Below are positions 1-64,000 of a DNA stretch of 64,000 nucleotides, piece after piece. The DNA lies in assembly GCF_006345805.1 (NCBI RefSeq), contig NC_042997.1, positions 7,130,001 through 7,194,000 of the forward strand. The letters run 5' to 3'. Position 1 is the stretch's first letter. Every line of letters begins with the position of its first letter. Source of the stretch: Octopus sinensis (taxonomy: Eukaryota). The position numbers were made by a program, and so were the translations under genes. The notes beneath the pieces are model-generated. The model saw only the letters and a list, made by a program, of their open reading frames with translations, was not told the origin of the DNA and did no database searches.

Positions 1-364
1 GCTATAAAGTCATGAATTATTGTCCTCAGCATATTGTTGCTAATGACCAGCTACAGAAATAAATCAATAATATTTAGTTGATAATATTGCGATTTATTGA
101 AATAAAATTTTATCATTTTCGTGGATTACTGCTAATTATTTCGTCACAGAAATGCATCCATTTATCTTATAATGCTAGCAACTATGACACATTAGGTGGT
201 TTTCGATAGTGCATTTCAACACGTGACTGAAACAAAACCTTAATCTATTTCAATTCTTTTCATGTTAATGAACCTACGAGGCCTCATGTGATATTAAAAC
301 TACTCTTCCATGTGATACATCAATATAAACTTTCAAATTTTAGAATCGGGTCAGATATTTTTAG

Positions 365-525
365 TGAATGGACTCCAGTGCTCAACTGGTACTAATTTTA
401 TCGAGTCCGAAAGTATTGAAGGCAAATATGATCGCGGCTCAATTCGAACGTAGATCGCAAAGACGAACGAAAGGCCGCTAGCATTTCGCTAGGTGTGCTT
501 ATCATTCTGCTAGCTCAACTCCTTA
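365..525 (-). mobile_element. SINE family A (octopus OK-like), degenerate copy
   Basis: Reverse complement aligns by eye with the copies at 40620-40845 and 53925-54125 (gagctagcagaa...ctcgataaaattagtaccagttgagcactgg). Confidence 0.7.
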
Positions 526-567
526 AAATGCGTGTATTTATAAGAACACATATTCCCGTCGGATCCC

Positions 568-1504
568 ATTACGATCGGGAGCATTTTCGAAAAGAATTAG
601 TTGCTTCACTTTTTACAATTAATCCTTACTAATTTGATGGTGTTGGGTTATTTTCTATCACGTCGTGTTTTTGATAAGCAGAAATTAATTTCTTTTTACC
701 AAAAATTGTCAGTTTTGCCATTAAATACAATACTGAAATAAGAAACTAACACAAACCAAACGGTACTTTTTATTGCTTAACAAGTATATTACACAAAATG
801 TTTACTTATCTCAGAATAGAAATTTCTGTCAAACTGGAGTTTCAGCTATTCATGAAATGAATTTTCCCGTTGCTGCTTTACGTGAATAAATTGCATCTTG
901 ACAGTCTCTTTTCAGTGACCAGCAGTAGACGGCATCATATTGGTGTTCCACCTGCTGGATACCATGTCTCCATGTACTTATGTGGAATCTTTATCGTTGC
1001 TCATCACGTATTGTCCTATGATGTCTTCGGAAGTAGTCCAGATGACTATTCGAGAAAAGCACATTTACACTCATGTTACATCCCAGTGTTCGAAAACTGG
1101 TTAATATGGTTTTCCGAAATTCCTCATAATTTGATGGCTTTCTTTTTCCCAGGAAACCAGACACAACTGTATCAAATGCACTCCATGCTTCTTTTCGTCC
1201 TGCAATAGTCACCTAATATATGGTCCTACAAACACACCAACATTAATTTTCTCCGAAGACAAAATTGGAAATTCCTGCTTAATTATTCCAAGCAATTACT
1301 GTCTCAGTGCTTAAACACTTGTTTTGTGCAATATATAGAGTGCCCAGACTTGTCCCCCGCTTTCATACTAAAGTAAGTACGGTAATCTTTCTTTACACAT
1401 TGTCTGATTTTATATAAAATATAGACGTGATAGAACAAAATAGATTTCAGAATTAGTAGAAAACATGTCTCCAACATCAGACAAATATATCCTGTTCCCC
1501 AGTG
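568..1504 (-). mobile_element. Chapaev-3-like (CMC) DNA transposon remnant, internally deleted
   Basis: Minus-strand peptide EAWSAF..VVSGFLG..LGCNMS..SHLDYF..DEQ..RFH..RWN..M..YCWSLKRD (~895-1212) matches the recalled Chapaev-3 transposase C-terminus. CACTG terminus at 1504. Perfect 12-bp inverted subterminal motif ttctatcacgtc (653-664) / gacgtgatagaa (1424-1435). Left end approximate. Confidence 0.6.
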
Positions 1505-2569
1505 TTATCTAAAGCTGGCGCATGAACTTATCCAGCAATGTAATACATTTATGTGATACAAAATAAAATAAATGTATTCATGCTTCTTGGCCAGGTTATC
1601 TGGAATGTTGTTTGCTTTGATATTCCAGTTGTAGCTGCAGGAAAGTTTTAGATCTTGTCAAAAGTGTGTAATTCCACTAATCTGGAAAAATTGAGTATTC
1701 ATATTTTAATTTAGTAATTACATTATATATATTTATGTAAGTGAATCTTTATATTCATTAGTTTATTAAGTTTTCGATGCTAAATTATCTATCATGCATT
1801 TTATTCCGTTTTCCTGTAAGGTGTAATCTGGTACAAAATTTAGAATGTACCTGTTAAATTTCAAAAAATTGCATGTATTCTTTAGTAAATTGAATTTCAT
1901 TAATCTGCATCGATGATGACTTCTATTTTCTTTTTTTTTTAGATAATAACAAAAAGATCCAATAATCAAACAATATACATTACACTATCCATGAATGTAA
2001 GTCAATGTATCGATGAGAAAAGAAGAAAACGGTGTAAGCGTTAGAGAATAAAGGAAACATATGAGGATGTTTAAAACTCAATGGAAGATGAAGAATTTTG
2101 TGTCTATGAGAAAATAACCATATCCTGGATTATCATATATATATGCACACACAATAATACATTACCACAAAAAGACGCACACACGCACACACACATATAC
2201 GTGCATGCACCTGCACACACATACATCCGAGCATGCATATATATATATATATAGCATGGAAATTCCTACTTTCTAAAAGGTGTGTAACACCGTAACAGTT
2301 CAAACATCTCATCCCCATCATTATTCACTGTGAAGACAAAGTATCTTGTAACTTTAGCAGAGTTCCGAATCTGCTTATTACTAAACCATATGAAAAAACA
2401 TCTAATGATTACATAACGAAACAAGGAACAAAGTAATTTTATAAACATACTCGAAACCTATACATTTATATGTGTATATATTATGATTTCATATATAAAT
2501 ATATATGTGTTTGTATGTATATACATGTATGTATGTAGATATGTATGTATATATTTATATATATATATA

Positions 2570-2606
<37 letters not shown>

Positions 2607-3699
2607 GCATTTATATATGTATAAATGCAGATTTCCACACGAACATATATATATATATATCTGGAGAATCGCATGGAAAAGAAAAATTAGTCATATGCAA
2701 GTTTCAATGTGTGCTATACTATCTCTTTTTTTCTGTAAACTAATGAGCGATTTCATAATCGGAAGTATAAATATTACGGTTTGTAAAGAAACACAATGCA
2801 CTCACTAAGAAATTTGTGTATAAATACAAAAATGAATGTAACTTTTGAATACTTATTCATGGTAAACTTTTTGTACCAGTTCTCAAAGAAACAATCTCTA
2901 TAAACGTGTTCCTGATAATCGTGACATGTAAAATAAATATCTAAATAAGTAAATATGCAGCTAATCATATATGTGCACTAAAGAAGAGAGAATGTAAAAA
3001 ACCGTGGATAAATGAAGAATAAAATGCTATGTAATTAAAGCTAGAATAATATAGCTCTGTGTTTCCTTGTAATTAAGTGCTGCTAAATTAAGAATTGCCC
3101 AGAAAAAGCTGGAAACACTAATTAAAAATAAAAGTAAAAGATTACTCTATATTGTCACTAAAATAATTAAAGAGAAAATTGTAGAAATGATTAGAATGAT
3201 AATGATAATGACTCAGGTATCCTAAACTTGGCGAAATTAATTATAAAAAAATAAATAATTAAAACAGAAATGCTTCTGTTAAGAATAATATTAACAACAA
3301 ATGCAATATTAATAAATCTAATGATGTGTAATTAATTATATATGGGTATAGAAATATAAATGGTTGTAATATTAAGGTATATGAAATGTTGCGTCGATGT
3401 CCTATTATGCGATTTTTAACAAATGGATAACTAAGAAAGGCACATGTGAGTAGTAGAAAATTAACACAATATATGAACAAAAAACTGAGCAAGAAAGCAA
3501 ATATGAGAATGAGTGCTGTATACAATGGAGGTAAACTGAAACTTTCAGTTCGTGTAAAATCCTGAAAACTGACGAAGAAGTTTATTTGCTGAGAACTGTA
3601 ATATTGCAAAACATGAATAAATCAATGAGTTGAAGAAATTAAATATTGTAAAAAGTTATCAATAAAAAATATTATAATTGAAGGCAGACGTAAGTAAAG

Positions 3700-3864
3700 A
3701 TTATCATTTACATTATTTACATTCGACGGATATTTGTTCTTTGTTTGTTGTTAACGCTTCGGCTGATGTTCCCTCCAGCCATCATCGTCATTATTATTCC
3801 TGGGTAAGATTTCGGACCTGGGTTCTCATTTCTAAGGTATTTTTCGATGTTCTTCTTCTTCGTC

Positions 3865-3900
<36 letters not shown>

Positions 3901-3908
3901 TATTATTA

Positions 3909-3943
<35 letters not shown>

Positions 3944-4140
3944 CATTATTATTATTATTATTATCATTATTATTATTATTATTATATTATTATTATTATT
4001 ATTATTATTATTATCATTATTATTATTATTTTATTATTATTATTATTATTATTATCATTATTATTATTGTGTTTTTTAGGTCACTGCTTCGAATCGAATC
4101 TTGGGGTTAGTAGCCCGCGCTCTTACCCACTACACCATAA
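3700..4140 (-). mobile_element. tRNA-headed short element with internal (ATA)n and hammerhead-like tail
   Basis: Minus strand reads tatggtgtagtgggtaagagcgcgggctactaacc..gattcgattc (A and B boxes), then (ATA)n, then gagaacccagg..gatgatggctggagggaacatcagccgaagcgttaac, ending tgtaaataatgtaaat. Confidence 0.65.
3865..4068. repeat. (TAT)n microsatellite
   Basis: Direct reading. Confidence 0.95.
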
Positions 4141-4313
4141 GAAGAAGAAGAAGAAGAAAAGAAGAAGAAGAAGAAGAAGAAGAAGAAGAAGAAGAAGAAG
4201 AAGAAGAGAAGAAGAAGAAGAAGAAGAAGAAGAAGAAGAAGAAGAAGAAGAAGAAGAAGAAGAAGAAGAAGAAGAAGAAGAAGAAGAATAGAAGAAGAAA
4301 AAGAAGAAGAAGA
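4140..4313. repeat. (GAA)n microsatellite
   Basis: Direct reading. Confidence 0.95.
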
Positions 4314-4466
4314 ACCCAGTTTCGAAATTTCCCCAAAACAGCTGATGAAGGCTGGAGGGTATCTCAGCCGAAAAATTGTGTTAACAACAAAAATGAGGAC
4401 AAATATCCATTAAATGTAAATAATGTAAATAATGTACATAATTCCTCATCTCTTAAATACAGAACA
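4311..4466 (+). mobile_element. Inverted copy of the tail of the 3700-4140 element with hammerhead-like core
   Basis: CTGATGA-a-ggctg(gagggtatct)cagcc-GAAA at ~4342-4375; the segment is the inverted repeat of ~3700-3828. Confidence 0.6.
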
Positions 4467-4663
4467 AGATTATCATTGACATAATTCCTTTTATTATTTC
4501 TAGATTTTCATTCATACGTCTCCCTAAGAGCATGTAATTGGAGAAGTTTCTAGTTTTTTGTTATGGGTCTATGATGCGGAAATTTCAGTTGTGTTGATAT
4601 TGAAATCAGTGTCATATATACAGCTACATACATACATATACATATACATGTATGTATCTATGT

Positions 4664-4737
<74 letters not shown>

Positions 4738-4765
4738 ACATATATATAAGTAGAGCAAAATTTTA

Positions 4766-4878
4766 GATTCAAATGAATATGGTACTTAATTTAGATGCAC
4801 CAGAATTTTGCATGGTGTTAGCCATAAAAATCCGTGGGGTGATTATAATCAAAATAAGCAACAAGAATGACTCCGGAG
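4766..4878 (-). mobile_element. Fragment of Penelope-like pLTR repeat (same family as 51765-52000)
   Basis: Shares atgaatatggtactta..ggggtgattataatcaaaataagcaacaag with 51771-51865; truncated by the adjacent SINE. Confidence 0.55.
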
Positions 4879-4879
4879 T

Positions 4880-5200
4880 GAAGGAGCATTGCTCAGTGGT
4901 TAGAGCGTCGACCTTACGATCGTGAGTTTGTGAGTTGGAATCCCGGGCCGGGTTTTGTGTTGTGTTCTTGAGCAAGACATTTTATTTCACGTTGCTCAAG
5001 TTTACTCAGCTGTAGAAATGAGTTGCGATGTCACTGGTGCCAAGCCGTATCAACTTTTGCCTTTCTTTTGGATAACAGTGGTGGCGTGGAGAGGGGAGGC
5101 TGGTATGCATGGGCGCCTGCTGGTCTTCCATAAATTCTTCCCGAACTTATGCCTGGGAGGGTAACTTTCTAGGTGCAGTCCCATGGTCAATCATGACCGG
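4880..5200 (+). mobile_element. tRNA-derived SINE family C
   Basis: A box tgctcagtggttagagc, B-box-like gagttggaatccc, central cttgagcaagaca..tttcacgttgctc..actcagctg domain shared with 44966-45240. Confidence 0.8.
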
Positions 5201-5202
5201 CG

Positions 5203-5385
5203 ATTTTCTTTTCCTCTGTTTTCCCTTCTCTGGATCTTTCGCTCTCCTTTGTTTCCGACAAAGAGCTCCGCTCGAAACGTTAAGTCCTCCTTCTTTCCTT
5301 CTTTCCTGAGCGTCAAATTATACTATATTTGTTCCACGTCCTTGCGTTGTTGTGTATTTTTGTGCTTTCTTGTTTGGATTATCCA
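5203..5385 (+). mobile_element. Short Penelope-associated repeat with decayed hammerhead core
   Basis: ccgacaaa-gagc-tcc-gctc-GAAAcgtt at ~5255-5283; 3' part is repeated at 61275-61372; abuts (TA)n. Confidence 0.5.
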
Positions 5386-5388
5386 TAT

Positions 5389-5618
<230 letters not shown>

Positions 5619-8600
5619 AACATTAACACATATATTCGAATATTTATTACATAAGACTGAAACGTACATACTACGTGATTTCAAAACATCACTACATCAC
5701 TTCATTACTAGAAATTATTCGACTTTATGCCTATACAACGAAGGTTGTCTATAATACACTTACGAGGATACTGTAAGAACAATCGAGAGAAGTTTGTTAT
5801 ATTTGACTCGACATTCTTACTGCACTCCTGAGCTTAGCACAAAAAAATGTACATGTATATTATTTTACATCTTTCTGCCCCAAGACACTGCCCATGCATG
5901 CTGGAGCACGACATATATATATATATTATTATATATATATATATAATATATATATATTATATATATATATATAATATATATATATATATATAATATATAT
6001 TATATATTATATATATATGTGTGTGTATGTATGTATGTATGTATGCATGCTTATATCTTAGATTGGTCTAGTCAGTCACAGAGTTTCACCTATAGTGGCT
6101 TATTTTTGCCGACAATTACGACGTACATTCAAATATACATCCATACATACACAAGTAAATGAACACATTTACATATGCATATATAAATTCATAAATGATG
6201 TACTTGCTTGTTTATGCAGGCTTTAGATTTATGTGTTATGTGTTACACAGCATGCACTGATCAATTAAGTGCTTTGTTCCATGTCTCGCGTATATGACCG
6301 CTCAAACATATACATACGATGGTCTTTTGCTTGCTATGATAATGATATTATCGTATAATCATGAATATTATCGATATAGTTTTCCTTTGTAAAGTTAGGC
6401 ATTCTAAATAAATGATTTACTTCCTTGAAACTATTAAATTGCTGAGCTATTTTACAACCCCACTATATTTCTGCTATGGTCGTTATATTGTTCATTTATA
6501 TGTAGGAAGTATAAAAGAAAAAATAATCTCTGTATTAATCTGTCGTCGTTTGTAATATCTAATTCTTTCGTACTTTGACAGCATATATTCAACGTCTATC
6601 ACGAAATACATTGTCCTGGTTGTGTTGCCTGGCGTTTGTTTCTCAGCTTTCTGTAAATTTAGCTCCCTCTTGTAGTTTGTTTTAGTATTATTTTACTCTA
6701 TTTCGTTATCGGTTTTCAGATGTTCACACAATAAATGACAAACACACAGTTACATACTCAATCACACACATACGAATGTGTGGGTGTTTGTTTTCAACTG
6801 TTTGTTCTAGTTCTGCTTTATGATATATAATATAATAAAACCCTGTGTATAACATTGTATTTTAGCGATTAACCAATGGAAATGTATGATGCTTTTAATG
6901 CTGAATATGAAAGATAAAATCATGAATTTTACAGCTTTCATCATTCCATCGGAATTTATAAATTGCTTTAGACATCTGAAGTTCAGTCAGGTGATTACAG
7001 ACATGTGATTTGTTAATATTTTTCTAATGTATTAACAATGCGTGAGTATAATATATTTTGAGTTCTCTTTGATGAATACTTTGATGAGTTCATCTATTCA
7101 ATAGCAAGATTATATTTAATGCAATACTCTTGGTGCATGTATTTCTTTTTAATGTGCCGTGTCTAGCCTGCGTATTGCATCACATTTCTTTGTGTAGTAT
7201 TGAATATTTGGATGTATAATCGTTGTTGGCTGGTACTTTTCTATCTCATTAACCTCTCATTGGAGTGAACATTTGCGAAATACAATATGTACATATTTTT
7301 CTTTTACAAGTTCCAAGTAAAAAGTCTATATACACGGTCACTCTCGCGATTCTCATGAATGGAGAGAAACGTATCTGTTACATTAATGTAGACCTAAAGT
7401 ATATACTAGCTATATATTGTTCTTGCATAAACACATCGAATAATGGTGCTAAATCATTTAAATATTTGGTCAATCATTTCGAGATATCTAGGAGGAAAAT
7501 ATAATTCGGGTAGAAAACTTTATTGCATAATATATACAATTGAATAAGATGTATCAACAGCAAAATTGCAGTTAATTTGCGAAAGAAATTTATTTGCTTT
7601 CACTTTCTTAAGACGAATCTTCTATTTATGTTGATGCAAATAAAACTATAAATTGAGATACCCTAATTTATAGTTTTAAATAGTTATTACCTTTGTATGG
7701 CATTTATTCCCATGCTGGCCGCTTGATAAGATCGATATTTAAATATCTATATTATCCTTATTCATAAGTTATATATATATATATATATATATAAGAGAGA
7801 GAGAGAGAGAGATAAATATATAGATAAATAGATAGACATACAGAGAGACAGATTTATTGATAGGTAAATAGATAGATAGATAGATAGATACGTGAAAAGC
7901 ATTTTTTATTTCCCTTTAAATGACTCGATTGCCGAGAGATTTCCGATTTTATTTAATGCAAGATGTTACAGGCACATCAATGTTTGTCTGTTGGTTTTCC
8001 TGTTTGACGGTTCGGTTCGTTTCCTCAGGCGGTGAAATGAAAAACACCTACATATCACCAACTAGATTATAAATATGGAACAGACATTAACATATTACCA
8101 TATGCCCTTCTTACTGATACGGAGCTATTTATACACTTATTATTTGCTTTCATGCAGATATGTAGGCAATGTCTTAATGGAAGTAAATACATGTCAGATT
8201 GAGCAAGACTATATAGCTATTGTATTTGCAACGATTGTGCAATATAGTTGTCTGGTTAAATATTTCCGTTTAAATAGATACATTTTTTCTCTGAGTGCTG
8301 CCCACTCAATGATTCAGTATAGTGTATATCACAATCCCTAATTCTAGTGAAATTTGAATGGCAAATTTCGCATCAAAGTTTAGTCGATGCTGTCTGAGTG
8401 TAAGTTCAGGTAGGGATTAGTCAATAATTATTAATATTAACAACAAGTAACACCATTACAAGAGAAAATTATAAGATGTCAAACGATGTATAAACATTCT
8501 CGACATTCCTCTGGGATAAATTTTGCCTTCACGTTACATTATACTGTAGGGGAAATATTGTTAGCATTATTATCATTATCATAATTATTATTCTGTTAAC

Positions 8601-8884
8601 TCCTGGAAACTTGCACAAGTAATGAGCTTTCAGCCTAACCACACAGTAACATGCTATTTGTTCCCTTCAAATATCTGATAATTTCCTTGCGATTCTCACA
8701 GTTCCAAGGAGGAATGCACTATGATAGCAGCGCATCATTTCATCACTATGAAGAAATCATTCGTGCAAGTCATTCGGCGAAAAATCTAGACACTGATACG
8801 CCGTCTTCGACGAGTGAGCCCATTATAATCATCATCACCGTTGTCCTCGCCGTTGCCGTTGTCTTTATAATGATCATCATCATG

Positions 8885-11800
8885 ATTCACAGGCTTTGTT
8901 AGAAGTCCTGGAGCCTACGGTAACATGTTATCCCTTCTTTACATCTATCACTTACCTGATTATTCTGGCCGTGCCAAGAGGCAAAACATTTGTAACAGTT
9001 CTACTAGGCACTCTATTGCAATTTCCTTGATATTCCTCTTGATGGTTCCTATTACTTTTCTCAAGGATCCAACAAGAGGTAGCACTATCTTCACCTTCTT
9101 AATTTTCCACAGGCGAGCTATTCCGTACTTGAGAACGTTGAATTTCTTCGACCTCTGCTTGACTATTCGTGGGTCAAAGAGGTATGCAAGATCGACTATT
9201 GAGCACATTTAGGAGCCAAGGGGTATTGAGTGCATATTTTCCAACACCGCTAGGTCCAGTCAGTTATGCCCTAGCACCTGGTTTGATAGGATTGGGAAAT
9301 CGCAGAATATTTTGCTAGTCTCCGACTCCGACATATTTTATGGTTTTGGCTCCATATTATGTCTTGCTTCTCCCTAGCCCCGACTTTTCTCCGTTTCCAA
9401 TGTAGCGCTTTCGCTACCTGATTGTGTCGCTACATCTTGTAGTAGTTTTGGTTCAAGTTTAAAGTATTCATTTGTGATAAAGGCAATGGTTTCATCGACT
9501 CTATTACAGATGCGGTACAGCGGACACACTCATTCCAGAGGTTGATACTCCAGTTCGTGACAAATATTTGGCCTTGTGCGGCTGGTATTGTGCTCTCAGT
9601 CTCAATTTTTAACGTCCCTTTTTCCAGTCAATCCGACCTATATTTTCCTGCAAATTCTGTTGTGGCTACATGGAAATGATATTGTAGTCCCATGACGTGC
9701 AATACTTCTTCCTGTCCTTTTTGTACATCGGTTTTTTTTTTCTTTTTTTCTTTGCACTCAATGTCCCTCGCTCCTAACTGATACTAGCAAGGTTTCCTTA
9801 CTTTTGGCTAGGTATCTCATTAGCTAGTGAGTTCAATACGCACGCAGTCTTCCACACGCATCAGTCCTCTTCCTCCATTTGCTCTGTTCATGTATAGGCG
9901 ATCAGTGTTTGCACGTGGATGATGGGTTCCATTCATCATTATGAGTTTTCTTGACTTCCTCTTTATCTGCTTTAGCTCCTCCTTTGTCTACTTAAGGATT
10001 TCAGGGTCATATCGAACTACTGCGACTGAGCACGAGTTTATTGCCGACACTATGTTTCTGGCATTCAGCTTTGAACCCAATATTTTTCTTACTTGCAGCA
10101 GGTTCTCTCTTTTTCTTTGTTTCCCCTTCATATCGATGTGTCAGATTCCATCTGACTCATGTATTCGCAGGAATTTATAGGTAGATTGAGGTTGAATTGC
10201 CTTCATCATTTCACCACTTGGCAACAATACATCTTCTGTCAATTGCCTTCATTTCACCACTTGGCAACCATAGACCTTTTATCCTGAGAAACCTCCTTTG
10301 TCTCATAACCATCACAGCACATTTTGAGAGTCCACACTCCATCTTAATATCATTGACGAAAATCCGCACATACTTGGATATGCTGTTCAGTTCTGCCTCA
10401 ATGTTTTTGAATAACTTCAATTCGTCCATAAATAGCAAGTGGTTCTGTTTTCCCTTATCTCTTCCCAGATCATACCCCAACTTTGTTTCTGTTGTGTTTC
10501 ATTCAAGTGGATCACTTCCAGCACGCAATATCATATAAGACACACTGTCCCCCTGAAAGATTCCTATCTTAATGTTCACCTCTCCTAATACATGAATTCC
10601 TGCTGATAATTCCGTTCTCCAGCAGTTCATGCTATTCCATATAAGACTTCTCATATTTTCTGCTACTTCATACATTCCCTCGTTCTTATTATCCAGGAGT
10701 GTGGTATTATATCTTGTACTTTACGATAATAAACAGATGCCTTGCTCAGTTTTGTGTGTCTTCTCTTGCAGTTCCTGATAATTAGATGAATGAAGAGCTG
10801 ATCCTTCGTTCCTCGTCTGGTCATTTTTCCCCCTCTCTTTCAATAGGTATCAGCCCACCTTTTTTCAAGTATCTATACAGTTCACTGGCCAAAGCACCTG
10901 GCATTAGTTTTCACATTAGGGGAGGCATGCTATTGGTCTAAAGTTGGATGCATCATTTTCCTTTTCAGCATCCTTAGCACATTAGAATGTCTTTACATCT
11001 GTCCCCCAACTGGGTACTGCACCTTCCTACAAGCACCCATCAAGCTGTTGCACTATCCTGTCATGGAGATCTCTCATCTTTTTCATCCAATTTGGGAATA
11101 TACTTAACTGCTTTTTTATCATTTCTGTAGTTATTTCAAAGTTTTCTTGACCTTCCATATTACTTAACCTAACTTGAATTTTATGTATCCACTCTGTTTC
11201 ATCATTATGCAGTACAGGTTTGTCCCAGAACCCTCCCCAGGGCGTTCTGCATTCATCTGGATCTGGTATCATTACTCATTCCTGAAACTGATTCTTCTGA
11301 TTTGCTTCAAACAATCTGCTTTGCCTGAATTGCTTTGTCCTATTGTCATATCTTTCCAGTTTTGCTTTGATTGCTGCTACTCTTTGATTCAATTCTTCCA
11401 ATATCACATCATGCCCCTTAACTCTTATTCTATATGTTATTTCCACCATTATTCTTATGCTTTCGTTCTGTAGTTCCCCTCTTCTCAATCTTTCAACTTG
11501 GCCTAAATGTCTTTTTAAATTTGTTTTTCAAAAATGCGTCTATGCCAGTATGATTCTTTACTTTTTGTTTGTTCTCTTCTTCTGAATCCAACTCTATCTA
11601 CAGCAACCATTCCTGCAGCCCAAATAATCTTGTTAGTTGCAGTTATATTTCTCGTGTGGTATAGCCTAAGAGCTGAATCCACCTTTCCGGTTTCAAATTT
11701 GAGCTGGCGTTAATAAATATCACAGATTGTGGTGGGGGCTTGATCTTGGTCTTCTCTAATATATCGGCACAACGTCCTCACTACGTCTTTTTTACCATCA

Positions 11801-12385
11801 TAGTATCCTTGCTTCATTTGCTGAGAATGCCTTTAGATTTACACTAAGCACTACCTCTTCGCTGCCGCCATTTACTTCTCTGTTTTTACTGGGCACGTTT
11901 CCTATTGGTGAAGAATTATTTCAAATTTCTACTCCCTTTTTGATCTCTTTAATTTCCACGTCAGATATCCACCCTTTTTTTATTGCTCTTGCTTGGTCAG
12001 CTAACCGTTGCTCACTTATTTCGAACCATCCCCTTTCATTCCATTTTGTTTTCAATTCGTTGTTGGAATCCGTTTCTGCTGGGTTCATTGACGATCCAGC
12101 ATCCAATTATCGTTCGGTTTGCCTCCTTGTCCCATGTTCCTCTCTGCCGCTGGCTTAGAGGACAAACAATCTTTGGATGACGATCGGGCCTGCGCTGCTC
12201 ACCCACAGGGCACCTGCCCGACGAAAGGCTTTCACTTTTGGTTCTAGCCTCATTAACACTGTTATTTCATACATTTGTATTAGACATTTTCACTCAACAT
12301 TTAGTATTGTGTTTTAAGGTTAGCCACCAACAGCTATTTTTATTGAGTCATCATTTCTAGTAAAAGTGTCAACCGAGATTGTCAA
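8885..12385 (-). mobile_element. R4/Dong-clade non-LTR retrotransposon (RT + RLE), near full length, heavily degenerate
   Basis: Minus-strand peptides RQSRLFEANQK, IFQGDS (~10545-10570), NHLLFMDELKLF, GLSKCAVMVM, and C-terminal LKYGIARLWKIKKVKIVLPLVGSL..LLQMFCLL. Flanked by ATC/ATT repeats. Confidence 0.85.
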
Positions 12386-12456
12386 ACAATAATAATTACT
12401 ATTATTATTATTATCAATATTAGTGTTGATGTTTTTTGTCGTCGTCGTTGTTATTA

Positions 12457-12560
12457 AGGCGGCAAGCTGGCAGAAAGTTTACCAGGCCTCACAAAATGCA
12501 TTTCTTTACGTACTAAGTTCAAATTCCGCCGAGGTCAAATTTGTCTGTCAACATTTCTGA
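12457..12560 (+). mobile_element. SINE family A, 5' fragment
   Basis: aaggcggcaagctggcagaa..agttcaaattccgccgaggtc. Confidence 0.75.
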
Positions 12561-12569
12561 ATATAAAAA

Positions 12570-13165
12570 CTTGTCTTCTCTGGAAGTCAAACTCCCAGAG
12601 GATTTCTGCCTTCCCTTTTACGTCAGTTAATTTTTTCGATGCATGTTGGTACCAAGCACCCGTTAACTCGTATCCATATTTCCGGCATAGTAGCCAGAAA
12701 ATGTTTTGGGCTACACTGCCATGTTTATGCTAGTGCGTTTTCTGCGCAGGGCTTTCACAAGCATGAACAATGTGAGTCACTCTTTCGACTCTCTTTCCAC
12801 ACACTCTGCAGATGTTCGTTGCAGTTCTGTCGTATATATCCCTTTTCACTGAGTTTGTATTCAATGCCTGATCCTGAGCAGCGATGATGAGGCTTCCAGT
12901 ATACTTTTTTTAGGTCACTCTTGCTGAGCCACCTCCACGATGCTTCCTGGTCTTTTAAGTTGTTAGCTTCACAGTGGGACTGGCAGTATAATTCATGCGG
13001 AGTAATGTTTCCTCTCACTCGCTGATTATTCCTGATCGGAATTTCTTAGCACTCTGAAATCCATTTTTGGTAAATCTTTCTGCATTAGCAGCATAGAGTA
13101 GCAGATCTCTTTTGCTATTTGCCAAATACTCTGCCATGTCTGTTATTTCACTTTTTTATGCACTC
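12570..13165 (-). mobile_element. R4/Dong-clade LINE fragment (CCHC region)
   Basis: ASWRWLSKSDLKK, AAQDQAL-like and CRVCGK..THIVHAC motifs across frameshifts. Confidence 0.7.
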
Positions 13166-14233
13166 CTATTATTATTGTTGTTGTTGTTGCTGTTGTTGTT
13201 GTTGCTGCTGCTGCTGCTATTGTTGTTGTCGTCGTCGTTATTACTTCAATAATTTTTTTATATCTCACCCGTATGATGGAACTTAGGTTGGTTTACACTT
13301 GGATAACACTTGGTCACAGTCTGTGACCTCAGTGAACCAAAAACTTTCGAGGGGGTCTTCGCCACCCCTAACGAATAGGCCAGATGCCTCTATTTTATGC
13401 GCTTCTGCAAACAATATTTTACAAGTAAACGAAATGATCGTACCAGTAATAGCTTGTTGTTGTTGATGTTTGTCTTCTTTTCGACAATCGGGTATAGAAA
13501 TAAACATTATAGTCTCTATATCAATAAGCTTCTACTATTTTGGCAACATAATCAATAGGAAACCCAACGTAGTAAAACACAACTAAAGTGCCAATCTCAA
13601 ACTACCATGAAGCTCTAGAGCTGTACACACAACAAGTGACATAGACGGCTGGTATCAAATCTAAATTAAATATATTCTACTTGTCTCTATTTACATTTTT
13701 ACATAGCATTCACAAAGCCGAGAGTGAGATTTCTAAAGATGATTAGTACAGCTACATTATATTGCAGTTTTTCTCACTAAATTTGAAGGCATTTTAATCT
13801 TCTACGTTTAGCTAGTCTGAAATTTGCAACATTATCAGGAACAAAATTGGAGCGCTCGTACAATGAATGAACAAATAAAGACATGTAAAAGAAAGAAAGA
13901 GAAAAAATATTAACTGAAATCACGAAGAATCTAATTAGTTGGATTTGTTCATTTCAATGAGTACGAGAGAACACGTTAGTAGTCGCGTCAATGAAAAAAA
14001 AAGTCTGAGCCAAGACTACTATAATGAAATATGGAGTGAGGGAATACATGTGAGGTTCTTAGTTTTACTGGAGGTAATGCTGCGTGTTCAAGCGATATGC
14101 ACGCTGGTAGTTTTCTTTTATGTTCAATTGATATACATCCACTTAAAGACAAAGCTTTTTACACTCATGTATGTTTGCATGCACTGATGTACGTATGTGC
14201 ATGTGTATGTATATATGCACATACGTATACGCA

Positions 14234-14288
<55 letters not shown>

Positions 14289-14456
14289 GTATATGTATAT
14301 ATATATGTGTGTGTATATGTATATATATATATGTGTGTGTATATGTATATATATATATAATATATATATATATATAATAATATATATATATATATATACA
14401 TACATATATATATATACATATACATACATACATACACATATATATATAATATATAT

Positions 14457-14490
<34 letters not shown>

Positions 14491-14502
14491 CATATATATA
14501 TA

Positions 14503-14982
14503 GTGCGTAAAAGATCTTGGGTAAAGCCAATAGAATTCGAAGTAAATGCAAGGTAAATCGCAAGAAAACAAATATGTGAATTAAAGGAGATTGACATTGT
14601 ATTCAATACTTCGTGGTTATGACATGATTTTCTCGAAATTGACGAATATTGCCGATGTGAGCGTGTGTGGAGAGGAACAGAGGAAACCTTAGTATCTCTG
14701 ACGCTATCCTCAAATACCAAAAGAAACCTAAGGTCAATAATAGAAGGGAGTTGCTTGAAGCTAAGTGGTTGCTATAGCAACACCCTTCTGCGCATGTCCA
14801 CTCCATACACGTTCACAAACTCGTAAATCGGCAACATTCATCAATTTCTTGAAAATATGGTCATAACCACGAAACATTGAATACCAGGTAATACATTAAT
14901 TTAATTCCCATATTTGTTTTCTTGTGAATTACCTTACATTTACTTCGAATACTTTTGGCTGTACCCAGGACCTTTTATACAA
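14503..14982. repeat. Foldback element with ~180-bp imperfect inverted arms between (TA)n tracts
   Basis: 14503-14678 is the reverse complement of ~14795-14982; inner hairpin agaagggagttgct/agcaacacccttct. Confidence 0.85.
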
Positions 14983-15005
14983 TATATGTTACGCAATGCT
15001 TCACA

Positions 15006-15142
<137 letters not shown>

Positions 15143-15147
15143 TATAT

Positions 15148-15337
15148 AGGGAGAATTCACGAAAAAATCCCAAAACGAAGACATATGGTGTAGAAACAAA
15201 CAGGTGTATTTGTATAAGGCTCGGGAATTGAAAAATTATTTTACGTTTCGACCCTACGCTCTTACAGAGAAAGGAACGCAGAAAGAAACAACGAGAGAAA
15301 AATGTGTGTAGTAGTTTATATCGATCTATCATGGTGA
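15148..15337 (-). mobile_element. Short repeat (related copy at 45265-45425) with decayed hammerhead-like GAAACGT motif
   Basis: Minus strand ctgtaagagcgtagggtcgaaacgtaaaa; similar to 45305-45340. Confidence 0.5.
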
Positions 15338-15351
15338 CTATATATAATATA

Positions 15352-15408
<57 letters not shown>

Positions 15409-15517
15409 TGGTTGGCATCCTTTTTGTCACGGGAGACAATGGAGTTGCGCATAAAGTAGTCTAGTCTGGCTTTTACATTTCATGACCTGATACAGTTCCT
15501 GCTGTGGCTGTGTAGTC

Positions 15518-16576
15518 CTATCCTGGACAAACACTCCCTCTGGCAGGTGCCGCAAATGTAGCGAAGACTATTCCTGGCTGGTTGTAATGCCATAGTTTCT
15601 TGTTGATGTATTTTCTTGTCTTTCCATTTCTCCTCTCTCTCTCTCTGTCACTCCTTTGAATTCCCTCTTTTACGGTACGTCGCCAGTCTCCACGGTTGCC
15701 GGCAATTGCATCACAACCACTAATAATGATGATGAAGGCCTTCATGTCCCATTTACAAACATCTTTGTAACGTAAGAACGGTCTACCCACAGACCTAGTA
15801 CCCCTAGCAAGCTCTCCGTATAGTACGTCCTTGGGGATTCTGCCATCTTTCATACGGCTAACATGCCCAAGCCATCTTATACGTCTTTGTGTGAGGAGTG
15901 CAAACATGTTTGGTATTCCTGCTTGCTTGAGGACATCTTTGTTAGGGATATGGTTCTGCCATTTGATGCGGAGGATTTTCCTGAGGCAGCGCAGATGAAA
16001 GATGTTTAGGCGACGATCTTGGTGTGTGTATAGCGTCCAAGTCTCGCTTCCATACAGTAGAGTGCTAACTACACATGCCTGGTAGATCTTCCTTTTCGTG
16101 GTCTTGGTAAGCTTATTTTTGTCCCAAGCCCGTTTGGTGAGTTGGGCCATCGCAGCAGCTACCTTGACAATGCGTATATTGAGCTCAGCGACAAGGGATA
16201 GGTTGTAGGTGACGGTAGAGGCCAGACAGGTAAACTTCTCCACCTCTTGTAATCTGTGGTCTACAATATGTATGTTTGGGATGTCCGATGTAGCCTGACC
16301 CATGATGTTGGTCTTCTTAAGGCTGATAGCTAAGCCAAAGTTGTTACATGCTTGCTCAAAACAGTTAATGAGCTTTTGGAGGGCTTCTTCTGTGTGTGAT
16401 ACCAGAGCGGCATCATCAGCAAATAGCATCTCCTTGATCAGGACGTTTCTGATTTTGGTCTTGGCACGCAGGCACGAGAGATTGAACAGTTTCCCGTCAC
16501 TTCTACTGTGCAGAAACACTCCATCATCTGATGTCTGAAAGGCATGTGAGAGTAAGAGCAAGAAGATGCCAAACAA
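15518..16576 (-). pseudogene. RTE reverse transcriptase, C-terminal half
   Basis: 352-aa ORF with the FADD catalytic motif and RTE C-terminal region. Confidence 0.9.
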
Positions 16577-17438
16577 TGTAGGAGCGAGGACACAACCTTG
16601 CTTTATCCGGTTTTTTTATTTGGAAGGCGTCTGATGTTGAACCGTTGTGCTGTATGGTGCCTTCTTTGTCTTCATGGAAAGACTTGATGATCCTCAGCTG
16701 CTTTGGTGGACATCCGATTTTTTGGAGCAGATTGAAGAGGCTTGTTCTGCTTACCGAGTCAGAGGCCTTTGTTAGATCAATGAAGGCCATATATAATGGC
16801 ATTCTCTGCTCTCTCGACTTCTCCTGAAGTTGGCGTATGGAGAATATCATATCGATAGTTGATCTGCTTCTTCTAAAGCCACACTGCGATTCGGGATAGA
16901 TTCGAAAAGCAAGTAGTTGTAGCCTGGCCAGGATAACGCGGGCAAAGGTCTTTCCAACAGTGCTTAGAAGAGATATACCACGGTAATTGTTACAATCACC
17001 ACGGTTACCTTTGTTTTTGTAAAGCGTATTTATGTTAGCATCCCGCATATCCTGAGGGACTGTACCCTCTTCCCAGCACTGACACAGAAGCTCATGAAGG
17101 TGCCGAAGCAGGATGGTATTTTTGCCGGCTTTGATGATCTCTGAGTGGATGCCGTCTTTTACCGGAGCCTTGTTTCTAGCTAGGGAGTCAACAGCCTTGG
17201 TGAGCTCTGCTAGAGATGGCGGACTGTCAAGTTCGCACATGACTGGCAAGATCTTGACACTCTCGACTGCAGCCTCAGCCACTGTGGTCTCCCGTGAGTA
17301 GAGATCCTGGTATTGCTCCACCCATCTATACATTTGCTTGCTTTGATCCCTGATGAGATCTCCAGTAGCTGATCTCAGAGGGGCTGACTTGGTTGCGGAT
17401 GGACCTAAGGCCTTTTTCCAAACCGGCATACATCCCAC
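16524..17438 (-). pseudogene. RTE reverse transcriptase, N-terminal half
   Basis: 304-aa ORF with the early RT subdomains. Confidence 0.9.
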
Positions 17439-17848
17439 GGGTGTCGCCCCCGTCAGCAGCTAACTGGATACTCTGACAGATTTCCTGCCAATACCTATTT
17501 GCACAGCGTCTGGCTGTCAGTTGGGCTTTATTTCGTGCCTTTCAGCGTCCTTCTAGTGACTTTGTAGAAGAGTCACTCTTGTATTGCATCAGAGCTGCAC
17601 GCTTTGCTTCGATAACTGGCTCCAGTTCTGAGAGCCCAGTGGAGCACTACCAGGATCTCTACTCACGGGAGACTACAGTGGCTGCAGTCGAGAGCGTCAA
17701 GATATTGCCGGTCATATATATATATATTCAAAAATACAAGGAATGGCCATAATAGGACATTCGACTCACTAGAAAGAGCAGCCAAACTCAAACCGCTAAT
17801 AGTTGTAATTCTGAAATTGAAAGAGAAATAAAAACGTTTACCCTTTCA

Positions 17849-17943
17849 TCTCTGGACTATGCATAGTTTCGGCAAACTTTTTTTAACAAATTAATTAAAT
17901 TAAATTAAATTTATTTACAACTGGCGTGCCTCGTCAGCAGAGA
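17849..17943 (-). ncRNA. Type I hammerhead ribozyme
   Basis: tctctg-CTGACGA-ggca...tgcc-GAAA-ctatgcatag-TC^cagaga: stem I 6 bp, stem II 4 bp, palindromic stem III, GUC cleavage site. Confidence 0.85.
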
Positions 17944-18424
17944 AGCCAAGGATGAACATATATCCACGAAGTGATGGTAAGGAAGCCTCAAGTCTATATG
18001 CTATACATTTTCAAAATCTACCGCAGTCGCGCGGTCTTCTCAGCAGCAAATATAAACTACTGATTTAATTTCAAAATCAGCCAAAAAATCATTAATTAAT
18101 AAAGAGCGGTTTGAGTTTGGCTGCTCTTTCTAGTGAGTCGAATGTCCTATTATGACCATTCCTTATATTTTTGAATGTAAATTATATAGTCTTTGACTAT
18201 TTCTCCTTTCTCACTGGATCAATAGTAGCGGAGAATTTTTTCTAGAATATTTTGCTACCCTATACTTATTAATTAATGATTTTTTGGCTAATTTTGAAAT
18301 TAAATCAGCAGTTTATATTTGCTGCTGAGAAGACCGCGCGATTGCGGTAGGTTTTGAAAATTTATAGCATATAGAATTGAGGCTTCCTTACCATCGCTTC
18401 GTGGATATATGTTCATCCTTGGCT

Positions 18425-18509
18425 TCTCTGCTGACGAGACATGCCAGTTGTAAATAAATTTAATTAATTTGTTTACTAAAGTTTGCCGAAACTAGGCATA
18501 GTCCAGAGA
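18425..18509 (+). ncRNA. Type I hammerhead ribozyme (second copy, stem II mismatch)
   Basis: tctctg-CTGACGA-gaca...tgcc-GAAA-ctaggcatag-TC^cagaga. Confidence 0.75.
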
Positions 18510-18613
18510 TGAAAGGGCAAACGTTTTTATTTCTCTTTCAATTTCAGAATTACAACTATTAGCGGTTTGAGTTTCGCTGCTCTTTCTAGAATTTTTTGCT
18601 ACCCTTATATTTA

Positions 18614-18662
<49 letters not shown>

Positions 18663-19589
18663 TCAATAAAGAGAGAGCTATATATGAATATATGAATACA
18701 TGCACATCCATAAACAGAACACAAACACACGCCCACCCATGTGTGTGTGTGTTGAACTGGATGACGATGATGATGTTGATGCTGCTGCTGATGATGATGA
18801 TGATGAGGAGGAGGAGGACGAGGAGGACGAGGAAGAGGATGATAGCCAGACACTTCAAGAATTGTTTTTATAAACATAAATCATGGATAGTTATGTAAAG
18901 TGCTATCTCTCTATATCAACTTTTGTATGTAGCTTGCATGGTAGATGGTCCTGAAGGAGAACTAACCTTGGATTTATTAAAAGCAATAAACGATTGACAA
19001 TAAAAGAAGGAAAGCACTCAATTTTTTTAACGATTTAATTATAGTTCGCAATATAGTTATTGAATATTTTATTATCATTTAGAGCAGCTGCATCTCATTT
19101 CGTTATTAGGTGTCATACATTCTCATACGAGCATAAATACACATGCAGAAATACTCTTTCCGTCGAGACCAAACATCTTAAGCTACTACTCTTCTCTGTC
19201 CAAATACTACTGATTGCATAAGGCAGGCCTATACATAAATACTGCCATATGTATATGCGTATGTATATATGCATTTATATCCACATAGATATTGGTAGTT
19301 CATCCGAGTGTTTTACATCGGTATATATGTTCCAGTAAAAAAAAATGGATCAAATCGATCTGCGATCGTAGGACTTACGCGCTGCATTATAACTTGAGTA
19401 TTTCATGTTATTGTTCCGATTATTGTATATATTGGATCAATGCTCAGGCCAGCAGGTTCACTAATGTATGCATTGCCATGAGTATCAATGTTTCTGGTGA
19501 TGTTATAATCCGGTTATCCATAAGGATGTTGTCGATTCAATCAAACCGATTAATATGTAATAGTGAACAGAATGAAAAAAGATGTAGGT

Positions 19590-19890
19590 CTAACTTTGGG
19601 ACCAGGTATTACAATGAACTAGGGTTCAAAGGACCATCACTCTGAAAATTTGCATAATGCGGAAGTAGATGACTTCAATAAGACATCCTCCTCTCCACAA
19701 CACCGGATGAACCAACAACCCAACGTGAGATACAGACAAAGGGCAGCGGAATCCTTATACACTAAATGTACCAACAGCTGAGACAAATGCACCTACAGGA
19801 GTGGTGATGTGAAATGCCCAGACTAGGGAAAAATGATCGTGTTGCCCCATTATGACCACAACCGCATGGCCGAAACGAATAAAACGATTA
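19590..19890 (+). mobile_element. 3' end of a CR1/L2-like LINE, degenerate
   Basis: YNELGFKGPSL and PDEP-like remnants resemble the recalled CR1-like C-terminus; tail ccgaaacgaataaaa. Confidence 0.45.
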
Positions 19891-19953
19891 TATACATATA
19901 TCTATATAAGTATATACACAAATTTACTTATATATAGGTATGTGTGTGTCTAC

Positions 19954-20014
<61 letters not shown>

Positions 20015-20057
20015 TATATATATATATAAATGTATATATGTATATATATATATATAT

Positions 20058-20125
<68 letters not shown>

Positions 20126-20176
20126 GTGTAGGAAGAAATGGAGCTGAACGAAGACTTAACAAAATTCCTTTTTATT

Positions 20177-20262
20177 ATTTTCTACATATGTTTCAAAGGC
20201 TGCAAAGTCCCTAATTCGGATTGAATAAGGAGTCCATTCTGCAGCCTTCTCTTCAGGAAAAT
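20177..20262 (-). ncRNA. Type I hammerhead ribozyme (inverted pLTR copy)
   Basis: Reverse complement of 21454-21539. Confidence 0.85.
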
Positions 20263-21453
20263 CCAGGAACTTAATTCTCCAACAAAATGCACAGCAAGCT
20301 TTTCGACAAACGCTCACGAGGAGCCCATGGAATAAATGGCACAAACTGTCTGTCAATATGCGTTGACGCCAGGCTGGGTGAAAGCCGACGAGAAGGTCCT
20401 TTGAGATAATTCAAGGTCAAAATCCGGTTAACAGAAGGGAGTACAGGAAAATCAAAGAGTGTGAATGTATTCTCTTTGACTGGTGTTAATATTTGAATTC
20501 GCGTTCTTCAAACGCCAGACTAATTTACTTAGTCCCATAGCGTGTTGCTTTTCCACATCACGAAACGTGGAAAAATGATTCGATATTCTAACAGCCAATT
20601 TCCACGTTTCGTGATGAGGAAAAGCAAGATGCTACGGGACTAAGTAAATTAGTCTGGCGTTTGAAGAACGCGAATTCAACTTTTAGACTGGAATGGTGAA
20701 TTTTATCGGTGTCTTTACCGTTTGATAAAGGCAAAAAAATCTGTGCTCTTTGCAACTCGGAACTCTTTCATATTCTGTTCGCCCGAGGGCACCTTGTTAA
20801 CTCGATTGTGCAACATACTTTCAGATGCCCACACTGGAAACGGCATACATTTCTTTCATACCAATGAAGTCTAATATAGTTAACCCCTTGATTTCCTAAG
20901 AAAATGAAAAACTTTTGAATTAAATTTCTAAGGGGATATCACTCCCCTGCTAGTGTAAGAACTGCTAGTTATCTAGAACTGCTGTCAGGGATGTCACGGT
21001 ATCCTGCCATGACCATTGTTGACAACCCCTCTCTCTATCAACTGGTTACAGACGAACACACCGACACAGTCTTTTCTGTTGCTTGACCATTAATATCTGC
21101 TGTATCTCTCTCCCTTGCTCCCTTCTAAACACACTGCCACACATACATAAACGCACACACACATACATGAATGCAATTTCTCACACTCAAACACGCTAGC
21201 ACTAATTCTTAAAACAATTTAAATATTAACACCAGTCATACAGAATACATTCATACTCTTTGATTTTCCTGTACTCCCCTTCTGTTAACCGGATTTTGAC
21301 CTTGAATTATCTCAACGGACCTTCTCGTCGGCTTTCACCCAACCTGGCGTCAACGCATATTGACAGACAGTTTGTGCCATTTATTCCATGGGCTCCTCGT
21401 GAGCGTTTGTCGAAAAGCTTGCTGTGCATTTTGTTGGAGAATTAAGTTCCTGG

Positions 21454-21539
21454 ATTTTCCTGAAGAGAAGGCTGCAGAATGGACTCCTTATTCAATCCGA
21501 ATTAGGGACTTTGCAGCCTTTGAAACATATGTAGAAAAT
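21454..21539 (+). ncRNA. Type I hammerhead ribozyme
   Basis: attttc-CTGAAGA-gaaggctgcag...ttgcagccttt-GAAA-catatg-TA^gaaaat: 6-bp stem I, long stem II, palindromic stem III acatatgt, GUA site. Confidence 0.85.
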
Positions 21540-21751
21540 AATAAAAAGGAATTTTGTTAAGTCTTCGTTCAGCTCCATTTCTTCCTACACTAAATAAATA
21601 AATATATAAAACTTCAAATTTCCGCACTAATGCACGGTTTTTAGACCCCATGGTCGTAACCTCAACCGTGCTTTTTCTGTTGTGATTTTTGCTACCCAGG
21701 TATCGGTTATCATTTGAATAATCCTTAATAAGATAATTCATTTATCTACTT

Positions 21752-21800
<49 letters not shown>

Positions 21801-22453
21801 AGTGTGTTCGTAATACAAAGAAATATATACGTGTAATTCAAGTATTGAATTCAACCATAGGGAACGATAAAAATTGTATGAGTCGAAGATCTGCGCCTGA
21901 TTGCAGTTACGTAAAAGTATAAACTTGATCAATGTGGCACAGTGACAATGGCTTAATGATTAAAACTCGTAAAACAATATATAGGATTATCAGTTAGTTG
22001 TTGTGATTGCATGATAACGTATTTTAATTTTAGCTTTTTACATTAGATTATTATTGACAGTAGTAAATAATTTTGGAAACAGAAAGTTAATAAATGAATC
22101 TCATTCGGGAATAGTTTTAATGATACATCAGAAAAAAGTCTATGCAAAAATTTATAGTTATTTCTAATGCTATTATAAACCCCTCGATCAGATAAGGATA
22201 GAGGACAAAAGTCTGTGTAATATGAGATCAACAGAAGTAATATTGATATTTTAACGCGCATATATATGTAATAGCATCGGTCATACAAATTATAATACAT
22301 CATACATGGATACATATATGTTTATAATCATGTTTACAAACGTACATAAACAAGTATGTATATGCACACACGCAAAAATCGCATAATCTCTGCGCTCATA
22401 TATTTCTGTATTTATGTATGTATATATCTATTTCTGTACTTATGTAATTATCT

Positions 22454-23325
22454 GCGAGGAATTACCCAAAACTGACCGTAAATATTCTCTATGGGACAAG
22501 TTAGTTGTAGTTCGAACTGCCGCTGTTGGAAGCCTGTTGATACGATCTCAGGCATCAGTTTCCGACAGGCATTTTCCGATATAGTAGTACTTCCACGTAT
22601 TGCGTCTTTGTTTTGCCGTACCTCTCCCCTGTTCGTAGATATTTAGTTGAAACGAAGGAACAGCGTGCTTCCGAGATATTCTGCTGGGGGAAACGGTGGA
22701 CAAAACAGTTGTCATACTTCAAAAAGCTCACAAGGAAGTTGCGACGAGCAAAACACAAGTTTTCGAGTGATTTACAGGCTTTAGGAAGGGTCACTTTTGG
22801 TTACAAGATCTACATCCTTCACGGCGAACGTCGATCTTCCAAAGGAAAGAAAAATGTTATGAACTGATGTTGGAGTACCATCACCGAAAATTGACGAAAT
22901 TATTGATATGACAAGTGCGTGCTTGAACTCTTGCCAACGAATTTTGAGAGATGAAAAGAGTTGTAGCAAAATTTGTGCCTCACTGTCTCACGGAAGTTCA
23001 AACAACACACGACTGAATGCCTGTCGTGAACTGAAAACCCAGCAGGAATTTTATCCGGGCCTTTTTTATCGAATGTCATAACTGGTGACGAAAGCTAGTG
23101 CTATGGAATTTGTAGATATACAAGAGGTGAAGTAAAAAACGATGGAGGTATTACAAGGAATCACTTTGCAAGAATTCTAGCACCCTTTCGAACAGCGCAA
23201 AAGTGTCTGGACCGATGCTTTGCATCAAATGGAGAATATTTCAAAGCGCTAAAAGTGAAAACATGCACAACTATATGAAAAAAAGTAATATTGCAAAATA
23301 CCAAATCCCTCTTGGTTACTCCTAA
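22454..23325 (+). mobile_element. mariner-family DNA transposon remnant
   Basis: KEQRAS..F..GK, VATSKTQVFE*F (N-terminal HTH), AKFVPHCLT, VITGDES* motifs; degenerate TIRs cgaggaattacccaa / ttggttactcct. Confidence 0.8.
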
Positions 23326-24559
23326 TATATCTTAGCGTATATATATATAACTAATTTAGAGACGAACCATCTTTCCACAACTCAGTCAATGAAGAACCCG
23401 TCCAACCATGCTGTGAGACATATACCATACAAAATACTAATCTAAATTTTAAATAATATATAATATTGGACAGTAAGATTATTACAATCATGTAATATAT
23501 AAGAGCAAATACTTTTAAAATCACAGCGAATAACATTCAAAGAAGCATTCATCATAAAAATATTAATCTACAATCAAATAAAATATAAATTAAAAAATAA
23601 AAATTAATACAATAATATAATGTATAAAAGTAAGTACTTGTACATCGATTACGTGCGTTCAATGACTGGATTAGGACTATATAAAATCATATAAGAAAAC
23701 CATATCCAAGTTCATTAGAACGGGAAAAATGATTTTACTCCCGAAACCTGTCTCTCCTTAGGTCATATTCCTAAAATAAAATAAAAGCTAAAAGTTTAAC
23801 TTAATTCATAGTATGATAAGGAATAATATATATATATATATATAAAGAAAGAAACCTGTAATGTAATCACTAAGTTAAAGACGTCAATATTATTAAAAGT
23901 TACGAACTAAAATATTCAAATAGAGTATTATTGCGAACCTAATTAATTCATTATGGAGAAGGTAAATAGATATAAATACGTGTAAGTGTATAAAGTTAAT
24001 AAAAAACGTATGTCGATATTGTTTAGAATATTTTTTTTAAAAAATGACTTATCTGCCGGCGAACTACTGCAGATGTAACGAAAATAAGTGTACTTTAGCA
24101 TTTATACTGAAAAGTCACGTGATAAATATGGCGTCAATTACCCGGAGATAAATACGTATTATATCTACTAAAAATAATAACGGAATTATCGAAACAGAAG
24201 GTCGAAAGTATATTGTTTATTCAAGATTTAAAATACTTAAAATCTTTAGATCTACGAAAAATAATAACTATAACATGTACGAAATTTATGTATTACGTAA
24301 ATAATGCTATAAAAATTGCAAGAATGTACATATTATCGTTGAATTCTTTATAAGTAAAAAGGTAGCTATTTATTCTAATTATATACAATTAAATAATGTT
24401 TAAAGTGCATTCTAAGCTAATTATATATATTTAATACTACTAATCATAACTATAAATTGGTAACTTTTCAGGTGTTCAGATAGATCAATACATTATCTAA
24501 ATGTATTATGTAAATAAACAGATGTATATTAACTTTATTTATCAAAAGATGCTTTGAGG

Positions 24560-25330
24560 ATAAAAATAAACATTCTTCTCTATAAGGTTATTCAATAAAG
24601 CCACATAATCCTCAGTAACTGCTTCTATATGATACCTAATTCATCTACATGCTCGAAGCAAGTGGTCCTGATTCATTTCGGACATTACACTGACTATGGC
24701 AGATTTCAAAGTATCTTTGGTGTTATTGGCATGTTCATTGATCTCCCTCTCAGCAACGCTCCCCATGAAATTGTCCAATGGATTCAGATCTGGTGAATTA
24801 GGAGCCCATCTGTTATGGGTCATGGGATCATGAAAACTTTAAACCCTCAATTCCTGTGTTATTCGTACAGGCTCACTGAACCACATGTGGCATTCCATTG
24901 CATACACGGTCTATCCAGGGCTTAACAATTATTACCCGAAATTTAATGCAGGCGGGAGAATTAACTATAAGGCCTCGTGGAAAGTAAGGGGGCATCATAT
25001 AGCTTTCATTGCTGACAACCTCTAAATCCGTGACTGTTACAGGAAATGTTCAATGCTTAACACTTGGAAATTTAGAAGGGTCTGCACATAACCATCTGCA
25101 ATTTCTTCTGTTTAAATATTTGATCTTGATCAACGTTTTTCCCGTTCGAGAAACGTCAAATCAAATCTACTGGATTTTTCAGTTTGTTTAAGAACCTTTT
25201 AGATCTGATGTAGTGATTTTCTTTTACTTTTTCTGATAAATTGAATTTTAAGTATTTATAGAATTTTGACTTACTGTCGGGTGACTTTTGGCTAACCATT
25301 TATATTAAATTTTACTGCAATTAAAACCCT
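24560..25330 (-). mobile_element. Tc1/mariner (DD37D-like) transposase remnant
   Basis: WAPNSPDLNPLD..ERE..LKSAI..M...L.RAC; boundaries approximate. Confidence 0.75.
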
Positions 25331-27699
25331 TCAGACACAACACCAATCATTCGGTATATTGAGATTTCCTTTTTGCGTATATTATGAAGTAGTGTGTAGC
25401 ATTGAAAAAATGCAAGAACAACTACTTCTACCACCACTTCAGCTGCCACAACAATAGCAATAATAACACCACTATTATCAACATCAAAGAAAAAGACATG
25501 GGATATTAATAAACACACCTGCAGTCTGAAAACGACACCAAGAACAGTAAAAATATTATGAGCAACAACACATATACAGTAGCAAGAAAAGGAGACAAGC
25601 CGCATTATCAACAATTACAGTGAACTTGTTGATAGCACAATCAAGTATTCAGCCACCATCAATAACATCTAAGATGCTTTGGAGAGTTAAGGAATCAGAA
25701 ACCAACACAAAATCACAACCACAATGCACACATTTATATAGACAAGTGGAAACGTCAGGGAATACCGAAACGAAACACAGATAGATGGTAATAAATTACA
25801 GCTGAAGGTACAATTTCATCCAACGTCATCAATTTTATTATAGTGCAAAGAATAACATGAAGACCCTATCAGAACAAAAAATAATCTCATGAAAAATGAG
25901 TGCTTTCAGAAACTCATGTCCCAAAATTCCACAAGAGCTCCTTTTAACTGAAAGAAACTGGCAGAAATGCATGTAAGGAATAAACGCACAATGGGCATTG
26001 AGCTTTTCTCTAAAGCAGCAATTAAAATCGAATTTAGGAGACTTTCCACATGTGCATATTAAAATAACACAGAATGAAATCTATCGCCTAAACTGTCAAC
26101 GACCAATTTCAGTAACCTTCACATTTGATGTATTCAAATATCTCATGGTGTGCAATATAAAGGTAGTTGACCAGTTTTTGGTTTGAAAGCCAAATGACCT
26201 GCTCTAATACGTGATTAGCAAATCAAGAATTCGTGAATCTATTATTGCCTCAGCTGGTTTGAAGCTTACAGGAGATTCATAATTTCTGGATTCGAGTAAT
26301 ATATTGATGGTATCTGATAGTAGTGGCAGAGACGTTAGCATATTTAATATACTGTCTGCCTATAGCTTTAAAACAACGTTTGATCGCATATTTTCAAATC
26401 TTCAGAAGTTTCACTGAACGGTTTTGACTTATTAGAATTTATTAGCACTTGTATTTGATTGAAATTGTCGTTTACAATAATGGAAAGACTATGTTGGCCT
26501 TGCATATATAAGTGAGAAGTGTTGTTATTTCTCAATCCACCTCGACTGGATTACCAAATGTTTCACTACTGAAATAGTACAAATATAACTCTTCATCTAG
26601 ATCAGCTATTGATGTTGTTTTTGTTAGAAATAAATACTAGTAAAGGTCAACATATTTTTTTAGTTTACAAGACAGCTATTCTGTGATTTTGACGGTTAAT
26701 TTAATTACCTTCCATTGAAAGTGAATTTTTATTTTTTGATTCGCTTTTCATGAACTCTCTTTGTTTTTCTATAGGTTACACAGATTACGTGGCGTATGTT
26801 ATTCAGGTATGTGAAGATTTTTAGTTGCAAATTTTTATGCGACATTCAGCGTGTACATGCTTTTGAGTCATTGAAGAATATATTCTCTGATGTCATAGAT
26901 TGTTGGGTAGAATTCGGATTTTCTATTTACATCAGTTTGTATCGTAATTCAGATCGAGTATATGTTTGCAAATATCCTATTATCTGGGCAGGTGGGTCTT
27001 CAATGATGCAGATAAATTATTTATTCAGCGATCAACTTTACTCGATTTGATACAAAGAGTTAAAATGAAATACCGGTGTTGTTATTAGTATAAAGGTAGC
27101 CTTAGGTTAGATTCTGTTACAGTGCACACGTTCCAGAATTACAGAACCACATCTCGGATGTATAGTATAGGACAATACAAATATTGATGAAATCGATTAC
27201 AAACGTACAATCGTTTATATACAATGTCGCATATGAAGTCCCATTTTAATAAACGACACTTTTCATTTTTGAATATTTAGCATCCCCCACTATTGCCGTG
27301 AACTTAAATCTAAAATTCGAATATTTGGTCACAAAATTAATATTATGCACACACAGCTGCACCAAATCTTATAAACTCATTAGCGTAACATTTAAAGTAA
27401 TGTTTTAAAACAGTCTCTAAATATTTGTTTAAATACTTTCTTTAACATTTGTTTTTATTTTAATATTTGTTCCGCTCTAATGAAAAGAAATTAGTTTATT
27501 TCTGAATATTATATCCTAGGTACACGGTTTTAATTTGATTAATTTGAATATTTGTATGGTTGTCAGAAGTCTGCCTCAAGATTAAAAGTCGTTCTAAATA
27601 TTTAGTATCGTTTATTTGGAACACGTTGCAGTGTTTCAAAGATCATCGGTAACGCATAACAATGATAGGAAACATTATAACAACGATGATTATAATAAT

Positions 27700-27880
27700 T
27701 ACAAAAAAGTTTATTGTTGTTGTTGTTTTATTATTATTATTATTATTAGTAGTAGTAGTAGTAGTAGTATTAGTTGTTGTTGTTGTAGTAGCAGCAGCAG
27801 CAGTAGTAGTAGTATTAGTAGTAGTAGCAGTAGCAGCAATAGCCGCAGCAGTATTGGCAGTCGTAGTAGTAGTAGTAGTG

Positions 27881-27928
<48 letters not shown>

Positions 27929-27945
27929 GTAGTAGTAGTAGTAGT
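27700..27945. repeat. Compound (TGT/TAT/TAG/CAG)n microsatellite
   Basis: Direct reading. Confidence 0.9.
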
Positions 27946-28821
27946 GTTTTTATTGTTATTTTTGTGACTGTTGTTATGTTTATACTTCCCAGTTTTATTC
28001 TTATTGTATATTTTCAACTTTTTGAGACAAAAAAAATGAATGAAAAGAAAATAATTAAATGTGAAAAATTTAAGAAAAATGAAAATGATAAAATATTTTG
28101 GCCAAACCAATTGCAATTCCAATTATCATAAATGAAAATCTCAACGGGCACAGAGAATATTGATTAGAACATGATCGCATTCTGTTTCTAAAATAGAATA
28201 GAGTAGAGAAACTTCTTCACTCGCTTACCTCTCCATAAGAAACAAATGATTTATGTTTGTCCCAGTTGGGATCCGAATGAAATTCATGACAATGCATATC
28301 TAGATTAAGGAAACGAAAAATGTTAATGTCATTCACACTAAAATACGTTGCTGGAATATAATAAATTGATTTCTATTACAAAGTGGGTCTAAAGCAAAAA
28401 TTGTACAGGAGGTACTTTTACATATCTTCTCTTCTTTAATTTTTCTAATTTTCTTTTCACATTTTCGGACATGTAAATAAACATGTTAAACCAAACCGCT
28501 GAAAGGGTTTCCTTAGATGAGTCATAGATATATCTGAATTGTTTAGATACAGTATAGAGATAATGTTTCCTTTATCTACATGAATGTAAAAACGCAATAG
28601 ATGGTATTCACTTCTAACTAGATGTTATGTTGCGCAAAATGTGAGCTATATCAATATAAAGTTGCAGATTCCCAAAATCTTATCAGTTCGTGCCAGTTAT
28701 AAGGCCAAACATTACTGAATGTTTCATCGGAATACTTCACGCGATTCTTGAGATATCTTGTCCAAGGACAAACAAGCAAACACGACTGAAAATAATACCT
28801 TCACCTTCGATAAGGCGGATG

Positions 28822-28838
28822 TAATAATAATAATAATA

Positions 28839-28873
<35 letters not shown>

Positions 28874-28880
28874 AATCATG

Positions 28881-28953
<73 letters not shown>
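28822..28953. repeat. (ATA/ATG)n microsatellite, 5' flank of R4/Dong element
   Basis: Direct reading. Confidence 0.95.
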
Positions 28954-28954
<1 letters not shown>

Positions 28955-28956
<2 letters not shown>

Positions 28957-31935
28957 CAATTACGGGGATGGAGTTGACCGAAAACACGAGGAGAGATGCA
29001 GAAGTAGATGCTGCACTTAATGTGAGTAACTGGGAGAAGTATTATATCTCAAGCCCTGAGTCCAAGGAAAGACTAAATAATAAAGACAAGGGAATGATCG
29101 AAGATATTACTAGTATCAATAAGGAAAACTTGGATGCGGAAATAAATAGAGTCAGGAAAGTAGCTAAAATGTTGCTCACGTGGTGGACCCTCAAGGTGAA
29201 TAAAATTCTGAAATAATTCAAGACAAATTATATAGCGGGAACGAATAGATGGATTAAAGTCAGCATCGTCTTTATAAGAAATAAAGTAGGCCTGAAATAA
29301 ACCGTAAATGTAGGACTGAGGAAAATGTACCTTTGTGGGAAAGAAGAAGAAAACAGTCAATGAACGAACTACGAAAACATATCAACATCTTGGAAAGAAA
29401 GACAAAAAAGAGAAATCGTGAGTGAGGAATATCAAGAACTAAAATATAGATATAGGATGAGGTAAAAAGGGGCCAAATATAGTTCTTGAATATCTGAAAC
29501 AAAGATCGCCGGCTAAAGCGACAAAAGGTCAGGAGATATTACCAAAGTATTGAACAATATATAAAATCAACAGATTGTTCCGACAAGACCCGAAAAGAGT
29601 TTATCAATAGCTGAGCGGAGAATTTAACAGACCAGATGTTGAAGAAAGTAAAAGGTTTTGGAATAACGTTTGAGGAAAATATAAGCAAGCATAACAAAGA
29701 TGCTAAATGGTTGACGGAATTAAGGTTGGAAAGAGCAATATTTGAATCACGAATGAAATGGCAACGGAACAGACAAGAAAGATCCAAAAATTGAAAGTAT
29801 ATTGAAGTATAGTGGTATAAGTATATTGGTTGAAAATTTGCCCAGTACTACACGGAAGAATAGTCACGCACATGGATAAATCGATCAACAATGGTGTACA
29901 AATCAGAAAATGGCTGACCACAGGTAAAGCATTTCTTTGCCAAAAGGATCCCTGCAAAGACAATTGCTTGCCTATCACTGCTCTTTCAATGATGTGGAAG
30001 CTGATAACAGGAATAATATCTAATTACATGTATAACTTCCTGGAAATGAATGACAAACTACCAGTGGAGCAGAAAGTGTGTAGAAGGAAAAGCAAAAGGG
30101 CAAAAAACCCAGTTTCGATAGTCAGAATGTTACTGAAAGACTGCAAGGAAAGACGTTCTAATCTGGGCAGGCTGAGAATGTATTATAAGAAATCTGTTAA
30201 CATAGTCCCCCATTCATGGATTTCAGAAAGTCTGGACCTGGTACAGGTGTCTGATGACATATAAAATTTTATTAGGAGAATGAAAAACAGGAATACAGAG
30301 TTAACTTCATGTGGAAAACTTTTGGCAACGATTAGATTCAAGAGAAGCATATTCCGAGGAGATTGCCTATCACCATTTCTGTTCCTGGTTTGTATGAATA
30401 TCCCACACACAGATTCTACAGAGGTTGACATAAGGTTACAACTTGAAATGTGTATGAAAATTAAATCATCTGTTTATATATGAATGATTTAAAGATCTTT
30501 GGAAAGACCGAACGTGAAATAGATGACTTAGTTTCAAGAGCGTAGATGTTCAGCAAGGATTTCGGAATAGAATTTGGGACTAACAAGTGTGGTATACTTA
30601 TAATACAAAGAGGCAAAATAGTGTCGTCTGATGATGTAAAGCTACTCAAGGGAGAGAAAATCAAGGATATTGAGACTAATGGATATATATATATATATAT
30701 ATATATATCTTTGGACTTTAGAATAATAGAAAATCATGGAAAATAAAATGAAGGTAAGTTTTAAGAGAGAATGTCTTAGAACCAAGTTAATTATGAGATG
30801 TAGACTCAATGTAAAGAAACAAAATCAGGGCAATGTATACACAGGTTGTCTCCTTAATACGATACGGCACAGGTGTTATTATGTGGAAGAGGTCTATAGG
30901 ATGCAAGATCTGTGTTGTCAATCAGAAGAACATTCTGGAAAGCTGCATCAAACAGAAGAATGAATCATTGCTTGCCGCTGTTAGAATTAAGAAAATAATA
31001 CCTACCGAAAATGTGATGTACCAACAAATATTTAACAAGCAATAAGAAAAACAAAGAGTAGAAAACTGGAAAATGATACCGCTACATGGGCAATACCTCA
31101 GGGAAATCGAAGGAAAGACATGATCAACACTTGGAGAGGGCTAACAAAAGGATGCATGGAGGAATTGATATGCAGCGCCCAGGAACAAGCTCTGCGTACT
31201 AATCACACCAAGTTCGAAATAGATAAGTGTGGCGAATACCACCTCGTAGAATGTGTGGCAGCAGAAACGAAACAATGTCACATATTATGACTAACTGTAG
31301 CAAGTTGCCCCCAGAACACTACAAAAGGACACAAAATAATGTGAGAAAGTTCGTCCACTGGAGGCTACGGGAAAAGACTGACCTCAACAGAGTACGGAAA
31401 TGGTACGAACAAGAACCAAGAGTCACCGAAAACAACGAACATATGTTACTGTGGGATTTTACAATCCAATGTGACTCCATAATTGAGGCACGGAGACCAG
31501 ATATTGCTGTGGTAGATAAAGGACGAAAGGAAACCATGATCATAGTTATTGCAATACCTTGTGTTACATGCATAAGTGACAAAGAAGTAGAAAAGATTGA
31601 AAAGTATATACTGCTAAAAGATGAAATTGCAAGAATGTGGATTATGAGGAGAAGGTAGGGACACTCCAGGCACTAACAGCCATATTCGAGAAATATGTCA
31701 GGAAAATCAAAATTGACATGAGAGTAGAGCAAACCCCACAAAATCTCTACTGGGAACAGCTAGGTTTTTGAAATTGGTCCTTGGATGTTGAATGTCTCAT
31801 ACAATAATTAACAATCAAGTATCAAAGCTTATAATGTGCATAAAGAGAATTTGTGAGGCCTCTGAGAGCAGGCTGCTGTCCGTTTTCACAGAATCTTCCA
31901 GGACAGATAAGGCAGAACGTTCTGAGAAGTAAAAC
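28955..31935 (+). mobile_element. R4/Dong-clade non-LTR retrotransposon (RT + CCHC + RLE), degenerate
   Basis: WLTTGKAFLCQKD, LPVEQK.CRR, VPHSWI, IFRGDCLSPFLF, FGIEFGTNKCG, RMCG..NETMSHIMTNC, RRPDIAVVDK..IAIP..EKIEKY; (TAA)n on both flanks. Confidence 0.9.
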
Positions 31936-31999
31936 CATAATAATAATAATGATAATAATAATAGCAGTAACAACAACAACAACAATCATAATAATAATA

Positions 32000-33282
32000 A
32001 TAACAGCAAAAACGTTTTACACAAAGCAGCAAACAGACATAACAGTAAACAGCTTTTACACCTTACAGAAAAGACCTTTTACTCATAACAGCAACACGCT
32101 TTACACATAACAACAAACATCTTTTACACATATCCAACAACTTTTAAACTTAGCAGCAAACACCTTTTACAAATAACGACAAACACCTTTACAGAGCAAA
32201 CACTTCTTACACATAAAAGCAAACACCTGTTACACTTAACAGCAAACATCTTTTACTCCTAACAGCATACACCTTTTACACATAACACAAAAGGCTTTTT
32301 ACACATAACAGCAAACATTTTTACTCATAAGAGGAAATACATTTTACGTATAGGAGCAAACAACTGTTACACACAACCGCAAACGCCTTTTATACATAAC
32401 AGCAACCAACTGTTAACATAACTGCAAGTACATTGTATCACTTACAGAAAACACCTTTTACACATTACGGCAAACGCGTTTTGCACATAACAGCAAACAC
32501 CTTTTACATATAATAGCAAACAACCTTTACGCATAACAGCAATCATCTTTTCACAACAAACACCTTATACACATAACAACAAACACCTTTAGAAATAACA
32601 GCAAATAACGTGTATACACATAACAGCAAAGAAAATAACACCAAGCACATTTTCCATGTAAACGCAAGCACCTCTTACATAACAGGTAAAACTTTTAAAC
32701 ATATAGCAAACACGTTTTACACATAACAGCGAAACCATTTACACATATCAAAAAACCTCTTTTACACATAACAGCAAACACGGTTTTACATAACAGCAAA
32801 ATCCATTTACTCATAACAGGAAACACCTAACAACTTTTATATATTACAGCAAACACTTTTTAGCATGTCAGTAAACAATTTTACACATAACAGCAAACAA
32901 AATTTAACATAACAGCAAACAATTATACACATTACAGCAAATGCATTTTACATATAACTGCAAAAGCCTTTTACGTATAACAGCAAAAACCGTTTACACG
33001 TAAGAGGAAACATCTTTTACACGTTTTAAAAATAACAGCAAACACATTTCACACATAATAGAAACCAACTTTAGACATACCAACAGACAACTTTAGCCCT
33101 AACAGCAAACATATTTTATAACTAACAACACCCATCTTTTACACATAATAGCAAACGCCTTTTACACATAACAACAAACGCGTTTTACAGACGACAGCAA
33201 ACACCTTTTTTTACACATTACGTTAAACACCTTTTACACATGACAGTAAAGACGTTTTACACATAACAGTAAACAGCTTTTT
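32000..33282. repeat. Degenerate ~25-bp minisatellite (ACACATAACAGCAAACACCTTTT)
   Basis: Dozens of tandem diverged copies of cataacagcaaac..ttttac. Confidence 0.9.
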
Positions 33283-33459
33283 ATTCTCATCTTAACTTAA
33301 AACTATTCTCTAGAAAACTACACTGTGCAAAACAAAATGTATGGCACCCTAGTTTTAACATGTTTCTCTGTTTAAGGACTCTGGGTGAGACTTGGAGTCA
33401 ATTTGTAGTAATACAAGTCAATAGCCAAACATAACAACAACAACAACAACAATAATAAT

Positions 33460-33892
33460 AAATGCTCTGATGCAGTATCATGCCATGATTTTCATGGCTT
33501 GTCCTCTTAACTGATTAAAAGTGTACCTTTTAATGGCTGACGATATGTGACCACAAGCAGAAAAAGTGGGGGAGCAGCATAGCCATGTGTTGAGAAGAAT
33601 TCTTTGGTCTTTGAATAATTTACCTCTAGAAATATGGGTGTTTTATTCATCATCCTTAAATAGCTCTTATTCGGAGACCTTTTGTGTAGGATGAGCTCCT
33701 CGACCAGAAGAAAATTCTAAGAAGGCCTCACCTGCGAAGTCATGCAATTTTATTATTGATGTGAGATCACCATTTTGCGCTCATATGGTTGTGATGCATG
33801 TGCCTGTTCTACTCTTAGCAGAAGGTTACTCATGGTGGGTATACTGGGCTTGTCATTTTGATGGCATCCACTGCTCTCTCAGTCAGTAATTA
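33460..33892. mobile_element. Probable interspersed repeat between microsatellites (family unassigned)
   Basis: Higher-complexity block bounded by (ACA/ATA)n and (GAT)n; resembles a recalled octopus repeat. Confidence 0.3.
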
Positions 33893-33924
33893 CGATGATG
33901 ATGATGATGATGATGATGATGATA

Positions 33925-36350
33925 ATCCATTCTTTATTAGCCACAAGGGTGGTCATTATAAAATATGAATGGCAAATTGAGGTTACATAAAGTATCGTGT
34001 AAAGCGCCAATAACAATGAAAAATATAAGAAACAAAATGCCTAAAAGCTGCATGATAACCCTCACGGAAAATCCGCAAGCGCCATGACCACTAGGGTAAC
34101 AGCCCTCTCCCCATCTTTCTCTCTCTCGCTCTCTCTCTCTCTCTCATCCTTGGAAACTCAAAAGCGCATGCTTAATGTAGATACGGACCATCTTCTCCCC
34201 AGGCACCCACCTTTTAACAAAATTGCTGGAAGACAGTACTTCTCTTTCAACCCTCACATTTCTTTTCAGTTGGTATCTGAAAAAGCTGATGAGGGGTAAG
34301 CCAAAGCAAAAATTTGTTTGCCTTCAGCCTTTTCAGTCTAGACCACCACACAACATATTTCTCTACAGCCACGAAACAGATGAAAATAGCCTCCCCTTGC
34401 TGGCCAAAGGAAGGTGGTGGGGAAATCATAATGTTGGAATCAGCTGACAAGCGGGTATGACCAACACATGACTGCAGGTGTTCGACATAAACCTCTATAT
34501 CAGATATACTCAGACACTGGACGAGGGCGTGCAGAACGGTTTAGTCGCTCTGCATTCATCTCGAGAAGGTCTGACTAACGGTACTTCCGTACATATAGAG
34601 TTTCTCTCGAACATGCAAAATTACTGAGCCGGTGTTAGCCAACTCTGCTCGACCATTGAAGAATGGCTTTCTCTCGGCCCATTTGTGGGTGAGATTGGCT
34701 ACCCTGCTCGTCACCTTGCTCCAGTTCTTCTCCAGTTAGAGGTCCGGTCCGAAGTAGACCCAGAGCAATTTTACGGGCCCGACAGTCCAACTTCCTACAA
34801 TGCGGTCAGTTGGCATGGATCTGCCTCTTCAGGTGCGGAGCTGCAGGCCCACCGACTTCAGCGGATTAAACTTTGTTTCCGTTATTTCCTCATATTCTTT
34901 CAAAGCAGCGCTTGACCAGGTCTATGTGCTTGTCGTCTGACACTGACGGCGAAGACGGCTGCGTATGCCATATCCTAGTTCACTTGAGATACTTTTCAAT
35001 GCCTCCAGTTTCCGAAGTAATGACTTGAGGGTCAGAACATACAGAAGAGACGAGCGTGGACACCCTTGACGAACCAAACGCATGTTGTTGAATGATTCCG
35101 ATAGGCAACCATTCACCTGATTACTGAGCAAATATCGCTGTACATGGCAGCGATCTATCCGCAAAAATCCGGACCGAAACTCGCCGCCGTGAAAACAGCC
35201 GCTAGATATTGCTGGTCAACACTATTAATGGCTTTTAACTGATATAAATTGATCAGACCCTCAACCATGCCAGGTTTCTTACTTACCCTACACACGATGT
35301 AGGGCTTGAGGTGGATGTTGTCATAGATGGACCTGTTTCGGAAGGCGCGTGTGTTTCAAGGGTTATAGCCAACCTCTCCACTAAAAATTTGGCCATAATT
35401 TTCATGTTTGCATTAAGCATTGATGAGTATAAAATTATCTAATAATTCCCTCTTCTTTGGATCCTTTCTCAACAGTAGACACCTGCCCTACAAACTTTAT
35501 TCTAGTATGCCAAACTTGTTTGCAGTACTGGTGGTGTCTCCAGTATTTTTATCTTGGCGACGCGCCGTCCCAAGTATTAGGACAAGTTCATTGTTTCGTT
35601 TTCCGAGCAAATCTGACTTCAATTGTGCCATATTTCTTACGCCTCGGCAGATATGTTAAGTCGTTCCAAATGTGTTGCAAGCATCTTTCAGCTACATTTT
35701 TCCATGGGAGTTTCTAAACGTATGTTTTTATTAAGATATAGTTTTGCACACTATGATGTATTTTTTCTATAATATCCGGAAATGTGTTTATCGAAACACA
35801 TCTTTCACGTTTTCTTTTTGAAATGGTTTTGTAGTCTTTGAGAGATTCTACAAAAACATTAATGAATTCGTTTCAAGGTTTTGTTATTGAAGCAAAACCG
35901 CAACGGTTTAATGAATTGGGTTGTTGTTGCTGTTGTTGTTATTCAGTGTTCAATGTGTTAGTGTTAGTGGTGGTAATGGGAGGATTTGGACTCACAGGTG
36001 TTACGACGCTAGCAGCGTTCATTAGCTGAATTTCCTTGTTATATTCCTTTTCTATCTCTCGTATCTTTTCTTATTTTTTCTTCTGTTGCTTAGCGTTGCA
36101 CGTGCTAGGAAGACTTTGGTCGTCCCGCTTTCTGCCTTTGAAGTCGCCTGGTGGGCGGAGACAATTAATTTTCAATCTCTTTTTGGCTGTCTTCCGACAG
36201 CACACGGAAAAATCTTCTCCAAACACATTTTTAAAAATTTTGAAATTGAAAATGAAAACATGGAAAGTTTAAATTGAAAATTCGCCCCAAAAGGGGAAAC
36301 GTCCGGTCTAATCGGGCTCAACTCGGTAAGCGGCTAGTCGGCCTGGCCAC
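33925..36350 (-). mobile_element. L1/Tx1-type LINE, internally deleted (5'UTR, ORF1 piece, RT piece, 3' end)
   Basis: ORF1 YLGRRVAKIKILETPP (35529-35576); RT QVNGCLSESF..VRQGCP.S.LLYVLTL..LLRKL (34922-35164); 3' end cccttgtggctaataaagaa. Confidence 0.75.
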
Positions 36351-36844
36351 AGAAATTTGTAAAACAATTACAGATACAACAATATGGTCAGATGATAAGA
36401 TTTATAAAAGTTTTAAATGTTAATAAGAGGAATGAAACTTTTTACAGATACAACAATATTATCTGTAAAAATTGATCAAAAACTTATAGCTCACGAACAC
36501 ACGTCTTTCCTCTTTGAAAAAAACGGGCAGAGTCCATATTATTATTATTATTATTATAATTATTATTATTATTATCATTATTACGGAGATGTACTTGCAT
36601 AGCAAGTGACCTGATCTGAGATCGTATGCTTGAATGAAAATAATTGCAGCGTGAAAGGTGTTTATAAGCCATTTAAAAACACACAAAAACCGTTAGATTC
36701 ACTTCAACATTTAATTTACCAAAATATTTTCGTCGCTTTGAGACTGCGACCTGTTCACTGACAAAATTTAGTGCTGCATAATAATGATGACGATGATGAT
36801 GATAATGATGATGCTGATGATGATGATGATGACGACGACGACAA

Positions 36845-37912
36845 CTATGAGTATCCATGAAGTAATAATAAGAATCCTGGAAATGGTTAGATATTTAAAG
36901 AACACAGAAGCATTGAATCTTGATGCTCAAGAACAAGTGTTAGAAATCAATTCTATTAAGTACACTTTTGGCAAGAGAGTAGATTATGTGAAAAGTCTTC
37001 CAAGATAGTTTGACATGTTATTAGTGAGCTCAATTCGGGCTCACAAGGAGCAAACAAAGCGCTATGACAGAGTGTTATTGTGAATATATTCGGAATCTTT
37101 GGTGATGTATGGTCCAAAATATTCCAACAAGTCGTAAAAGAACTAACCTTTGCCCTTAGCGGAGGATGATCAGGTGAACGCACGTAGAATACGCCAATCT
37201 GTACAGATAAGAAACCAACATATTCGACCAGATACCAATATTTTGTGAAAGGCGTGCAAATGAGGATCAACATTGTCGTAGCTATACCGGCTGACTAAAA
37301 TATTGTGAAGTGGAAACGTACGAAGAACAAGCATTAGGAATGGAACGCAACTACCAAGCCTCAAAAATGAGAATGATACCCGCGGTGATCGGTGCATGAG
37401 ACCATCATAAAGGAAGCAATATTCTGGCATGTAAATGTGCAAATAGGAAATATACAGATGTCAACAATATTCTGAAGGGCGACGTGTTGCGTCGTAACGC
37501 TACGAGCAGGAGCAGTGATGTGACATATATAAACTTTATAAACAACTCCATGATGTTAATAATTATACATTCGCAATTTAGGTTATGAAGAAAGTGTTAC
37601 TCATATGTAGTTAGTGCATGACGTATACTGGTACAGAAGTAATAGAAGAAAAAACGTGATGAAATAAGGAGAATAATGCACTGAGAGTGATGTAGAACTG
37701 TAGGATTTGACCATGCTGACTTTACAGGTAACATAATTTACAGGCCCAAATGATGGAAAAGTCAATATGTGAGGTGTAGATAAACAGGAAAGTGCCAGAA
37801 CCTATTTACCAAGACTATGGAAAATGCTAGTAAAATATATCCCTGTAGTTATAGGTGCATTAGGAACTAGTCGTAGAGATTCGAACAGATGGATAGAGGA
37901 AATATGCATGAC
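36845..37912 (+). mobile_element. Scrambled R4/Dong C-terminal fragments
   Basis: KRYDRV-like remnant at ~37055 and RLWKML..IPVVIGALGT at ~37812-37870. Confidence 0.5.
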
Positions 37913-37913
37913 A

Positions 37914-39726
37914 CCTGACAGCAAAAGATTTAAGATATGGAGATAACCGGAATATACATCTTCTCTTGGAGATAGATTATAATTTTCACAATTCTCGCTT
38001 CTTCATGTAACTTCAAAGCTCCATACTAATAAAACATGATATGTGTTACGCATATTCCTAATGTTGGTGTATATTTATTACTTCTATTGGATACACACCC
38101 AGCAGTAAAAATAAACACCATTTAGTACAACAAATAAATTACTTCACAACCACGTACAGTGTTATTGCGAACATCTGGGATACATAAGACGGTTCTTGGC
38201 ATTTAAGGTTAATTGCTATAGCCTGTTGAATGGTAGAGTCGACTTCGACGGCATTTGAACTCAGACGTAAAGGCTGAGAAAATACTACTAATCACGACCC
38301 ATTCATATAATAATCCGAAGGAGGAGGAGGAGGAAATGACTAACAATAATATTGTGATTTCTTTCATTTACCACATAATTATCTGTTTAGTAGAACATTA
38401 TAAAGAGATTTTACAATCTCTTTCAATTCATAAAAAACGATGACGGTGATGAAGTAATAGGGTTAGTAGGTGAGATAAAAAGTGCAAATGTGATTACCAA
38501 ATTTTATGGTTGCTATGGACTTTACGGAAAAACTCTGAAGAATTTTATTGCCTACCTCAATAGCCTGCTTCGATTCTGCCACCGAAATTTGCGGCAAGCT
38601 CTCGAGACAGGCAATGAAATTTATCTTGCAATACACCAGCCACTTGTCCCATACAGTGAAGCAAATTGCTGCAGGAAGATCGCACAGATTTGCTTGGAAT
38701 AAAGACTCACGTGCTTATCAAACATTGAATTGTGAATTCGATGCGACGTTGCACATCTGCTATCATGACAAATCATATGCCTAAGTTCTGACAATTTAAT
38801 TTTAGTCCTTTGCGTTAAATGAATTGGGCGAAACCCAATGTCGTTCCATGCACATCGTTTGTGATGCTTTTCGGAAGCATATATACTGTGTTTTGCATTA
38901 CATCTCCTGCATTACACATTTGCTGCATTACTACTGGTATACAAAAATTGTTGATTCGTGTCTTATTGTTTATTTCATAGCAATCTACTATTTTTTGTAA
39001 GACTTACGATATTAATGTCTGGTTAACTGACTCCCTAAACCGGTTTCCGCTAGATTAGCAAAACGGTAAATACGCGTTCAATTTCCATCACCGTCGACCC
39101 TGCCTTCGCAGACCATCTAGGGTGACAGTGAAAACACAATTTTTTAATATTCCTAACTGCTGCTGGTTGGAATAATCTCTTTGTGTGTGTATGATCTAAT
39201 GGAAATGTATATGGTCCATTTTATGAAGAGTACACTGTACGTCACTACTGTTTTCACAAGTAATTCTTTAAATAGTTTTGTCATGTTCCCTTGGAAATCC
39301 AACATCGAGAATATTTTCTTTTTTAAATGACCATATACCTTTCTTGAAAATTCGGTATTTTTTAATGCGTACCTGTATTCTATTTATTATAATGTGTGAT
39401 ACTTATTATAATGTGTGATACCGCTAGTGATACTTGTATGCACATATTTAGGATTGATTTTGTTTTATTTTTTTTTTTGTATTTGTGATTGCGAAGTAAT
39501 TTATTTGTTTCTTTGATTAAATTGTTTTGTTTTACTGCTGGTTGTGTATCCAATGGGAGTAATAAATATACGCCAACAATAGGAATATGCGTAACACATA
39601 TCATGTTTTAACAGTATGCAGTTTTGAAGTTACATGAATATGCGAGAATTGTGAAAATTATATCTGTCCCCAAGAGAAGATGTATATTCCATTGACCTTC
39701 ATATCTTAAATCTTTTCCTGTCAGTT
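37914..39726. mobile_element. Putative DNA transposon with ~240-bp terminal inverted repeats
   Basis: 37914-38155 is the reverse complement of ~39482-39726 (ctgacag..aagatttaagatatg..catgatatgtgttacgcatattcct..aaataaattacttc). Confidence 0.75.
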
Positions 39727-40619
39727 CTTGAAATGTTTCACATGCTAAATAGTACTGGATACGGATGCAAATGCGAATGTAAGAAAAACACCTCATGTAT
39801 ATCTTACATATACATCTCCCGGCACCATTAGGCATTAATACGCCAGTTATTCAAATAGTATGCTGCACTTAATATTCTCAAGTAGACACCAAATCACTTA
39901 GCTCCACTTGAGAGAACATAAAATGCGTCATTACTAAAGTTGAAGTATACTGCTCAAAACCTATAATTGAAGGACTATATTTAACACGAAAGCAATGTGG
40001 CAGGTATTTAATAAGGCCACAAACTTTTATAAAATATACTTTGTTGGACTAGAAAAAATAACTATCAAAGAATAATGGAAAACTAACACTAATATGTATC
40101 ATAAATAGACAAAACACAATCTACTTTCCAGCTTCAAGGAAGCCAAAATAGAACAAAATATTACAAAACAGAAGCTACAATGAGAGACTGCTATGAGAAA
40201 TATAGAAACAACAGAATGTGACAAACAAATAGATCTAAACTAGAAGGAAACGAGGGTGAAAGAAGCCTCTTAAAAATTCCCTTGTTATATATATATTTTT
40301 CCGACATACTCTTTCATGCATATATCTGCTTGTGTGCCTCTGGTTCGGTTTATGGTGCTCCGTATTATTCGTTTCATGGGTATTTATTTACTTCATTTAT
40401 GGTTAAAGTATTGTCCTCGTTATATACCCAGTGTCTTAGTGTTCTCAGGTGTTATGCTATTTTGTGATTTTGCAATACGCTTTTTCTTTACATGTTGCAA
40501 TCAATCTCTAATATTTTCCCCCCATTTTGGGAATGTACCCTATTAATTGAAATAGTATACTGTGGTTCAAGAATGCATCTACATATAGACGATTTTCTTT
40601 TAAAGTTTTACACATATAT

Positions 40620-40842
40620 ACTGGCAGAACCGTTAGCACGCCGGGCGAAATGCGTAGCCGTATTTCGTCTACCGCTACGTTCCGAGTTCAAATTCCACCG
40701 AGGTCGACTTTGCCTTTCATCCTTTCGGGGTCGATAAATTAAGTACCAATAACGCACTGGGGTCGATATAATCGACTTAAATTCATTTGTCTGTCCTTGT
40801 TTGTCCCCTCTATGTTTAGCCCCTTGTGGGTAGTAAAGAAAC
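40620..40842 (+). mobile_element. SINE family A, near complete
   Basis: ctggcagaaccgttagcacgccgggcgaaatgc..gagttcaaattcc..gtcgactttgcctttcatcctttcggggtcgataaattaagtacc..cccttgtgggtagtaaagaa. Confidence 0.9.
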
Positions 40843-41166
40843 ATATAATGCTGTACTTTTGATATAGGCTTTAGAGTACCGATTTAGGAAAATGAAAATA
40901 AGAAAGAAGGGGAAATTTTACTAGTGAGTGCGTTCAACTTTAAGGCACACAAAGAAAATGGCCCTCCTCAGACACAACAGAATATATATATATATATATA
41001 TATGATAGGTATTTGTATTCCATAATATATGTGTGTATGTATTATGTATTTGTTTAATGCATACCTATAATCAGTGCAATTAACGAGAAAATATATGAAG
41101 GAAGAGAACTTACGTTTTCTGAATGAGGAGAGATAACACGACCTTTCTGGCAGAGTTAAAAATGAC

Positions 41167-41224
<58 letters not shown>

Positions 41225-41234
41225 ATGTATGTAC

Positions 41235-44200
41235 ACGAAGTGAGCAAGGAACGAGACAGGTAATCTCGTTTAATTCCTGTTAACGAACGACACAGACAAT
41301 CTCTTTTATTTCCTGTTAAAAAGAGAACACCAAAATCGAACGAGGGAGAGTTCAGAATACTGCAACGGCATTGCGTGGATAGTAAAAAATACGAGACAGA
41401 GCTGCATACGGATCGGACCGTTTACTACCCACCTTTGAACATTCAAAGACTGGACATGAAATTATTTGCGTATTATACCTTTTGTTACATAATTACATCT
41501 TTGAATATTAATTCAGTGATTGTGCAATTTCTGTTGTTGCGTTGAGAAGTTCACCCTATTATATATAAGAATTTGCATGATCGAAACAAGTTGGGGGATC
41601 GTCGGGTAACTCTACGTTATAATACAACTTTTCTATTCACCTATGAACTGATCGATTTGAGTTTAGAAAAAAAAATTTTGCATAGAATTATTGAAAAGTT
41701 ATATACAAAATTTCTACTGCTGAAATATACATATATTACCTGTATAATTTAGTATTATCATTCAAAATTCTTCTTGTGAAACCAGTATTTGAATATGGAA
41801 TTCAAGGTTGAAGAATTTATTGAATTTCCCAGTGTAGAGCAATTAAGGATTTTTTAAAAAAATCAGAATTGTTTTTATTGGCCAAGCATTACTATCCGGA
41901 TGTGACTAAGTCCACCATGAAAGAGGAAGAGATTCTCAAAGTGGTTTTGAAACATTTGGTTCATGAAGAAATTTTCGAAGATTCCGCTTTGTGCCATTGT
42001 TGAAATCAGAGAAAACAGAAGAGTTGAAATTGAGGAAATTAGAATTAGAATTTCAAAAATCAATAAAGGAAATGGAAATTAAAAATAATTAAAATTGAAA
42101 GAAGCGGATTTACAGAGCAGAAAGCTGGGCACTTCTCGTGATCAGAAAGATTTTGATGTAGCTAAAATTATTAGATGTGTACCTCCATTTAATGAAAAGG
42201 TGGCAATAAATTTGAGATGGCTTGTGGAGCATTGAACGATGTTAATACAAAGTATTTTAAAAGGCAGAGATCAGGAAGTCTATTCATCTTTATCGAACGA
42301 AGCAAGTTTCAGTTAGATCGTCAAACAGGCAATTCTAAAAGCTTATGAACTGGTCTCTGAATCACATAGCAAAAACTTTAGATAGTCCAAGAAAATAAGT
42401 GAGGATATTTACGTAGCATTTGCTAGAGAGAAGGGAAATTTGTTTGATAGGTGGTGTATGACAAAAGAATTGGTGAAAGATTTCCACAAATTGATGTAGC
42501 TCAATTAGAGGAGTTCAAACAGTGTGTTCATGTTGATATTAGGGCTTATTTGGAAAAGCAGAGTAGAACAGTTACAAGAGGCGGTAGTTTAGCAAATGAT
42601 TACTCTATTACTCATAAGCGTGAGTTCAAGCTGTAGGGTTATTATCGTCCGGATAATCTCGAGTTAGGTAAGGCAAGTAAGTCAATTTATTCAGCTCGTT
42701 CAGGTTCGAATCCTAACAAGTCCAGTGGTTCAGAGTTAAGAAAGTCAACCAGTCCATTTGTTTCTAAATCTGATTCAAATTTCCATTGAAGAATTATTTC
42801 TACATATTTTAGAAAGTCATGTCATTTGATTTCTGAGTTGTAAAAAGCTCAAGTTAAAAGATCAGTCACAAACCTTACTCCACGCTTTTGTGAATGTCAA
42901 GTTTCAGCCTATTTCCAGCATTTTGTTTCAGTAGTTTAGTCACCAAAGCCTGCTGTTTTTGTTGCGGAGGGTTACTTGCCTTTTATTTCAACAGGGTTTG
43001 TCTCATTTGAGGGTGATCCGTCCACATTACGACCCATTACTATTTTGAGAAAGACAGGCGCACTCGAGTCTCTATTGTTGGAAGGCACTCTTCCTTTCTC
43101 GGAAGTGTCGTCTGCTACGTCTGATATTCTATTAGAGCGCATTAGTGGAATTTCAGGTGCACCTCTTCATTTTGTTGATTTGCATTCAGATTTTGTGTCT
43201 TAATTGGTGAAAACTGGTGTTAAGAAACTCTCCCAGTTTCAGGTGTAAACTTGCTTATTGGAAATGATTTAGCAGGGTCTACGGTTTTGTCTGAGCCACA
43301 TGTTACCATTTAGTCAAGCACTTCTGAAAGCACAGAATCCCTTCACCAAATTATTCCTGGTATCTCCCCTCGTGTACTGTGACTCGTTCTATGGCTAACT
43401 CGATCTCGCAAGAGATTTCCAAAAACATCTCGAAAGTGATTTCAGATAACAACACCTCGAAAGAGAATTTTAATAAGAATGATAGTTCTGATCTTGCTGG
43501 ATTTTTATGGATCATTCTCTACAGGATTTCTTTTTAAGTGAGAGTACTTTTGTTCCGAGCAGTACAGCTCAGTTTTCGTGACCCGACCCTGTACTCCCTC
43601 GTTCGCAGCTCATTTCATCTCAGGGTGACGATCCTGAAATTCAAACATTGGCCTATATTGCGTCAGGATGTGTTTCAGTTTTGTAAGACTTGTCATGCTT
43701 GTCAGGTGGTAGGAAAGACCAATCGGGAAATCCCCCCTGCCCCACTAAAACCCATTCCCGAATTTGAAGATCTATTCAGTAGAGTCATTATTGATTGTGC
43801 TATCCCATTGCCAAACACTAAGTCTGGAAATCGAAATCTGTTGACAATTATGTGCGCAGCGAAAAGGCTCATTGAGGTTATCCCATTGAGGAAGATGACA
43901 TCTCCTGTAATATGTAAGGTTTTGAGGAAATTTTCCATTATGTTTGGTTTGACTAAGGAGGTTTAGTCTGATCAAGGGTCTAATTGCATGTCAAGTTTGT
44001 TTCAACAGACAATGTATGAGCTGGGAATTAGACAAGTTAAGTCCAGTGCTTACAATCCTGAGTCCCAAGGGACACTGGAAATATTTCATCAGGCTCTTAA
44101 AAATATGATCAGTGTTTATTGCTTTGAAACAGAGAAAGAATGGGATGAAGGCATTCAGCTGTTGTTTGCCGTTAGGGAGTTAGTTAAGGAGTCATTAGGA

Positions 44201-44965
44201 TTATATCCCTTTGAGTTAGCTTTTGGTCACAGTGACACAGGCCCACTCAAATGCATGAAAGAATTATGGCTTAATGACCAATCCCAGTTGAACCTGCTAG
44301 ACTATGTGTCTACTTTTCGAAAGAGACTTTCCAAAGCTACAGAGATTGCCTGAGAACATTTGAAGAAACCACAGGACAAAATGAACGCCATTTATGACAA
44401 AAACTGTAAAGCTCGAAATTTCAGTCCTGGCGACAAGGTTTTGGTGATACTACCCATTCCTGGTTAACCATTTAGAGCCAAATATCATGGTCCATATTTG
44501 TTTGAGAAGAAATTCAGTGATACTGACTACATTGTTCAAACTCCAGGCCGCCGAAAACAAAAACGGCTTTGTCACATGAATATGATTGGAAAGTATTATG
44601 ACAGGTCTAAATGTGTGCCACCAAAAGTCATTGCTATTGCCATTCCTATTGATCATAATTCAGACAAGTTGAAAGAAGAATGTAGGCATTTGAAATTTGA
44701 GGATTTGGCTGAGAAGGCTAACCCAAGTTTAAGAAAGTCTGAAGTGTTAGCAAATATTCAGGAAAAGATAGCTCAACTTACTCCAGAACAACAATGTCAA
44801 TTGTCAGATTTGCTTCGTGAATATCTGCATTTATTCCCGGATGTACCTTGGCGTACCGATTTAGTTAGTCATGATATTGATGTTGGTGATTAAAATCCGG
44901 TTAAACAACATCCTTATCACCTTAAACCACTCTAGTTGTAATATCTCCGAAAAGAGGTCAACTAC
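41235..44965 (+). mobile_element. Gmr1-type Ty3/Gypsy LTR retrotransposon (5' LTR, PBS, gag, PR, IN, start of RT), truncated
   Basis: LTR-like segment ends ..aca at 41588, then a PBS. gag MEFKVEEFIEFPSVEQL from ~41796; protease ITILRKTGALESLL; integrase CKTCHACQVVGK..FSRVIIDC..SDQG..SSAYNPESQG; then VPWRTDLVSHDIDVGD (RT start). IN precedes RT. Confidence 0.85.
41592..41606 (+). promoter_or_regulatory. Primer binding site, tRNA-Pro-like
   Basis: tgggggatcgtcggg versus TGGGGGCTCGTCCGGG (complement of the tRNA-Pro 3' end), just after the LTR-terminal CA. Confidence 0.7.
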
Positions 44966-45240
44966 GTTCATTGGAACAGTTTACTCCTGAAATTAACGTG
45001 AAAGTGGCTAAGCCCTCCACAGACACGTGAACCCTTAACTTTGTTCCTAGGGAGATCCAGCGTGACACGGTGTGTGACAAAGCTTGCCCTTTGATATACA
45101 GGTTCTACACTTTTTTGCCAGCTGAGTGGACTGAGGCAACGTGAAATAAAGTGTCTTGCGCAAGGACAGAACGCGTCACTGGGAATTGAACTCACCACCT
45201 TACGATCGTGAGCCGAATGCCCTAAACCCTAAGGCACGTG
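44966..45240 (-). mobile_element. tRNA-derived SINE related to family C, at the break of the Gmr1 element
   Basis: Minus strand cacgtgccttagggtttagggc..gagttcaattccc..ccttgcgcaagacactttatttcacgttgc..cactcagctg. Confidence 0.8.
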
Positions 45241-46329
45241 ACACATGATTGACCGCTAAAGTTCTTTTAATTCCCTCACTATTTATTTCCTCGTGTTTCT
45301 TTTCTGTTAAAACGCGTAAGCTGCAAACGTAAAATATTTTCACACCTCCAGTACGTCAAATTCATGCACCTGCTTTTTCTTTATACATCTGTCTTCGTCT
45401 TTTGTTTTTCTGTAAATTTCAACTGCATATACACGCATATAAATATATGTATACATGTGTGTGTATCTATTATGTATGCATGTGTGCATGTATGGATATA
45501 TGTATATGTGTGTTTATGTATATGCATAAGAGTTTCTATGCATGAGGATATTTCTGCATAAGCAGCTAGTGTACGTATGTCTAGGTGATATTATTTGTAT
45601 CGAGGAAGAACAATGTTTTTGTTTTTTGCTAGGTGTTAGTAAGCATGGTGTGTATAAATATGTGTGGTTATTGTGAAAGAATATAATCTAAACATTGGTA
45701 AAGGTCTATATAATTTGCTTACATTAGACATCAGCAATGCGTCGAGTAATCAAACAGCCTGTTACAAAATAGACAAAAATCGTAAATCTATGATGTTGAA
45801 CTCTGCAGTAGACATTATATGTGTCACTGAACAATAACTAGCAGATTGCTGGAAGCGTTACTGTAAACATGTAACAAATAGAGTAAATGAATTTCTTATG
45901 AACATCGATTATAATGTCGACGGAGAAGAAAGAAAAACTAATGAGACTGGCCAGAGGAAAAATGAGTATCAATATTTTTTTCCTTCTGTGTCTACGTAAA
46001 ATTATTGAATGTTACTAATAAACTCAGAAGATATCAGACGGAGCGGGGTCAATATTTTGATTCATGCTGAAACTGATTACTGTGCGTATGATCGGTTGTG
46101 GTTTATTGTTTCACTCAAATTGACTTAAAAATACCGTTTCTTATAACATACAATCCCGCGTCTGTGTGTGTGTGTGTGTGTGTGTGTGCATATGTGTGTA
46201 TGTGTGTGTGCGTGGGCATGGTGTCTATGTGTTTGTGTGTATATATGTACGTGAAGTATATTTCTATATAGATATTAATGAAATATACACAAGCATTATA
46301 TGTTTATGTGCGAGTATATATATTTTCGT

Positions 46330-46664
46330 TTATTTTTTGGCTTGTTTCAGTCATTTGATTGCGACCATGATGGAGCACTGCTTTTAATCGAGAACATCGA
46401 CCCCAGGACTTATTCTTTGTACGCCTAGTACTTATTCTATCGTTCTCTTTTGCTGAAACGCTAGCTTACGGGGACGCAAACACACCAACATCGTTTCTGA
46501 AGTGATGTTGGTGATCAAACAGAGACGGTCATCTTTCAGTTTCCATCTACAAAAATCCACTCTTAAGGCTTTGGTCGGCCTGAGGCTATAGTAGAAGACA
46601 CATGCCCAAGGTGCCACGGAGTCGAACGGAACCCAAAACTATATGGTTTGTAAGCAAGCTACTT
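46330..46664 (-). mobile_element. SINE family B (octopus OR-like), body; head displaced to 49614-49650
   Basis: Reverse complement aligns with 53263-53645 from agtagcttgcttac onward. Confidence 0.85.
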
Positions 46665-47099
46665 TATTTCAAAATTTTACCATAATGACATAACATAGAG
46701 GGGGCACTACAAAACATGTGGGGACATATAATAATTAAAAATGTATACAAATAAAATATGATATTATGAATGACACGTGAAAATGAATATGAAAAAATAA
46801 AATCTAAATATTAAAATGAAAATATTAAAGTTATGAGAACATGAATATCTTGAAAATGAGAATATGAAAAGTGTGTTACTCATTCCACAAAGAGTAACAC
46901 CACTTGCTACCTCTGAGTCTTTAATCCTCTTTAGCCTCTAGCCTAGTTCTTCTTTTTCCGTTTTTACCATCACTGAGTGACAACACTCTCACCGCCATGT
47001 AGACGCAACCATTTTCATCGGGGGAGGGGTCTTGTAAATTTGTGGTTTGTGTTCTTTCTTATTTTCCTGTGGGGAAAGGTGGTGTGTGGGTTTGGTGTA

Positions 47100-47808
47100 T
47101 GGAGGTGGTGGTCTGAGTGGTCCTGAGTTGGTCTGGGATACAACATCATACTCACTGTTTTTCCTTTTCTTCCTCTTCCTTTTACTCTCTGTTACTATCC
47201 ACTCTTCCTCGTTCTTTCCGTCTGTCTGTTCTTTTCCCCCTTTTCTCCTCCGTCTCCACAACCGCTTCTTCTGTTATTTCCCTCTGCAGAGGGCAGTGTG
47301 CTCCAATGTGGACCTTTGGGCGACGTTTAAACATCGTGGATTCTGCGCTCGACCCACACTCTCTATAAATTCTCTCCTAACCTCACTTTCTCCGCCAAAC
47401 TCTCCAAAAATCTCTCCTCTGCCTGTATAATGGCGTCCAGTTATATCCTCTCCATCCCCCATTCTCCGTTTCCATGGCTTGGCGGACAGCCACCTTCTCT
47501 TCATTTCCAACGAGGACGGCTGCCAACACCCTAGCCTCCTCTATATCGGGTGGGATTCCTTCCACCTGCACCTTGGATGTCTTTCTTCCTAGATACATGG
47601 GCAGAAGCATAACATCCTCCGTTCTCGCCGCCACACTCACCAGTCTCCTCATTCCTCCACATTCCTAAACTGGACAACCTTGTTATACTTATAATTTGGC
47701 TTGATTGTTGCCTCAATGCCTTTTCTATTTTTGCCCCTTCCACCTGTTCAACCCTCTTCTCCAAGGAGCGTACTTTGTAGGTGATGGGTTTCTCTCTATG
47801 TTCTCCAT
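47100..47808 (-). pseudogene. ORF1b: second ORF1-like copy with decayed knuckle
   Basis: ..KVRSLEKRVEQVEGAKIEKAL..LLPMYLGRKTSKVQVEGIPPDI..PRC..KVHIGAHC (47293-47333), then a Lys/Glu-rich tail. Confidence 0.7.
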
Positions 47809-48299
47809 GATTCTTTTAGGCGGCGACAACTTCACATCGCCGGCTACCTTCTGTGTCAATCTACTCCTTCAATCTAGCCAGGTCCGCTTCACTTCTCTTC
47901 ACCTCCGCAGCCTCAGCAAAACACATTACATCTGCAATTCTAAGTCGGGGCTCCAAAAAGCAAAACTATATTGGTCCTTGTGAAAGGAGTCCGTCACTTT
48001 GAAAATATCATTCTCCATTATGAACTCCACAGGTAACTGCGGGGGCCAATCCGGGTCTTCAGTCCAGGACAGGATCATCTCCCTCCGACCCTCTAGCTAC
48101 TTCCCAAAGCTCCCTTATCATAATGGGAGGGGGGCCTCAGTTTTCTCCGTCGGTAGCACAAATCCCACCGACGAGATTTCAGGTCATGCCGCAGTGTACT
48201 ACTAACCGGCGGCAATACTCCATTCTTCATCTTCTTTTTTTTTCTACCTTGTGCTATGGGAGGGTGTTGTTCCTCCGCTTTATCCGGGGATCTTCTCTC

Positions 48300-49014
48300 C
48301 CTTCCGCAGATTTGGGGTCCTTCGGTGAGCAACCTTCTTCCTTTTTTCCCTTTCTTCGAGGAGATCTACAGCTTCTCGACTGCATCCATCTCTCCCTCCA
48401 AATGAGGATGGGGTGCTAATTTAATTAACTGCTCCAGGACCCTACTTTGGTCCTGGGGACAGTTACTCTTAATATGGCTTGGTTCCAGGCACAGATGACA
48501 CTTGGTGGAGGGAGACCCTCAAGTATCATGGGTTACCTGCAACCGGAAATTTTCAGAAGATCTGGAAATACCAGATCTTTAGCGGCTGATTGGGTCTATA
48601 GTGTCAAAACCGCTTTTTACCCCACCTAATCAGCAGCCGGCAACAATTTCACATTTAAAAGCTTGGGCTCGCTCCCACCCAGACCCCGGCGGATAGTATC
48701 TTCTATCCATTCCGGTACAATGCCCGCTGGCAGCCCACAGACCCAAGATCTCATTAATTTCTTCCCACAATATGTGGGAAGAAACAGAATCTCTTGCCCT
48801 TCTAAGAGCTGGCTCGCAAATTTGCGAGCCATCTTAGTGGTGTCAATATCAGCCACACCGTTGTATATCTAACACCCATGGAAATAAACTTAATAGTTGG
48901 CAATTATTCTGCCGACTCTTTTTCTATTTCTCTCTTAGGAAAGCCCACGATGGTGTCCAGTGACTTATAATAAGTCCTTAACACCACCGTTCTTTCCTCT
49001 AAGTTTTTAGCCAT
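48300..49014 (-). pseudogene. ORF1a: L1/Tx1-type ORF1-like with CCHC zinc knuckle
   Basis: MAKNLEERTVVLRT..LFLPTYCGKKLMRSWVCGLPAGI..CHLCLEPSHIKSNC (C-X2-C-X4-H-X4-C at 48459-48500); stops and frameshifts. Confidence 0.7.
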
Positions 49015-49613
49015 TGTGTGGGTGGGATGATTTCCCATTGCAACGGAGTGTTCAATTTCTTCGCCATTCTTTGAAGAAAAAGTTCAGAAAAAGCAACAAA
49101 AGTCCAAACAAAGTCAAAAGAAAACAGTTCGAAGGGCGACAAAGAAGAGCAGAAAGACAAATAAGACTAAAAGAAAGAAGGAAGGAAGACAGTTCAAAAC
49201 ACGGCAACACACAATTCGGGCTAACCGTACTCTTGGCCAACAGGTAATCCAAAAAGTACTCCAAAATTAAACTGACACACAGCTTCAAAAAATATTCGCC
49301 ACAAATTGGTAGAAAGTAAGAATTTTTTTCATAAAACATTTTCACAATTTTTGGAGGAGGGATACGCCCCCAGAAGAACACAATTCTCAAAATTCAATGA
49401 GACAGCGCAACTATAGTCAGACAAAGGCCTCGGAACTCAGTAAGGATTTCTTGTTCGAAAAAAAAGGACAACAAACAACAAACCCCCACTGAATCTCCCA
49501 AAAAACAAATGTCTTACCTTATTGTTGCGCCTTCAATGTTCTTCAATTCAAGACCGTTGCAAAGCAACGTCTTCACAACACCAGTGCAGTAGTAAACAAA
49601 CTAACGCATGCGC

Positions 49614-49650
49614 GTAAGCGAGCTGCTTACCACACGGCAACACCTGCATC
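49614..49650 (-). mobile_element. 5' head of the interrupted family B SINE
   Basis: Reverse complement gatgcaggtgttgccgtgtggtaagcagctcgcttac matches the family B head. Confidence 0.8.
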
Positions 49651-50127
49651 TTGATAGATAGATAGATGGATAAATACTTACATACATACACACATATATA
49701 GACAGAGAGAGGGGGGAATGAGATAATAGTCTTGTGCGCTGTTGCTATATCCAAATATCTTTCCTTCTTTGAGCGCTTGGCACATACACATATATTGATA
49801 TGGATTTCAGCATTTCAAATTAATATCTAATTAATATGTCACACTGAAGTCTGTTGTAATTTGTAATAAAATTATATGTATATGTGTGTACGGGCAGGGG
49901 TGTTTCGCATCTCTACTCACCACAAAACAATATCTGTGAACCGCAGTCTCCTTGCTATTTCTCTTCCTCGGCACAGAATAACTGCTCGTCTACAGAGGGA
50001 GCTGCCTAACCCTTGTTTTAAAAAGAGCACTGTTACTGAATATCTCGCGTTGAGATATTTAAAAATATTATTATTTCTATATACATATACCTAATTTATT
50101 GTTAAAGCTGAAAATCATCACTAAAAT

Positions 50128-50168
50128 ATACTACTTAGAGTTTCACGGTCCCGTTCGTCAGGCAGTTG
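50128..50168 (-). ncRNA. Degenerate minimal hammerhead ribozyme
   Basis: actgc-CTGACGA-acgggaccgt-GAAA-ctctaa-gtagt; stem III and cleavage triplet damaged. Confidence 0.45.
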
Positions 50169-51298
50169 TGATTTTCAATTAAAGACATGATCAATATAAA
50201 TACAAAAGTTATTTTTTTCTTCACCACCTTAAAAGCCACGATGTACTAAACAATCAAGTCTCACCATACCAGTACAAACTCCATGTCTCTATACCTCCCC
50301 TTCCTCCTCAAAAATAATTTTTATTCTGTCTTCTCCTTGCTTGGCAAACACCACAAAAGTTTCATATTGAAAAAGGCCAAGAAATATAACTTTTTGATAA
50401 ATCCGAATACGGATGAAAGCGCTGAAAATATGTAAATAAAATGTAATTCATATATAATCATGCAACATTCTAACTACCTTATTATCCTATATATATGTGT
50501 GTGCGTGTGTGTATGTATATACTAATCTTATATATGTCAATCTTCAGTATACGTTTAATATAATGTACAAGGTTGATGTCTTCAATGCTAACTTCAGTTT
50601 AACTATAGTCATGTCAAATATACTTCTCACCTATGTTTGAATATGTAAGAAATGCTAAAACAATACAGCGCATGTATTTGGAATTCAATGCGAATGTAAT
50701 TTTCTTTATCGGAATCTCTGCTGAACATAGTGCTGTGTATGCAGTATGGATACGATCACTTTTCAGGAGCACAAATGTATATTTATACATAACATTTTTT
50801 CCCGATATAACATGTGTGTATGATGTGTGAGTGTGTATGCGTCTGCCCCTGTGTGTGTGCGTGTGTGAGTCTGTGTGCATGTATGGTATGTTTGTTATTG
50901 AAATCAATCTCTTCATTTACGCTAAAATCCTTTTAACGAATTAAAAGTTTTAAGGCAGCCCTCATTACATTCGGCTAATGTTACATTTCAATTCTATTTT
51001 GAGATGCCAGTGAAAAATATTCTAAATTTGCATTTGGCTATAAAGTCCACATTAATTACCTTCGAAGAAAATGAAGAAATTTGATTTTTAACTTATGAAC
51101 TCAGTCCTAAGAGCATGCTACATACAACACCAGTCGCCCACGCCAATGGAAAACATCAAACACAAGAGAAAGATTTGGTTTGCCATTTACTTATTGCACA
51201 CGTACTTTCAAATGTATACGCGCTTATATTTATTTATTTACGATTCTGAGCCCAGATATTTCTAGGAGCAAACAAACACACACCAAATACATTTAAAT

Positions 51299-51705
51299 AG
51301 GTGCAGGTATGGCTGTGTAATAAGAAGATTGCTTCCAAACCACATGGCTCCGGGCTCGGTCCCACTGCGTGCCAACTTGGGTAGGTGTCTTCTACTCTAG
51401 ACTCGGCCAGGTCAAAGCCTTTTGAATGCATTTGTTAGACGGAAACTGAAAGAGTCCCGTCGTATATATTTATATGTATATTATTATATGTGTTTGTACT
51501 TGTCTCCACGTCCAAGCATTGACAACTAGTGTTAGTACTGCTGTGTTTATATCCATGTAACATAGTGGGTCGGTAAAAGAGTTCGACGAAATAAATACCA
51601 GGATCAAAGGAAAAGTAATGGTATTCGCTACATTCGACTATAAATTCTTGAAGGCCTACCCCGGGATGGCGGCAGTATAATGACTGAAATAAAGAAATAA
51701 AAGAT
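51299..51705 (+). mobile_element. SINE family B, diverged
   Basis: aggtgcaggtatggctgtgtaataag..cccactgcgtg..tagacggaaactgaaag..atgactgaaa. Confidence 0.85.
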
Positions 51706-51723
51706 AATATATATACGTGTGTG

Positions 51724-51764
<41 letters not shown>

Positions 51765-51767
<3 letters not shown>

Positions 51768-52000
51768 CTGATGAATATGGTACTTAAGTTAAATACATCA
51801 GGATTTGGTATGTTATTATCCATATAAATCAAATGGGGTGATTATAATCAAAATAAGCAACAAGGATATCCAAAGGTAGTGCAGTGCCATCGTTTCATGC
51901 TACTTCATCTAATTAAACAATGCAAGTATTAAATCAGTTTTAAAATGTAGAGCAATCTTCAGCTGCATATGGAATTGTTTTAGTTAAATTGACAAGAAAC
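51765..52000 (-). mobile_element. Penelope-like pLTR fragment with degenerate hammerhead
   Basis: Minus strand tgcag-CTGAAGA-ttgctctac...gtagcat-GAAA-cgatggca-ctgca (~51880-51967). Confidence 0.6.
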
Positions 52001-52848
52001 ATTTTATATTTAATATAGAGCAAATTATAATTTATATATATTTATAGTTAGTTAGTAAATAGTAATTTATTTATATTAATGAGTTACATTAAAGAAATAT
52101 GCTAGACATGTCATTTATTTTCTGCATGTTAATGACTCAAGAATATACTTTGAAAAAATATTTCTGCTTAGTTTTTCCTTTATAAATTACACAGCCTGGC
52201 TCTACAAAAGTTATAATGTATTTAGAAACATATGTTTCGTTATATACGTTATATCTATTTTTATGTATATACTATACTTCCTATTATTTTCATATATACA
52301 ATGTTAGATGCAAGAAAACATATGTTTCAAACAAAGATATAACGTCAAAAAATTATACATATGTATCTATATAAACACAGATATGATTATGCCACATTTG
52401 GATAACTTAATTTGAATGAGGTAAGGCAAGTATATTTCGAAGCATTATAAAGTAGCGCACATTTAAATAAGAAATTGTAATACATCTTTCTTCAATGATA
52501 ATAGTAATAGACAAGTAATGAACTGAAAGAGATGGAAAGAGAAGGTCAGATGTGGAGAGAGTAAGTGAGTGGGAGTGAAGGAGGTTGGTAAATGGAGTGA
52601 GAGGGTGCGGGTCTTGGGGTAGAAAGAGTGCGAAAAGGAGAAGTATTGTTCATATTAATGTTCAAATGGAACAAATAGATCTGAATACACACGTTCAACC
52701 AGCGTGTTCAAAACTCCTAGGTGAAAACAGTAAAGCTGAAATTTAAATTATGTATGCATATATGTGTGTATAAATATACACACACATATGAATAGATATA
52801 GATTGATAAATAGATAGATGAACAGACCTAAATACCGACAGACATACA

Positions 52849-53040
<192 letters not shown>

Positions 53041-53262
53041 TGTTGATTGATGTGGAATCATCGGAAAAATGGAGCACAACTTCTTCGAATGAACTTGCTT
53101 ATTAAAGAGATAAAAATTAGTAAAGAAATGGTATTACTAATTAATTTTAGCAGTCACTGCTCTGTTTTAGTGTAACATTTCCTTTTCAGGAAACCGGAAG
53201 CTACATCAGATTATAAAATCACAAGGATAATTCACTATAACAATGAGATATTATTAATATAT

Positions 53263-53648
53263 AGGCGTAGGAGTGGTTGTATAGTAAGTAGCTTGCTTAC
53301 CAACCACATGGATCCGGGTTCAGTCCCACCACGTGGCACCTTGGGCAAATGCCTTTTTCTATAGCCTTGGGCCGACCAAAGCCTTGTGAGTGGATTTGGT
53401 AGACGGAAACTGAAATACATATGTGTATGTGTATTTGTGTGTCTGTGTTTGTCCTCCCAACATCGCTTGAGAACTGATGCTGGTATGTTTACGTCCCCGT
53501 CACTTAGCGGTTCGTCAAAAGAGACCGATAGAATAAGTACTAGGCTTACAAAGAATAAGTCCTGGGGTCGATTTGCTTGACTAAAGGCGGTGTTCCAGCA
53601 TGGCCACAGTCACATGACTGAAACAAGTAAAAGACTAAAACAAAAGAG
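53263..53648 (+). mobile_element. SINE family B, well preserved full copy
   Basis: tRNA-like head (ggttcagtccc B box), ccttgggcaa core, internal (TG)n, tail ccagcatggccacagtcacatgactgaaacaagtaaaag. Confidence 0.9.
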
Positions 53649-53924
53649 AGTATATGAACAGAGACACCCACATACATACACACGAATATAACGATACTCA
53701 TGACATACCGAACAGATGGACGCGTAGAAACCTTTAAAACAAACAGTTGTGTCATCTTATATATCCGTTTAAGCTGTCTGTGAGGAACACAAGCTCTTGT
53801 CAAATAATTTATCTGGCGAATGCAAAGTGAGAAATTGTAAATTTGATGATGGCTGAATTATTAGTCAATAGCCTCAGCACATTCAATCACAATAAACAGT
53901 TCACAGTACACGCCCGCGAGTGCA

Positions 53925-54123
53925 TTGGTTTCAAATTTTGGCTGAAGGCCAGCAATTTTGGGAAAGGGGAGAAGTCGACTCCATCGACCCTCAGTGCTCG
54001 ACTGGCACGTATTTCATCGATTCCGAAAGTCGACGACGGTGGAACTTGACCTCAAAACGTAAAGACCAACGAAATGCTAAGCACTTTACCCGGCGTTTTT
54101 ACGATTCTGCCAGCTTGCCGTCT
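53925..54123 (-). mobile_element. SINE family A
   Basis: Reverse complement acggcaagctggcagaatcgtaaaaacgccgggtaaagtgcttagc..gtcgactttcggaatcgatg. Confidence 0.8.
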
Positions 54124-54126
54124 TCA

Positions 54127-54158
<32 letters not shown>

Positions 54159-54582
54159 TACACATGTACAGCACACACAATCACACATATACACACGAAT
54201 TTCTGTCCATGTATTACAACCCTAGAAGTTTAACATATAGTTGATTGAGAGTAAATTAAAAGTGCCATAATTTACGATGTGTTATGATACTACAGTTCTC
54301 ACACCGAGATTGTGAATCAAATTGACACACTATAATAACATATATAAAAGAAATTTCGTTTAATGTTTAAAGGAAATTGTGTGCCGGAAGATATTTCAAC
54401 TTTCACAGAACGTGGCTAAAATAACCTTCTATACGTATGTACAGTTAATCCTTCAAAATTTAGCCATGACAGCTCATGCAGAAAAGTGCGTAAGTCTATA
54501 AATTTTCGAAATTTAAGTTACAATAATAATATTAGGCGTGGTACAATATATTTAAGATATATATATTTATGTACTCATAGCA

Positions 54583-54634
<52 letters not shown>

Positions 54635-54646
54635 ACTCTCTCTCTC

Positions 54647-54684
<38 letters not shown>

Positions 54685-57600
54685 TGCGAATATGGGTTCT
54701 TAAAATTATACATACACCCATATATACATACATGTGTGTATGTGTGTAGGAATGATATTATGTGTAATGTATGTTTTTTTATTCTAATAAGCATTATTGG
54801 GGAGGAAATATTAATTAAGTATATTATACGGTAATTAATCATTGTCTTTCTGGAATCGATAACAAGAATATTAGTTGATGATAATTTGTAGGCGTGGTTG
54901 GTATATATATGCAATTAGAGCTTAATATACAGCTCAATTCGTTTCCCCAAATTACCTAAAAGCGTAATTTTATAAATGATTATCGAAGTATTGGTATCGA
55001 CATTTATACATTCTCATTAGCTGGAGGGTCTTTCGGTGAACGTTTTCTGCAATTAGCTATAAATTTTGAGGAGAAACGTCATATACATACTTATTACATA
55101 TACAAGTATGTATGTATATATGTATGTATGTATGTATGTATGCATGTATGTATGCATGTAGGTATGTCGAAGTAATTCGTTTCTTAGATCTAACTTAATT
55201 ATAATCTTGAGGAGAAATTTCAGCTAATAACTCATAGGCAAAGCAACAGTTCAGAATGTGATTACAATAGGATGTGACGTCGAAGCAACTAAAAGGGAAT
55301 GTAAAGAGATATAAAACTAGAAAATATATTCAAATAAATATACATAGATGTTGAATTTATTTTTCTGCAGTATGGCACTTTCTGACAAAATATAAGTGCG
55401 TGTTATAAATGTATCGAACTTAAAGACAGGGAAGTATATACTAACTTTTAGGATTCTTAACTTTATATAGTGTGACATTCGAGCATCATAAACTAACTCC
55501 TTCTTGTATTTATAGAAACTTTATCTTAAGCGACAGCTGCCATATTATGTATAAATTTACACTTTTTTTCTGAAAGGTATTTCAGAGACAGTAACTAAAG
55601 TTAGTTTTAAAATTTTGCAGATAAGGTGTGTAATTTCCAATAAACAGCGAGAATACTTCAAATGCTTAACAGCTGTAACAGAGAAATAACTGATTTGGGA
55701 AATACTGTTCGACGCTGCACTTTGTTCTTCCGAATTCGATTAATAATGAAGAATGTCGGACTTGCAGTTTGATTATAGTGCCAGACGTGATGATTGTTAT
55801 TCGCGTATGAACATTTTGTCGTGGATATGGTAGTTACGTTAATCAAATTTGTCACTCCTCACACGGATACTTGTTCGTTATTAATGGGGCCACTGTGTTT
55901 TAACGCTAAGTTTTCGGCTTCGTGATGCATTCATGCTTCCTTCATGTCTCATGTTTTTGACATTGTTGAGTATACACACATACATATATACATATATACA
56001 TACATACATAAGTGCGTGTATATATGGAAGTATGAAAAATATGTGTTGAAGTAGGCATGTGTATCTATACGTATCTGTACGTGTCATAGGACAACAATAC
56101 ACAGCAGTTTTAGTCATCATTTTTCATGCAAATCCCATGTAACATATTGTAGTAAATCAGTAGATATGTATTCTACAAGTAATCCTACTCCCTTTTAATC
56201 ATTTTATCGAACGTATATATTTATCCATCCTCTATCCAACACCGATGTCCACTATTCCGCGGAGAGACGCAGTTGTAGATTCTTCAGGTATCTCTTCAAT
56301 AGTGACCTACGGGAGGTAACCGCCATTACACTTTCCTGCTGGATTCAACAGTGATAACGAATATCATGCAAAAAAATGTACTGTTGTCACTCTCCATATT
56401 TCCTTCAGTTTTCCTCGGCTTGAAGAATATATGTAGTGATCCTTTCTTATTACATTATAACTACATTGCAGCAATAACGGATCTGTGACCTCCCAACAAG
56501 AAATTCCTAATCTCTGAGCTTCGCATTCTTCCGGGAACCTTACTAGAAAGATACTTTAGTGGAACACTATTTCGACTGATTGTATTCGCGATCGTAAACT
56601 ATCTTTCATTACCAAACATTTGGCTTCATTTTTTACCAATCCCTCCTCTTTCAAAGATTCATGATGAAGATAACGCATAAATGTGCCAGTGCCTACGATT
56701 CTAGCATTCACTTCTGCCCCCAGCATCCCATCATAAGGGAATGCTTTGTGAGACACTTTGAACGACATAATTCAAGACGCCTTCAAGATGTTAGGACTCT
56801 ATTGGTTCTCTTAGATGATGTGATATTATTTGTTTCGAAACTACCAAAATCTTTGTTATCATGTCTTGGTCAGACACGATGTGGGTAGGTTACTGTCGGC
56901 AATATATCTGGAGGCTGCAATATGGTTTGTTTAACGACAAAGCATCTTTGCATTCGCTGCTACGAGGCATAATAGGAATTATTGATGATTAGTGGTGAAT
57001 TTAATCTGTAGTGACGACAGCATGTCGTGAAGTAACAATATCTGGTGGTACTGGATTAACTTTTGGTGATGCACGATTTTGACTGTCAGCATACCTTGCA
57101 ATGAGTATGTATAGGCCATGCTGAACAGAACGAAAACCATTCTGACTCATCTTTGACGTTCAGTGGAATATAGATTTCTCAGAATTGTTATATACTTTTC
57201 CGTCCTTTATTTGTAGGTCATCGAATTTCAGAGTATATTTGCAACCAAATCAGTTCAGAATTGCAGCAAAGAATGATTTTGCTTCTAAAAGCTAGAAACT
57301 TATGTTTTTGCCATTATATTTCACTCATTTTATTGGTTTCAGATCAGAGATGATATAAAATTGTAGATAGCAATTAAAGTACCAGTTTCACAACACCGGA
57401 AGCTTATAAAGTCATTGACAATGCTAAAACCTACGTATGGTGATACTTTTTTTCTATGTTATTAAGAACTGCAATATTAGAAATAAGTTGAAATTGCAAT
57501 TTCAAAAGAAGCATATATGTCTTTATTTGAACAACGGATGGTATACGATAAGAATAGAGTGTTTGGTAAAAATCTTACCATGTGAAATGTTTTTTATAGT

Positions 57601-58307
57601 AGTTTCTTTCTTCTCTGAAGATGTGTAGATTATTTCCTTTCCATGTTCCTTTCGGGTTATTCTATACAGAAATATACGCATACGTAATGTAAAAATAGAT
57701 GAAGAAATAGATGCGTCATTTATTATGAAAATATAATTTAAGATACATAAATAATGTACAGTGCTCAGATAATATGCATGTACAGTACTGATCACAAATT
57801 TAATTATATCAATTGCGATAAACTCTGTGTCTGGATTTCTTGATTTAAGTATCTAATTTCTGCATGTATAGTATAATATTCTGGCATAACTCTGTAAAGG
57901 CCAAAATAATATTTCTATGTAAATATGGGAATCCATAAAATTGAAATCCAGTTGTTGTTCCCGAGTGTGAAATATATTTGAATTGTATAACGACATGCGC
58001 TTGAAATCATCTGGGCGAAATCTTAGCGTTTCCTAACAACAGATTTAAGAATCCGCCAGGTCATATTAAAGCCAATTCTGTTTCAGAAATCCATCTATCG
58101 GATATCCGTAGATGATTAAGCGTTCAGCGTATTGGCAAGGTAAATAAAGTTGAAGATAGGAGCAAACAAAATTGCTTTCCTTTCACTTGTACTAAATAGC
58201 ATATAATGAAATTCAATTTCTATGAAAGATATTCTCAAATGTGATAACTAAATTGATAAAACAAGTAACTTACTGAAGAATGCATTGATTAAATCATGAC
58301 ATTATGA

Positions 58308-58470
58308 AGAGCTGGCAAAATCGTTAGCACACTAGACGAAATGCTTAGCAGTATTCCGCCAACCGCTACGCTTTGAATAACAAATTCATCAGAGGTCGAC
58401 GTTGCTTTCCCCCTTTTCGCAGTTGATAAATTAAGTACCACTGGAACACTGTGATCAATACAAACGACCA
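58308..58470 (+). mobile_element. SINE family A
   Basis: agctggcaaaatcgttagcac..gaaatgcttagc..gaggtcgac..gataaattaagtacca. Confidence 0.8.
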
Positions 58471-58496
58471 TTTCCCATAATAGTAAGGAAAGGATT

Positions 58497-58544
<48 letters not shown>

Positions 58545-58949
58545 TATATATATCGTGTTTTTCTAATATTTAAGCAGAGTTTAACCACTTCTTATACATA
58601 CACCTTAGATATATCATAGCGTTTCATGTGGATTTTTAAACGACACAATGTTTTCAAAAGACACCCAATTAAATTGCAAATCTAATTTAAACCACCGAAA
58701 GCTACAGTTAAGTTCTGATATTGAGGCTCTTCAAATGTCTTTTGAGTCCTCCTTAGATTCGAATGCACGATAATGACAAGTATGCACAGATAGTGAGGCA
58801 GAGTAGTTAGGGAGTGTTCGCTTTTTATATAAGTGTATGTGTATACATCTACATTTATATCTATATCTGTCGATATGCTCGTCTGTTTATACGTATATAC
58901 ACACGCCCCCATATATATTGTTTAAAACTCACCAAGAAAAATTTTGAAA

Positions 58950-59012
58950 CCACCTGATGAATGACTGCGACTCAAAAATTTAAAGACAGCAGGCAGGAAA
59001 CGATCGTAGTGG
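58950..59012 (+). ncRNA. Type I hammerhead ribozyme in a pLTR-like fragment (to ~59215)
   Basis: ccac-CTGATGA-atgactgc...gcaggcag-GAAA-cgatcg-TA^gtgg; palindromic stem III acgatcgt; stem II partly mismatched. Confidence 0.7.
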
Positions 59013-59212
59013 ATATTAATTATATTTTTTAATAATTGTTACATATTTAAATAATATAAATTAATCATATGTATTGGCTTAAGTCTTTCATTGCTTGATC
59101 TGCCTAATAGTGGTTTTGTCTCTAATTTAATATAATATAATATTTTACTATAAAATTGGATTCAATCCTAAATCTGATTTTTCCCTGTAAGTTTGGATTT
59201 ATTCCCTAATAT

Positions 59213-59292
<80 letters not shown>

Positions 59293-60257
59293 CATATATA
59301 TATACATAGATATATAAATATACAAACACATATAGATACACACATACACGATTGCAACCCTGTACATAAATCCCCTCACTAAACAGGTTTTCGAAACTTG
59401 TCTTTGTTTGTACACTTATATATGCCCCTCCTATTACCGAAAGCTGAAGAGTTATCTCCCTCACCCACAACAATAACAATAATAACGATAACCAATGGCC
59501 TCCCTTTATTTATCTACTTGTGAAGTCATTCACTCGTGAATTTCATCACACACAACAGGGACAAAATTTCTTCTTAAGACAAAGTACGTATTCAAACATG
59601 TAAAACATAATATCATGAATAGCGATAGCGAAACCGGTCGGTATATTAAAATTATATTAAAATTACGTAATTGTGCGTATTTTCCTTTTTCAATTTCTTA
59701 TATACATTACAACTCACCACGTAGGGATAATCGAAATTCCTCTTTTCTGTTTTATATATATATATATATATATACTTTTATAATTATGAGTATAATTATA
59801 ATTAGTGTTCAATAAAAATTTGCTTCACCACAGACCGAAATTTAGAAATAGCAGTTAAAACTACTTCACTACTATAAGAACATCTCCTAGATAGCAATAC
59901 AACCCACGCAGGTAAAGAGAAAAAAATAACGAATCCACCCCGCTTTGATTAACTGTGTACGCGTTTCGGAGTTACAGAGTTGTGAAAAAAGGAGAATCAT
60001 ATTTCCACTCTATCATTCTCCTCTTCAGCACAGTAATTCAGGATTTTAAATTTGAGAGCACTGTTAAAATGAAACATACCTTATTTGACCAGGCGACATC
60101 AGACAACATACATCTAACGATCAGTATTTCCGAATTCGAACAGACGAATGAGATATCTTATTCCTCCTCACTTATCCACGTGTGCTAATGAGTAACATTC
60201 TACAGAAAAAAAAATTGTAGTTTACTATCAGGAAGAGAATTATATTAAAGAATATTT

Positions 60258-60370
60258 TGAGACGAACTGACCACGGACTAATTGACCTGAGGATGAATTC
60301 TACAACGCCGAATTGTCCGAAGACTAATTAACCGGCGACGAAATAACCGGGGACAAATTGTCCTAGCTCA
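60258..60370. repeat. Degenerate 15-bp tandem array (gacgaattgaccggg-like)
   Basis: gacgaactgaccacg, gactaattgacctga, gccgaattgtccgaa, gactaattaaccggc, gacgaaataaccggg, gacaaattgtcctag. Confidence 0.7.
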
Positions 60371-61088
60371 TGGGATAAGCTCCTGGATGCTAAGTATCTT
60401 CCGGTCTAGAGAATAAGTTGCCATCATCCTACTTTTCTCCTCCTTTATACGGCCACACCTCGTATACTAAACACTGCTCAACTAAAACCCTAAAAGGAAT
60501 TTAGTCGGCCAAATGTAACTGAGGACATATTCTTTGTAATAATAATACTTATTCGATAGATCTTTTTGCCGAACTCCCTAGTCGCTTTATGATCATTAAC
60601 AGATATTTGATAGTTCGGTATTCAACTGCATAGTCAAGAATTTATAAAGTTCTGGAAAGTAAAGTCACTTCAGATTAACGTCAGAGTATTTATGCATGTA
60701 GATGCGTCTTCGAACTTTTTCTATAGTGTTTAACATAGTATAAGATGTTGGTTATCATCTGTAATTAATTACTTTAACACAAATAGACACGCTATTGATC
60801 TCTCTTAAATAAGCATTCTGTTTGCTAACAGCAACGATAATGAAACAACACACCTTTGAATGGAATTAAATATTTGACGATATATATTCTGTTTGAGAGT
60901 TATAAATTTATCATCTTGTTCTCAAGTAAAATGTTTGACCATAGCTGCATACATGAATAAGTATATCAGCATTTAGTTCAGAATTAGAATTAATTTATTA
61001 AAAGTCACCCATAGTGAGCATCATGTTTTACACTAAAATAGTCACAATATTCAAATTAAGATATAAAGTATATACAGTAATTATACAT

Positions 61089-61369
61089 AGACGTAAGAGT
61101 GGCTGTGTGAGTATAGGCGTGAGAGTAGCTGTGTAGTAATTAGCTTGCTTACAAACTACATGTTTCCTGTTGCAATTCCAGTGCGTGGCACATTGGGCAG
61201 GTGTATTCTACTATAGCCTCTGGCCAACCAAAGCCTTGTGAGTGGATTTGGTAGACGGAAACTGAAAGAAGCCTCTTCTTCCCTTCCTTCCTGAGCGTCC
61301 AATAATACTATATTTGTTCTACGTCCTCGCGTTGTTGTGATTTTTCTTTGTGGTTTCATGTTTGGATTA

Positions 61370-61418
<49 letters not shown>

Positions 61419-61668
61419 TATATATATTATATATATATATATGTATGTATGTATGTGTGTGTATATGTTTGTGTGTTTGTGTCCTTCCCCCCATCGCTTT
61501 GCAACCGATGCTCATGAGTTTACGTCCCCGTTTCCTAACCGTTCGGCAAAACAGACCGATAGAATTAGTACAAGACTTATAAAGAATAAAACCTGGGGTC
61601 GATGTATTCGACTAAACGCGGTGCTCCAGCATGGCCACAGTCTAATGATTGAAACAATTAAAAGAGAG
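61089..61668 (+). mobile_element. SINE family B with duplicated head and a ~100-bp foreign insert
   Basis: Family B sequence; insert 61275-61372 matches 5290-5385. Confidence 0.85.
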
Positions 61669-62379
61669 TATATGTGTGTGTATATGTGTAATGAGTGTTT
61701 GCATGTGTGTCCGTGTGTGTGATTGTGCATTTGCGTGTGTGCATACATGCGTGGGTTCATGTGTGCGTGTGTGTGTACGTATATGTATGAATGTGTGTGT
61801 GTGCGTGTGCGTGTCTACGTATATGCATAATCAAAATTCAATGCATCGTAATAACGTACGTTATGAAGGTAAAATATAAACGAATAGAAGTAGCTTTTTG
61901 TAATTTAAAAAGGCGATAAATTATCACTAGCAACGATATTAAGAAATAAGTTACATAAATTTATTTTACTTTCTGATCTGTTGCTGTTATTAAATGTGCG
62001 TTGTAGAAATGGACGCTCTGATTCGCATGCTATTTCCTATAAATCCATGGTGTTTCAACATAGAAAAATATTCAGAACTGATGATTTTCTTTATATTTCC
62101 GCCTAATCATTAGATGAACGAAGTTTGAATATATACACATTTTCGAGAGAGCCAATATTGTTTACGAATAAAGGAAATATATTGTTATGTAAAATACGTA
62201 AACTTTGTTTCTCACTTAGAATGCACATCATTACGCATTTTAAATCTAATTAAATTTTATTGCATACTATAAATTATTAAATGAGTCAGTACTGATATAA
62301 ATATGCATATATACATAACATACACCCACATCCGTCAACACGCACACACACACACACGCACACACACACACGCACACAA

Positions 62380-62420
<41 letters not shown>

Positions 62421-63769
62421 CTGTATGTGGGTGTGCGTGTATGTGTTTGTTTGTGTGTATGTGTGGGCTTGTGTGTGTACATGTGTGGGTTAGTGTGCGC
62501 ACGTGTGTAGAATGAAGTTGAACATACACAGAGATTGTATATGAATTCATTACTACATGATTTTGTTTTATAATATAGGGATCCATTTTACACGTTTCAA
62601 ACTAGACTTTAAAAACTATATGGTATATGGAACTATAATGCGCATTATGTGTATTCTGATCAGTGTTACAAATATAATTTGAATAAGAGTGGGGCTCAAA
62701 AATTATTTATCAACGTACAAATTGGTCAACCAAAGGATTACTTGGCGTGGTCATTGCACATGTATTAAGCTTATTAGACCTTGCATAAGAATGTCACATT
62801 ACAGATTTTCACCAATGAATATGACATATGACAGAAAGTAAAAAGACTTATGATATAATAATTATATACATAAAAGTGTTATTCATAATCATTGGTTAAA
62901 AGTCAGTGGAAGAACAGTGTTATCAACTAGTACTTGTTCTCTCGCATTGCACATTTAAAAGCATGTCCCTTTTTTGTTAACAAAGAAAATAGCTGCTACA
63001 TGATATTTGAGTTATCAAAAACGAGTCCAAGTAAATATTCTATAGTATTTATTTAAGGGGAAATGAAGGATCGTGTATTAATGATGTGTTTTTACTGCTC
63101 ACTCAACAGTGGCTTGTATTTTTTAACAAATCGGTTTTACTTTTTCATTTTTTTAATTTTGTCTGGAGTCTTATCCCTGACATAGTCACAGTTGAAAGAC
63201 AAGAAATGTGGGCGATATGGTTTCCCCACACGTGTCCAGATATTCTAGTGTTATATCACGCATTTGGTGACGATGAACATTCAACTTCATTATTAAAATG
63301 AGTTTAATTTGCTGTGCCTGCAATGCATAATTGCTTTGAAGAACAAGTAAAATGTGTTTTTTTTTCATGAATAATACGTTCTTAATCTTCAGAGATCCTT
63401 CATATAGGAGCTTGGGGTATAAATGAACACAAAGCGAACTCATATATATTACAGACGGGTCTCGTCAATCATGGACATCATAATTCCCGTATCATATAAG
63501 AGTAACATAAATATGCTTATATTCTATATATCATAACAGCGGGTTTGATTTTCCTTTGTTCAGCAGTGTTTCCAACACACCAACACCAATATACCAAAAT
63601 CATGTATTATGTATATGCCAGGTTCAATTAACGGGCGGATTTCGATTCTTGCGATATGAATTTGCATTTGTACTATTCGGTGTGCTAAATGGTATCCAAG
63701 TTGAATACAAAATGAAGATTAACTTTCTCTGTTAATACTGCTTCCGTATAATTCATATATACATGCATA

Positions 63770-63972
<203 letters not shown>

Positions 63973-64000
63973 TTAGAGTTGTGAATGCTTACGAGGAACG

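Follow-up and report, generated by a model that had tools for sequence, protein, structure and literature searches.

The window analysed here, a 64,000-nt stretch of the Octopus sinensis genome (assembly GCF_006345805.1, contig NC_042997.1, positions 7,130,001 to 7,194,000), contains a SINE that is split by an insert carrying two ORF1-like regions, and the question raised by this locus is whether the insert is a mobile element in its own right. An earlier note proposed that a non-autonomous element with two tandem ORF1 genes had transposed as a unit into a SINE head. The analysis presented here leads to another reading, held with considerable confidence, namely that two separate ORF1-only retroelements with a fixed insertion site in the SINE were fused on this one occasion into an insert that is now dead, and that such elements are likely to use the endonuclease and reverse transcriptase (RT) of a LINE inserting at the same site.

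On the minus strand, the SINE head is followed by a 2949-nt insert and then by the SINE body (Table 1). Alignment to an intact SINE copy, of which positions 4-37 and 23-407 correspond to the head and the body, respectively, with an overlap of 15 positions, bore out the split SINE and its 15-nt flanking repeat, the two 15-mers differing at 2 positions. A pattern search with the window variant of the 5' 15-mer gave 4 matches, and both changes occurred together in one other copy, a small sample for the inheritance of the mismatches. ORF1a starts at 49067 on the minus strand, and its reading frame contains several stops and at least 3 frame changes. The family B part of the insert is composed of an ORF1b remnant, a 3' UTR, a terminal hairpin and AAATAAA, with ORF1b retaining an LPMYLGRK motif and a decayed knuckle among stops and frame changes, and lacking a start codon. 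The CX2CX4HX4C knuckle of ORF1a, the ORF1b motifs and the AATAAA 3' end had been read correctly from the sequence in the earlier note, as had the lack of endonuclease and RT, since matches of an ORF2 query to the window were confined to 34.2-35.5 kb and none lay inside the insert. The 5' UTR, put at about 600 nt, measures 546 nt, and the two ORF1 genes were recovered as remnants, neither of which is open. Both ORF1 frames are dead, and the window locus itself is debris.

Table 1. Window coordinates of the split SINE, the parts of its insert and the neighbouring LINE.
Feature	Coordinates	Strand	Basis
SINE head (positions 4-37), with the target 15-mer at its end as the 5' copy (49614-49628)	49614..49647	-	alignment to intact SINE
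ORF1-only element of family A, positions 1-1696 (full length about 2023), final ~330 nt absent	47932..49613	-	79% to nearest copies
ORF1a remnant with stops and frameshifts, C-terminus lost at the join; two RRM-like domains and a CCHC knuckle predicted in family members	47932..49067	-	
CX2CX4HX4C zinc knuckle of ORF1a, not in frame with the start	48459..48500	-	
A/B join, found solely here, without target duplicate and out of frame	47925..47935	-	
ORF1-only element of family B (full length about 1471), present from ~185 through its 3' end	46665..47931	-	80% to nearest copy
SINE body (positions 23-407), with the target 15-mer at its start as the 3' copy (46650-46664)	46329..46664	-	alignment to intact SINE
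L1-group LINE, heavily internally deleted, not part of the SINE-site system; family ends in ATT/ATC microsatellites	33930..36350	-	

The insert was searched against the host genome (2.7 Gb), and the 53 matches obtained from the best 40 of 2149 candidates covered, the locus itself aside, either positions 1-1683 or positions 1685-2949. It corresponds to positions 1-1696 of a family A copy (L002, 2023 nt) followed by positions 185-1456 of a family B copy (L037, 1471 nt). Family A copies elsewhere continue into their own 330-nt 3' end, family B copies elsewhere have their own 185-nt 5' end including the start codon, and dozens of copies of either half stand by themselves with ends of their own. 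The ORF1s of the two families are 27% identical. A 301-nt query across the join gave 40 matches, of which one, the window locus, spanned the join, and none of 323 other loci contained it. In the insert, 1.7 kb from the start of family A (ORF1-only, about 2.0 kb) have been fused, as a one-off, to 1.27 kb from the end of family B (ORF1-only, about 1.5 kb). Because the join is unique and the halves have separate ends elsewhere, a double-ORF1 family is refuted in this assembly; the search for further copies with the ORF1a-ORF1b layout led, within these 40 matches and 323 loci, back to the window locus only. That such an element was mobile as one unit is barely credible, for although a single target pair encloses both ORF1 remnants, a second copy of the join was not found, ORF1b is out of frame and without a start, and the halves have their own ends at other loci. 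The remainder of the earlier proposal, that of non-autonomous, ORF1-only elements targeting SINE heads, is strongly supported for both parent families.

The one-off fusion most likely began as a stack of A then B, or as a truncated B entering behind A, with about 0.5 kb lost across the join. In such a stack, the deletion would have removed 327 nt of A, a target copy and 184 nt of B, and it would need no rare event, since stacks of complete units are common. An unlikely but still serious possibility is fusion in a single step, in which reverse transcription would have begun on family B RNA and switched template to family A RNA before a single insertion. This is in keeping with the one target pair around the whole insert, with the similar distance of the A and B parts from their nearest kin (79% and 80% identity, respectively) and with the further chimeras known in the genome (L052, L014, and L055), whereas the abundance of complete-unit stacks, A before B included, and the scarcity of homology at the join argue against it. 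As the microhomology amounts to at most 2 nt, deletion and template switching are indistinguishable from the join itself. Splicing was rejected as its origin, a donor being absent at the end of the A part. It is also quite improbable that the join is an assembly error merging two repeat copies: although positions 47832-47962 were unbridged among the contig pieces listed from four other runs, both halves were 98-100% alike in other samples, in 3 of the 4 runs a contig bridged the 5' junction into the flank seen here, and the halves have no long common homology that could mislead an assembler. The window locus, about 20% from its nearest kin, is present in other samples. Separately, ORF1s of a third type (family C) and additional chimeras were observed at L052 (480-1290), L005 (3540-4400), L014, and L055; in one form of chimera the 5' part comes from C and the 3' end from B, and in the other an A body has been fused to a 5' end of B type.

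The SINE site is not particular to this locus. Among 57 loci found by element sequence, the 3' end could be mapped in 37, and in 32 of these the A or B end lay at the SINE target motif (2.1% by chance), the 5 remaining ends representing one decayed SINE (L024) and four other flanks. A or B copies with a 3' end off the SINE site were noted at L006, L010, L020, and L032, that of L010 continuing into an ATG repeat. Exact searches gave 327 occurrences of the 31-nt 3' junction, 14 of the 30-nt 5' junction and 52,602 of the empty 33-nt site, and none of the reversed-pattern control in any of the three. In 6 of the first 30 of the 327 junction loci (L105, L112, L113, L116, L118, and L120), short 5'-truncated pieces are joined directly to the SINE head. 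Families A and B share a single, fixed point of insertion within an abundant SINE, also when 5'-truncated, and they show the fixed 3' end, variable 5' truncation and short target duplication of target-primed retrotransposition. Three further copies of the target SINE in the window (51300-51503, 53264-53639, and 61123-61666) have an unoccupied site.

A tRNA origin of the SINE head is weakly suggested by its sequence. ARAGORN called a tRNA in 0 of 6 heads by default and in 2 of 6 with relaxed settings, compared with 1 of 60 shuffles; calls obtained with -ps70 (6 of 6 heads) were dropped, as 37 of 60 shuffles were also called. Among 20 host tRNAs, the best match of the head was to Lys (z 4.7), with others reaching up to z 4.3. 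The target sequence was present in none of 20 distinct host tRNA sequences (6 amino-acid types), and Rfam searches of the element loci and the intact SINE returned low-complexity chance matches only, with no match to tRNA.

A candidate partner for these families was traced from one of the 30 junction loci, which ended in an RT gene and whose upstream sequence led to a 5443-nt LINE situated between SINE head and body and encoding, by Pfam, ORF1 (zf-CCHC) and ORF2 (Exo_endo_phos, RVT_1, and zf-RVT). All 30 best copies have their 3' end at the SINE site (28 precede the SINE body and 2 an ORF1-only element), and 19 of 20 copies start at a SINE head. Young copies are 97-99% alike, and older relatives (about 75%) are found at the same SINE site. 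The combination of ORF1 and ORF2, an APE endonuclease, RT and a C-terminal zinc finger places the LINE in the L1 group; of the solved structures, that of L1 is the nearest to its RT (E 1e-44 for L1 ORF2p vs 1e-19 for R2), and a relative at 63% is named from Argonauta. Sequence-specific insertion and a CCHC knuckle in ORF1 are typical of the Tx1 clade, and the LINE displays both; no named Tx1 reference was found among the 120 homologues listed for it. The LINE is the likely source of endonuclease and RT for the ORF1-only families, for which we infer mobilisation in trans. The window copy (about 80% to its nearest kin) is much older than the young LINE, and its insertion would be the work of an older member of the LINE lineage, not of the young family.

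The sequence common to the LINE and the ORF1-only families is limited to the last ~45 nt. Of 93 distinct 3' ends, 66 contain a 4-bp GC-rich stem there, compared with 8% of shuffled ends, and a few double-sided changes were seen. At the 5' side, the 19 parsed LINE copies include 10 on AAC-type targets, which show a clean 5' copy, and 9 on other targets, 8 of which still carry CTAAC, with one extra base in 6 of these. In the A2 subfamily, as read from printed junctions, all 7 copies on other targets carry GCTAA at the 5' side, 4 of them with an extra base, compared with 1 of 13 on AAC targets. Because this signature persists on non-AAC targets in both the LINE and A2, the 5' 'duplicate' appears to be partly carried by the element RNA. 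Of the 15-bp target-site duplication proposed for the window, the pair of 15-mers accordingly stands, but not its reading as a pure target duplication, the 5' copy being partly element-borne in young copies. Head-to-tail stacks are also found: a mixed stack reads head, B, A, A2, body (L285), A precedes B at L265 and L284, B precedes A at L264, L266, L279, L283, and L288, and an ORF1-only element adjoins the LINE at L179, L194, L245, L261, and L268.

An element-borne 5' signature might also be expected if there were no SINE targeting and a few composite masters of SINE plus insert had been copied whole, a hitchhiking explanation that is considered very improbable. The partial inheritance of the 5' target copy, as in the CTAAC-bearing LINE copies, speaks for it. 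Against it, truncated pieces abut SINE heads, unrelated families use the common site, stacks arise at the regenerated site, and SINE flanks are more diverged than the elements, the last 150 nt of the LINE being 98.8% alike vs 91.7% for the flanks in 27 copies (two stacked flanks and one interrupted flank dropped). The direct joining of truncated pieces to SINE heads points instead to independent target-primed insertion.

Families A and B have the defined ends, the one ORF1 and the lack of ORF2 of HAL1-like elements, and have amplified in this ORF1-only form, with subfamilies 90-97% alike. A search for ORF2 on the same strand found none in 50 loci of A and 30 of B, where a single match lay on the opposite strand (L017), and none in 30 A2 loci or in 60 further loci (L231-L290). 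These loci stem from genome searches that score the best 40-150 candidates, and a parent of A or B with an RT could lie beyond them. In this survey, ORF2 was encountered only at L291, beside ORF1s 41-45% alike. In the array at the latter locus (G000:C10440:800-9000), two ORF1-only units accompany the end of an RT-bearing LINE and a further LINE, whose family is not the SINE-targeting one. Another ORF1-only family, about 44% to the B ORF1, was observed at L281-L282 (G000:C6:70543300-70561000) and L290 in near-identical 1.75-kb head-to-tail arrays of at least 9 and at least 6 units, respectively; it has a different 3' end and is not at the SINE head.

The ORF1 of these RT-less families is under purifying selection. 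For variants common to at least 3 copies, pN/pS is 0.19 in 42 A loci and 0.20 in 24 B loci, whereas private variants give 0.93 (A) and 0.81 (B): it is the master lineages that are under selection, and inserted copies decay. The A2 subfamily is young, with 30 of 30 copies ending at the SINE site, and 5 of the 30 keep a frame of 411-414 aa. The ORF1s of A and B are 27% and 39% identical, respectively, to that of the partner LINE. In an ORF1 tree of 38 rows, rooted at the midpoint and restricted to rows of at least 135 aa, A separates from both B and the partner as a clade (100/100) on a long branch, which indicates that the A ORF1s are not recent deletions of the partner LINE. An origin of A and B as HAL1-like derivatives of the identified partner was rejected on the low ORF1 identity, the separate clades and the restriction of common sequence to the 3' end. 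The ORF1 is predicted to fold into two RRM-like domains and a knuckle (pLDDT 81), a model resting on many concordant RRM matches, none strong alone, in structure searches (Z about 8; Foldseek TM about 0.27 over the whole model). In the atlas, ORF1 fell into zf-CCHC and ZCCHC3-type clusters. A family A ORF1 at L019 is annotated as a host 'uncharacterized protein' (P0001, the L019 translation).

The window also contains an L1-group LINE at 33.9-36.4 kb, to which the insert had been linked by an ORF1 motif. Distant ORF1 homology was confirmed, but not membership of the same targeting family: 18 of 21 distinct 3' ends of this LINE family run into ATT/ATC repeats and 0 lie at the SINE. It was rejected as partner of the insert on account of this other target. 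A repeat search of the whole window returned microsatellites for the most part. Other repeats observed are a 332-nt inverted repeat (20108-20439 and 21277-21608) with 99% complementarity and a spacing of 837 nt, which may represent a young DNA transposon, a 205-nt inverted repeat (17898-18102 and 18266-18470; 95% complementary) and a degenerate 23-nt tandem repeat of about 32 copies (31990-33260).

As a working model, the LINE endonuclease would nick the SINE between its A-box-like and B-box-like motifs, and ORF2 would recognise the common 3' hairpin and use the nick as the starting point for reverse transcription of the RNA. The second join may be aided by a few target-derived bases at the RNA 5' end, while each element's own ORF1 would package its own RNA in cis. 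Each insertion would restore the target site, so that elements stack. A broader reading, to which a guarded preference is given, is that of a three-tier octopus system, in which a LINE specialised on the promoter region of a dominant SINE would be accompanied by an old, selected guild of ORF1-only elements without an RT-bearing parent, outliving successive partner LINEs by keeping only the common 3' hairpin; insertions would split the SINE promoter boxes, regenerate the site and build mixed arrays and chimeras.

A young site-specific APE-type LINE, with its short target present more than 50,000 times, is useful for the study of how the endonuclease reads sequence and of the 5' join. The ORF1-only families provide a case of ORF1 kept by selection without ORF2, beyond fly telomeres and mammals, and the old question of why half-LINEs retain ORF1 becomes testable. 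For annotation, such ORF1s are labelled as host genes, and arrays and fusions can be mistaken for multi-ORF elements.

A literature search found no report of a SINE-targeting LINE or of a cephalopod ORF1-only family in openly accessible sources, subscription journals, Repbase and Dfam lying outside its scope; Repbase and Dfam may contain the families. An octopus repeat survey reports L1-Tx1 families, with insertion targets unmentioned in its text or in one supplement (PMC13282606), and the available portions of PMC4758252, PMC8869645, PMC8967140, PMC11203168, PMC3747384, and PMC3531059 hold nothing on the SINE-site system. Close parallels are offered by the Tx1-Mar LINEs and SINEU-3 of crocodilians, which share a site in a Mariner element and form tandem insertions (Kojima 2015, PMC4494074), and the octopus system resembles such a pair with HAL1 or HeT-A added. 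In both cases, a LINE, of Tx1 type in crocodilians and possibly so in octopus, prefers a site within another transposable element, non-autonomous elements use it too and tandem insertions enclose a target duplicate, truncated copies having also been used in the crocodilian study against hitchhiking (PMC4494074). The target there is a Mariner DNA transposon and not a SINE head, and the passengers are non-coding snRNA-derived SINEs, whereas those in octopus are protein-coding ORF1-only families (PMC4494074). The Kibi and Koshi microsatellite-targeting Tx1 elements described in the same source resemble the LINE at 33.9-36.4 kb, with a different repeat unit (PMC4494074).

HAL1 (half-L1) of mammals is non-autonomous, has ORF1 only and is described as having several independent origins (PMC5753468), and the octopus families are likewise non-autonomous with ORF1 only. 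HAL1 derives from mammalian L1 and is not known to insert site-specifically. The octopus families do so, and their ORF1 is predicted to comprise two RRM-like domains and a CCHC knuckle. Assignment to HAL1 proper was rejected, the host being an octopus and ORF1 matching zf-CCHC and two-RRM folds, not mammalian L1 descent. The telomeric ORF1-only lineages of Drosophila (HeT-A and others) rely on the ORF2 of other families and have founded new ORF1-only families (PMC13534243). They resemble the octopus families as ORF1-only lineages whose copies line up head to tail at a target of a fixed kind, but they belong to the Jockey clade, occupy chromosome ends and serve a host function (PMC13534243), whereas the octopus system involves the L1 group and tens of thousands of internal SINE sites.
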